This document shows positions 1 to 64,000 of a stretch of 64,000 nt of DNA, one piece after another. The notes beneath the pieces are model-generated. The model was not told where the DNA came from. It ran no database searches and saw nothing but the letters and a program-made list of their open reading frames with translations. The DNA lies in assembly GCA_965645245.1 (NCBI GenBank), contig OZ287084.1, forward strand, positions 1,426,001 to 1,490,000, read 5' to 3'. How positions within the stretch are numbered: the first letter of the stretch is position 1; each line of letters opens with the position of its first letter. The position numbers and the translations under genes were made by a program. The DNA comes from Massalongia carnosa (taxonomy: Eukaryota).

Positions 1-298
1 ACAACGACCCTTCTGCCTTCTCGTAAACCTTAATTGCCTATTTTAAACGTTCTCTAACCTCGTCTTTCAAGGTAGTACGCAATCCCGATTTTGTAACTCG
101 AAACTGCCGAGAAGAAGCCATTTCAGCGGTGTAATTTATCGATAATCAGCTATTATGATAATTATAATACCCTTTACCTTATTAAATCAGTTTTAGGGTT
201 TTCTTCAATAAGTTGTAGAAGAGATAACGGTTGAAAGTAAGTTTCGTGGTTTTGTTAGTTCCGAATAAGCGGGTGTTCCGAATACAGGTGAATTACGT
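1..298 (-). mobile_element. 5' end of a degenerate Fot1/pogo-like DNA transposon (TIR plus transposase N-terminus), continuing beyond the window
   Basis: Minus strand begins TA|ACGTAATTCACCTGTATTCGGAACACCCGCTTATTCGGAAC: ACGTAAT terminus, duplicated TATTCGGAAC, TA at 299-300. ATG at 121 gives MASSRQ...RERLK*AIKVYEKAEGSL, with an in-frame TAG at 38-40. Confidence 0.6.
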
Positions 299-1789
299 TA
301 TTTTCAATTGGTCTGCGTTATAGAATAATAAAGAATTAATGAAAAAGAAAAATCTTGTGATATTTTAATTTTCATCGCGAATCGTTAGATTGCTTTTCGA
401 TTTATAACTAAATTGTGCAACGATTATTTAAAAAGTTTTTTAATTAATTAGTAATTTATCTCGAGATTTTTCTTTACGTAAATTGTGCGTTAGTCTTTGA
501 TATAAAACTGTATCCAACGCATCGACGACGTTTATGCTGAAAAGTATGACTACTTTATCTTTTTCTTGTCATTAAATCGCGTGAACCTGTTCGATTAATA
601 ACTTTAGAGCTGATTCTGAAAATTTGTTATTTCTCGCTCTTATCTGTGTGTCGGGTAGAAGTCGATGTGATTTCGCTACATAGATTATTTTTGATCTAGT
701 TTAAAGAAGTATCTCATCGCAGGTGATCGCATTGACTATATTGTCTAGTTACACAGTAAGGGGTTTATTGAAATTATCTCTCCGTGTTCAATGAACCCGG
801 CTTAGCACCGATTGAGTGATACCCCCCCGTGACGCTAAATGTCGGGGGTATCAAGGAGCAGCCGCCAACTAACAGATCTTATAATAGATTTTATTACTTT
901 GTTGAATAATGCAATTAATCGATAAGTCTTCGGCGTAATATAATTTCCTTTGTCTATACGCACGTCTGAAACAAAGATATTAATAATTCAATAAGTTTTT
1001 CCGCGCATGTCTTGAATACTCTATTAAATATGTCGTCCGGACTCGATGCTTTATCGAGTTTGAGTCTATGTAGGATCTTCGATACTTCTGATCTGATGAT
1101 GACAATGCGACAATGCTGAATAAAAGAATTCTTTTTTGGCTCTTAAGTCGATCGATAATAATGCTCCAAAGAAAATGCTTCTTGTTACGGTCTACCTAGA
1201 GGCTAGTCATAGGGACGCCATGAACGAGGGCGGTGAAGATAAAGAGGAAAGAAAGACTCGAAAATTTGGACTCGTTCCCTATAAAGCAACGCGCTCTATA
1301 GTCCCCATTTGTCAAGGACTGGGTTGGGAATTGAACTAATGTTCCTAGGAATTGGATTGGATGATCAAGATGTCTTTATTAATGAGGCTATAGCTAGGAG
1401 GTGGTTTGCTATACAAGACGTCGGACGAGGAGTCAGCTATCTACTGGATATGTCCTCTTTTTATACCTGAGCCAGCCCCTTCTTTCTCATGTTTACCTTC
1501 ACCCTAGATGAGAGATTTGGGTGATGGTGGCGGCGATAAGGTGGAGCGATAAGTGGGCCAGTGGATGTGATCGTTCTAGCGATAAGAGGGTGTAGTGGAG
1601 TGAGGAGATTGGTGGAGTGGAGTAAGGGGTTTATTCAGACTCATACCGAGGATGAATCTGAATAGGCTTTCAGGTGGCTTTTACCTCGATCGCCGCTTGG
1701 CGGTTCGGGGTAATCAATTGGGTTTTAACTCAAACTTTACTTCATGACAGTAGCTCCCCCTTCGAAGGCTGAGCTCCTGCGATGCTGGT

Positions 1790-4700
1790 TCAGTCATGAC
1801 ACTGACATCGAGGAATGAGACAAGGGATTATGTGAGGCCCTATGGCATGAGGGTAAGCTTCATGAAATTCATCGATTGCTTGCTGACAATTGGTTAGCAG
1901 GTTAAAAGGTTCCCATGTCATAGGATGTCCTTCCCAATTCACAAGATATTTGAGGAGCGGTGGTTGATAACGTCGATCCGTCTTTGAGTTGAGAATACTG
2001 TTGACATACCACTCGCGTTGACTGTCTGTACCGACTATAGGGTTTCGAGGTTCGTGAAGTTGGCCAGGAAGAGGATCGTCTGCATCGTGCTGCAGAAGGT
2101 TGACATGAAAAACGGGATGAACTTGTAGCGTGTCGGGAAGTTCAAGCTGAACGATAAGAGGATTGGAAAATACTTTGGTGACCCTATAGGGGCCGGCGTG
2201 TCGATCATTCAGTTTGGCTGCCGGTCGGGCTGTCTGAATGTTTCGAGTATTTAACCATACCATATCATCCACGAGATAGCGGGGGCACCGGCGACGATTC
2301 TCGTTAGCGGTGGCTTCGTAGGAGGCTTGTGCGATTAACATTTCGTCATGAAGATGAGCATCTACATCCTTCATCTTATCCACGAACTGATTAGCGGCAA
2401 CTAGGTTGGCTCTTCCTTGAGCGGTCAGATCATGGGGTAGAGGTTCTTCGGGCTCGAATCCTACTCGAGGATGTTGTCCGTGATTGGCTAGGAAGGGAGA
2501 AGCGAGGATACTGGAGGAGTCGGTGTTGTTGCTAGCGAATTCAGCACCTGGTAAGTACTGAGCCCAGTCGTCTTGCATATAATTGACATAGGCTCGAAGA
2601 TAGTGCTCCATGGTCGCATTAGCCCTTTCGGTTTGGCCGTCGGTTTCAGGGTGAAAGCTGGTTGATAACCTAGCATCAATCTTAAGACGTTTACACATGA
2701 GTTCCCAGAAGTCGGAGGTGAACTGAGTGCCTCGATCGGAAGTCAAGGCGTCGGGGAGTCCGTGTAATTTCCACACGTTCTGATAGAAGGAGTTGGCAGC
2801 TTCTTCTGCCTCCATGGAGGTGGTAGGGACAAAGTGTCGCATCTTGGAGAGACGGTCGATGAAGACCAGAACATATCGATAGGTGACACCCATGAAGGTA
2901 CTAGGAGGCAGTGGTCCTACATAGTCCATAGAGACATCACGCCATCGACGTTCAGGCGGGGATAGAGGGCGCAGCCAGCCTTGATATCGTTGACGGGACG
3001 GTTTGGATCGCTTACAGGTGTGACAGTTGCGAATGAATCTTTTTACGGTTTGATGCATATTGGGCCACCAGTACGATCGACTCATCAACTCATAACACTT
3101 GGAGCGGCCAGGATGACCACCCGCTACACTGTCGTGGGCATGCTGGATGAGACGATGTCTCAGGCGATCTGACTTGGGTACGTACTTGCGATCGCGAAAA
3201 TAAAGAACTCCATCTCTATTCTCACACTCGGCTAGCTGAATTTTAGGATGATGACGGACGTTGTCATGGAGTGCGTCTAGGATTTTTGATGCGAATTGAT
3301 CTCGAAGTTGAGCCTGTTCCCATAACAGTTGAGTGGGGACATCTAGAGGGTCTTGATCGGGATCGACTTGATCGGTAGGTTGATCCAACTGGGGTTCGTC
3401 AGCTCGGTCGGGTTCGATGAACTCGGGATCGGGTTCAATGAACTCGTGGTCGGGTTCGATGAACGTAGGGGCTAGCATTATGGTGGAGAGGAAGCTTGCT
3501 GCAACTTTATCATCTAGGTTGTGAGTTTTCAGTATGGTTTGATGCTGGTATTTTTGTCTTTCGTCGGTTTCATCCCCCTCTTTAGGGAGATCTCCTGATC
3601 GACGAGTTAATGCATCTGGCTTTCCTCCAGCTTTTCCGGGTCGATAGACTATTTTAAAGTCAAAACGAGACAAGAATTCAGACCAACGGGCCTGTCTGCG
3701 ACTGAGCTGCTTGGTGGAAGCGAAGTATTCCAAGTTTTTATGGTCTGAAATTACGCTAATGGGAAAAGCAGAGCCTTCCAGCTCGGGTCTCTATTCTTCA
3801 AAGCAACGGACGATGGCCATTAACTCTTTGTCGTAGATCTCGTAGTTGCATTCGGCCGGATTGTGTTTTTTGGAGAAGTAGGCGATGGGGCGCAGCACGT
3901 TTTCATCATCATATTGCGAGAGAATACCAGCGGAGACATAATCGGAAGCGTCAGTTTCGACGATGATGGGTTTGTCAGGGTTGAAATGCAGAAGCACTTT
4001 TTCGGAGGTAAAAGCCTTTTTGAGAGTATTGAAAGCTTGCTGACATCGATCAGTCCAGTTGAACTCGACTTCCTTCTTGGTTAGATTCGTTAGTGGACCG
4101 GCTATATTACTGAAGCCATAGATGAATCTTCTATAGAAGTTAGCGAATCCCAAAAAGCTTTGAACATCCTTCATGTTGATCGGGGTTGGCCAGTTGGTTA
4201 CGGTTTCGACTTTGGCAGGATCCATTCTGATACCCTCGGTGGTTACAATTAATCCTAGATATGCAACTTCTTTCCTAGATATGCAACTTCTTTAACATGG
4301 AATTTGGATTTGGTGATGTCGCATTGTAGCCCGTTTTCTATCAATTTGTTGAGAACTCTTCTGACATGGATCTCGTGTTCGCCTTCGATTTCACTATAGA
4401 TAAGGATATCATCGAGATAGGCTGTACAGAAATCGTCAAGAAATTCTCGAAGAATGTCGTTGATGAAATGTTGAAAAGAGGCGGGTCCGTTGCACAGACC
4501 GAAAGGCAAGACCAGGGATTCGAATAGGCCGAAACGAGTTCGAAAGGCGGTGAGTTCCTCATCCCCCTCTTTGATTCGAAGGCGATTAAAGGCTGCAATG
4601 ATATCTAACTTGGTGAATATCTTGGCCCTGGCTAATCGATGCAGGGTTTCAGCAATCAGGGCAAGTGGATATCGATTTTTTACGGTGACTGCATTGAGAC

Positions 4701-6303
4701 CTCGATAGTCCACGCAAAAGCGAAGTCCTCCTCCCGGCTTTTTTACGAACATAACCGGGGACGCGGCGGGCGATTTGCTCGCTCGAATGAAACCTTTAGC
4801 CAGGTTCTCATCCAGATAGCGACGAAGTTCTTGAATCTCATCACGGCTCATGCCGTAAAGAGCTTGATTGGGTGCCTGAAAGCCTTCTTTTAGCTTGATG
4901 GCATGGTCATAGGGTCGATGATCGGCTAAGACGTCAGAGTCTTTTTTGGAAAAGGCGTGCAATAAGTCGTGGTATTGCTTGGGAAGGAGGAGGGCTGGAT
5001 CGACGTTTTTCTGCTTGCGATATTCGTCTAATTCTTGGGAGGTCACTGATGTCTGCAGTGTCAGGGCTTGGTTCATGCGAAACAGGGCTAGATGAAGTTC
5101 CTTTTCACTAGGACTGTGACGCGGGTTGGGTTGATAGGTTGGTTTCGGTTTATTCAGACTGCTATGGCGACTGAATTCGGTTGCGGATTGGATTTCGGTT
5201 TTGGGTTCGGTTGGGGCCACTCCGAGGAATCGATCGATTTCTTTCAAGGAGAGGCTAAACATCTCGTGGTTTTCTTTGCGTCCGAGACAATTGAAGTTCA
5301 TGGCGCTTATCTCGCAGATGTCCATGACTGAGGGTTTGATTTTTTGCTGAGCGGCGCGTCTTTCGACCGAAGTTCGTTTGGAGGAGGGGCTTCGGTATCG
5401 AATTTTTGGTGGGTTGCCTTGTTCAATCGCTTTTTCAATGCGACTGACGTCTTTCATCTCCTCCTTCACGGAGGTCTCCTGGCCGACGTTTTCGGGCGTG
5501 ATTGTGATTGTTGAGGTTTCAATTGAGGTTTCAATTGAGGCTGGATTTATTTCCTCGGATTTCCACACCTCCTGACTTTCAGCAGGCGAAAGAAATTCTT
5601 CCTCAGTATGAGCTTGTACTTTGACCGGACGAGGAGAGCAGTGAGCGAGGCAGAAAGGAGACGCCAATGATAGAGAGTTGGTGTTGAAATCGATATGGGC
5701 TTGATGCCGACGCAGCCACGGGTGTCCGAGAACAATGGGGTATGTTTTCAATCTAGTTACGAAGAGAAACATTTTTTCCGTGTGTCCGTTTAGATCCATG
5801 ATTACTTCGGCCGCATGAGTGATGTTTCCAGTCAGGGCCGGTTGACCGTCAAAACCTTCGAGGCGTCGAGCGTATTTCAGAGGATGAAGAGGGATTTGAT
5901 TAGTTTGCGCGAATTTCTTGTCAATGAATGCATAGCCGGATGCACCACAGTCAATCAAACTAAGAGTTTGAATTCGAGATCTACCGAGACGTAAAGTACA
6001 TGAAACCACTAAGTGGCTATCTCTAAACGCCTCTTCAGACTCAAATTGCTCCAAAGCGGTTGCTGCAGAAAAGCGAGTGTTTGATCGGAGGGGGGAGAAA
6101 AAGAATTGGCTAGCAGACAAGAAGAAATGAAAAATGGTTCCTGCGCGCGACGATGCGCAGGACCTAGGCTTTTTTCGAGTCTTCGAGCTCGGAAATGGAG
6201 GTCGTATCTGATGAGCGAAGACTGGTTTTCTTATTAAGACAGTCGATGGCTGTCTTCCCCGGGTGTTTTTGCTTGCAATAATGGCAGAGATTCCATTTAT
6301 CAC
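1790..6303 (-). pseudogene. pol: gypsy-1 pol (protease, RT, RNase H, integrase, chromodomain), disrupted
   Basis: LIDCGASG protease, AYLDD RT, ETDASD RNase H, HHCC/DDE integrase and C-terminal chromodomain. A 20-bp tandem duplication (4253-4292) causes a frameshift, and EEW reads EE* (TAG) at 3791-3793. Confidence 0.93.
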
Positions 6304-7321
6304 AGATATCCCTCACCCCTTCCGTTTTCAGAGATTTACCTTTGACGGCTGCCATAGCCTGGCTCAGGTCCATGGGATCTCCGATAGAAGAAGTTGGGAC
6401 TGGTGCGGAAGGGATATCCGGTATGCGAGCAAGGGGTGCGGCGAGAGTGATGGTCGCGTTATCCTTTCGCTGAGACGAGGTGGTTGTGGATGTCGGGATA
6501 GTCCTGTTGTTGGGAGCCAGGTGTTTGATCTGGCGAATTTTCCGATCGGTATTCAACCACATTGCGACATGTTGATCGAAGGTGACTGGTTCCAGGTTGG
6601 TTCCGGGGACTCGATAGTGGACGGCGGCGGCTTGAATGACATAATTGATGTTGGACTTCATGGCATCAATTAGAGAAGCATCCTCCATTTTGGAGCGATC
6701 CTTTTTCTGGGCGAATAGGTTATAGTACTCTTCGAAACTCAGAGTACCCTGTTTAAGGGTTTCGCGAAGATACTTGCGAGCATCTTCCTGCTCGAAGGGG
6801 TTACCGCAAGCCTTACGAAGAGCGGTACGCCATTCGAAGAAGGTCTTCAGCGTGCAGATGCCGTCTAATCGATAGGCGTTCATGAGGTTGTGAGCTCTTT
6901 TCCCAATGGTGAGTCGGTTCTCCGCATAGGCGATCTTGGCGACGTCGGTTGGATAACGATCATGATTAACATGCATTCGTTGGATCAGGCTTTGTTCCCA
7001 GGAGTCCAATTTGGCTTCCTCACCATCGTATTCGGAGATGTCAGGGAGCTTCTCGGAACGGATATCGACGGGTTTCTTGGCTAAGAGGATCTTCATCACC
7101 TCAGCCAGATGAGAGTCCAAGGTGGGATTGATAGCGGGAGCGGGGACGGGAGTGGGGACAGGAGCCTGAGTCGACAAAGCATCGATTCGTCGATGAAGTT
7201 CCGCATTCTCGGCTTGCATGCGAGCGATGCTATCAACGAGTCCTTGAGGGTTGTCGTTGATATGTCCTTGAAGATATTCTGCGGCGGTTTGAGTTGATTT
7301 GGTATCCATTTGATCAGTCAT
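6164..7321 (-). CDS. gag: gypsy-1 Gag
   Basis: 385 aa next to the 5' LTR; GDPMDLS motif and CHYCKQKH...C zinc knuckle. Confidence 0.9.
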   Translation of the reverse strand: MTDQMDTKSTQTAAEYLQGHINDNPQGLVDSIARMQAENAELHRRIDALSTQAPVPTPVPAPAINPTLDSHLAEVMKILLAKKPVDIRSEKLPDISEYDGEEAKLDSWEQSLIQRMHVNHDRYPTDVAKIAYAENRLTIGKRAHNLMNAYRLDGICTLKTFFEWRTALRKACGNPFEQEDARKYLRETLKQGTLSFEEYYNLFAQKKDRSKMEDASLIDAMKSNINYVIQAAAVHYRVPGTNLEPVTFDQHVAMWLNTDRKIRQIKHLAPNNRTIPTSTTTSSQRKDNATITLAAPLARIPDIPSAPVPTSSIGDPMDLSQAMAAVKGKSLKTEGVRDICDKWNLCHYCKQKHPGKTAIDCLNKKTSLRSSDTTSISELEDSKKA

Positions 7322-8413
7322 GACGATGGATTATAGGAGAGGAGATAGATCGAAGAAAAAATGCTTTGGAGGGCACTTATAATGATCAGGTCCGACGTAA
7401 TGTCAAGGACTGGGTTGGGAATTGAACTAATGTTCCTAGGAATTGGATTGGATGATCAAGATGTCTTTATTAATGAGGCTATAGCTAGGAGGTGGTTTGC
7501 TATACAAGACGTCGGACGAGGAGTCAGCTATCTACTGGCTATGTCCTCTTTTATACCTGAGCCAGCCCCTTCTTTCTCATGTTTACCTTCACCCTAGATG
7601 AGAGATTTGGGTGATGGTGGCGGCGATAAGGTGGAGCGATAAGTGGGCCAGTGGATGTGATCGTTCTAGCGATAAGAGGGTGTAGTGGAGTGAGGAGATT
7701 GGTGGAGTGGAGTAAGGGGTTTATTCAGACTCATACCGAGGATGAATCTGAATAGGCTTTCAGGTGGCTTTTACCTCGATCGCCGCTTGGCGGTTCGGGG
7801 TAATCAATTGGGTTTTAACTCAAACTTTATTTCATGACACCATTCAGTAAGGTCGCGAAAGAGTTTTCCGCGCTATCTCGTGACTCCTGCCGGCCGGCCG
7901 ACGGGTCCGTCTACGGTTTCCGTAGGTGCTCGATTAGGCTTAGTTCCTAAAGGCAAAAGGTAGAATCGTGACACTTCTCAGCATTTCTGTAAAGGTAATC
8001 ATTATAATAAGGGTGTGTAAAACGATGTCAATTGAAACATGCGAGCAAGCTCGTCTATATACTACTAATCTAGACTAGTCCCAATCTGGATCTGCTCCTA
8101 TCATGGAATGACCAAAGAGTTAAGCCGGGCTTATTACGGAGATAAGCAAGTGTTAGAGTACGAAAGTGTCACGGTCGGTAGGCAGAGGTCCTATCCATGT
8201 GGTGAACAGTGCTTTATTACGAAGTATGCTACATGATAGCTAGACAAGACGAACACGAAGAGAAAAGCATTGCTTGCTTGCAGAGATTTCCTATGTCTCC
8301 TGAATGACATCCTAAGCTCAATGCGGTTAGACTGCAGGAGCGCGGAAAAGGCAACACTCGAGCTGGTCCGTGAAACCGAGCTAAACCTTAATGGTTCACC
8401 TACGGAAACTGTA

Positions 8414-10287
8414 CGGAGGCGAATCTCAAAAGTAATGATAATACGCTAAAGACTAGCGCCGTAATTTAGATTTTCCATACCGAGCCTGAAATTCTACCAA
8501 CTATCTACAAATGCCATTACCAACCATCTAATCAACGTCTTTTTGGTCTGAAACTGGCTGCAGTACGAACCACCTTTTGAATGCGTGGGGGAAGGTGATT
8601 TTTCGGAGATAAAACGGCTCTTTTTCTCAATAAGGGGGGTGTCAATGGCTTCTGTGTAGGGGGCTCAGGGGTAACTGCCCTGACATTCAACGGGCTGGGT
8701 GTATCATCATTTGATTGTCTGGATGATGGTCTCGTTGACGCTACAGAAGAAGAAGAAGAAGAAGAAGAAGAAGAAGCTGGTTTTGCTGTATTACTGAGCA
8801 ATTCTTCCCTCAGCTGTTGAAGTCGCATTTTTCCTTCTTTGGTCCGTCCATGAACGTCCAAACGTCCTTCGCAATACTCATTTCCACCTTCCAATTCAAT
8901 GACTTTTGCAATGTGAAGTGGAATTATTTCAATCCATGCCTGAATATTCTCCTGAGGTAGATCGTCCCAAGTGCGATGCCACATAGATTCAGCAATTAAC
9001 CGAGAACTAGGAGGACCTTTGGCAGTTGTACGTCGCTTCATCCAGGGCCAGCAGGGTTCAATCATGTTGAGATCAGGAGAATTTCCGGGCCATAAAAGAC
9101 GCTCGATGCCATGACGAGAGAAGATGGGAATCTGATGCTTGGAAGCATGAGACGGAGCCTTATCTTCCTGTACGATCATTTCAGACAATCCGGCTTCTCT
9201 TCTTTTTGCATTGCATTGCTGAGCAAAAGGAATCAGTTTTGGCAGAAGTTTGACGTTTTGATACCGCCACCAATCAATGCCTCCTTTACCTTCTTTTCTG
9301 ATCATCTTTCCATGTTTCTCATCCCATTTCCATTGCGGCTTTTTTCCTGGTAAATTGCGAGTTGAAAGACGTCTCATTCCATTGGTCAGCTCCCAATTTA
9401 TTCTCTCACTGGCTTCCAATGCAGCATTCATCTCGTCAAGCTTGGTTTTGGCTTCCGCTTTTTCCGCTTATGTCTCCGGTTTCCAGCAATGACATGGCCC
9501 CTTCCAATCGTAGGAAAAGCATCCCCAAAACAAGAATTCATGAGCCCCATGCCACCTAGCACGTACGGTGGATTTGACTGGTCTTCTTCCTTCCTTGGTT
9601 GTAAGCCAAATTTTGACAGCTCCGCGACGGTGACCAAGCACTATTGCTGTTTCATCTGACCAAATAACCCGCTTCCAATCCTCCACGGTCCAGTCTTTAT
9701 ACAGGAGACAAAAAGCCAGTCGAGCCGCTTTCATTTCAGGAGTAAGCCCTGGTCTATACGACGGTTTGACTTTTTTATAGCCTCTTTGTTTCAGGATTCT
9801 CCACACGGTGCATCTGGACAGTCCAACTTCTCTTGCCAACTGGGCACTGGTTTTTTCACGGGCGTATCTGTCTTTTATAACTAGATCAATGACTTCATCT
9901 TCTTTCTCAGCAGTAGCCTTTCTCGGTCGACCAGATTTTTCTTCATGACGGGCGTATTTATCAAGCACCTGCAAAGAAATGGCGGGATCAAATCCTCGAT
10001 CCCTGGCAATGCGACGAATACGATAAATGTTGGGGACAGAATAACCTGTAGTAGCTGCAATAAATTCAATTGAGGCCGGGGTGCAATAAGACAACGTCAA
10101 GACCTGAGCCCGCAAAGAAATATCAGCTGATTTATTGACCATGATGATGATTTGATCAAATGTTGGTTCGTAAATGATTTGGGATGAGAAAAGGGGAAAG
10201 AAAAGGGGAAAATTTGCTCGGTACGGAAAGTTTAAATTACGGCACTAGCTTTTAGCGTATTATCATTACTTTTGAGATTCGCCTCTG
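8414..10287 (-). mobile_element. Tc1/mariner DNA transposon (Tc1-1)
   Basis: ~70-bp imperfect TIRs (C[A/G]GAGGCGAATCTCAAAAGTAATGATAATACGCTAAA...); TA TSD at 8412-8413 and 10288-10289. Confidence 0.93.
8532..10142 (-). pseudogene. Tc1-like DD34E transposase with one in-frame TAA (9468-9470)
   Basis: HTH with SGRPRK, WSDET, and QEDKAPSH...WPGNSPDLNMIE (34 residues between D and E). The two ORFs share a frame. Confidence 0.9.
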
Positions 10288-10356
10288 TAGATAGAAGTTC
10301 AATGAACCTTCAGGTGTTCAGTTCACACAATGACAGAAAGCATGCTATGTTATATT

Positions 10357-10682
10357 TGTGACGAAGCGAGATAGTGAATAGATTTCTACCATTGCGCCAC
10401 CTGTCCTTCCCGACCAAAAGGCACAATACTTAGTCCGCAGACCAAGCTCTATTCTACTATAACTGGGACTCCTGCTATGTTCGCTGTAGGTCCTGCCGTC
10501 CGCACCACGTTTGGTCGAACCGTTACAGCGGAAGAACGTCTGAACACATGTGGTGAGGTAGATAGTTCGGAATAACGGGCCATGGTTCCATTCAACATGC
10601 AGGGCAGGTTTCACGGCAAGAGAGCCTGTTAAATACTAACCCGATCAGGAAACGTAGGAGGGTGCGAGGTAATTCCATGACA
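10357..10682. repeat. LTR-derived fragment; its last ~155 bp match the 3' end of the solo LTR at 22424-22913
   Basis: GCGGAAGAACGTCTGAACACATG...AATTCCATGACA shared with 22755-22913. No clean TSD, and the left boundary is uncertain. Confidence 0.6.
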
Positions 10683-10799
10683 TGTCCTGATTGACTAATT
10701 TCTGACCATGGGAGGGGTTGGCCCATTAAACCAGGTCCTTTCGAATGAAAAGAAAAGATACATAATATATGCAAACGTCATTAAAGCTTATGTATCCTT

Positions 10800-11262
10800 T
10801 CTCAGAAATCAATTGAATCGGGAATTTAATTCTCCTCCTTATCCTTCAACTCGTCATTACTTGCATGTTCTGTTATATGACCTTCGAATTCATCTTCCAT
10901 TACATATTCCATGTCTTCAAAAGCAATCTTTTCAACCCCTACCGCCTCCTTCATCCGATTCACGTCTGAATGAGTTTTAAACCTCCATCCTTTTGCTGCT
11001 TCTAGGTGGTCTCTACATAACTAACAGCAGCTAATTTCTGCTCTCTGTTGTAGGAAATACGTCGTCGCACCCCATTCTCGTCATCGAAAGTATTGTTAAT
11101 TAAATTGTGACCTTCCACCTCGCGATGAAGACTAAACTGTCCCATAATCTGAGTCTCCTGATCTCCAAAGAAAGAGGTCGGTACGATGGACATGGAAGGC
11201 TGAATATATACGTTTTTAGTAATTCGGGCCTGATTTATGCTGCGAAGACTTAAAGACTTCAC
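10800..11262 (-). pseudogene. Internally deleted pogo-like transposase relic (probable host of the AcademH insertion; probable terminus at 17820)
   Basis: RRRISYNREQKLAAVSYVETT resembles a pogo/CENP-B-type N-terminal HTH and is followed by an acidic tail. TIR-like end AGGGTTTTATCTGTCAAATAATTCTG|TA at 17795-17822. Confidence 0.45.
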
Positions 11263-12158
11263 AGCAGGCCCAGGACGAGGCTGTAAGAACCACTATCCAG
11301 GGAAGACGAATAGTAGTCAGCTACCTAAGAGTCTAAGCATGAAGAAGAGAAATCTATCTACAAAGAAGAATGTGAAATCTATATGCCCCGTTTGCCCTTC
11401 TTCTCGAAGTTTCCATCCGGCTCTAGAAGCTTATCTCCGAAGCTTCGGTCGGAAAGAGCCGTTGGATTTAGCGCTCCCACACCCGAGTCCTGACAGAGGC
11501 AGTTTTGAAGCCAGCATAAGATTCTGATATGAGGAGGAGTCATAAAAATAAGAAGAATATGAGTTGCTGAACTGAGTCAACAACGTTGTTTTTCGAGACA
11601 AGAGATTAAAAAATGCACGCAGTTCAGGAGGGTGCACGATGCAAATTTAGTGCGCGTTTTTGCCTCAGTACCTCAGACGTGCGTGGCTCAATGAGCCGGC
11701 TAAGCCCCTCCGGGTTAGCCTATTTTCGCTAAGCCCCTTCGGGTTAGCGTCGCTGCTGACTAACATCAGTGCGATAGCACGTCTGAGCGCAAAACTCAAA
11801 ATTACGGCCAGATCCGCGTAATAAAAATTTTAGCAGTGCAACCATTCCTTTTATGGATTTAATACAATGATTAGGGTCGTATTAGTTTACCAGAGACTGT
11901 ATTTTATACCAAAAACGCACCTCTCAAGATGGATGACTCGATTATCATGTGTTATAACTACTGTCAGGCTAAGAAAAGCGATGTGAAAGTCGATTAAGTG
12001 ATAAATTGTTCGCTTTCGCTCAATTTTGAGGTTGATGAACTGATTATTTTCATGTGGCGCGATTACATTGAGTTACAAAGATCATGATGATATGAATAAC
12101 GACGGCCAATCAATGGTATTGTATGATTTATCTAGATTGAAGCTATCTGACGAAAGCC

Positions 12159-14837
12159 ATGGCTCTTGTCGGGGGCCCCTCCTCGCCACTTACCGACCTA
12201 CGGACAAGTCCCTTGACTCCCGCCGGTGCGCTCAAGCGGCCCCACCCATCGCCGTCAGGCAGTAATGATAGCTCACCCTCTTCCTCCTCCCCTCCTGCCT
12301 TACCTGAAAAAAATGGAGGCGCGAAACGCCACCGCCGGCGCATATCAGATTACGACAAGCTGGTTGAGGTGCTTAAATTTCTGAGCTCTCTAAATTGGTC
12401 GGTAAAAGATTTTTTATCAACACTTTGTAAGAATCGAGCCCGTCATAGTATGCGAAAGGCGCAAGGCCAGCTCTTCGATTTTGTCTATGTCGATATTGTG
12501 CGGCAAGAAGACTTTTCAAGCCTCATTGGGCCTGGTAGAATATCCACTATCCTTCGCGAGAGAGGATGGGTTTGGGCCGCGGATGTGCTTCGTGAAGAAA
12601 TCAAAGCTTTGGCAGATCACGCAGCCTTTGGCCCTTTCCAGCCGCCCTCTGCGACAGTCGAGTTTGGGACCTTGGAGGCTATTAAACTTGCTGCATCTGC
12701 CGCCAAGCAGTTGGCGCCACGATGGCTTGAGCTAATTGATAGTGTTTGTCGCGAGGCTCGCCCGCAGGAACCTCTCGATGTGACGTTGGATTCTCCCAGC
12801 GGCCGGCACACCGTTATATTGGCAATGCTTTGTCACAAATTGCGACCAAATAAGGCGACCAATATTCAGTCCGTCTTAGGCCTTTATATTTATCAAGGTG
12901 GGGCGAGGCGGCGAGTTCTAGATACACTCTGTCATTTTGACCTGACGATGTCATATACTACCCTGCAGCGGCGCATGTTGTCCTTGATTAAGGAGGCCGA
13001 ACGAAAGGTTCAGATGCTAGGACAAGGCTCAAACATGATCTTGACATACGATAACTTTGACTTCGCAGAAGGTAAACGAGGAGAGCGCACGGGGGATAAT
13101 AGAGACGTCAGATCAATCACTACCGCTCTAATTTTCCAGGGGCAAGGATTCGATGCCGGCGCTTTGAGGCAGGATATGTGGCGCCCCGCCACGCATCTTT
13201 TATCAGCTGAAAGAATTGCGCGAAAGCTGGAGACTGGTGATCTCGAGATGCAGGTGAGTTCAATACAGGACGAGGTGTATATACCGCGCTCAATCGCTAA
13301 TGCACCGCGTACCTAGATTCGTCTTCATCATCTAGAGTCAGCGATTCGAGCGCTTTATGGCCCAGAGATCGGCGACGTTCAACTTCCTTGGTCGACTGCA
13401 ATGCCCGTGCTGAATAAGATGAAAAAATACAAGACCAATTACATTCCTATCAAACCAGTCATGAAGGATGAGAGCACAACATCTAATAATATTCAAATAT
13501 TGGAGGATATATTTGTGCGACAGTTCAAGTTCAAGGAGGATGACTCGACGTTTGCGAGCGTCATTCGGCTTATCTATGGTGACCTCAAGACATGGTCGAG
13601 AATGCAATCTGTCAAGGAATTACGTCGTGGGATATCGGAGCAATCTTTCGATCGGTTCGACTGGATTTTACCGGGATTAGGGTTATGGCATCTTCGCTTT
13701 AACATGCTGCAGCTTATTCATAAAATACATTGGGGAGAGGCCCAGCCGGTTGATCCTTCGACTCTTCAATATGCCGCCGATCGGTGGGGCCGCGCTCGTG
13801 TCGTGCAGCCGAACGATTTCCAGGCCATAGAGGATCTGATCATTCAGAGCTATCAAGCTAGAATCGTTGGGACGTGGATTAGGTTTTTACGAAAGGATGG
13901 ATATGCTCCGCAGCGAATCGAAGCAACTATTTCGTGGCTCACAGCGCAGACTTGCGGGCAGGATGGCACCTGGATGAATATGTTGGGCAGGATATCTCGC
14001 AAACTTCACGCGGAATTACCCTCAACGTCAATAGATATGCTTCCTCCAACGCTTGATCAACAATTTCAGAATCATCAGAACTTCTGTGATCACGTTGAAT
14101 CGTATCTAACACTTCGATACGCAATCAAATATGCGGATATTGGACTACTTCGTCACGCATTGCGCCACGCAACGGTGATCTTTCAGGCAAGCGTAGCTGG
14201 CACCCCGAAATATGCGCAAGCTCTTCTATACACCCTTCATGCGATTGATTCTTCCGCAGCGACCATAAGGCTACAGGAAAGTATTTTAATGAATAGTCTT
14301 GTCAATTTACGCGGTGACGAAGAGTCGAGTTTTGAGACTGATCGGCTTTTAGAGATACTAAACAATAACCTCAAGACGTTCCAGCACGAGCGATCTTATT
14401 TTTCAAAGTATAGTGACACCTTGCTCGAGAACTGGGCACTCAACGGTCCATATCTTATGAAGCTCAAAGAAATCGTTGAGTTTTACTTTGGAAGAGTCAA
14501 CTCTTCAAGGCATCCAGCAAAATCGGCCGCAGAGGATGTGTGGGGCATGGCTACGGCACTAGCGCATAAATCACTCTGTAAAAGAAGCTATGATCGATTT
14601 TCACCTAATCCAACAGCTAATCTTTATGTTGAGGGATTGAAGAAACTTGGAGAAAATGTATTAAAATACAATCAGCAGTATCTTTCCGAAGAAATTTCAA
14701 AAGAAATTTCAACAGACGACCTTGAGGGTAAGTATGAAGCCGAGCCCGATTTTGTCAATGAAACAAAGCAGGTCCCCGACAGCCCTGTCATTTCAATGGC
14801 CCGTCTCGAGATATCCGGCGGTATGTTTTTTGATTAA
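12159..14837 (+). CDS. Academ-type DDE transposase (DUF6589-like), 2 exons: 12159-13253 and 13317-14837, ~871 aa
   Basis: 63-bp GTGAGT..GCTAAT..TAG intron keeps the frame. Motifs TYDNFDF, IYGDLKT, GLWHLRFN and FETDRLLE supply candidate D, D, E. Confidence 0.85.
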
Positions 14838-14896
14838 ATCATCGATACCACGAGATAGCCTAGTCATGTAAATCCGCGCCGCGCGGCTTTACAGAG

Positions 14897-17138
14897 TCAG
14901 AGGTAGCGGACGGGGCACTTTCTTTCTTGTCTAGATCGTGTCGGAGGAAGGGCCATGGGTACATTCAGCGACAACGCTTCCATAGGATCTCGAGGCGCTT
15001 TTTTGGTCTTTGATGCCTTCATCGATGATTTAAGAGCATCAACATTGTCAACAACGAGCGCCGCATCGGAGATATTGTGATTAGGCGCAGGATTCTCGCC
15101 CGATGGCTCCGTGCTCTCGCTTTCCTTCGAGACTTTCTTCTTGACCGCATTTCGCTTTTTAAAAACCTTTCTCGACATATATCCTTGTTTGATCATCCAG
15201 TTTTTCCTCCGTTCCTCAAATTCAATACTGGCGGAGTTGCATGTTAGGCTGGGTAATCGTTTTCTCTTTATGTCGTTGTGTCGTTTCCATTCCTCGAACA
15301 TGTCTCCCTCGTCTAATCTCATTGCTTGACCCCGCTTTAAAATTTCTAAAAGCTCGGCGCCGTAGGGCCTAATACCAGTCCATGTGTTACCAATCCATCG
15401 CCGCATGGTGGGCTCGTCCACAATCTGATCCGCCCAAGTGGTCAAAGAATTCAGTACCTCATCGGGCATTATCAATGATGGGAAGTATCGCATATGTGAA
15501 TTTGGGAACTTTTCCTGCGCCTTGGCCTCCCTCCATTCTCGAAGTTTAAGGGTGAACCAAGGCCGCCTAGACGAGTCACGCTCGGCCGTTCTATTTAACA
15601 TCTCATTGGCGGCTGTTGATGTCTGAAAACTTGGATCGCAAATTGAACAGCAAGGTTGCGGCTTAACATAGGCCGACGTTGGATACACTTTATCATTGAA
15701 GAAATTCAAGCCAATACCTCGAACGCAACCATCTGAAGGCACATTGATTATCTCACAAAGACCCGGTGGCATATCTCGTCGCCGATCAGCATCCTTTTGA
15801 TTGATGCGGCGTTTACTGGCCTTGGATTCAATCTCGATTCCCGCGTCATATCCGTCCTGTTCGTCCATTTTTGATCCGCTTCTTGGACCCATGCACCAAG
15901 AAGGATGCAAAAGAGTAAAATGCGCCTGTCCTCGACCGCAACGCAAAGCACGACCTAAACGTTGGTATAGCTTCGCCATTGACGAGGGTAGCAGCCATTG
16001 CGTAACTCTCATAACGTCTGGATTATCAATACCAAGCCCGTATGCATCCGTTGCGATCAGGATTCGAGGAAATTTACATTGATTCGAGGGCATTTCGAAG
16101 CGAGCCGCAATCCTTTCTTTGTCTTGGGTGGCCATGTCGGAAAAGAAAGGCGCGACCCAACTAGCAGCCTCAATTGGATAGGACAATTGATTCATCCATA
16201 CTTTCATTAGCGCACACGCCTTTTTGATAGATGAAATTGAATCCATGAAGATAATCGTTTTCGGAATATCAAAAGGACTCTCAGCCCGTGTTGGTAAAAG
16301 ATGTTGAAGATCGATCATGCTGTTCATAGGCCGCTGTAGACTGCTTGTCTGTATGTATATCTCTGGACGATCAAGCGCTGTTTGAATAACAGTACTTTCG
16401 TTATCAAAGCCACAGCGATCTTTAACGCTCTCTAGGGTTCTTGGATCCAGCGTTGCAGACGCACCCAGAAAAGGAATACCATCTGGTAATCGTGTACGAA
16501 GCACACCGAGATTGAAGTATTCGGGCCGGAAATCTCGCCATTCGGATACAAGATCCATCTCATCAAGAGCTAAAAGACATAAATTCAAGAAGAAACTTGG
16601 ATGCCTCAGAACCTCCTGATTAAACAGCTTTGACGTCGCTATCTCTGGGCTAGTAAAAACTATTCATATTAACGAGTAAGTTTTTATATTTATCTCAATC
16701 ATAATTTGAATACACACCATGCGTATAATTGTTTTCACGAATTAACTTTAAATTAGAAGAATTATTACTATCACCGTCCAACACGAAAGGCTTGCATCCC
16801 TCGATAACGCTCAATTTCTTGCACTGTTGAGCTTCTAAGGTCTTGAGAGGCATGATAATTAAAGCGATCTTAAGACAAGAGAACATTAATGGCATAGCTT
16901 GAAAGATAATACTCTTTCCAAATCCAGTCTTGGCGATAAATATCAGATCCTTTTGATCTTGTGCTAAAGTCATGATAGCGTCAACTTGCTCATTCTTTGG
17001 ATAAAAGCCGAATTTACTTAAAATCACGGTCGTCACCTGCTCGCGAGTTATCGACGCTATAGGATCGTCCATTTCGATGTGTTCGCGAGCGATATTCGAC
17101 GATTCGCGAGTTGGATTCTTAGCCCGCAAAACGCACAT
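14897..17138 (-). CDS. RecQ-like SF2 helicase of the AcademH element, 2 exons (intron 16717-16660)
   Basis: AKTGFGKS (Walker A), FTSPE, LDEMDLVSEWRDFRPEY (motif II plus aromatic loop), GASAT, ATDAYGLGID, QRLGRALR, C..CCSIC Zn domain, HRDC-like LREWR. The start could be 17138 or 17072. Confidence 0.9.
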
Positions 17139-18312
17139 CAAGCAAGTTCATCACATTCAACGATTTTAGGCTTTCGAAAACAACGCTCGGAGGATCAGAT
17201 TAATGATCAGAAGCGCCGACAATGAAAAACTGGAGCTAGTGACCCGTTGAGTCTGCTGTGTTGGTGTCGAAATTTCGAGTCAAAGTCGAGTCCTCGTTGC
17301 GAGATCGATATTGCGACTCAATTTTGCATCGATATGTAATTAAAATATTGATTAATCGATAGAATGTATATCAAAGCATCATTTCTATTATTACATAATT
17401 TATGAAATGTCGTTGCGCGTTGTTGATTCCGCCGTCAACTTGATTCTTGATGATTTTTGAGGTTAAGCCAAAAATTTGTATGAGCGCGCACCAAAATAAG
17501 CCGGATCTGACAAAAATACAGAGTTTTGCGCTCAGACGTGCCGCCCGTAGCATGCGTAGTCAGCTAAAGGGCCGCTAACCCGAAGGGGCTTAGCGAAAAT
17601 AGGCTAACCCGGAGGGGCTTAGCCGGCTCATAGAGCCACGCACGTCTGAGGTACTGAGGCAAGCGCGTTTTTCGTGTTTATATGGGCTGACTAATGCTAT
17701 CTCGCCCATAAAACCCCCCCTATATGATAAACCCTATAACCCATAAACCCCTGTCACAAATGACCTTTTAGGTGATCAATTGACCCATAAGACCAGGGTT
17801 TTATCTGTCAAATAATTCTGTATGTGACAAGTACAATTACAGAAGAGTTATGTCATCGCTTGAAGAATGCGAAATAGCGGAATATCTCCCGCCTGTCGAT
17901 ACACTTCAACAGTCGAACTACAGCATATCCTCATTTGTGCACTATATGAGAGTACAGTACTCGTGCAGTGTAAGCTGTAAAGATGTACAGAATACGCATC
18001 ATACATGACGGCAGCTGACTAATCAATATTCCTTCCTTCATCAAACTTGATATAGGATATCTTTGGCTAAATGGTCGAATCGATCATTCTCTCATTGAGT
18101 GCGGCAATCATGAATCGTGTGGAGATGTGACGGGAATTCCACTGGAAAGAGTACCTACGAAGGACTCTGTCCGCCATGATGCAATCGATACGGTGCCTTG
18201 GTCGCCCAGACAACCATGCATATTTCTCCTTCCCACCACCACAGTCTATCGGGAACATCCAACCACCTACAGCACCTAATGACACGGCTTTACGGATGAT
18301 ACCGGGCACAGC

Positions 18313-20500
18313 ATGTCTACAAATCAGCCGTCATATGAGGAGCTACTTCGGAAGCTTCAAGAACTCGAGAAGGCAAAGGAGGAATATCGACCGATATCCT
18401 TGACAGAAGCGCTCCGCCTCTGGCATACGCTATATTCTAACCCGAAGATTTATCACCCGCCAGGCAAAATCGCACCCAGTCAATTCACCAGTCCCATCCA
18501 GCGCCTCCGTCCACAGCGGATACGACCGTGGAATGACTTCACGGATTTGCATCGACAAGCCTGGCAGGGGATCATGGAAGCGGTGGACCGCTGCCGGAAA
18601 CACGCGGTTTGATCCTAAGTCCACGTACAAGGCCGAGGCCAACCGCTTCATGCCCAAACTCGTCTTGCGGCATGAGAATCATCTGGTGAGCTACCTGGAA
18701 CGCACTGTCGAGGAGCATGTAGTCAGCATCGCCGGACGGATCGGCTCGAGCATGACGTTTTACGATCGGGACGAGAATTCGTTGGCCGACGTAACGAATC
18801 GAATCGAGCATATGGACCTGGAGGATCGACCCACCACGCCGCCATCGCGCCGAAGGTTCGACAAAGTGTGCTCGGTAACGGAGGCCACAGGCGAACGGCC
18901 GGTCCTGGTGGTGGAGTACAAAGCCGCACATAAACTGAGTCCAGCCCTCTTCCACGACCTCCACCCGGCACAATCGTTCGAGCTGGACGAGATCATTCAT
19001 CGGCATAAAATCGCGGTGCAAGAGGATAAACGCCGACGCGAGATCGTAGAAGAAATAATGGCCGTTATCATCACGCAAACATTTGACTACATGGTGGATC
19101 AGGGGGTCTCGTACGGATATGTGACTGGTGGCCACGCCTTTGTGTTCCTCCAGTACGATCCCAGCCATGCGGAGACGGTGTATTATCACTGTCAGACGGT
19201 TAAGCCAGCCATGGGGGATGAGGGCGGCGGTAACCCCCGCGCCGACGACGATGAAACGTTGCGAGAGACCGCGGTGGGCCTGGTCGCCGGATTTGCGCAA
19301 CTGGCGGCGCGTCGCGGACAAGCCATGGGATTGGGATGGATCAAGCACACGCGCGAAACGCTGCCGACATGGATGGTGGATGATGCGACAATGATGTCCA
19401 AGTTCACGCCTAGCCCGGCCAGCGCCGTCTCGAGCAAAGGCAAGGCCATCACGGAAAGCTAGTCGCCCGCGTTTCGGGGAAAGGGACCCTTGTCGGACGG
19501 GTCAGATCGCACAATGCGCAGCAAAACCAAGGCGAAAGCCAATCGGTGTGGTAAGGAACCAAAGATCCAATGGGCGGGAGGGAAAAAGGAGGACGATGAT
19601 GAACACGGCGAGGAGAACGAGGATGGAGCGCAGAAATCCAAAAGACCGACTCAGCAAAGCCAACGGCAGGCCCAATCTCCAGGATCGCCGAAGAAACAAG
19701 GCGCTCACGGAGCGGAAACCGACAGCAGCCGCAAGGAATATCATCATGCGTTATATTGCACCCAAGCTTGTCTTCTGGGTCTGGTGCGAGGCGGGAAATT
19801 GGATGCGCATTGCCCTAATGTACGAGTGCACCATCCTGCCGGAGGAAGGGTTCGAGGTCAGCGTCATTTGCTCGATCAAGGGGCATTGGAACGGCTGCTG
19901 AGCGATCAACTGAGGCAGGTGCCGCGACACGAGGACTTTCAATCACTGGATCGAAGCGGTTGGGCCGGAGCGTTGTTCTGGATCCGGCTGCGGTCGCACG
20001 GATACACGTTGGTCGCAAAGGGCACGGTGTCGCCCCTGGTGCCGGTGCTGCGAAAGGAGGCGCGGATGTACGGCCACATGCACGCCGTGAAGGGGCGGGC
20101 CGTCCCGTTGCATCTCGGCAGCATCGACCTGGCTCGACCATTTTACCTGTGCAGCGGCGTCCTGATCGTGCACCTGCTACTGCTCTCGTGGGGGGGCGAC
20201 GAGGCCGCCCACTGCGGACTCGACCCGGCCCGCCTGGAGCGCGAGACGGCCCGCACGGTCCGCGACATTACACGGCTAGGAGTCGATCAGGGAGACTTGC
20301 GTGGGTCGAACCTGCTGTGGAGCGAGGAGTTGAGACGCGTGTTGTTGATTGATTTTGAGTATGGGACGATCCGGGAGAAGCGCAAGGGGAGAGCTATTAG
20401 AAACGAGAAAAAGATGATCATGGAAGAGACAAGAAAAAAAGAAGCGGTCGTGAATGAAAACGAGATAACTATTATGAATAAACGAGCAAAGCATAAATAA
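18313..20500 (+). pseudogene. Spok-family (spore killer) homologue: coiled coil, PD-(D/E)xK nuclease, Cys/His cluster, kinase; one frameshift and one stop
   Basis: N-terminal coiled coil then RPWNDF; FDKVC...VVEYKAAHKL nuclease core; C-x3-C-x13-C-x5-H from 19757; GYTLVAKG, QGDLRGSNLLW and IDFE kinase motifs. +1 frameshift near 18590 and in-frame TAG at 19460-19462. Confidence 0.82.
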
Positions 20501-21421
20501 ATCATGTTTTTGTTGTGTTATTCTTATTATTATTAGTTATTCTTTAAATTTAATTAAAACATGAATTACGCCGCGCAACTGGTCGGGTTGGGTCGGGTTT
20601 TGACTAGTCGAACTCGACCTGCTAATCCTGTCGAGAAACTAGTAATCGAAGCGAGTCGCCTACTAGTGTCTACAGCTCAGTGACACACTTTTCCTATCAT
20701 TTACAATATATTTTCTGAAAAATAATGATTATGTAAAATTTAATTGACAATAACGTTGATACAACAACTTTACTTGCCTGAACATAAATCGATCGATTGC
20801 TTTATACTTTCGATCTAGAATCAATTGCCTCTTTTCAGGAGTTAGTACGGCTCGCTCATAGGTTTTCTGATCTTTTTCATTTTATTCTGAATGGGTTTTG
20901 TAATCTTTGTGTAATAGGGTAGGCCTAATATGCGTTCGTTGAACGCAAGACTGGCCTATGTGGCTATATGGGATACGTATAGCCAAAACAACCACCAAGA
21001 CAATAAGGTCCCGCCTAACCCAGTTAGGCATAGTGTGGCGACTTACAGTCCCGTGTCAAAAGTTTCCGACTCTACCCGCGATTTTCGTGATTTCGCGTTT
21101 TAACCTACCAACCCATCAACTTTGACCTCATCATTTCACCATGCCAAGCACTCCGTTGACTTCAATTTCTGGTAATAAGCCTCGTAATACCGAATTGAAT
21201 CAATGTCAAAGAGGTATGATTAGTGGAGCCCAAGCGTTGGGGCATGCACCGGCCGAAATTGTAAAGACATTAAATATACCTCGAACCACCGTCATTTACA
21301 CTCTTCAAAAGCACCCAGAACGCAACAACGAAAAGTCCAAATCGCGATCGGGTCGGCCTGGAATATTTTCGACCCGCGATTGAAGACGTATCATCAAACT
21401 TGCGCGAATCAATCCACGTAT

Positions 21422-21746
21422 TGTGATAGGGTGAATAGGGACAAGGGCAGGTGCTGAGGGGAGGGGGGGGGGATTAGTGTGGACGGAGCGGAGGGGAAGT
21501 TTTTCCGGGGCAGAGGCACCCATTTTTCTATAGATAGGGGAAGTTTCACCCTCTAGACAGACAGGCAATCAACATTTTTCTTTCCTTCAGAGTCAGTATT
21601 CGTGTCCGAGTGACAGCGTCAGAGTGGCCGAGTCGTCACCGCCAACGTTCTGTTTGTTGTTTTCACGTGTGTTCCTTGTTTGCTTTCTGCCGGTCTTCTC
21701 TCCTTGAGGTCATCACGTATGCACCACCCACGACTACCCCTCTTCA
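21422..21746. repeat. Solo LTR (325 bp) inside the Tc1-2 transposase; near-identical copy at 44374-44698
   Basis: TGTGA..CTTCA termini; 4-bp TSD GTAT/GCAT (one C>T). Removing it restores NPRITY. Confidence 0.85.
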
Positions 21747-22423
21747 GCATCACCTACGCGCAGCTGCGTACGGAGGTTGAGGTGCAATATAGTCGATCCA
21801 CTCTCTATCGGACGCTCAAAGACTATGGTCTAATAAACTGGCTGGCTAAAAAGCGACCTTTATTGACGCCCGAGGTGGCAAAGAAGAGACTGGACTGGTG
21901 CTTGCTTCGGCGTGAGTGGAATTTTGAGCAGTGGTCAAAAATAATATGGTCAGACGAGTGCTCGGTGGAAAAGGGGTCGGGAAAACAGCGTCAATGGGTG
22001 TTCAGGTTTCCGGACGAAAAATGGAAAAAACCTATGATACAACCGTACGGCAAAGGAAAAGAGGTTAAGGTCATGGTATGGGGGGCTTTTTGGGGGGGGA
22101 GGTCGGATCTTTACAAATTGGCCCGCGATTTCGAGGCAAAGAAGATGGGGTACTCCGCGAATTCATATTTGGACTTATTGAACGATAATCTGCTTGGAAT
22201 TTGGGAACCAGGTCTCATTTTCATGCAGGATAATGCTCCCATTCACACTGCCAAAAAGGTGAAGAAATGGTTCGATGAAAACGGTATAACAGTCATCGAT
22301 TGGCCCCCTTATTCTCCTGATTTGAATCCTATCGAGCACGTTTGGTACGTGCTCAAAAAGCTCGTCTACTAGGTCAATCCGGACATCGACTCGGTGACTG
22401 GTGGTGATGATAGGGTCCGCGAG

Positions 22424-22913
22424 TGTCACGGACAAGGTCCAGATAGGGAGATATACAAGAGTTACTATTTAGAAAGCTAGGTCTAGGGATAGTATACAAG
22501 ACGTCCGACGAAGAGCTCAAAACACCTGAGAAACCACATAGGTTTTATAGCCATGGCTTCCAACTCCCCTATTCTTGACTTGCCCTCATCTCTGTTCCTG
22601 TTCTAATTTCCTAACCATGATCGCTTTGACCTGTTCCGCCTTTCTCCATGCCGAAGCAATCTCTCTCTGCTGGGCAATCCCAGTCGTAGGCTTGGATAGT
22701 GGAGACGTTGAGATTGGATTCGGGATATAGGAGTTTGGGAGTGCACTGAAGGCAGCGGAAGAACGTCTGAACACATGGGGCGAGGTTTCAGGATAGTTCG
22801 GAATAACGGGCCACGGTTCTATTCAACATGCAGGGCAGGTTTCACGGCAAGAGAGCCTGTTAAATACTAACCCGATCAGGAAACGTGGGAGGGTGCGAGG
22901 TAATTCCATGACA
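22424..22913. repeat. Solo LTR (490 bp) inside Tc1-2
   Basis: TGTCA..TGACA termini; TSD GCGAG at 22419-22423 and 22914-22918. Confidence 0.9.
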
Positions 22914-23539
22914 GCGAGGTACTTTGGAAAGCTTTGGAAGAAGCATGGGCCTTGATAGATGAGGAAATGCTGAAGAGTTTAGTAGACAGCATGGAAAGGA
23001 GGATTGAAGCTTGCATCCAGTCAAAAGGATGGTATACGTAATATTAAAAATATATTTCTCAGCCCAATGTGCTTGCTATAATGTATATAATCATCGTACG
23101 AAGTTTCAAGCCATCAAAATAACAACTTGATAGTTGATAATTCAAAGCAGTGGGGGGGTAAAAAGTTGATGGTGGGCTGTCGGAAACTTTTGACCTAGTA
23201 CTGTAACTTATTATAGAGGTGTTTTCGTAGTACACGAAGTATCCCCTCGCCTCGCCTCACCTCACCTCCCCTTGCTCGCCTGCCTAGTCTCATTTACCCA
23301 GGTGTTTCGGTAACCGAAAATACCAGGTAGTATAGGCAAGGTATGGAAGAAGAGCTTAGGTTGTGGATTGTCCTATCCTATATAGATCAATGATCAAGCA
23401 CTTCAAAAGGGTAGCATTTAGTCTACCCTTTGACCCGACCCTTCCTATTTATACCTCTATTGTAACCATCACGTTGTGTAGCCTCTGTAGATCCCGTCTT
23501 CCAATAGTGAATGCCTACTAGGAGAAGGTCTCCCCGTTT

Positions 23540-24411
23540 CACGAATCCAATCTCAACGTCTCCACTATCCAAGCCTACGACTGGGATTGCCCAGCAGAGA
23601 GAGATTGCTTCGGCATGGAGAAAGGCGGAACAAGGTCAAAGCGATCTGTTAAATGGTAAGGCTACCATCGGTTAGATGGTAAGACTACCACTAGCATAGG
23701 CATCCATCGTGAGCCTCGGGAGGTGCCTTGCAAAGTGCCTAAAAAAAGCTGATATAGGAGTCAAGGTTTGATTGTCAGGGTGCCTACACAAGCAAATATG
23801 GGGAGACAAGGTCTGACCGTTTAGGTTCCTAGATGTGACTGTTTTGTGACTGCTATATAAAGCAGACAAATAGCCCAAATAGATAATCACCTTCAATGAC
23901 AATCCTGCTATTATACCTACAAAGTGAATATATATTTCATGCGATCATGGTTAGGAAATTAGAACCTGAGTCAGGTCACGCACGTCCTGACATAAGAGAA
24001 TCGGTAGATATAACCGATCTCCGATCTCCGACTAGGACATGGCTCGTATTCGTATTCTTCTTTTCATTGTACCAATTATAATCACTCTAACTATATCAAC
24101 GGACTCGCGACCCGAAAAAGTAGGGCTTTAGGATAAAGACCTGATCGCCCACTTCTTTCAAGGGCTCACTGATCAATTTTTTGATTTACCACTCTCTATT
24201 CGTACATTCATCACGAATCCATATAGTAGTCACGCTGTTAGACTTGACCCCTTACATAAGGGCATGTCAAGAAAGAGGAGTTGGAAGCCATGGCTATAAA
24301 ACCAATGTGGTTTCTCATGTGTTTGGAGCTCTTCGTCGGATGTCTTGTATACTATCCCTAGACCTAGCTTTCTAATAGTAACTCTTGCCTATCTGGACCT
24401 TATCCGTGACA
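23540..24411 (-). repeat. Inverted, interrupted copy of the 22424 LTR family, with nested LTR-like inserts (23647-23940 flanked by GCGATC; ~23966-24257)
   Basis: Segments ~23548-23646, 23941-23965 and ~24259-24411 are reverse complements of 22424-22720. Ends in GTGACA. Confidence 0.7.
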
Positions 24412-25287
24412 GAACAGGGTTTTATGGTGAGGGGGTCGTAGACTGGAGAAGGGTTTTATCTGTCAAATAATTCGGTATTGTAAATGAGACAGAGTGAATG
24501 AAACACATTCACATGACGTTACAGCTGCACGACAGAGTGGAAGGTCATCCGCCTCGCTTTTACTTTCTTCCGATCAACTTCTCGTGGGTTCTCTCTGCAT
24601 TCCGAAAATGGTCTAGCACGATTACGGATCCTTTCCTCTTTTTTATTTTTGTTTTCCATCGTTGTTTTCAGCGGTACTATTTTGCTTCGCGTCACAAAGG
24701 ATCAACGACAATGTCTTGCGATTTGGATCCTTCACACACCACTACAGATATTGACTCACATCATTTAGACTATCACGACTGTCACGACTGAGCATCAGTT
24801 TTATAATCAACTTTTTTCATCTCAAGGACAGATTATCAAATCTGTTCTGGTTGGTGTGTTAGGGCTAAGGCTGATGACTGTAATATGACTGTACATCACG
24901 GGTTTTGGCTGTTACTTTTGTGGCTACTGTGGCGACCGTGGCGACATTGACTTCTGTGGCGACTGTGGCTAGAGATCTTGATGATTGTTGTATCCCGGCA
25001 AAGACAGAAACTCGCCTCAACCGGGACCTAGTCTAAGGAGTATTACTCTATGCTGAGGGCAGAGTACAGAGCATGAAAGAAAATTATACCACAGAGTACG
25101 AGTTACAGATTCCTTTTCGGATGCTTTCTGTACGGTATGAGCCTGATGATACAATTCTCAAAAGTTCGCGAAGATCATGTGTCAGCGTGCATTTCCACAC
25201 CCTCACAAGACAACTTGGGTGTCGAACATATTGTAGGCAATCACAGACTGACAAGATGTTCCAACCTAGTGCGCGGTTCCTTCAAGT

Positions 25288-26775
25288 ATGAACGAGCCCA
25301 ATCATGAAATAACCCAAGCTCCGGCCATCGTGCAGCTTCGATACGAGCCCTCTACGCCGTCAACAATCCCCCGTCCTGCCCTCCATCGCCGTCACAAAAT
25401 CAAGTTCAGACATCCGGGATATCCCGATGATTTCGAGCAGAACATTCTGCTGTCCCTCTACGCCTTTGATCATTCCACCGGTGGGCTGCATCATGGCACA
25501 GCGCATCTGGCCTGTGCCGTGGTCGCGGGAAACACCTGGAATGGATTTTTCACCGAGGAACGTGATGGGCCCAAGTTGGTGAAGAGCTCGGAAGAGTTGC
25601 TGCTGGGGAAAAGTTACTACTTCCATGTGCCCGGGGAGGATATGGGCGACTCGTCGTCGCGAGGGGAACACTACAAATACGCCGTGTATCCGTCGTTTGA
25701 ACACTGGAATTTTCCTCACTCAAATCTTCCACCCACATGGCTCATGCCTTCCTCGCCCACCTCCGAAGCCTCCAACGAAGATCCTTGCACCTTTGCACCC
25801 CCATCGGCATCGAATCTCACCGCCGCGATTCTTCGTCGCGACAACTCGTGCCGAGTGTCACATCAGCGAGACTACATCGAACGGACGCACCTTTGCCCTC
25901 GAACCGAGTTCGACTGGTTTCGCGGCAATGCAATGCAACAGTACAATGACAGTCAAGGGCTCGGGGATGACTACCTGCTGGACGACATCTCCAACGCTTT
26001 CGCTCTTCGCGCCGACATTCACTGCGCATTTGACGATCGCAAGTTCATCGTGGTGCCAAAACTGAGCCATTGGGTCGTGCACTTCCTGCAATTGACATGC
26101 GATTTAGGGTCCATGTATCACAATCAGATCATCACGCTCGACTCCGGGATCTCTCCCCTCTTCCTTCTGGTCAGATTTGCCTGGGCGGTGTTCCCGCTGG
26201 TGAAAACCTTCCTAGCTGGGCCAACGCCACGGCTGGTACGCCTTCGGGTACAAGTGGACAACCGGCTTGCTGAAATCACGAAAACCGTGGACGGGGAAGA
26301 ACTAATTCAGCTGAACAATCCTGCCAGAGCGAGAAGTATGAGCCCAAAGAAGCGCAAGGCCGCTTCCGTTGCGGGCAACAGTGGCGTCCAAGCCAAACGA
26401 TGCCGGTGGTTATCGTTCACCGCTACCCCTTCCATCATGTCACCACCATATCTAGATTCTCTCGCACTCGGTCATTCATCGACCACCAACTCATCGTCGA
26501 TGATTTCCCCTCTTTCATCAACCAATTTACCCAAAGTCCAGCCCAAAAAACCATACATGACTGATATAAAGGCTCAGTGGATACAGAAGCAGCGACTGGA
26601 AAACACCACGCTACTGTGCTGCGACTACAACGCAGCAGATGCCGTGGTTCGTACAGGTGCCGTTGGCAAAAGGGAGTTGGGAGGGGCACATCTGTGCGTA
26701 GAATGTCTGGGCGCCGAATATAGGGAGGAGAGCGTCGTGGCGGAGAATCTTGATGATGAAAACGAGGACGGGTGA
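25288..26775 (+). CDS. Fungal HNH-endonuclease-domain protein (HNH_2-like), 495 aa, intact and intronless
   Basis: RDNSCRVS...THLCP...DDISNAFALRADIHCAFDDRKF HNH core; N-terminal FRHPGYP...GGLHHGTAHLACAVVAGN module; SPKKRK NLS-like motif. Confidence 0.85.
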   Translation: MNEPNHEITQAPAIVQLRYEPSTPSTIPRPALHRRHKIKFRHPGYPDDFEQNILLSLYAFDHSTGGLHHGTAHLACAVVAGNTWNGFFTEERDGPKLVKSSEELLLGKSYYFHVPGEDMGDSSSRGEHYKYAVYPSFEHWNFPHSNLPPTWLMPSSPTSEASNEDPCTFAPPSASNLTAAILRRDNSCRVSHQRDYIERTHLCPRTEFDWFRGNAMQQYNDSQGLGDDYLLDDISNAFALRADIHCAFDDRKFIVVPKLSHWVVHFLQLTCDLGSMYHNQIITLDSGISPLFLLVRFAWAVFPLVKTFLAGPTPRLVRLRVQVDNRLAEITKTVDGEELIQLNNPARARSMSPKKRKAASVAGNSGVQAKRCRWLSFTATPSIMSPPYLDSLALGHSSTTNSSSMISPLSSTNLPKVQPKKPYMTDIKAQWIQKQRLENTTLLCCDYNAADAVVRTGAVGKRELGGAHLCVECLGAEYREESVVAENLDDENEDG

Positions 26776-27610
26776 AATGCGATAAGTGAGAAATATATTT
26801 TGACGTTTTTCGACCAAAATAAGGATTTATTCAATCATGATAATCTCTTGTATTTGTCAAGTCAACGTGACTCGTTTCTTCATTAATTGATTTATATATG
26901 AATTAAAATATCTAAATGTCAATACGCGTATATACATACGTGCATCGTTCAACGAAATAAATTAAACTCGTTTAATTATTCAAGTTAACTGTCACGGTTC
27001 AACCACATCCACCCAAGGCCAATCAGAGGAAAGTACGGCATCTGCCGGCGCACTAACCGCATCCGTTACTCAACCCTTTTAGCAATCATAGGGGCAATCA
27101 ACGGAGGTCTAAAAGGACTGAAAGGAACGCATCGGAACGACCTTCTAAAGCAACATAAATGGATGAAAGGGACAAAGGACAGAAAGACTGTTTGACCAAA
27201 CTGTTGTGGAAGGAGGAACTGGGTGGTGTGCGTGGTCCACTACTGCTAGGAGTGCAAGAGAACAAACAAACAAGAGAAGAACAGAACAATAGAATAAGAA
27301 CAATAGCTAGACTGATCACTGTAAGCCTCGCGCCTCGTGCCTGATGCCTCGTGCCTGTGAACTGTATGTGTTGATGCTATGTGTTGTAGCTATTGCTACG
27401 AGCATGCTTGCTCTAAAAGGAAAAGAACTATCTATAACTAAACTAAAAGAAAGACTGTCACCTGACTTCCCCGCTACCTTTACCGAGTATCAGCCGAAAA
27501 GAACCAACTCCCGAACCGCTAGCAATTTGAATTTAGAGTATCACCGCTCCACCCCCCTACATAGTTCCCCTCTCTCTTTAGGTGTCGACCCCTGACACCT
27601 ATCACTGTTC

Positions 27611-28126
27611 CTACTCCAGCGTTCGCTTCATTCCGGCCTCAGCAAACACTAACTCCTCCTCATCCAGCTCGGGTCCCGGAGTCGTATCAATGTCATCAGA
27701 GATGTGAGGAATAGGCCTGCCATGTGACTCTCGCTTTAACCGAAAAGATGATCTAGTCCCAAAGTCCTCTTCCTCTGCTTTCTTCACATGCTGAAACATA
27801 ATAATGGCCTCCTTTAGTGTCCGATTCCTCCATTCTCCAACTGCCCGTGACAGTTGGGCCATATCCACCTCCTCAATAACATCTTCTCGTTGAGCTTTGA
27901 ACTCTTCTTCTTTCATCACCGAGGCCCAGGCATCATTCTGTATGACATAGTCATAATAGTCCACTATGCTATCCCCTAGCATATGCTGGAACTCTATTAG
28001 CTGCGATTCTATGGTCCTCTGTCCCTCGTATCGGTCTGCTGGGGTCAATGTCTCAAGAAAAGCTAGTGCGTCTGTCATGTGGTGGAAGCGGTCATTTCCT
28101 AGGACAATGACTAATTGGAAAGACAT
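27611..28126 (-). CDS. Extra acidic ORF (171 aa) between gypsy-2 pol and its 3' LTR, function unknown
   Basis: ATG-initiated, same sense as pol, helical and acidic composition. No recognised motif. Confidence 0.45.
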   Translation of the reverse strand: MSFQLVIVLGNDRFHHMTDALAFLETLTPADRYEGQRTIESQLIEFQHMLGDSIVDYYDYVIQNDAWASVMKEEEFKAQREDVIEEVDMAQLSRAVGEWRNRTLKEAIIMFQHVKKAEEEDFGTRSSFRLKRESHGRPIPHISDDIDTTPGPELDEEELVFAEAGMKRTLE

Positions 28127-28483
28127 GCCAAAAGATGTAAGGCAAGTAAGGTAAGATAAATTGTTCCAAGTTATCGAGTAGCTTGCTGACTTTCGCTTAG
28201 ATAAGAAGTTGAGCTTAGCAGAGATGTTTGCTGATAGGAAGATAGTATATGTGCTGATCAGGTAGGTAGTAAAAGCTAGATAATTTGCTGAGTTCTGGTA
28301 GTATGGAAAAGGTAAAACATGGAGGTGAGGATTCGGAAGATGGCAATTTCGACTAAGGTTGGTGAAGTTTTCGGTGAATTTTGGTAAGTGTGAAATGAAA
28401 CTATTCCGAAGGTTCGTGTGCTTCCTCCGCTGACAATATGCATTTTACTAAGGAAATTCGTTCGATATAGGTAGTCGGATATG

Positions 28484-31400
28484 TCAATTTTCCACCGTCT
28501 CCATCGCATCAGCACGTCTGCTAGGAATCACTACTGCCATTGGCCAGCCAGGTGGAATCATGGACTGTCGGTCGTCCTCGTCCCCCCCATGGTTTATAGT
28601 CGGCCCCTGACTATTATGTTGCTCAGGTTCTTCTATCGGAGGTAAGTTAATATTTTGCCGAGCATGAAATGGTTTCAGTCGATTTCCTGTAAAGGTTCCA
28701 GCTAATAGGGTGCCGTCTAGTTCACCTAGTTTGTAAGTTCCCTTATCAACAATTGTTTGTTGAATTTTATATGGTCCTAACCACCTGAAAGTTAGTTTGC
28801 CTGTGTGCTGATTGTCTAATTTAGTGTCGTGCAAAAGAATTAATTGACCCTCGGTGAGTTCAATTGATCTCAGATTGTTCAGAGTGTCAAAGGTCTCTTT
28901 GCCTTCCATTCTTTGTCTTTGCAGGAATAAATCTGTCTCTTCCATGTCTTCATCCCTTCGCTGTATTTGTCTCGCACGCATAGCTAGCAATTCGTCTGTT
29001 GTATGAACTTCATTCCATGGTAATATTCTCCATGTTGGAATTTCCAGTTCAATTGGTAGAACAGCCTCATTGCCGCTATTCAGATAGAAAGGTGTGTTGC
29101 CGGTGCTAGCATGAACTGTTGTCCGGTCGGCCCATAGTACTGCAGGAAGATTATCAACCCATTTGCCCATGCCTCCATTTGTCATTTTGGATAATGCTTG
29201 AACAACTGGCCGATGTCCCCGTTCTATCATGCCATTGGCTTGCGGATGATAGGCAGAAACAACTACTCTTTTGATACCATATCGATTTGCTAATTCGATA
29301 ACAGCATCTTTGTTTTCTGGTCCACCATCAACAATCAGTTTTCCGAAGCACCCATGTCTGCATATAACATCTTCCCACAAGAATCTCGCGACATTCTGAG
29401 CGGTAGCTTTTCCTAGTGCTCTACCCTCGACCCATCCGGAAAAGTCATCTCTGGCCATAACAATATAGTGCTTGCCTCGACAAGCTGGCATGTGTACCAC
29501 GTCTAAGCCAACCTTCTGCCACATGAAGGTAACCCATGTCGGATGAAGTGCTTCCTCGAGCCTAGTGGGGTCACGTTTCTGACATTCCTCGCAGGACCGA
29601 ACATAGCCTTTTACATCATCGTGCAATTGTTCCCACCAGTACCTGTCTGCTATGCGTCTGTATGTGCCCTCTCTGCCTCTATGTCCACTTTCGTCATGTA
29701 GCTGTTTCAATATTTCCAACTTCCGCTCATCAGAGTCTATCACTCGCCTGGAAGGTACGTTCTTGCTGTTTCGTCTATAAAGATGGCCATCTTGTACTCG
29801 ATAGCGCAAGGCCTCACTCTTAAACGCCCTAAACTCTTTGCGGTTTAGTCCAACCGGCTTTTGTAGTGATGTTAGAAATGCAGCGATTCTCTCGGACTTA
29901 TCACTATATCCGGCCTTTAGCACTTTTTCGTCTGGCACCTCGTCTGCGGAGTTAACGGAAATTGGACAGGCCCTTAGTGAATTCAGTTCGGCATCTATGA
30001 AGTCGTCTATGTCTTGCTCCTGCTGTTCGGCCCGAATTTCTTCCTCAGTATGAGGTCGTCTAGACAGTCCATCTGCTGCCGTATGTTTCGGCCAGCAACA
30101 TGTTTGACCTCGAAGTCAAACAGTCGTATCCATGCTATCCATCGGACTATCAGAGCACCAGGCAAATCGGTACAAGCTCCATTCAATTGCGCCACTAGGA
30201 CGTTGGCGTCTGTCTCCAACACAAAGTGAACTCCATATAGCCAGTGCCTTGTCTTTTTCAATGCCTTTAGAACGCCTCGACACTCTCGCTTGGTTGCATC
30301 ATATCGCTGTTCCACCTCGCTCCATACTCCGCTTTCGTACCGAATGGGGTGACGCTTGCCATCAAAGATTTGCATCAGTACAGCGCCCCATCCTATCAAA
30401 CTCGCATCCACAGCCAATATGATAAGTCCAGCTAGCTCGCTATAGTCAATGGTCTTTAGTGCTGGCGGAGATGTCAGAGCTATATTCAGCAAGTCCATTG
30501 CCTCGGTTTGTTCCATGCCCCATACAAAAGCAGCATCTTTCTTCAGCAGACGATATATTGGTTCAGCAACAATGGCAAAGTCCAATATCCATATGCGATA
30601 GTACACACACACACCTATAAAAGCACGAGCGGAAGAAGCGTCGGTGCATATCGGCCACTCTAGAATTTTGATGACCTTAGCGGTGTCCGGATGTCTGCCA
30701 TCGGAGTCGGTCACAAATCCTACTATCTTCAGACCGGCCATGCAAAATTGCGAATTTTCTCCGGAGATAGTGCACCCAGCCCTTTCTATGTCCGCAAGTA
30801 CCCCATCTAGCCACGTGAGATGTTCAAGCACGTACTTTCTGATGCCCGGTGCCACTTCTTCACCACCATAGTCAGTCTTCGGCCCCTTCACTCCGATGTC
30901 ATCAAGGAAAGGTTTAGCACGATTCGGAATGTGGTCCTGCAGTATCTTTGTCACTACCCGTACGAACTGTGCAACCGAATTGGTAGCTCCCATTGGTATA
31001 GATGTCATTCGCAATAGTCCTATTGGTGTCATGAAGGCGGTCATGTCTCGACTATGAACATCGAGTTCCATTTGGTCATATCCTGAAAACAAGTCGATCA
31101 AGGAAGCGATGTGGCAGCCAGCAAAGTCCTCTGAGAATTCGTCTACCGAAGGTGGCAGATTTGCGTCTCGGATGGTCACTTTGTTCATGTCTAGGGCCGC
31201 ATTAATTAATCGGTACTTATTTTTCTCTTTCTTCTTCACTATGAACCATGGATTTCGATAGGGACCATGACAAGGTCCCAACGTTCCTCGCTGCAGTCGG
31301 TCCTTCAGCATCTCTATCACCATCGGTACCAGGGCCCTTGGCAATTGGAATGATGGGGTCTGCCATGCCTCATGTGGAATGGTGTTGATTTTACATGGTG

Positions 31401-32048
31401 GAGACACCTCAGGTTTGACTCTGCCCATCTCGGAAAACTCCCATGACAGCGCTGCTTCTCGGTTGTATAACATCTGGGTCAACACTTCTTTCTCAGCAGA
31501 CGTCATACTGTCGCCCACTGTCATTCGCTGCAGCCGTTCCGGTGTCAATCGTGAACCCTTGAATATTGTCGAGAACTTTGGAATCAGCCAAGCAGGAAAC
31601 TTTTCTGACTTTGTAGACCTCTCTCTTTCTCTAGCGCCTTCGCCTTCCAATCTGCCATTCCACCAGGTATGGTGCCATCCGACTGGTCAGAATTCACTGG
31701 TCGAACTTTTACCGCTTTCCGCTTATACGCCGTGTCAACTCTCACCGTACTCCGCTTGCCGAACACTCTGTTTTGATTGATTGTATATATGTCGAATTTT
31801 CGAGAGAACCTTAGAGAGGAAAGTCCGACCGAGCCAATTGAACGCGACGGTGTAAAGGCGCGAATATAGTGATCCATCGCTGCCACTTCCGCAATAGTCG
31901 CTGAGGGAGTAAGGGCTATTTGATTTAACAGGCCCGGCCTGTTAAATGGAACGGAAGAACCACTTTCCGGAAGTCCTACCCTAACACTCGATACTTTCGC
32001 TCTCTCCAGGTTTTTACCACCACTACCAACCATGGACCTGTTCTGCAC
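28484..32048 (-). pseudogene. pol: gypsy-2 pol (RT, RNase H, integrase), frameshifted
   Basis: IDLFSGYDQ and PFLDDIG RT motifs, LAVDAS RNase H, H-x4-H..C-x2-C and DDE integrase, WLGPY. Frame breaks near 31600 and 30000. Confidence 0.9.
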
Positions 32049-32059
32049 ATGGTGGTTGG

Positions 32060-34875
32060 TCAGTTTAAATTCTCCTCTCGGCCCTCCGGAAACAGGTCCT
32101 CTGCAGTACGATTTTTACTAGTTGAGTCAGAAGTTGCGGTGAATTTGGCAGCTCGGTTTCCCTCCTCCGCATGTATAGTACATTCCACCTCGTTATTCTG
32201 ATAATCCATATCGACACGCATCTGATGAAGGTAAGGTTGGCCCAACACTAATTGATGATCCGCAGCGTCGATGACAAATATGTGATTGAGCGACACTATT
32301 CCGCCAATATTAACCTCAACGTCCTCACATACACCTAGGAATTCTTTCCGGTCTCCAGTATGAGAAATAAGATTGATATTGGGATAGGGTCGCATAGCTA
32401 GGCCTTCACGCTTGGCCACGTTGTACGTCATCACATTCACTTCAGCGCCGGAGTCTAGGAGAGACTTATACCTGTTGCCATCGCCGATCTGCACTTTGGC
32501 CTTTGGTGTTGACCTCGTGTAGGCCCTGCGAAGTCGCGGGTCCCGAATGCCAATTGAACCAATTTTTACCGTTGGACCCTCTGTCTTTTCCGGTTCGGCA
32601 TTCCGTGTCATCTTATTGACCACCGGTTTAAACGTAGGCATCATGGCCATCAGATTTCCATAGGTCAGTCCTCCAGCACCAGACAAAGGTATTTGCAAAC
32701 AACGACTCTGTATTAGGTCCATGTTGAACTCATGTTTCGCGATCCGTAGAAACTCTTCGGTGCCCATCTGTTCTATCGCAGACCGAACCTCCTTTCGGAT
32801 GGGGCCTGTCGGAACCCCGACCCCATGTTTCTTTCCTTTGCCGCCGCCGCTGCTACTACGGAGGCGGCTAGCTGGGCCCGCCTCCGTCATGGTCACATCT
32901 TCTTCCAAGGGTCGGCGAATGTAACACGAGGTTCAGTCGCATGAGATTTATCAGTTACAATTGAGCTAGGTGGCCTTGATTGGTCAGAGTTGTCACTCCG
33001 ACGTTCTACCGAGGCAGGAACCGGGTTCCAACTGCCATATCTGGGTGCTTTCGGTACTGCGAACTTGTCCTCGCGTTCAGCCCTGCGTTTCAGAATTCGC
33101 TTAGCTGGCTCCCTCCAGCTCTCCTCGACAGGCTTCTGTTGTTCCGTTCTAGCTGAATTGACAGAGGTGGTGTCGATGATGGTCACCTCAGGGTCCCATT
33201 CTTCATCAGATGAATATTCGTCCGCGCTATCCTCGCCAATTCGAACTGAGTGGACATCAGCACTTTGGTCCGCATGACTGAATTGATTGGCCAGCATTTT
33301 TGCGCGCCTAATGGACTCCTTCTGTGTCACCCCGGGCACATGCCGAATGGGATTGGAATATGTGCCCATCGGTCCTAGACATAACAACCCTCGCTCATTC
33401 AGATGAATAACACCATTCCGCTGGTCGGCATCAAACTCCAGGCAGTTCCTCCGCCTATCATGGGTCTCCTTCTCTCCACAGTATGTGCAGGAATCCTCCC
33501 CTCCATACTGACGGTCATTCGGTTTCTGGCCATCATAAGGTGCCTGTCTACCAGGTGACTGTGAACGGTTCCGAGTCTGCTGACTGTTCTGATTGGCTGG
33601 ACGGGCCTGAGTTCCCGCCATCAGGACCAGCGCATCAAACCTTTCGGTTAAACCGGCAATAGCCTTCTCCGTGGACTTCGACAAACTAACGGTCGAACTG
33701 TCTGCAACTGGTGGGGTAAGTGAATTCATAATATTTTCATGACCATCCAGCACTATCTTCCTATCAAATTGATCGGCTAGGGCACTATATTTGTCAGTAA
33801 CACTCTTCTCAGTCCGCATCACCTCTTTATATTTGAGCCTCGCCTCCACTAGTCCCAATGTCTTCTTCACCAATCCATCAAAGTCCTTCATCACATTATC
33901 GTCAAAATCAACACCTCGGCGGAAGAAAAACTCCTCGCGTACGTCCTTGGGAAGGCCCTGTAGGAACCACTGATTGCGTGTATAAATATCTAGCTTTTCC
34001 TGACCAATTAGGACTTTGGATATGGCCCCGAACTTTCGGCAAAAGTTTCGCACGTCATCTTCACTAGTACGTTCCTTGTCCTTGTATGACTCCAAAAACG
34101 CTCGAGAATTCACCTGCTGAATACTATCACCAGCCTTATACTCCTTCTTCATCACCTTACATAGCTGAGCCCATCTTCTTTCCACAAAGTCAGGTAGTGA
34201 CTCCACCGTCTGTCCAATTAGCATGTCACAATAGCGGGGTAACCTACGAATCTTTTCATTGTTCCCGACGTGGTAGTCTTCGCACATGTCTTCATACCTA
34301 CTCAAGAACTCCGACACATTTTTACCTTGAAAGAATGGGGTCCCGGGAGTCCCTGGCTGAGGCATGGTCATCACAAACCCGAAGGGCCCTGCAGACATAG
34401 CAGGTCTATTCCCAGAGTACTCGGGACTAGTCGTAGATGGAGTAGCCATGTCGCTGATTGTTGCACCACTAGACTGATTTTCGATTGTAGATATGGTAGC
34501 CGACGATGAACTCTCACACTCAGGTCGAGTCGGTGGGCTAGTTTGGACAGCAGTCTCAGTAGCAGGTTCAGTATGCTTGCAGGTAGTAGTAGCAAGTCGC
34601 TCAAGTATAGGTAGGAGGTGTGTAACGATTTTCGAAAGAAGAGCTGTTGTTGTTTCCTTGTCCTCTCTATTCGACTGACAACAGTAGTGATGACAGTGCG
34701 GGCTAGTAGGATGAATGTATGGTGGAGGTAGGTCCGAAGGCCTGTTATGCTGATATGCTTTGTGCTCGACACTGTCTGAACAGGATGAATAAGGTGAAAA
34801 AGATGGATGAAATGATCTGTTGAAGATGGGCAGTGAGGCAGCTTTTATGCCTCCTCGGTGCCGTTCAGTCGCCAT
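32060..34875 (-). pseudogene. gag: gypsy-2 Gag-protease ORF1, frame break near 32900
   Basis: PFFQGKNVSEFLSRYE gag N-terminus, CTYC...H....C knuckle, LLDSGAEVN aspartic protease. The true start is probably near 34450. Confidence 0.85.
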
Positions 34876-35360
34876 GGTCTCGATTCCGGATGGCCTTCGG
34901 GCAGGAATGCGGTACTCTCAGGCTTTTTGCCCTGATGATCAGTTGAGATGATTTACGTCTTGACCAGATGAGGTGAAATGAATGGCATTGATCTATAGAT
35001 GATTTTCTAGCTAGGTATGCCGCCAGGGGATAGATCAAGAGATGTCTCCGAAGGAAGAAAGAATGTGGGGGATGAAGACTTTTTACCTGTGCCGCGGTGG
35101 CAATGTCATGTGACGGGCATGTGACGGGCCCGTTGACCAATGTTGGTTAATGCCAGTATCCCTCTCGCTGTCATTCTAGCACCCCCCTCCCAAGCTAATC
35201 TATATTGGACTAGCTTCCGCACCGATGAGTCATCAGAACATTAGTTTTCTCTAGAGTGTTTGCGCGTTTGTTTACTTTTCAAAGAATACTATTCGGTCAT
35301 TCAATCAAAATAAATCACATAAATTACTATTCTTCTAGCTTCGGAATTGATATTATAAGT

Positions 35361-37193
35361 ATGACGCTCAATGAAGAAGAAATCCCGAGTGTATCAGACA
35401 AATCTCCCATTTCAGCGAAGCAACATAAAATAAATCGCAAAAGAAGTGTTCGGGATATTTTAATCGACCTTCCCCCTATTTCCTCAAAATATACCCCCAT
35501 TCGGGTTGAAAACAGGCCTTTTGTTCCGCTCGTTGAAAACGATTCTCGAAATCCTTTGGGATTATTTCGGTTATTTATAACAAGGCAGCATTGTCGTATC
35601 ATCGCAAATCATACCAATATCAAGGCAAATAACTACATGGAAAAGGAGAAGGAGAACAATCATCGGGTTTGGACTGACACTACTGACTCGGAAATTGAGG
35701 TTTTTTTGGGCATACTAATTCTTATGGGACTCGATCATCTACCTGCTACAGAGGATTATTGGAATCAACGTCCTGACAAACCAGTTATCATGCCTATTCT
35801 GTCCGCGATGTCGCTTGGTCGATTTCAACAAATCAAACGATTTTCGAAAATCAATAATGGACAGACTGAGCCTATCGGACTTGGTCAAGGACCTGATTGG
35901 TGGAAGAAACTGGAACCGTTGGCTACTGATTTCCGAAAGACTTCATTGAAACATTGCAGACCAGGAAGTATGATATCTATAGATGAACAGCTGGTGTTAT
36001 TCAAGGGCCGTTCTCGACATACCTTGCAGATTACTACAAAAAGTGCCCATAAAGGATTTAAAATCTACAGTCTCTGTCAGGATAATTATCTGTTGTCATT
36101 TATGTTTGCCTCGAAGAGTAGCAGAATAAGTGAATTGAAAACAGTCAGACAATTGGGATTTTTGCCAAAAGATAAACTAACTCCTAGTGCTTTGCTAGTG
36201 ATTCAGTTATGTAAAGAACTTCCATCCTCACTGAATTATCATCTTTTCTGTGATAATTTCTTTACTAGTACGAAATTATTCAAGGCACTTCGATCAATCG
36301 GAATAGCTGCCAGTGGAACTGCTAAAAAGGGCTCGGGCTTTCCAGAAGAATTGTTGGCCATACGGGACGTCACTTCAAAAGGAAAAGACTGGGGTCTTCA
36401 AGCCCATATGGTGGTCGACGATAAGGTGCTTTGTATGGGCTGGGTGGATAATAATGGTGTGCAGTACATGACCACCGGTCATTCTCCTCAGGACTTGTAC
36501 GAAATGCACTATATAAATCCGCACAAGAGATATGGAATTCCCGAGACCTCTCTTCAACCTATTGTATCGTATTTCCCATCAACTCTGGCTCACTCCATTC
36601 CCTTGCTCAATCAAGAGGTTCAACGGCCCTTAGGATTACCGATACCAGCCCCAATCAAAGAATATAATCTTCATATGGGGGGATCGGATGGAAACGCTCA
36701 GCAACGAGCGATTTACTCATACAATCGTCGAACGGATCGTTACTGGTGGCCTTTGTTCATTTTTATTTTAGATGCAGCCGGATTGAATGCATATAAACTT
36801 TACTCGCTGAACTCTTTCGATTCCGAGGAGATAAAATTTACTCGTTCTGAATTTCTTCGTCGGATTGCTCTTGAACTGATATCAAATCAAGCGGGCATCA
36901 GGCCCGGCTCATCAAAGATAAGCATCAATACCACGATTGATGCTTTAGTACCATCTCCCATTCATCATTACGTTCGTCTTGAAGGCAGAAAAAGATGTGT
37001 GCAATGTAACGCCGAGAAAAAACGACCTTCAAAGCGGAAGGGAGAGCCACTGGCTGAAATAAGTGTCGATGGGCGTAAAAGAAGGCGAAGGGGTGCTCAG
37101 ACTATATGGGCTTGTGGAGGATGTAATCCAATCAGGCCCTGCTGTAAGAAAGCCAGCTGTTGGGAAGCTATTCATATGATAGGGGACGAGTAA
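35361..37193 (+). CDS. piggyBac-type DDD transposase, intact ORF (first ATG at 35361)
   Basis: SIDEQL, CDNFF and YNLHMGGSD catalytic aspartates; C-terminal Cys-rich domain CVQC..CGGC..CC..C...H. Confidence 0.92.
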   Translation: MTLNEEEIPSVSDKSPISAKQHKINRKRSVRDILIDLPPISSKYTPIRVENRPFVPLVENDSRNPLGLFRLFITRQHCRIIANHTNIKANNYMEKEKENNHRVWTDTTDSEIEVFLGILILMGLDHLPATEDYWNQRPDKPVIMPILSAMSLGRFQQIKRFSKINNGQTEPIGLGQGPDWWKKLEPLATDFRKTSLKHCRPGSMISIDEQLVLFKGRSRHTLQITTKSAHKGFKIYSLCQDNYLLSFMFASKSSRISELKTVRQLGFLPKDKLTPSALLVIQLCKELPSSLNYHLFCDNFFTSTKLFKALRSIGIAASGTAKKGSGFPEELLAIRDVTSKGKDWGLQAHMVVDDKVLCMGWVDNNGVQYMTTGHSPQDLYEMHYINPHKRYGIPETSLQPIVSYFPSTLAHSIPLLNQEVQRPLGLPIPAPIKEYNLHMGGSDGNAQQRAIYSYNRRTDRYWWPLFIFILDAAGLNAYKLYSLNSFDSEEIKFTRSEFLRRIALELISNQAGIRPGSSKISINTTIDALVPSPIHHYVRLEGRKRCVQCNAEKKRPSKRKGEPLAEISVDGRKRRRRGAQTIWACGGCNPIRPCCKKASCWEAIHMIGDE

Positions 37194-37535
37194 ATAGGTA
37201 TCTGATACTCCGTACAACTTCTTGTGAATAGGAATAACATTGATTGGTCAAAAGTTTAAGGTTTAGCGCTTTCTAACCAACAATGGTTTAGCTTGGGGGG
37301 GGGTGCTAGAATGACAGTGTCAGGGTCCTGAGGTCACCTGACATCAGACTAGCATCGATTAGGTAATGTGCCGAGGAACCGACTTTTCAGGGGTTATATA
37401 GAACTCCGCCCGAGTAAAGCTTTTAGACTTCGTCTGAAGATTTTGGTGTAGAACTAGGCTATTGAAATTGAACTCGTTTTATCCCTCACACAATCTTCAG
37501 ACCTACAATCAGAATCATTAGGCTAATCAGAAAAC

Positions 37536-39128
37536 ATGAACTCATTAGAATCATCCAGCAGAGATGTCGCTCCCTCGGGGCCGGCCTTCAACACTAGAGC
37601 TCGCTCCATGTCGCGACAATCGACACAGAGCATACCAGGCGAATATGATCCCGCCGACGAAGAGGTGGGAAATGACACTGTTTTGCCGACAAACAAAGAC
37701 AAAGGCAGGGAACCGAAGATCGAGGCCCCGACCTCAGAACCGAAAATCGACATAAGCAATTATGCCATTTATCGAAGTCTGACGGAAAGCAATCCGTCGA
37801 AATCAGCTATGATCATCAAGGTGGCCAATCGAGAAGAGTTGAGAAGGGCCCTCGTCCTAAAGGGAGACGGCGACATATGGTACACTGTTCTAGCCGGCAC
37901 GCTCCTACAACATGAGGTTTTGATCGAGAAATATCAGGACTTGAAAAAAAGAAACAAAGATCTAAAAGGTCTACAGGCAGAATGGACCCGAATGATAAAG
38001 AGCTGGGATCACGAGAGACTAGTATTTGAGGAGGATATCGCGGCTGAAAAATTGGAGACTCAGAAGGTCAAAGCGGAAAACTCGGACCTCATTCGTGAAA
38101 TATCAGAGATGAAACGTCTAGCTCGCGAAGCTACTCAGACGTCGACCTCATCGACTGGTCAAACTGAAGATCAATCCGCCGTCGCTGCCCCCTTAAGCAA
38201 TTATCGACCCAAAGGCACCAACCCGAAGGAGGCCCTCGACGGTTCCAACTCAGACGCCTATAGTGCATGGGCGTTTACGGTGGAAAGAAAAATCAGAACC
38301 GACTCCCCAATGTACACTAGTGAGGAGTTGAAAATCGACTACGCCTTATCGCAGATGAAGGATCCCATTTTCGACGCCATACACACCTGGGTAGTGGATG
38401 CCGGTCCCACTCTCTCTTTGAATACGTTCTTCAAGGAAATTGAGAGCTATCTCGGGATAGCATATTTGACAAAGGACGCGAAGAAGGAATTGAAAGAAAT
38501 AAGCATGAACAAAGATGAAACGGTGACTGAATACTATCATCGAATGTTCAAACTCTGGCAACGTGCAAAAACCCCCGCGGATGAGAGAATTGAGACGTTC
38601 AAGGACACCCTGCGGCCGAACATCGCGCTGTCTCTATTGGGACGGGACTTCATCAGTCTAGAAACCCTCTTGCATGAAGCCAGGAAAATCGAACAGGGAA
38701 GAAAGGAGATGAATCAGAAGTACGCGAAGTCGGAATCTCAGAAGCCCGCGAAAACGACGACTTCTCCTTCTTCTTCCGTCGGTCGTGGTTTAAACAAAAT
38801 CACGACCGCCACCTCCAGTACCTCGATCACAGTCAAACCAAAAGCGACTACGACCAACTCCGCCATCTCCGCCAACCCGAACTCGAAATTCGGACAGGTC
38901 TCGACCAAACCGGAAGGATGGGTAGGAGCTTGGTACGAGGGGACGCTTCACCCGCCCAAGTTGGAGGACGGGGAACGAGAGACTCTGTCACGACAGGGCC
39001 GATGTTGGTCGTGCAGAGGATCAGGGCATAGGGGCCGAGACCCCTGTTGCATTAGGCAAGCAGTGAATCTCAGTAGAGTCGCCATTCGAGAAGACTCATC
39101 CGAGTCCGAGGACTCGGAAAAAGAATGA
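37536..39128 (+). CDS. gag: gypsy-3 Gag
   Basis: 530 aa with coiled coil, retrotransposon gag core and CWSCRGSGH....C knuckle. The stop overlaps the pol ATG (ATGA; pol in the -1 frame). Confidence 0.92.
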   Translation: MNSLESSSRDVAPSGPAFNTRARSMSRQSTQSIPGEYDPADEEVGNDTVLPTNKDKGREPKIEAPTSEPKIDISNYAIYRSLTESNPSKSAMIIKVANREELRRALVLKGDGDIWYTVLAGTLLQHEVLIEKYQDLKKRNKDLKGLQAEWTRMIKSWDHERLVFEEDIAAEKLETQKVKAENSDLIREISEMKRLAREATQTSTSSTGQTEDQSAVAAPLSNYRPKGTNPKEALDGSNSDAYSAWAFTVERKIRTDSPMYTSEELKIDYALSQMKDPIFDAIHTWVVDAGPTLSLNTFFKEIESYLGIAYLTKDAKKELKEISMNKDETVTEYYHRMFKLWQRAKTPADERIETFKDTLRPNIALSLLGRDFISLETLLHEARKIEQGRKEMNQKYAKSESQKPAKTTTSPSSSVGRGLNKITTATSSTSITVKPKATTTNSAISANPNSKFGQVSTKPEGWVGAWYEGTLHPPKLEDGERETLSRQGRCWSCRGSGHRGRDPCCIRQAVNLSRVAIREDSSESEDSEKE

Positions 39129-42100
39129 TTCCTGATGATAGTCGCCATCAGGAATGTCGAGAAGTTTCATTAAGGGTTGTTAGAGCATCTGTTCTTTCTG
39201 TCGATCATCTCGTTCCGGGCAAGCATCTTTTATTTAGATGTAGTATAGCCTCTAATGAAAATCAGTTGATGATCGATAACGGAAGTGAAGCTCAATTTCT
39301 TCATGAATCCTTTGCGCGCAAAATAAAACTAGAGACCATTAGACTAAAAAAAAGAGACAGGGTCAGACTGGAACTTGGGGATGGAAAAGTCCATCAAATC
39401 ATTGATAAGGCCGTTATCGTTCCCGTCAGAACCGGAGATCATGAGGAAAAGTTATTCTGCTATCTGGCCGACATAGGTAATCATACCTTGATCATCGGTG
39501 ATGGATGGCTGCAGGAGCATAACCCTCACATTGATTGGGTTGAACGCACCATGACGTTCTCCAATCGGTGCGTCAGTAAGGGATGCGCACCTCGATCTCA
39601 TTCAGTCTCAAAATTTGAATCCACAATCTTGGAGAAGGAAACGACTGCCTCAGCAAAGAACGAGGCCTTTGAAAATTTCGATATTCAGTCCCTCACCCCG
39701 AAGCGATTTATGAAACTTCTTCGAAGATCGGGTCATCAGACTTACTGTTTCTATCCGAGGGAAAAGCTCAACAAGAAGTTAGATAGGTACGAGAAGAAGC
39801 TTCTGACTGCTTCAAGTATCAACGCAGTCACCAGCGACGATCATGAGAAGTTCATGAAAGACAAAGTCGAATATACTCTGGAAGAATTGAAAAAACGAGT
39901 ACCCGAGGCCTATCATGGCGAGATTGAAGTCTTCATGAGGGCTAAGGCAGACGAGTTGGCACCTCATCGAAAAGAGGATCACGAAATCAATTTGATGCCC
40001 GGGATCGAGCCCCCGTTCATCAAGAATTATCGGCCCATGTCCGAACAGGAATTGACCGCGGTAAGAAAATATCTAGATGAGCACTTAGCAAAAGGGTTTA
40101 TTCGTCCGAGCTCGTCAAAGGCGGCCGCGCCGGTACTATTGGTCAGGAAACCAGGCGGGGGTCTTCGCTTTTGCGTAGATTATCGAGATCTGAATAATAT
40201 CACGGAGAAAAGTCGATACCCCATTCCATTGATCAGCGAGACATTGGCGAAACTCGCCAAAGCAAAGTGGTTTACTAAATTGGACGTCATTCATGCATTC
40301 AATAGGATGAGGATTAAAGAGGGACAAGAGTGGCTCACGGCGTTCAATACTCGATACGGTCAATTTGAATATCTTCTGATGCCCTTCGGACTATGCAACG
40401 CTCCATCAACATTTCAGAGCTATATCAATAACTCCCTGCGAGAATACTTAGATTATTTCGTCACCGCCTATCTGGACGACGTACTGGTGTTCAGTGAAAC
40501 AGAAACGGAGCACATCGAGCAGGTACTGAAGGTACTTCGTCGTCTGAAAGAAAGAGGACTTCAACTGGACATAGACAAGTGTGAATTCTCTGTCTCCGAA
40601 GTCAAGTACCTCGGAATGTTCGTGGGGGTGAATGGCGTTAGAATGGACCCAGAAAAGGTGACGGCCATACTAGAATGGAAGACGCCCGCGTCAGTAAAAG
40701 AGGTGCAGTCCTTTCTTGGATTCGCTAACTTCTATCGTCGCTTCATTGAGCGATTCTCCGAAAAGGTGAAGTGTCTGACCGAGCTAACCCGCGGAGAGCA
40801 ATATGTCACGAAAGGCGGAAAGAGACGCACCAAGTATCAAGACTTCGTGTGGACCACTGAATGTCAGCAAGCTTTCGAAGACATGAAGATTTCTTTTACC
40901 TCTGCGCCGATTCTTGCTCATTACGACCCAAGGCTAGAGACCTGGGTGGAGACAGACGCATCTGACTTCGTAGTATCGGGGATACTCTCTCAGATGCATG
41001 AAGGCGTTCTGAAACCCGTGGCTTATTTCTCGAAGAAGATGAGCCCCGCCGAATGCAATTATGAGATCTACGATAAAGAACTCCTAGCCATCGTAGAAAG
41101 TTTCGTCATCTGGAGACCGGAGCTAGCGGGAGTGGAGCAATCAACAAAGGTCTACTCAGATCATAAGAATCTGGAGACCTTCATGACTTTGAAACAACTA
41201 AATCGCCGTCAAGTGCGTTGGGCTGAGATGCTGGCGGAATATAATTTTCGCATTATGTATAGACCAGGCAAGCAAGGGGGCAAACCGGACGCCCTCACCA
41301 GAAGAGAGCAAGATCTGCCGATGGACGCGGAGGATGATCGCACCAGATATCAATATCAGGTGCTGCTAAAAGAAAATCAGCTGGACGATGAAGTGAAACA
41401 GGACCTGAAGCTGTACGTGACAACCAGATCCATGGCCAATCGAGAACGGGTTGAAGACAACATTACTACTGACTCATCCGATCAAATCAGGGATGAGGAA
41501 GTAGAGGACTTGACGGTAGAGGAGTTCACAATCAATTCGAATGATGATTCGGATGCAGAAAAGCCTGATGAATTATTAGAAAATCTTTTAGCGGAGGCAT
41601 ATCAAGAAGACGCAATGATTCAGGAAGTCATGAAGGCTAAGTTGGAAAATCTGAAGAAATTGCCCGATAAAATTCTAAGCAACGGGCTGAGACTGGCGAT
41701 GGGTGACTTGGAAGTCCGTCACGAAAGACTATACTACAAAACACGCCTCTTCATTCCGAATTTCGACAAGCTGAAGCTGCGTCTTTTATCGGATCATCAT
41801 AATCCCCCGATGCAAGGACACCCCGGGTATCGAGGCATGTATGCCAAAATGCTGGAGAACTATTTCTGGATGTCCATGAAGGATGATTGTCGAAGATACG
41901 CTACTAACTGCTCTACATGCCGAAGGTCCAAGGCGTACAACGATCAGAAACAGGGACTATTAGCCCCACTACCCATACCTCAAAGAAAATGGACAGACTT
42001 ATCTCTGGACTTTGTAGTCAAACTGCCCAAATGTCACAGACGGGGCCGGACGTACGAAAATATCTTGGTTATCGTGGACAGATTGACCAAACGTAGGTTG

Positions 42101-43195
42101 TACGAACCTATGGTGGATATAGGCACGAAGGACGTACTAGAAGTCCTCAAACGTCGGGTCTTTTCAACATACGGCTTGCCAAACTCCATCGTCCACGATC
42201 GCGGGACGCAATTGACAGCCCATCTGTGGAAGCGAATTTGTCAGCGATTAGGAGTCAAATCGAAACCGTCCTCCGCGCATCATCCAGAAACAGATGGTCA
42301 AACCGAAAATGCGAATAAGGTTATGAAGAACTACCTGAGAGCATACGTCAGACATGCTCAAGACGACTGGGTGGACTACTTACCAGATGCCGAATTTGCA
42401 GTCAATAATCATACGAACGCTTCAACCGGAATGTCCCCCTTCTTCGCTGATCACGGTTATCACCCTCGTAGTGGCTCGGAGCCGCCTCAGCCTTTTGACT
42501 CAAATGTCACCGGACGCGCGGAACTGATGTCGGCAGACAAAATAACCGCCCGACAAGAAGCCATGACCAAATGGCTTATCGAGCACCTAACCTGGGCACA
42601 GGCAGATCAGATGAGATATGCCAATGAGTCGCGGGCCCCACATCCAGACTACAAGATAGGAGACATGGTATATGTCAACACCAAAGATTTCTCCGTCGAC
42701 AAGCAGAGTCGCTCCCTGAGTTCCAAAAACGCGGGGCCATGGAAAATCATCCGAAACATAGATAACAAGGCCTATGAATTGGAAATTCCCGAACACTTGA
42801 AAAGAGTGGGGCTCACACCCATATTTCATCCATGGAAACTTCATCTGGCTCCTACGAACCCATTCCCCGGTCAACTTATTGAACCGGGTCCCCCGATACT
42901 GATTCAAGAAGACGCCGAATCCAGTCCTCATGAAGAATATGAAGTCCTCGAAATCGTCGACTGCCGTGAAACTAAGAAATACGGCACTCAGTATAAAGCA
43001 ACCTATATCGGCTCATGGGATGACTGGAACGCAAACCCACCTTGGCAGCCATGGACTGATTTCATTCGCGCCAAAGAAGAAATCAGAAAATTTCATACAG
43101 ACAATAAAGGAAAACCCAACGCCCCAAAGGATGTCCTATTCATGAATAACAGTCAACCATCGACGTCCGGAGCCGCCGTCTCAGAGGAGGGGTAG
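39125..43195 (+). CDS. pol: gypsy-3 Pol (PR-RT-RH-INT-chromodomain)
   Basis: MIDNGS protease, AYLDD, ETDASD, integrase HHCC/DDE, GPW, EEYEVLEIVD chromodomain. Confidence 0.96.
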   Translation: MIPDDSRHQECREVSLRVVRASVLSVDHLVPGKHLLFRCSIASNENQLMIDNGSEAQFLHESFARKIKLETIRLKKRDRVRLELGDGKVHQIIDKAVIVPVRTGDHEEKLFCYLADIGNHTLIIGDGWLQEHNPHIDWVERTMTFSNRCVSKGCAPRSHSVSKFESTILEKETTASAKNEAFENFDIQSLTPKRFMKLLRRSGHQTYCFYPREKLNKKLDRYEKKLLTASSINAVTSDDHEKFMKDKVEYTLEELKKRVPEAYHGEIEVFMRAKADELAPHRKEDHEINLMPGIEPPFIKNYRPMSEQELTAVRKYLDEHLAKGFIRPSSSKAAAPVLLVRKPGGGLRFCVDYRDLNNITEKSRYPIPLISETLAKLAKAKWFTKLDVIHAFNRMRIKEGQEWLTAFNTRYGQFEYLLMPFGLCNAPSTFQSYINNSLREYLDYFVTAYLDDVLVFSETETEHIEQVLKVLRRLKERGLQLDIDKCEFSVSEVKYLGMFVGVNGVRMDPEKVTAILEWKTPASVKEVQSFLGFANFYRRFIERFSEKVKCLTELTRGEQYVTKGGKRRTKYQDFVWTTECQQAFEDMKISFTSAPILAHYDPRLETWVETDASDFVVSGILSQMHEGVLKPVAYFSKKMSPAECNYEIYDKELLAIVESFVIWRPELAGVEQSTKVYSDHKNLETFMTLKQLNRRQVRWAEMLAEYNFRIMYRPGKQGGKPDALTRREQDLPMDAEDDRTRYQYQVLLKENQLDDEVKQDLKLYVTTRSMANRERVEDNITTDSSDQIRDEEVEDLTVEEFTINSNDDSDAEKPDELLENLLAEAYQEDAMIQEVMKAKLENLKKLPDKILSNGLRLAMGDLEVRHERLYYKTRLFIPNFDKLKLRLLSDHHNPPMQGHPGYRGMYAKMLENYFWMSMKDDCRRYATNCSTCRRSKAYNDQKQGLLAPLPIPQRKWTDLSLDFVVKLPKCHRRGRTYENILVIVDRLTKRRLYEPMVDIGTKDVLEVLKRRVFSTYGLPNSIVHDRGTQLTAHLWKRICQRLGVKSKPSSAHHPETDGQTENANKVMKNYLRAYVRHAQDDWVDYLPDAEFAVNNHTNASTGMSPFFADHGYHPRSGSEPPQPFDSNVTGRAELMSADKITARQEAMTKWLIEHLTWAQADQMRYANESRAPHPDYKIGDMVYVNTKDFSVDKQSRSLSSKNAGPWKIIRNIDNKAYELEIPEHLKRVGLTPIFHPWKLHLAPTNPFPGQLIEPGPPILIQEDAESSPHEEYEVLEIVDCRETKKYGTQYKATYIGSWDDWNANPPWQPWTDFIRAKEEIRKFHTDNKGKPNAPKDVLFMNNSQPSTSGAAVSEEG

Positions 43196-43799
43196 TGTCA
43201 GGGTCCTGAGGTCACCTGACATCAGACTAGCATCGATTAGGTAATGTGCCGAGGAACCGACTTTTCAGGGGTTATATAGAACTCCGCCCGAGTAAAGCTT
43301 TTAGACTTCGTCTGAAGATTTTGGTGTAGAACTAGGCTATTGAAATTGAACTCGTTTTATCCCTCACAGACAGCGAGAAGGATAGCTGACATTTGACAGG
43401 TACTTTCCGAACCCCATGTTTCTGGTGGGTCCTTCTGTTCACATTGTCAAATCGACGTCGTCGCTCAGTCCTCGAGGCTGCTCGCTTATTCTCACGATCT
43501 TCTCAAACAGGATTAGCTTGCCACCGAGACGGAATTCGAGCTCGCTGATTGGTTCGGGTCAAATCGGCCACCTATCTCCCGCCTATCGGAATCGTGATGT
43601 CGCTACGTTAGACTCTCGACCGTCTCCACCGTGTCGCAGACTATGCGAGTCCGTCTCTTCCCCTATAATCAATTCCGCCCGTTCAGGTGAGGTCTGTTCG
43701 CATCGCCACCCTCTGTCAGGGTCAAATGGATGCCCCCGTTCTTTCTGTCTTTCTACCGGTCGCTGTATGTCGTTTTCCCACTATCTCTAGATCTCTGTA

Positions 43800-43877
43800 C
43801 GCTGTCGCTGCTTCTAGATCGCTGTTTCCTGTCGCTGTCGCCTGTCGCTATTTCCTGTCGCTGTTTCCTGTCGCTGT

Positions 43878-43907
<30 letters not shown>
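43800..43907 (+). repeat. (CTGTCG)n-type simple repeat in the gypsy-2 leader
   Basis: Runs of CTGTCG and CTGTTTCCTGTCG are directly visible. Confidence 0.8.
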
Positions 43908-43908
<1 letters not shown>

Positions 43909-44373
43909 AAGTCTACTGTCTGTCTCACATGTCTATCTAGACTCGTCGTTTGATTCCTGCTCCCGGTCAAATAGAGATCGCACCGTGGTCGCCAAATGCG
44001 GAAGGAGGAACTGGGTGGTGTGCGTGGTCCACTACTGCTAGGAGTGCAAGAGAACAAACAAACAAGAGAAGAACAGAACAATAGAATAAGAACAATTGCT
44101 AGACTGATCACTGTAAGCCTCGCGCCTCGTGCCTCATGCCTCGTGCCTGTGAACTGTATGTGTTGATGCTATGTGTTGTAGCTATTGCTACGAGCATGCT
44201 TGCTCTAAAAGGAAAAGAACTATCTATAACTAAACTAAAAGAAAGACTGTCACCTGACTTCCCCGCTACCTTTACCGAGTATCAGCCGAAAAGAACCAAC
44301 TCCCGAACCGCTAGCAATTTGAATTTAGAGTATTACCGCTCCACCCCCCTACACCATATAGCCATAGTCATAT

Positions 44374-44698
44374 TGTGATAGGGTGAATAGGGACAAGGGC
44401 AGGTGCTGAGGGGAGGGGGGGGGGATTAGTGTGGACGGAGCGGAGGGGAAGTTTTTCCGGGGCAGAGGCACCCATTTTTCTATAGATAGGGGAAGTTTCA
44501 CCCTCTAGAAAGACAGGCAATCAACATTTTTCTTTCCTTCAGAGTGAGTATTCGTGTCCGAGTGACAGTGTCAGAGTGGCCGAGTCGTCACCGCCAACGT
44601 TCTGTTTGTTGTTTTCACGTGTGTTCCTTGTTTGCTTTCTGCCGGTCTTCTCTCCTTGAGGTCATCACGTATGCACCACCCACGACTACCCCTCTTCA
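44374..44698. repeat. Solo LTR (325 bp), same family as 21422-21746
   Basis: Near-identical to 21422-21746; 4-bp TSD ATAT. Confidence 0.88.
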
Positions 44699-44803
44699 AT
44701 ATACCTATTTCAACACCTCTGCTAAGCGAGATAATAATAGTTTATCCGAGCCTCTATGCGATTAGATTAGATCTTATCTTATCTAATCTATCGGCTAGGC
44801 ACA

Positions 44804-47800
44804 TTGGGACCAATTACATTCTACATAGTGAAAGTTAATACACCGTTCCTACTATGTCTGGCAGACATGGACCGGTTGGGAGCATTTTTCAACAATACCA
44901 TTAACCAAGTTGTCCAAATCGGGCCCGGCACCGGTCGTTCTCATCCAGTCATTCGGCCGTACGGTCACGCATTTCTTCTATGGCGTACATCTGCTTACTC
45001 GGTCATCACCGAGTCTCTCAGCCAGAATCCTTGCTTTCTGACCGAAATAGAATTACGTCGCCTGCACCGCCGCTTCGGACATCCATCAGTACGCCGCCTA
45101 CATCAGATTCTAGAACGATCCGGACATGAGGTGGAAATGCAGGCATTGCAGCATTTGACCAAATATTGCGAGCATTGCCAAAAGTATGGAAAATCGCCTG
45201 GCCGATTCAACTTCAACATTAAGGAAGACGATATCAACTTCAATTTCAACGTCATAGTGGACATTCTTTACATACAAGGCAAACTGGTTCTACATCTGGT
45301 CGATGAAGCTACTCGGTTTCAGGCGGGACGATGGTTAAAAGACATCTCTGCCCGGCATGTTTGGGACCAGCTGCGGACCTGCTGGATCGATACCTATCTC
45401 GGCCCACCAGATATCATCTCCTCCGATGCAGGGAAGCAATTTACATCTCGGGAATTTAAGCAATACGCGGCAAATATGGGAATTGTCATTAAGAATGTTC
45501 CAGTGGAAGCTCATCATTCCATTGGAATGGTTGAACGGTACCATGGACCACTACATCGGGTATACAATATAATCACTTCTGAAATTCCCGGGATCGACCC
45601 TGCGCTGGCCCTGCAGATGGCATTCAAGGCAATCAATGACTCGGTCGGTCCGAATGGACTAGTGCCCACTCTATTGGTATTCGGAGCGTACCCAAGAATG
45701 GTGGAGTCAGATACCACTCCGACAATTACTCAACGCGCTGTAGCCATGCGGAAGGCAACGGATGAGGTCAGAAAAAGCATAGCATCCCGTCAGATCAACG
45801 ATGCGCTTAATACTAGAAATGGACCATCTACGGATTCCATACATGGACTGTCACTAAATTCCCCTGTCCTAGTATTCCGAGAGGGTAATGCGGGACAGAC
45901 GGGGTCATGGAAGGGACCGTTCCGACTCATCTCCATGCAGGATGAGTCGATCATCGTCGAATTGCCAACTGGTCCGACCAAATTTAGAAGCACGTCAGTC
46001 AAACCATACTACCATCTAAATCCGAGAATGAAATTCCAAATAACGCAGAATCGGACCCGACAAATCATGAACCACAGAATCCCGAGTCCGATCCAATCTC
46101 GGAACCAGTCTCGGCACCAGTCAAACGTGGCCGCGGGAGGCCCAGAAAGCATCCAGCCCAGGCTAACCTTTGTTTCGTCATGAAAGAAGACGAAAATCAA
46201 TTTCCCATGAAAAAGGGAAACCAATTTACCGCATCAAGGCAAAAAGAAATTTCCGGACTACTGGAAAAAGGAGTATTCAAACTCGTTCAATTCGAAGACA
46301 TCCCGGCCGGTGCCCGAGTCTTCAATTCCCGATTTGTAGATGAGATAAAGAATGCCGGGACTGAAAAAGTATTCGAAAAATCGAGACTAGTGCTACAGGC
46401 CTACAACGATATCAATAAAAGCCTGGTACTGACTCAATCACCGACAATCCAAAGGGTGAGTCAGCGACTACTATTCTGCCTCGCTACCACCATTTCGAAC
46501 ACTAAGCTCTACCTTCGAGACGTTACTCAAGCGTACGTTCAATCAACGTCAGATTTGAATCGAGACTTCTACATTCGCCCGCCTCATGAATTAGCTACGC
46601 TACTAGGTGCCCCATCCGACTGCATACTTCAGGTCGTAAAACCACTATACGGGGTCCCGGAGGCAGGTAATCATTGGTTCGCTACCTACCACGGGCATCA
46701 TCTGAATAGACTCGGGATGACGGAGTCGACATACGATCCGTGCCTACTGTATAAGACCAATTCATCGGAATTCGGAATCGTCGGAATGCAAACCGACGAT
46801 ACATTAATTCTAGCCAATGACATCTTCGCTACCAAAGAGGAAAAAGCCATCAAGGAAGCAAACATCCTGACCAAGCAACGGGACTGCCTCACCCCTGGCA
46901 GCCCAATCAAATTCAACGGAACCAAGATCGACCTAGGCCCAAACGGGGAAATTAAAGTCACGACCAATGCTGAAGGCATTTCATTAATAGCAAATCACAA
47001 TGCCGCATCAACTAGCTCCAAGGGAAAAGTCCGGCCCAGGCTATCACCAAAAGACCAATATGTGGCCCAACGGGCACGAGGTGCATACATCGCCTCAATC
47101 TGCCAACCAGAGGCAGCTTTTGATCTGTCCCATGCGGCGCAGTCCATCGAATTTTCATCAGATGATGTTGCCCTACTAAATGAGCGCCTGGATTGGCAAT
47201 TGGAAAATAAGACAAGGGGTTTAAAGTATGTCCAACTAGATCAGAATTCACTTCAACTAGTCGTCTTCACCGACGCCTCATTTGCAAATAACCGGGATTT
47301 GTCGTCGCAAATTGGATTTGTCATCTGCATTGCAGACTCAACAGGCAAAGCCAACATCATTCACTGGTCGTCAATCAAGTGCAAACGAGTCACCAGAAGC
47401 GTATTAGCTGCGGAACTGTACGGCATGGCACATGGCTTTGACACCGGCGCGGTGGTCAAGGCTACTCTAACAAAGATGCTCGGGTAGTCTAGATCTAAAC
47501 ATGAGATTCCGTTGATACTGTGTACGGATTCCAAATCATTATATGATTGTTTGGTCCGATTGGGAACGACCAATGAGAAACGTTTGATGATCGATGTAAT
47601 GAGCCTCCGACAGTCATATGAAAGGCGAGAAGTGACAGAAGTAAAGTGGATTCATGGTCAGAATAACCCGGCAGATTCAATGACCAAATCCAAACCATCT
47701 TCGGCACTAAAGGCAGTCATCGACATCAATCAGATCAACCTGGACACTTCCGAATGGGTAGAACGGGAGTTCAAAAAGGGAGCTGGGAATCAGGGGTAGG

Positions 47801-48110
47801 AATCGAGGCAAAGGGTAAATTCCGGTCAAAAAGCGACCATTTTTTCCATCTTTCAAAGAGTGCCCAGTGTAGGTACCAAAAGGGGGATTCCAGAAGGGGA
47901 TTCTAGGGGGATTCTAGAAGGAAGGGGACTAGCCAGATAAGGCTAGAATGGAATGGATCGGAAGGGCTAGAACAAGCGGGCACGTGCTTATCACGTGTTC
48001 GCCCACTATAGATAGTAGCCCTTCCCAGATAGAATCCATTCATCATCCACCAAACCAAGCACCAAGACGTAGTCATCGTATTACGCCAGGTGCAAGTAGG
48101 TGGACCCACA
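44804..48110 (+). mobile_element. 5'-truncated Ty1/copia element (possibly GalEa-like) with a 3' LTR at 47868-48110; pol pseudogene
   Basis: Order INT (LHRRFGHPS, CEHC), RT (QTDD), RH (FTDASF, EKRLMID, NPADSMTK). Frameshift near 46020-46180 and TAG at 47485. LTR TGTAGG..CCCACA. Confidence 0.88.
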
Positions 48111-48749
48111 ATTAGATTTCTCGCAGTTAACTTATTAGTAATTCAGAAATGAATATTTCAAATAATTCTCATTTAACTAATACTTGATTTTTTTACGTAT
48201 TTTTACTGATTATAAAAACGTTTTATTAACGTTACAGGTTTACAAAATTCTATAAAAAAATTCTTTAAAGTTTTTTTTTATTAAATTTTTTAAATATCAA
48301 TTTTATCTTCTTTAATATTATCAAGTAAAATTACAGGGAAATAATATTTCTTGACTTTCTTTTTTATTATTTAAAGTTCATAAGACACATGCGAAGACAT
48401 AAACAAAAATTCAATATAAAGTTTTAAGTCTTCCAAATTTTGTGCTGTTACATTTTAAACTTTAAGATTCGCGCACTGTTTTCAAGAAATCTGTTGAATG
48501 GCGGTTGCGATTATGGTTATAATGGCTTATTGGGCTCACTGCGTGGATAGCGGGTAGTCTAATCTTCTCTAGGAAGGTTTTAGGTTTAGCGTGCTTTGCC
48601 CTTTGGTGAAAAGTCTGCTCTTTTCCTTTCAGATAGCTATATAGTCAATGCGATTACCTGCAACCAGAGTCTCCTTTTAACTGGTTATGAGCACGGTCAG
48701 CAACAAGCTTCCGAACATCAGAAAAGGATATAGCTCTTCGCAAATCGCT

Positions 48750-48936
48750 ATCTCGGCAGCTCGACTACGATTCCTTTAGGTAGGAAGAATCAGCACCTCG
48801 GCAGCTCCTTACGATTCCTATGGTAGGATAAACCAGCACCTCGGCAGCTCCTTACGATTCCTATGGTAGGATAAACCAGCACCTCGGCAGCTCCTTACGA
48901 TTCCTGTGGCAGGATAAACCAGCACTCCCGGCAGCT
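48750..48936 (+). repeat. 43-bp tandem repeat (~4 units) in the copia 5' leader
   Basis: CAGCACCTCGGCAGCTCCTTACGATTCCTATGGTAGGATAAAC starts at 48791, 48834 and 48877, with partial copies at 48920 and ~48750. Confidence 0.9.
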
Positions 48937-48975
48937 TGATACGACGGATCCAACAAGCACAATCAAATATCAAAA

Positions 48976-51900
48976 ATGACAACAATCGCAGACGATCTAG
49001 CGAAAAGAAGACCCTTGCCCGTTCTGACAAGGGAGAACTATCAAAGATGGTTCGAGCTGGCCGAAATGCATTTCGAAGCGGAAGGCATCTTTCATACAAT
49101 AAGCGAGCCACAGCCCAATTCCTCGTACCTTCAGCAGCGAATGGACAAATTAAGCCTTGATGGAAAAGGAATAGATAAATCAGACACACCCCTCACCCCG
49201 GAAACCCTAATTATCGATTCGGAAAGATGGAGAAAGGACAACGCTAAAGCATGCTATCTTATAACCATCTGCTTAAGCCAATTCGATCAAGAACGCGTAA
49301 GAGTGATGAAGACAGCGGCGGAAAAGTGGACCTCGCTGTTAAGCAAGTACAACAGCATCCTTCCCACTTCAGGAAGACATTACCTTCAAGAGCTGGTGTC
49401 ATATAAAATGAAAGAGAACACCACCGTTCAGGAAGCATGGGGGGAACTTTTGTTGTTGAGAGACAAGGTCGTCATGGCCACACCCACACTTCGAGACGCA
49501 TTTCCCACTCGGCAACTATTCCAATTACTCTTACAATCTCTCCCAGCCGAGTACGCGGTCATTAGGGACGGAATTGATGCAATTGGGGGAGTAGATGCCG
49601 AAATTGGCATAAAAAGGTTGGAAGACAAAGAAATTCAGCTAACACAGGCGAAAGCAGATTTAGCCTTGCTCGCAAAGCAGAAAGAACAGCGAAGAGAGCA
49701 GCGACGGCCTCTCAACCCATCCAGAAGTCAAAGCACATTCAACAACTCCAGGCAGGAGCGATCCAGACGGCACGAAAGGTCCTCAAGTGCAAAGAGAGAA
49801 ACGAAAATCAAGGACAACTCGCAAAAGGGATGCTTAATCTGTGGAGAAGTCGGCCACTGGACCAAAGAGTGCGAATTCTTGGAAAGCACTCGCAGCCACT
49901 TCAGGAGCCTCGCGAAGAAGAAGAAAGAGGTCAATAAAGGCAAATCATCCGTCAAGCGCCATCGGAGCTATCTCGCTGGCGAGTCAGAAGAAGAGGACGA
50001 GAACGATAGCTTCTCATCAGGCGACAATGACGATGATCTAGATGATCTCGAGGAAACTGCGGCCCTCTCCAGAGAAGCAGTCTGTAAGATTCCCAGATCA
50101 AAATGGGTAGCTGACTCTGGCGCATCATCCCACATGACTGACAAGCTTCAGCTCTTTAGCGGACCTCTGACAAAGATTAGAGAAAGAAGAATAAAGGTCG
50201 GCGGGGGAGAATTGAGAGCATGTCATCGCGGTACGTGCGTGATCAAGGATGGGCACGGAAATCAGGGATTTCTTTCTTCTGTCCTTTATGTCCCCAAGCT
50301 AGGGGTTAATCTCTTGTCTGGAAGGCGGATGTGCGAGAAGGGCCTCATCGGAAGTTTCGATCAGCACGGGCTGAAGATGCATGACAAGCAAGGCAAGGAG
50401 ATCATGGAGGCACGGCAGCGAGGGGGAGTATATATCGTCGAGAAAATAGCAAAGGATCTCGATGAATTCGCATTAACCGCGTCCATGCATCATGACATTG
50501 CCTTTCCAAGCAAAGTTGATATTGCATCACTCTCGTCTCCATCAGAGGCGTTAAAGCCGCGCGGCGCGGGTTTAACATGTCCAACAACACATAACAATAT
50601 GGAAATCGAGATTGAGTCAACACCCGCACTTAACCCAACCAAGACGGACAAACACTCCGAAACGTACAGGCTATGGCATCGAAGATTCGCTCACCTAGGC
50701 CGAGAAAAGCTTCGTAACCTGCATAAGGTCACCACCCTAGAAAAGCCTATTCCGGTCAGCAAAGAAGAGGATCACATTTGCGAGGTATGCGCGCTCACTA
50801 AGCTCACCAATAAAAGAGGCAAAGCGACCGAGCGAAAAACCTCTCTTCTGGCTCTGGTCTCCATCGATATTTGCGGTCCTTTGCCTGCCTCTCGAGAAGG
50901 ATACACATACTTTTTGGAAATTGTGGACAACTATTCTAGAAAGATATGGTCCATTCCACTCAAAAGGCGAGACGAAGCACCAGGTGAATTGCGAAAATGG
51001 AGAATAAAAGTCGAATTACAAAGTGCACAAAGACTATTGGCTGTACGGAGTGACAATGCCACCGAGCTGAAGGCTACTCTTGATGAATGGTGCTCCTCAA
51101 TCGGTATTATTCCGCAATACACCGTTCCTCATATGTCTATTCAGAACGGAGTCGCCGAGCGAGCAATTCGTACCACCGAGAACTCGGTGCGAGCCATGAT
51201 AAAGGACGCAGAACTCCCAATCGAATTCTGGAAGGAAGCCATGGAAACTGATGCATATCTTCGGAATCGCACGGGATGCGGACCGATCATCGACGGCTAT
51301 GCTAGCACACCGGAAGAAGCCTTCACGGGCGTCAAGCCATCCATTGATCACATTAGGGTATGGGGATGCAAATGCTATTCGTACGTCGATCCCAAATCGC
51401 TACCCGCGGGGGACAGAAGAGACAAGTTCATGGACAGAGGCAGAATCGGAGTCTTTATGGGATATGTAGAAGAGACCACTAAACAGTATCGTCTCTGGGC
51501 ACCCGACATGGGAAAAATCATCAGAAGCCATGTCGTAAAATTTGATGAAAATTTAAAAGGTGGCAGCGTTGATTTAAACTTGCGGAAGCAGACACCCAAC
51601 GTGCTACCAGAAAGACGGCCAGTAGGAAGACCACAAAAGACAAAAGAAACGAAAATCAGCGAACCCGCCAAATTAGTAGAAAGATTTTCGCATGTGGAGG
51701 TTTCTAGTCAACAGAATCAAACTCATGACCAACCAAACCCGAAAGATGATGTCACTCAAAACGTACCACCAATCCCAACTTCCGAAGAGTCGCCCATAGC
51801 GAATGATTCAATCCCAGCCGCAGCTGTGCCTAAGGCTAGCACTAGCATATTCTCTCATGTTGCAATCCCGAAGCGAAAGCGATCTGATGAAGACTCAGTT

Positions 51901-53649
51901 CCCGAAGAACCGGCTTTCAAAATACCGCGCGCTTTTCTAGCGCTGTTCGCCGACGATAATAACGAGGATGAAGATGGCTATCTCAAATTCGAATCTGCCC
52001 TATCGGCTGATGCTACTTCATTTGAAAGAAACATACCCGAGCCTAAGTCTTACAAGGAAGCAGTAAATGATCCGGTGTGGGGGGAACTATGGAAAGAAGC
52101 AGTGAACACCGAGATCAAGGCGCTCATCGGTAATAAGACTTGGAAAGAAGTTGTTCCACCTCCCAAAACGAACATCGTCACCTGCAAATGGGTGTTTAAA
52201 GTAAAAACCAACCTCGATGGCTCATTGGAGAAGTTTAAAGCAAGATTAGTCGCCCGTGGGTTTACTCAAAAATACGGCATCGACTATGAGGACACTTTCG
52301 CCCCCACGGTAAGATCAGATACCCTACGTGCAGTGCTTGCCATAGTAGCGATGGAAAACCTGGAATGTCATCAAGTGGACGTGAATAACGCATTTACCCA
52401 ATCAACCTTGAAAGATGTCATTTACATGACCGCACCGGAAGGAGTAAACGTTGCCCCTGGTAGAGTTCTTCAGATTCTGCAAAGTCTATACGGTTTAAAG
52501 CAGTCCGCCAGAGAATGGAATAGCCGCTGTACAAATGAGCTGACCAAACTAGGCTTCATTCAATGCTCATCTGACCCATGCCTATTCACTCATCCTAAAA
52601 AGGGAATCATCATATTCATGCACGTAGATGACCTGGTGATCGCCTCCAAAATGATGAAAGAGATCGATTGGTTCAAGAAAGAGTTCAATGCTGCCGTTAG
52701 CATCAAGGACCTAGGAGAAGTGTCGAAGGTTCTGGGCATACGAGTAACCAGAGATCGGAAAAATCGAACTCTTCGAATGGACCAGACGCATTATCTCAAA
52801 GATGTGATGGAGAGAACACATATGAGCGCTGACAAACACAGGCCTACCGAAATTCCAATGAACGGCTATGATTCATTGCGACCGGCTGGAAAAGATGATA
52901 AGCGCATAGATCAAAGAGAATATCAGCAAATTGTTGGAAGCCTGATGTACGCGGCAATTCATACGCGGCCAGATATAGCTTTTGCTCTTGGAAGGCTAAG
53001 CCAATATCTCAGTGATCCAGCTGCTCATCACGGTCATGCACTAAAGACGCTGCTTAGATACGTTCGGTCCACCATTGACATCGGTATACTGTATGGGGCT
53101 GGGGGGAATCATGGCCAAGGCCTCATTGGGTATTCCGACTCAGACTACGCAGCTGATAGGCTCGAAAGAAAATCGATCTTGGGATACGTGTACATGCTAG
53201 GGGGAGGGCCTATATCGTGGATGAGCAGAAAGCAAAAGTCGGTTGCTACGTCTACAACGGAGGCAGAATACATGGCCTTATCAACTTGTGCTAAGGAGGG
53301 TTTATGGCTCGTTCAGCTGATGAAAGACATAGGCTTCGAGAAATATTTCAGTCATAACGTCAATATTCGTGAGAACTTGACGCATCAAGCTGACTCCCCG
53401 ATGCGGTTAAAAGGAGATAATCAAGCCGCTATCCAACTGGCAAAAGATGCTCACATTCATGATAGATCTAAGCATATCGACGTTGCCTATCATCACATTC
53501 GGGACCTGCACAAGCGAAATCGAATTCAGGTCGAGTACATACCCAGCGGAGAGATGATTGCCGACGGCCTAACCAAGCCTCTAAATAAGCCCATCTTCAA
53601 TCGGTTCATTAGTCAATTGGGACTGCAAAAAATGGAAAGAGTAAGGTAG
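48976..53649 (+). CDS. Copia Gag-Pol polyprotein, 1557 aa, uninterrupted
   Basis: CLICGEVGHWTKEC knuckle, WVADSGASSHM protease, WHRRFAH integrase, HVDD RT, YSDSD..IADGLTK RNase H. Confidence 0.97.
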   Translation: MTTIADDLAKRRPLPVLTRENYQRWFELAEMHFEAEGIFHTISEPQPNSSYLQQRMDKLSLDGKGIDKSDTPLTPETLIIDSERWRKDNAKACYLITICLSQFDQERVRVMKTAAEKWTSLLSKYNSILPTSGRHYLQELVSYKMKENTTVQEAWGELLLLRDKVVMATPTLRDAFPTRQLFQLLLQSLPAEYAVIRDGIDAIGGVDAEIGIKRLEDKEIQLTQAKADLALLAKQKEQRREQRRPLNPSRSQSTFNNSRQERSRRHERSSSAKRETKIKDNSQKGCLICGEVGHWTKECEFLESTRSHFRSLAKKKKEVNKGKSSVKRHRSYLAGESEEEDENDSFSSGDNDDDLDDLEETAALSREAVCKIPRSKWVADSGASSHMTDKLQLFSGPLTKIRERRIKVGGGELRACHRGTCVIKDGHGNQGFLSSVLYVPKLGVNLLSGRRMCEKGLIGSFDQHGLKMHDKQGKEIMEARQRGGVYIVEKIAKDLDEFALTASMHHDIAFPSKVDIASLSSPSEALKPRGAGLTCPTTHNNMEIEIESTPALNPTKTDKHSETYRLWHRRFAHLGREKLRNLHKVTTLEKPIPVSKEEDHICEVCALTKLTNKRGKATERKTSLLALVSIDICGPLPASREGYTYFLEIVDNYSRKIWSIPLKRRDEAPGELRKWRIKVELQSAQRLLAVRSDNATELKATLDEWCSSIGIIPQYTVPHMSIQNGVAERAIRTTENSVRAMIKDAELPIEFWKEAMETDAYLRNRTGCGPIIDGYASTPEEAFTGVKPSIDHIRVWGCKCYSYVDPKSLPAGDRRDKFMDRGRIGVFMGYVEETTKQYRLWAPDMGKIIRSHVVKFDENLKGGSVDLNLRKQTPNVLPERRPVGRPQKTKETKISEPAKLVERFSHVEVSSQQNQTHDQPNPKDDVTQNVPPIPTSEESPIANDSIPAAAVPKASTSIFSHVAIPKRKRSDEDSVPEEPAFKIPRAFLALFADDNNEDEDGYLKFESALSADATSFERNIPEPKSYKEAVNDPVWGELWKEAVNTEIKALIGNKTWKEVVPPPKTNIVTCKWVFKVKTNLDGSLEKFKARLVARGFTQKYGIDYEDTFAPTVRSDTLRAVLAIVAMENLECHQVDVNNAFTQSTLKDVIYMTAPEGVNVAPGRVLQILQSLYGLKQSAREWNSRCTNELTKLGFIQCSSDPCLFTHPKKGIIIFMHVDDLVIASKMMKEIDWFKKEFNAAVSIKDLGEVSKVLGIRVTRDRKNRTLRMDQTHYLKDVMERTHMSADKHRPTEIPMNGYDSLRPAGKDDKRIDQREYQQIVGSLMYAAIHTRPDIAFALGRLSQYLSDPAAHHGHALKTLLRYVRSTIDIGILYGAGGNHGQGLIGYSDSDYAADRLERKSILGYVYMLGGGPISWMSRKQKSVATSTTEAEYMALSTCAKEGLWLVQLMKDIGFEKYFSHNVNIRENLTHQADSPMRLKGDNQAAIQLAKDAHIHDRSKHIDVAYHHIRDLHKRNRIQVEYIPSGEMIADGLTKPLNKPIFNRFISQLGLQKMERVR

Positions 53650-53958
53650 TATCGCACCGCAGGGGGACTGTTGAATGGCGGTTGCGATTATGGTTATAAT
53701 GGCTTGTTGGGCTCACTGCGTGGATAGCGGGTAGTCTAATCTTCTCTAGGAAGGTTTTAGGTTTAGCGTGCTTTGCCCTTTGGTGAAAAGTCTGCTCTTT
53801 TCCTTTCAGATAGCTATATAGTCAATGCGATTACCTGCAACCAGAGTCTCCTTTTAACTAAATCTTTTTTTTCAAACTTCTCCTCAATTTTACTTTACAC
53901 GATTTCAACATTACTTTCTATTCTCGTTTTAAAGAAGATTTTAAAGAAGAATCTCAAG

Positions 53959-55355
53959 ATGACTAACGATACTGTAAAACCGGACAAGTACTCTTCTCTC
54001 TTTTCCAATGCATCTCAGGAGAATCTCGCTCAAAACCAATCACGTAAAGCCAGTGTCATGTCTTCTATATCAGTTAATACTTCAATCTCGGATTTTATGG
54101 AGTGTAAGGTGCAAGCGGTGAAGCTCGAAAGGGAGTACCTACAAGAACTCAAAGCGGGAATTGTAGAAGCTTTCGCCGACAAAGATTCAGCAGAGGACGA
54201 ATTATGTAACGCGCTAAAGGATATCAACAATGACGATCAAAGCAAAAGGGGAGAATATGTCGCACTGAAACGTCAGCGCAAGCTCATTGAAGAGGATCTT
54301 ACTGACGGATGGCGAGAGAATATAGAGAAGGCATACTCCGCGGTGATATTGAATCGAGTACGAATAACCAAGCAGTTGCATCGCCAGTCACGCATATTCA
54401 AAAAGCATAGGCAAGAAGACTTTCGACGTGCGGTGGAATCTTATTATGATGTCGTACATGTAGAGAAGGAAGTGACTCAAGAAATCCGGACGGTGTATTG
54501 TGTTGTTAGTAGACAATGGCATCCTTCCAAGGACATGAAAGCGGCTCACCTGGTCCCAAAATCTCTTCAATCCGAGGAGCTTTCTTACCTGTTTGGTGCC
54601 GGAGACGTTCAACTTTCCGATCCTAGGAATGGTACTCGAACCCTTCCAAGCTGTTCTCCTCATCTCTGCATTTTAGCCACTTTGACTTTTTCTTGTTTGG
54701 CGATTGTAAGCAAAAGCTAAATCTTGATAAACAGGTCTTATGCTTCATTTCAAGATTGAAGAGGCTCTGGATAGAGGAGATATTGCGATTGTGCCGATCC
54801 CATCCGCAATTGGGACGATATATGATTGGAAAAGTCTTTTTACCAAAGAAAAAATGAGGAATGATACCGCGTTTCCAGGTGTCAAGTGGAAAGTACGTCA
54901 AATCCTGCTATCAACCCATCTTGTGACTGAATGTGTTCTAGGACCTCGACGAAATGGAGTTGAATTTCCGCAACTATAACCGCCCCGCACGCCGCTATCT
55001 GTATTTCAAGTACATTATTACCTATCTGACAGCTAAAGAGATTGAAGAGACGAGTTGGGCAAGCCGAAGCCAATGTCAAGGCACAATGTGGTGTTCTCCA
55101 GGCCCTTTCGTTCGAGACTCGATGCTGCGGGTACTTGCTCGTCAGGTTTCGGATCTCTACCTCCCCGAGGCATTAATCTCCGCTGGTACTTTCACAGAAG
55201 CAGCTGATATTTCAAGTCGACCAAAGGATGAGGAGCAGGTGTTGGCAATGTCATTAGGCTTGAAAATTGAAGACGAAAGGGTAGAGACATTGGAAAAGCC
55301 ATGGGAGGGTTGCGAGAGTGATGATGACGATAACGACAACGAAGACAATTATTAG
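53959..55355 (+). CDS. Coiled-coil plus HNH-endonuclease-like protein, 3 exons (53959-54631, 54735-54892, 54942-55355), ~414 aa
   Basis: Splicing two GT..AG introns gives YCVVS...KAAHLVP...DPRNGLMLHFKIEEALDRG (HNH core) then RPARRYLYF. The frame stays open. Confidence 0.8.
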
Positions 55356-56865
55356 TTGAGATCTAATGACTAGGAACGTGTAGAAGTAGGATGGCTGCTA
55401 TAGCGCAGCAGGCGTAGTGTAATACTGGTATTGAATAAGTTGTGAAGATAGTGTATGAGTAGTAGTTGTAGTAGTATCAAGAAGTGAACAGTTCAATTCC
55501 TTCATAACAATGATGACATCGTTATCAAAACATGCACCTTTTATATCAGGACTTTGTGCAACACTCAAGCCCTATCCAACCCTGCTCTTGATTATATAAC
55601 TAACGTTGTCGAAAAACATGTTACAATTACACCTAAATTTACATCGTCGTCTCCTTACTACTTCATATACATAATTCAGCAAATGGAACCACACTTCCAG
55701 ACTATGCTATAACGATGAATATCGCACCGCTTTTGCATCAGTTCTTGTGGTTTAAAGTGAAAAAATCAAAAAGTCACTTTTTTCTTTGTGGGCGTCCTGT
55801 TCACAAACTACTCGAGACTTTCCTATATCAATCAAACTGCTCGTCGTGAAGTACAACGATCTCTCGATAGAGAAATTCATGGTTAAAGTTCAATTTCTCG
55901 ATACTCTTCTTCGGATATCCGTGACTAGATGCTAATGAATCATAAATAGTTTAATACTCAAATTAACAGACTCCATGCATTCAGGAGATATATCTAAGCT
56001 AGCCTGACTCTGCCTGCGACTAAGATGGATGGTATAAAACAGAGGTTGAATCGTGAGAAGAATAGACCAAACATATCAGTGCGTGGATCCGTTATAGGTA
56101 TTACAGCGCACCTTCGCTTGTGCTGCAATCTGTACAATACATTCTACGGAAGGCTTATGGGATGATCGCAGCGAGCCAGCCTACGCACAAAAACCACACC
56201 TCTCGCAATCAAATTTCGTTCTACAATCTAGACTCGACCAGATCTGTTTCTTCAATGTCACAGTGGTCAACGCTCCCGCCATTCTCGCAGAATCGAACGC
56301 TACAGCGAGAGCATGCAACTGCACTTTTTACAGGTCCTACACGTTGCCTGTCGGCTATCAAGAACTCGCCTGGTCGTGAAAGTATGGCTCTTCGCAAATG
56401 CGATAGGCCCTCCTGAATAGAGACTGTCGGAGCTGAATGAATGTTTGAGAGTTGCTCCTGTTTGATTCAAGCGACTGGGAATACATTGATTAAAGAAATA
56501 TCAAGAACAAAGCCTTTGAGATCGTAAGCGATGACCTGACCGGCGACACCGACTGCCATCCAAAGCCACCTGGATGTTTAATAAAAGGGGCAATATATGT
56601 TGGAATAAATCCGACAAGGGTTGCGTGACTCACGTTTCTCTTGACTTATATGTCCTTTCGAGCCTGAAGTTTCAAGATAGCACGACTCTTTTATCTGTTC
56701 TTGTTATTCTACTTCTTAACGCGATGCAAAAGTAGATAACTTTATTTCAAAAACGAATAAAGGAATTCGAAAAGATGAAAATAATTGCTATAAATTGATA
56801 ATATGTTCCGTATTTGTCTTTCGTGTTGTTATGATGTTTTTAATACGTTTGTGGAGGGTGGAATG

Positions 56866-56958
56866 TGTCAGGACAGCTTTCTATAAGACAGGAAGCGGTC
56901 GCACACTTCTGCAGGGGGTGCGCGACCGCTTCCTGTCTTATAGAAAGCTGTCCTAACA
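56866..56958. mobile_element. 93-bp fold-back (palindromic) mini-element with TG..CA ends and a 5-bp TSD
   Basis: Arm TGTCAGGACAGCTTTCTATAAGACAGGAAGCGGTCGC.. and its reverse complement around a central CTGCAG; TSD GAATG at 56861-56865 and 56959-56963. Confidence 0.8.
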
Positions 56959-57289
56959 GAATGATACTCCGCTAGGTCGTTTGCCGGGTCAGGTGGTGAC
57001 TTGTCAGCTGATCAGCTGCTGGCGTCTTGGCGTTGAAGTTTTCTATTGCGTTTTTCCTTTTCCTTTCATCATTCATCCATCTAGACCACGTACATACAGC
57101 TATACTTACAGCTATCATACGTGCACTCATACAGCTAGTCAGCGATTTACATGCCTGATGATTCATCTATTTAGTGAGGCTCTTTTGATTGTTTCATCCC
57201 TCTATCGATTGCCTCCCACCCAGTTTGTTCCTCTACAACGTAATCAAACTTGACGATAAAGAACATGATCTAACCTTGAGTTCATTTGA

Positions 57290-57905
57290 AAAGGGAGATT
57301 AATCCGCCGATATGACTTCCAGCTTTTGAAAACCTATTGATCGGAGTCTTAATGGTATAAGATTTGAATTACCGCCTTCCGCGCCCCCGTGGTACGAGGC
57401 CAGTCCAGAATATCTCAAGGAGCTGAGTGAAGCGCGAACGGCCCAACGGGCACATCATACGCGGCTCATGGAGCATCATATGAAAATATGGAAGTCAACA
57501 TGGGCGACTTATCAAAATCGCATTCCACTCCCCACCGAGGCTCAACAAGCTTCGCTTGACAAAAAGAGATTAAAAATTCACAGCAATTTGGCAAAAGCGG
57601 AGAGTTCACTAGCAACGCAAATTCGCACGGAGAAAATCGGGCTGGCCAACTTTCTTTTCAACCAAAGGGTACCCAATGTAAACTCACCGGCGTGCATATG
57701 TGGATGGCCAAGGCAGACGGCCAAACACGTCATCATGCACTATCAGCTGATAGACGGAAGAAATGAATTATTTAATCAATTGAAAACTAACAATTATCGC
57801 ACGATAATTGAAAACTCCGCAAAATTGAAAAAGCTGACGGCATGGCTAATGCGGGCAGATATACTAAAACAGTTTTCATTTGCAGCGACCATGCTGTACG
57901 GATAA
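57290..57905 (+). mobile_element. 3' fragment of a Tad1-like LINE (ORF2 C-terminus)
   Basis: QIRTEKIGLANFL...CICGWPRQTAKHVIM resembles the fungal LINE C-terminal zinc-knuckle region. Boundaries are approximate. Confidence 0.7.
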
Positions 57906-58179
57906 TTCCCGTCGACACAGCATTTGAAATGTTTGACTTCTTCCCCTTTTCTTTCGTTCTTTTCTTTTTTCTTTCAAGGACCTCACAGATACACGTTATT
58001 AGGTACACTGAGGGGTCATGGGGATCCCGCAGGCGATAATACTGGTTACTAGGTTTTTATTCCTTAAAATGTTTTCCTATGTACAATAGTCATATAAAAC
58101 CACGCCCGCATGGGCCGGCCTTCGGCCGGTGACATATCGGTGTAAGAATTTATCATCATCATCATCATAAGATTTGAAT

Positions 58180-58631
58180 TCAGAAATCCTCCAGCTTGAG
58201 CACCTCATATGCAGGCTCCTCGTAGGGATGGGTGCTAAAATGCTTATCAGACCAGTCATGCAATGTGATCAATACGCACGCAACTCGATAGGACTCGAAA
58301 TTGCGGGACAACACAAAGCAGCAACACGACCTTACATCTTAAGCGCCTCCACCGCCCTCCTAGTAACATCTTCGCCAACGCACAGCGTTTCGACTTTAGC
58401 TTCCCGCACTTCCTCCAATGAACCCGCACTCCCGATATTCGGATTCGCTGTGTCTCCGGGACGAAACTGTCCGGTACCCATGGCGATCCAGCAGCATTCG
58501 GTGTAGTTTCCCGGACCGGGGTAGCGGCCTGCGCCAGCGGCAAAGATGGCGGCTTTGCAGGCCTCGAGAGCGGATGGAGGTACGGTGAAGACCAGCTTGA
58601 AGCGCGCTGCAGCAGAAGCATTGATAGCCAT
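58180..58631 (-). CDS. Small YqfO/NIF3 PII-like-domain protein, 2 exons (58631-58336, 58234-58180), 116 aa
   Basis: KLVFTVP..AIFAAGAG..GNYTECC..GTGQFRP..ANPNIG..HPYEEPAYEV signature after splicing a 101-bp GTAAG..TAG intron. Confidence 0.85.
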
Positions 58632-59608
58632 CTCTCAATAAGGCTTGTAATAATCACCGGAGCGTAATATTCAAAAGACAATTACGTCAAGACTTGAAAG
58701 ATCATTTGTTTGCATCAGCAGTGGTATGAGAACTCGATGGGCGGATGGATTTGTTGGAACATACGAAGTACACATTGTTTGTCGCCAATTGTGTCCTTGC
58801 CAGTTACAGTAAAGCGCGAGGGGTTAACGACACTTCCCTGCGTGAATGACGTGTGTGTGGACGAACGAAGGATTCCTGCATCTAACCATGTACTGTAACT
58901 TGTCGGCTCAAGCTGTATCTCCGAAAAGCTTGGAAGACGAGGCTCCGGAAAGGACTTTACCTCTTAGCAAGACGATTTCTTCTTACTTTGCCTGATATCC
59001 GGTCTTGGATAAACAAGACTCCAATTCAAGTGTTGAGTTGTCAATTTGTTTCCCCAACGATAAATCCTCAACAATCCCCGATAAATATGAAGTGTAAATA
59101 TACCGCGCAGTTACGTCCTACGCCGCTTTTGGCGCATTTAAACTTTAGTTCGTCGACAGTGGAGGACTAAAGGTAGCTTTGTGGCTTATCACAAATGTTG
59201 TCTTAGCTAGACTATGCTGCAAATCGAATCGCGCGGAAACTCCAATCTAAAACTCAACCGATAGTTAACCCCTAGCGAAGGTGGCGTTCCGGGTTGTATT
59301 TATGGTCGGGCTGTATTTGTCAATCCATTTCATCATTTCATCATTTCTTCATTTTACCCGACCCAACTCCTTGAGATCTATTGAAATCTGGCCTAAACAA
59401 GGCGTTGAATATCTGCAACTACACGTATTGTTATCAAGCGTAAGAGGCGTGGCAGTTGTGGGGTGAAGGAGCGGGATCTGATATCTCAATCTGTCTTGTA
59501 AGCATCTAGGTGAGGTAGATTTCACTTCGTCTCTTCCTTTTTCCCCACTGCTCGCTCTGACTGCTCTAAATTAATTACAAGGCCATTATAGAAATCCTTG
59601 CATTCAGG

Positions 59609-61480
59609 ATGTTTGAATATCCTTTGGAGCTGTATCAGTATGACGATCTGCCTACTCAGACCTCGTTCAGGGTTGTAGAGCTTCTGCGTGGGGAGGAAGG
59701 CAGCCCTATCTCTTGTTTGCTCCATGTTGCGGACTGGTCCAATCCACTGGAATACGAAGCCATATCCTATGCTTGGGGTGATCCAAGTGCTAAAGCCCCA
59801 GTTATTTGCCATGGGAAAAGACTGGAGGTGACCCAAAGTCTTCATTGTGGACTCACTCACTTCCGATTTCGAAATCGGTCAAGATTTCTGTGGGCTGATG
59901 CCCTCTGGTAAGTAGCCGATATGTGTTTCCAGCTCAGTGACTCCTCCCGGAGATCAAACCACTTCGTTCTCGTTTAGGGCTAACATATTCCTAGTATCAA
60001 TCAACCAAGCATTCCTGAACGTGGTCATCAAGTCAGTCAGATGCGGAAGATTTATCAAAACGCCAAAACCGTCCTCATTTGGGTTGGACCAGATACAAAG
60101 GCACAGCAGGCGAAGGGTGCGATCGACTCGATTCTAACACTCTCGGACTTCCTTTGTCATAAACTTGGCATTTCGGTTTCAGACCTAAGCTCAATAAGTA
60201 ATGTATACCAGGAGGTTGTGTTCGAGAAGCGCAACCAACTCCCATTGCCAAACGAATGCGAATTTAGTACCGACGACATGTGGAAATCTCTAATTTGGTT
60301 TTATTCTCATCCTTATTTCACTCGAGTGTAGGTTATACAAGAAGTAAGTGTCAATAAACAGCGATTTCTTCACTGTGGCCACGAAAAGATTGAATGGGAT
60401 CGGGTCGATTTGGTTGCTGGCTATATTATTATGGAGCCTGCATTCTCCAAAAGTTTCGGCTTCACGAGCACGTACTGCTGGTGGGTAACTACATTGTCAG
60501 AGCTTATCCGACAACCCAAGAATTGGCTTTTCATGATGTATCTTGCCTCCAACTACTCTTCCATGGATACAAGAGATGCCATATACGGTCTTCGAGGACT
60601 GATGGAGTTCTCCGATGGGGCCGGGCTACTGAGTCCTGATTACAGCAAGGCAATTGTTGATGTGTACCGGGACTCGGTCGAAGCGGCCTTGGTCAATTTC
60701 CAGAATACGAATGTTCTACTCTACATCACTGGCAATGAAAATCCTTCCTGGATTCCACATTGGAATCAACCAATGTTGTTCCGAAATCCGTTTCGGTTTG
60801 GTAAACCGCTCCCGTGGAAGCCGGTCGGAGACACGAAACCAATTTGGAATATCGATAAGAAATCAAATATTCTATCTTTATCTGGGTTTGTTGTTGGCCC
60901 CATTAAGTTTGCCGAATCCTACAACGAGAGAATATTTAGCAACGCATGGAGCAATTCGGATGAGGACAGAAATGCGTTGAAGCAAGTCTGGCAAAGAATT
61001 CTGAAGACTATCGAAAACAGTCAGTCACAGATACCCTTCAGCATCGGCATACTTACCGCAGCTGCAACATCCTTCTCCTTCGGATTAGACGAGAACACCA
61101 ACCCAGCAGATGAGCGCCATTTGCTCTACAGCTTTGTTGCATACCTGAAAGCTGCGCTCGATGAGGAAACCTATGACAAGTATATATCACCAGATTTGTC
61201 CGAGGAATCCAAACATGCTGACGGAGATGTATTTGGTAAACCCGTTTGGGACTTCAAGTATCCTGAATCTAGCTTCTTCATCACCAAAGACAAAGTGATT
61301 GGATGCGCGATAGCTACAACCAGACCGGGAGACCTAGTTTGCGTCGCCTTCGGAAGCACATATCCATTTATCCTGCGGCCCGATGGCGATCATTTCCTCA
61401 TTCGAGGCTACTCTTATGTTCATGGAATAATGCACGGAGAACAGCAAAGTTTTGAAACCCAAGTTTTCAAGATACGTTGA
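59609..61480 (+). pseudogene. HET-domain (HET-6-like) heterokaryon-incompatibility gene with one in-frame TAG (60329-60331); intron 59908-59994
   Basis: YEAISYAWG, LWADALCINQ (spliced), ERGHQVSQMRKIYQNA..VLIW, FTRV*VIQE, RDAIYGLRG, PSWIPHW, GYSYVHGIMHGE. About 594 aa if the stop is read through. Confidence 0.88.
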
Positions 61481-62317
61481 TGACGCGTTGTTGCATCGCC
61501 TCTGTCCTGTCTTTGAGTTCTGTCGACGTGTCAACCAAGTTATGACTGTTGATGACTTATTCATGTAGTTTGGATTTTTTGAATCAGATTATCATCTAAC
61601 TTATCATCACTTTTTTCATAAACTCGTGTGCTCTTTGGAAAATTTGAAAAGTCCCGCTCGTTGACTGATTGTGATGTTTTATCGTTTGTCACTGTTATCA
61701 TCGATCTTGAACGGATGACGATAGATGATCGAGAACATGAATATAGAAAGTTCATGCAATACTCTTTGATTACAGGAGGCTTAGTGGCAGACTGAAGGCT
61801 TTGAAAGGTGATTATATTTATGCTATCTAGAAGGAAGGAAGTTCGAAGGGGTCCTCCCCAGGACCTTATTGACCAGATTGTTTGCTATAGCAAACACCTC
61901 CTTAACCACCTTACCGCATTAGGATTCAGGGGGCCGGCTTATTGTAAGGCCGGCCTCCGATAAGGCTAGGTGGACCGTCGCTATTGTCAATCCAAAGATA
62001 CTAGTATAAGACCGTCGAACTAGCATGCGCAGTTAAGTGACTACCTTCATAGACACTTTCGTCCGGTGGCATGAAACTTATCATTATCACATCTGCTCAT
62101 TTGTCGCATCACTTATTGCTATAAACATTTCCTGTGAAACGCACTTTTGCTCAAACCTTTCGCTTTTACCTTCTTCCGTTCACATCTCTCTCGGATCATC
62201 TAGATTTCGGCCATTGCGGAGACATAGAACTTCAAACGAAACTCCAAAGAGTAAGTTACAGTATTTCTTCTCTTCAAATAACGAAGGTCGCGACTGTTCC
62301 CTGATAATGAATTCTAA

Positions 62318-63410
62318 TCCTCGAACTATCTTAACGCATCAGCGGTCGTCCTCTCATCCTCTCATTCTTATTCATCGCGGAAAGCCTCCTCAATTCAGGC
62401 TTGGATTGCTGACATTGTTGATCAGTCGCAGGCTCCAGAACTAGACATGGAGTTCACTGATGATGATAGAAGGCTACGGCAAGTACACTCGGTAAAGCGA
62501 CGCGTCTCTGACCTGTCCGAAAGCTATTAACAACTCCAAGTGATAACCGAGGATAGATCCCGGAGCTCAATGAGCGAGGTTCTCTCGCTTCCCACCGATT
62601 CCGTGAATACCAAGAACACAAGATCCTCCAACTTGATTAAGTCGATGGCGGGGTTCATAACGGCGGAGCCATCGATCAAGTACTTGGACTGGAATAACAC
62701 GCAAGTCTTCACTTCGCCAGCCACGAGTAGCCTCTATAGAACGTTGTTATCGTACAGTCTGGGATTCAACATCATATCGATTTCGCTCATGGTATGAGTT
62801 TGAAGTGCTCGCTACGAAAGAATATACCGCTGACGATGAATAGAAACGAGCGCATGCGGAATTCGGAGCCGTAGATTTTTTCAAAGACTCGGCGTCATTT
62901 AGTAATGACACAAGCCGAAATGTTAAACAACTCAAAAAGGAATGGAATCATTTCAAGGATATACAAGTAGCGTCGCTAAAATGCGACGAACAAAAGGATT
63001 CAGCAGCTGGATGGAACGACGAAGTTCTTAGTTCAATGTTACGGCTCGCATTCGCGGGTTCTCCTTACTGCATCTCCGCCGGATATAAGAACATGTAACT
63101 CCTCCCGTCCTTGTAAAGTATGATGCTCACTGTTATTTGCGTAGTACCGCCGCAAGAATACAGCCAGCTCATCTGTATCCCACCAACACGAGTGGAAAAT
63201 CCGTGCCAGGAAAGATGGCTGACTTTGCCATCTTTCTCGAGCCAGATCAGGCTCTGTCATAAAAAATCACCGAAATTCTCGAGCCCGACGCTCCCAAGGC
63301 TTATTTCCTCAACAATTCTTCTTTCGAGCCCATTCGATACAAACCCGTTGTCATCAACATCGAGACGAAGCTATGCGCCAACGAGGTACAGCCATTCCTC
63401 GTTCATTTAA
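62318..63410 (+). pseudogene. Fungal PD-(D/E)xK-nuclease-like gene, disrupted and 3'-truncated
   Basis: Splicing introns ~62791-62843 and 63095-63144 gives SIQAWI..CDEQ..GWNDEV..MLRLA..NITAARI..KMADFAI..PIRYKPVVINIETK. TAA stops at 62528 and 63260. Start uncertain. Confidence 0.7.
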
Positions 63411-64000
63411 TTGTCAATTGATGAACAGTTGATTTTATTCAGAGGGAGAAGTTGTCACACTATGCAAATTGCCACCAAAGCTGCTGGGGTAGGTTTTAAA
63501 ATCTACAGTCTATGTCAAGAAAATTATCTCTTTGATTTTCTTTTTACTTCAAAGGTAAGATGAAAGAAAAAAAGAAAAAACACTTTTCGTACTGACTTCG
63601 AAAGTAGGTGTCGAAAATTAGTGAACTGAAAAGCCCCCGTCAATTAAACTTTCCATCCACCAAGTGGAACTTAAAACCTTCATCCCTAGTTGTCATTCAA
63701 CTAAGCCAGAGTTTACCTTCCTACGAAACTTTGAAATACGTTATATTTCTAGATAACTTCTTCACCAGTACGAAGTTATTCAAAGCTTTATAAACCATGG
63801 GGATAGGTGCTTGTGGGACGGCTAAGGCCGGATGTGGATTTCCCATGGAACTTTTACGACTTCGTGCAGCTGCTACTAAGAATAAGGACTGGGGGAAAAA
63901 AGCTTTGATGACGGTCAAAGCTGATAAGAAATTAAACATTGAAGAAGGCGATGTGTTGTGTTTAGCTTGGGTGGATTTAAACACAGTACAATTTATGACT
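63411..64000 (+). pseudogene. Second, degenerate piggyBac-like transposase fragment with an intron (63555-63607), running off the window
   Basis: LSIDEQLILFRGRSCH..GFKIYSLCQENYL..|..LDNFFTSTKLFKAL*TMGIGACGTAK aligns to the 35361 transposase; TAA at 63791. Confidence 0.85.

Follow-up and report, generated by a model that had tools for sequence, protein, structure and literature searches.

Conserved fold-back ends and a possible long-stagger excision in a helicase-encoding DDE transposon of Massalongia carnosa

The window, i.e. the whole stretch of 64,000 nucleotides analysed here (Massalongia carnosa, assembly GCA_965645245.1, contig OZ287084.1, positions 1,426,001 to 1,490,000), contains a transposon of 6003 bp on the plus strand (11660..17662). 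It belongs to a young family, F1, whose left ends are 99-100% identical (30 near-identical left ends compared); the first letters, TTGCC at 11660, are found in 28 out of 29 left ends. The element is flanked by an 8-bp target-site duplication, gcgcgttt on the left (11652..11659, plus strand) and its counterpart on the right (17663..17670, plus strand). Two empty paralogues of the site carry gcgcgttt once, which confirms the duplication. The element is surrounded by a repeat with 12 genome matches (11520-11659 and 17671 onward); a joint 11651-17673, seen in one of the other runs searched (X2), was dropped as a candidate excision footprint because its flank is this repeat. Within F1 an 8-bp duplication accompanies 16 of 22 left/right pairs and the remaining 6 have none, while intact MITEs have it in 8 out of 8 cases. 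A single duplication of 9 bp was also seen (L227). The 8-bp target duplications are without sequence preference. Besides F1 the genome harbours a 682-bp MITE as well as F2 and F3, families that are older than F1; the F2 transposase is about 66% identical to that of F1.

The gene on the plus strand (12159..14837) encodes a DDE transposase with an RNase H core and a helical insertion. Its sole Pfam match is DUF6589, and Pfam gave nothing in the N-terminal frame. A 63-nt intron (13254-13316) is probable, as judged from its GT...AG borders and an in-frame stop. We note that in most copies the last letters of this intron are a TAG stop, and that two or three copies, including L216, have a read-through frame of 897-898 amino acids; the transposase frame is open in some copies. 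A structural model (666 residues, 108 sequences, pLDDT 90.8) was used in a fold search, in which Hermes (Z 10.7, rmsd 7.4 over 311 residues), the P element (Z 9.2, rmsd 5.8 over 332) and RAG1 (Z 9.1, rmsd 5.3 over 353) were tied. The conserved acidic residues are D104 (28 of the 33 alignment rows in which this position is occupied), D281 (104 of 108) and E538 (102 of 105). On the minus strand, two frames (14897..17072) encode a RecQ-like SF2 helicase with the Pfam domains DEAD and Helicase_C and with Walker A, DEMD and QRLGRALR motifs; they appear to be separated by one intron near 16660-16720. The best PDB sequence matches of the helicase are RecQ and WRN (E 1e-15).

Upstream of the element lies a fragment of a Tc1/mariner-type transposase (HTH_Tnp_Tc3_2; 9468-10244, minus strand), and downstream there are two long frames that have no Pfam matches (18404-20500, plus strand), the second of which ends in a kinase-like stretch, DLRGSN...LIDFE, recognised by eye. 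Named homologues come mainly from lichen-forming fungi. Moreover, seven runs (X1-X7), covering four organism codes and a lichen metagenome, contain half or more of the words of the element (11660-17662); this can be due either to recent horizontal transfer or to mixed thalli. In X4 and X5 the differences amount to 0-2 letters in each contig, and the depth is low.

We class the element as AcademH-like rather than as a member of AcademH, the label that the preliminary description had given it. Like AcademH (Academ superfamily; PMC10045372, PMC10799480, as far as their available text goes), it is a fungal element with terminal inverted repeats (TIRs), a DDD/E transposase and an SF2 RecQ-like helicase of the DEAD/Helicase_C type, but the AcademH target duplications given in the accessible part of PMC10045372 are 9 or 10 bp, and this length sets the present element apart. 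Neither fold-back ends nor a long stagger appear in the accessible portions of the descriptions compared, though the original one (Kojima 2020, Mob DNA 11:15) could mention them, and DUF6589 is not linked to Academ in the accessible part of the one paper found to use the term. KolobokH is likewise a fungal DDE transposon with a RecQ helicase (PMC9587614, available in part); Kolobok elements duplicate 4 bp, TTAA, in contrast to the duplications seen here. The best fold matches, hAT (Hermes) and RAG1/Transib, have no helicase. The hAT elements have 8-bp duplications, and both Hermes and RAG1/Transib form their hairpins on the DNA beside the element and are not known to leave long pieces of it behind. 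In elements of the IS200/IS605 group the ends are recognised in a folded, single-stranded form that has conserved bulges. Their peel-and-paste transposition depends on an HUH/Y1 enzyme, without target duplication and without inverted repeats; membership in this group or among Helitrons is excluded by the DDE fold and the 8-bp duplications of our element.

Both ends of the element can fold back on themselves. At the left end an unpaired tip of 12 nt (11660..11671) is followed by the outer arm of a closing stem (11672..11682), which consists of an invariant CTCAG and a family-specific part and pairs with the inner arm (11777..11787). The stem encloses hairpin 1 (11685..11697), hairpin 2 (11698..11720), which has a YTAA unit with a 2-nt bulge and a GGA triloop on the minus strand, hairpin 3 (11727..11749), with a minus-strand GAA triloop, and hairpin 4 (11750..11774). 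The right end, read on the minus strand, has the same layout: an unpaired tip (17651..17662), an outer arm (17640..17650), four hairpins (17543..17637) and an inner arm (17531..17541). The strings quoted in the preliminary description are all in place; its closing stem is real, and so is the similarity between the two TIRs. It had counted three enclosed hairpins, which exist, but hairpin 4 makes four. It had also described the sequence just inside the closing stem as diverged; this sequence does differ between left and right, but it pairs in both (11750-11774 and approximately 17543-17572). The one position at which left and right disagree within the outer 90 nt (11690) is in a loop, as had been observed, namely that of hairpin 1. 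In F1 the TIRs are 95 bp long with 97% identity, and the ends of F2 and F3 share only about 20 nt.

As single-stranded DNA, 11672-11787 folds at -35.2 kcal/mol (z -7.1; none of 200 shuffles as good) and the minus strand of 17531-17650 at -35.6 kcal/mol (z -6.5). Both strands of both ends fold as DNA, with z between -4.0 and -7.1, and in 6 out of 6 folds none of 200 shuffles was equal. Two positions in hairpin 3, 11735 and 11743, change together in relatives, also in two public runs, in a way that fixes a 3-nt loop. An RNA UUCG tetraloop in hairpin 3 is excluded, since the double change fits the 3-nt loop and hairpin 2 has TCC. No Rfam family matched the stretch 11500-12000 at E values up to 1. 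A motif that resembles Yap1 sites, TKASTMA, lies at 11757..11763 (plus strand), 24 nt before the bond 11780/11781 in the inner arm to which we return below, and it is found with one mismatch at 17556-17562 on the right. It is also seen that CAAAACTC stands 2 nt past the inner arm in all eight end types of this genome (11788-11816 and the right counterpart) and is followed by a GTCAGAT-like block; neither is kept in distant families.

End types of several families were folded and tested for covariation, as the preliminary description had proposed. The genome has 301 exact tip copies, compared with 2 for the control. One metagenome scan added 80 loci with protein identities of 24-63%, and a search for the tip motif that ignored the stem returned 142 matches, 58 of them in metagenome loci; 44 of these 58 have a fold-back of at least 9 nt from the second CTCAG (hand count of the table). 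Twenty-one end types from this genome and from distant fungal metagenomes were chosen by eye, with a preference for intact copies. All 21 have a free tip of 12-13 nt and then a CTCAG...CTGAG stem starting at nt 13-14. The stem span varies between 56 and 149 nt, and the folds have z values of -2.7 to -11.3 (40 shuffles each), while the segment next inward gives -2.6 to +1.5 (19 of 21 end types). At stem positions 8-11, 63 of 76 cells are paired in 19 distinct arm pairs, as opposed to a permutation mean of 27.9 and a maximum of 52 in 100,000 permutations; this count retains some circularity, since the partner position was itself found by looking for the best stem, with the invariant CTGAG as anchor. 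When reduced to 8 lineages, 43 of 48 cells are paired, which was matched by 2 of 40,320 permutations. Three or four different Watson-Crick pair types occur at each of the positions 8-12.

The number of hairpins varies from three to five while the closing stem is retained, and so are bulges and an A-A mismatch in the stems. Three-hairpin variants are L034, L046 and L209, and a fifth right-end hairpin (a gain of 24 nt) characterises a subfamily of 6025-6029 bp (L186 and about 15 other right ends). Between the left ends of F2 and F3 (F2L and F3L) there are three double changes, spread over three helices and all of them transitions, and one broken conserved pair (A to T at column 30 of F3L). G..A-closed and TT loops, which are extra-stable in DNA, are found on the transferred strand (the one with the 3' end at the tip) 15 times versus 3 times on the other, which is a hint at best, as the 62 candidate hairpins overlap and are related. 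The fold energy is lower for the bottom strand in 14 of 21 end types versus 7, i.e. strand preference is not decisive. Many loci in two related metagenomes (L123-L165) have the tip, the fold and the transposase with no helicase match nearby, and these loci look RIP-mutated. Taken together, we are highly confident that the fold is real and functional. The covariation in distant families, along with the breakpoints fixed at the inner arm that are described next, supports the earlier suggestion that the ends work as folded single-stranded DNA, and on the same evidence the element's own RecQ helicase is their likely unwinder.

Break positions are given relative to the point where the inner arm ends on its inward side, and 98 of the first 100 among the 301 tips were analysed; further tips were partly reached by later searches. 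Of these 98 ends 57 break within 500 nt. Here 27 of the 57 fall at -26..-5 and 12 at -8..-6, and 2 are at +1..+22; a uniform null is crude for such data, and it is the sharp edge that matters. Seventeen apparent breaks at -33 turned out to be mostly the five-hairpin variant, and the variants were then added as references.

The same edge is evident in 23 mini-elements in which the left fold is joined straight to the right fold with both tips kept (the set comes in part from size-targeted searches, which gave 14 matches, 5 of them already in the set). None of their ends goes beyond -6. Sixteen have one end at -6..-8 and the other end trimmed; the intact end may be the left or the right one, most junctions have 0-4 nt of microhomology, and no mini has both ends at -7. 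An 8-bp duplication (at most one mismatch) is kept in 8 of 13 elements of 157-289 bp. Only two minis share a junction (L054 and L068), and the parental haplotypes differ. The minis are not amplified; in the same table the 681-685-bp MITE, which has both inner arms, has 8 copies. With exact tips required, neither single-fold tip-to-tip elements of 124-184 nt nor (exact 9-mers) tip-to-tip remnants of 18-78 nt were found in the genome. Only one truncated end, at -9, was found in another organism.

The bond at this edge is also a site of insertion. A genome-wide search with the pattern tip, 0-12 nt, TCTGAG revealed six junctions between a tip and an arm, every one of them in an inner arm; the outer arms, which are identical and commoner, had none. 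The bond is -7/-6 in five of the six and -8/-7 in one; two of the six are ambiguous owing to a 4-nt microhomology. Three junctions are complete MITE insertions in three different host ends, each duplicating -6..+1, and a fourth fits if 1 nt has been inserted. One similar junction was seen in another organism, 1 nt off (-6/-5; L158). Two insertions are separated by just an 8-bp spacer from a tip that was already there; hence the bond known to be cut is attacked as well. A metagenome contig (L108, 4590-4674) has two tips back to back with a 7-bp spacer, which may represent a neighbouring insertion, if the duplications of this family are 7 bp long, or else the junction of a circle or dimer.

The TKASTMA motif, which covers the Yap1 sites TGACTAA, TTAGTCA and TTACTAA (listed in the consulted part of PMC6545440), has the same register on targets and on ends. 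Among 139 independent target flanks, 24 have it at -32/-33 relative to the tip (background 0.14 per position), i.e. 24-25 nt before the duplication. In 8 of the 8 end types of this genome it stands 24-25 nt before the bond -7/-6 (4 exact, 4 with one mismatch). In the distant end types it is exact in 1 of 13, at -23. In other repeats, independent insertions reuse sites to within a base or two (L007, L035, L040 and L079; L003, L016, L018 and L028; L026, L058 and L205; L180 and L193), and several of the reused sites have TKASTMA at this fixed distance.

We suggest that this is a cut-and-paste DDE transposon that leaves the donor by a very long stagger of 110-155 nt, a reading to which we assign a probability of roughly 55%. 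The transferred strand would be cut at the tip and the non-transferred strand at a point 110-155 nt further in, immediately 5' of the inner arm's GTCTGAG; at this inner bond the nucleophile may be either water or a 3' OH. In this genome's families, a protein bound at TKASTMA, 24-25 nt away, may position the active site as it would on targets, and it could be encoded by the element or be a host Yap1-like bZIP. The RecQ-like helicase would then peel the strands apart, and the folding of both released strands would hinder re-annealing. By analogy with the P element, the fold-back of the transferred strand may rebuild the CTCAG/CTGAG duplex 12-13 nt from the 3' OH for strand transfer. The donor would be left with two long 3' overhangs: end joining of these would give minis of 200-290 bp as donor scars, homologous repair would restore a copy, and fill-in across folded templates would give the 3-, 4- and 5-hairpin variants.

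The energies are consistent with a role for the helicase. The 121-bp duplex has an energy of -177.5 kcal/mol and is unable to fall apart or extrude alone, which makes this a job for a helicase; cruciforms, another suggestion of the preliminary description, are discarded in so far as they would form spontaneously, as two folds of about -35 kcal/mol each are far below the duplex. The released strands fold at -25 to -26 kcal/mol, and the transferred strand re-forms the full stem at -35.9 kcal/mol with a 12-nt 3' tail. The preliminary view that transposition is unlike standard cut-and-paste holds only in part: with the DDE transposase, the 8-bp duplications and the excision-like scars, a modified cut-and-paste fits best.

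The P element is an instructive comparison. Its non-transferred strand is cut 17 nt inside, leaving 3' tails, its duplications are 8 bp, its transferred strand is looped out and pairs again within the strand transfer complex, and the host bZIP protein IRBP binds the ends (all from the available part of PMC7776569). The two elements are alike in the RNase H DDE core with an insertion domain and in the 8-bp duplication; they differ in that the P element has a stagger of 17 nt, as opposed to the 110-155 nt proposed here, encodes no helicase and has no conserved multi-branch fold. We found no precedent in the literature for so long a stagger. To our knowledge, 110-155 nt would be the longest.

The best surviving alternative, which we still consider unlikely, is an ordinary cut-and-paste near the tip, with the minis produced by sister-chromatid gap repair that aborts at a nascent fold-back; the fold and the helicase would then serve repair and copy gain. 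Abortive gap repair is known for the P element and Ac/Ds, and unique junctions with intact duplications do fit repair scars. Moreover, a computation on a growing strand places the onset of the closing stem near -8 to -6 in 6 of 8 end types (F2L -15/-12, F3L -4), so a nascent fold-back predicts a similar stop and this computation does not separate a nick from aborted repair. However, the ceiling is equal in F2L and F3L despite their different predicted nucleation points, and the short tip remnants were not found in the search with exact 9-mers. Aborted repair also leaves unexplained why transposon 3' ends attack the same bond and why the target motif is in exact register with it.

We regard as distinctly improbable a replicative or single-strand route in which only the tips are nicked and the 3' ends joined to the target, followed by helicase-driven strand-displacement copying or by peeling of the whole strand. 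The folds would then serve for recognition or loading, in the manner of IS200/IS605, and the minis would be failed copy-ins. The presence of a helicase, a conserved fold with its stable mini-loops mostly on the 3'-ended strand, and the left/right pairs that have no duplication (6 of 22) are in line with this route, but the chemistry is DDE rather than HUH, and the attack on the inner-arm bond is left unexplained. Furthermore, the left ends read have no AAV-like flip-flop of hairpin order, and the contigs of 4 runs, in which rare forms are dropped, showed neither a circle nor an end-to-end joint.

It is very improbable that the symmetry merely reflects inverted duplex sites for a dimeric transposase and that nothing folds, as the preliminary description had offered as an alternative. 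Motifs evidently matter, i.e. CTCAG and YTAA recur and TKASTMA works on duplex targets, but duplex binding does not explain the covariation of arbitrary stem sequence, in that the stem beyond CTCAG stays paired with 3-4 pair types per position, the two ends of a single element are unlike in sequence and both fold, and the spacing varies within 56-149 nt. Least credible of all is a neutral by-product of template switching that perfects quasi-palindromes, for even though the double changes in this genome are mostly C/T with G/A transitions and F3L has its broken pair, the stem starts at nt 13-14 in 21 of 21 end types, bulges and the A-A mismatch are kept rather than perfected, and derivatives that lack the inner arms are not amplified.

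The long-stagger reading can be stated more fully: a programmed nick 110-155 nt inside each end, set by target-like motif geometry and possibly a host Yap1-like factor, would be followed by RecQ unwinding, with the conserved fold of the transferred strand as the real transfer substrate and with donor overhangs priming restoration. In this complete form we put it forward tentatively, at somewhat less than even odds. For the left end it predicts a nick at 11780/11781 and 3' tails of 121 nt; at the right end the minus-strand nick would lie between 17538 and 17537. The literature, as far as its available texts go, holds no mechanism for the AcademH/KolobokH helicase other than a link to duplication length, and structure-selected ends are described there for HUH elements, with none found for eukaryotic DDE elements. 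Among the openly accessible papers searched, we found no report of folded Academ ends or of such scars. If true, the proposed excision would give a concrete job to the helicase of AcademH-like elements, and as the family is young and some transposase frames are open, it could be possible to rebuild an active system in vitro or in yeast. A target choice guided by Yap1-like sites could place insertions next to stress-regulated genes.
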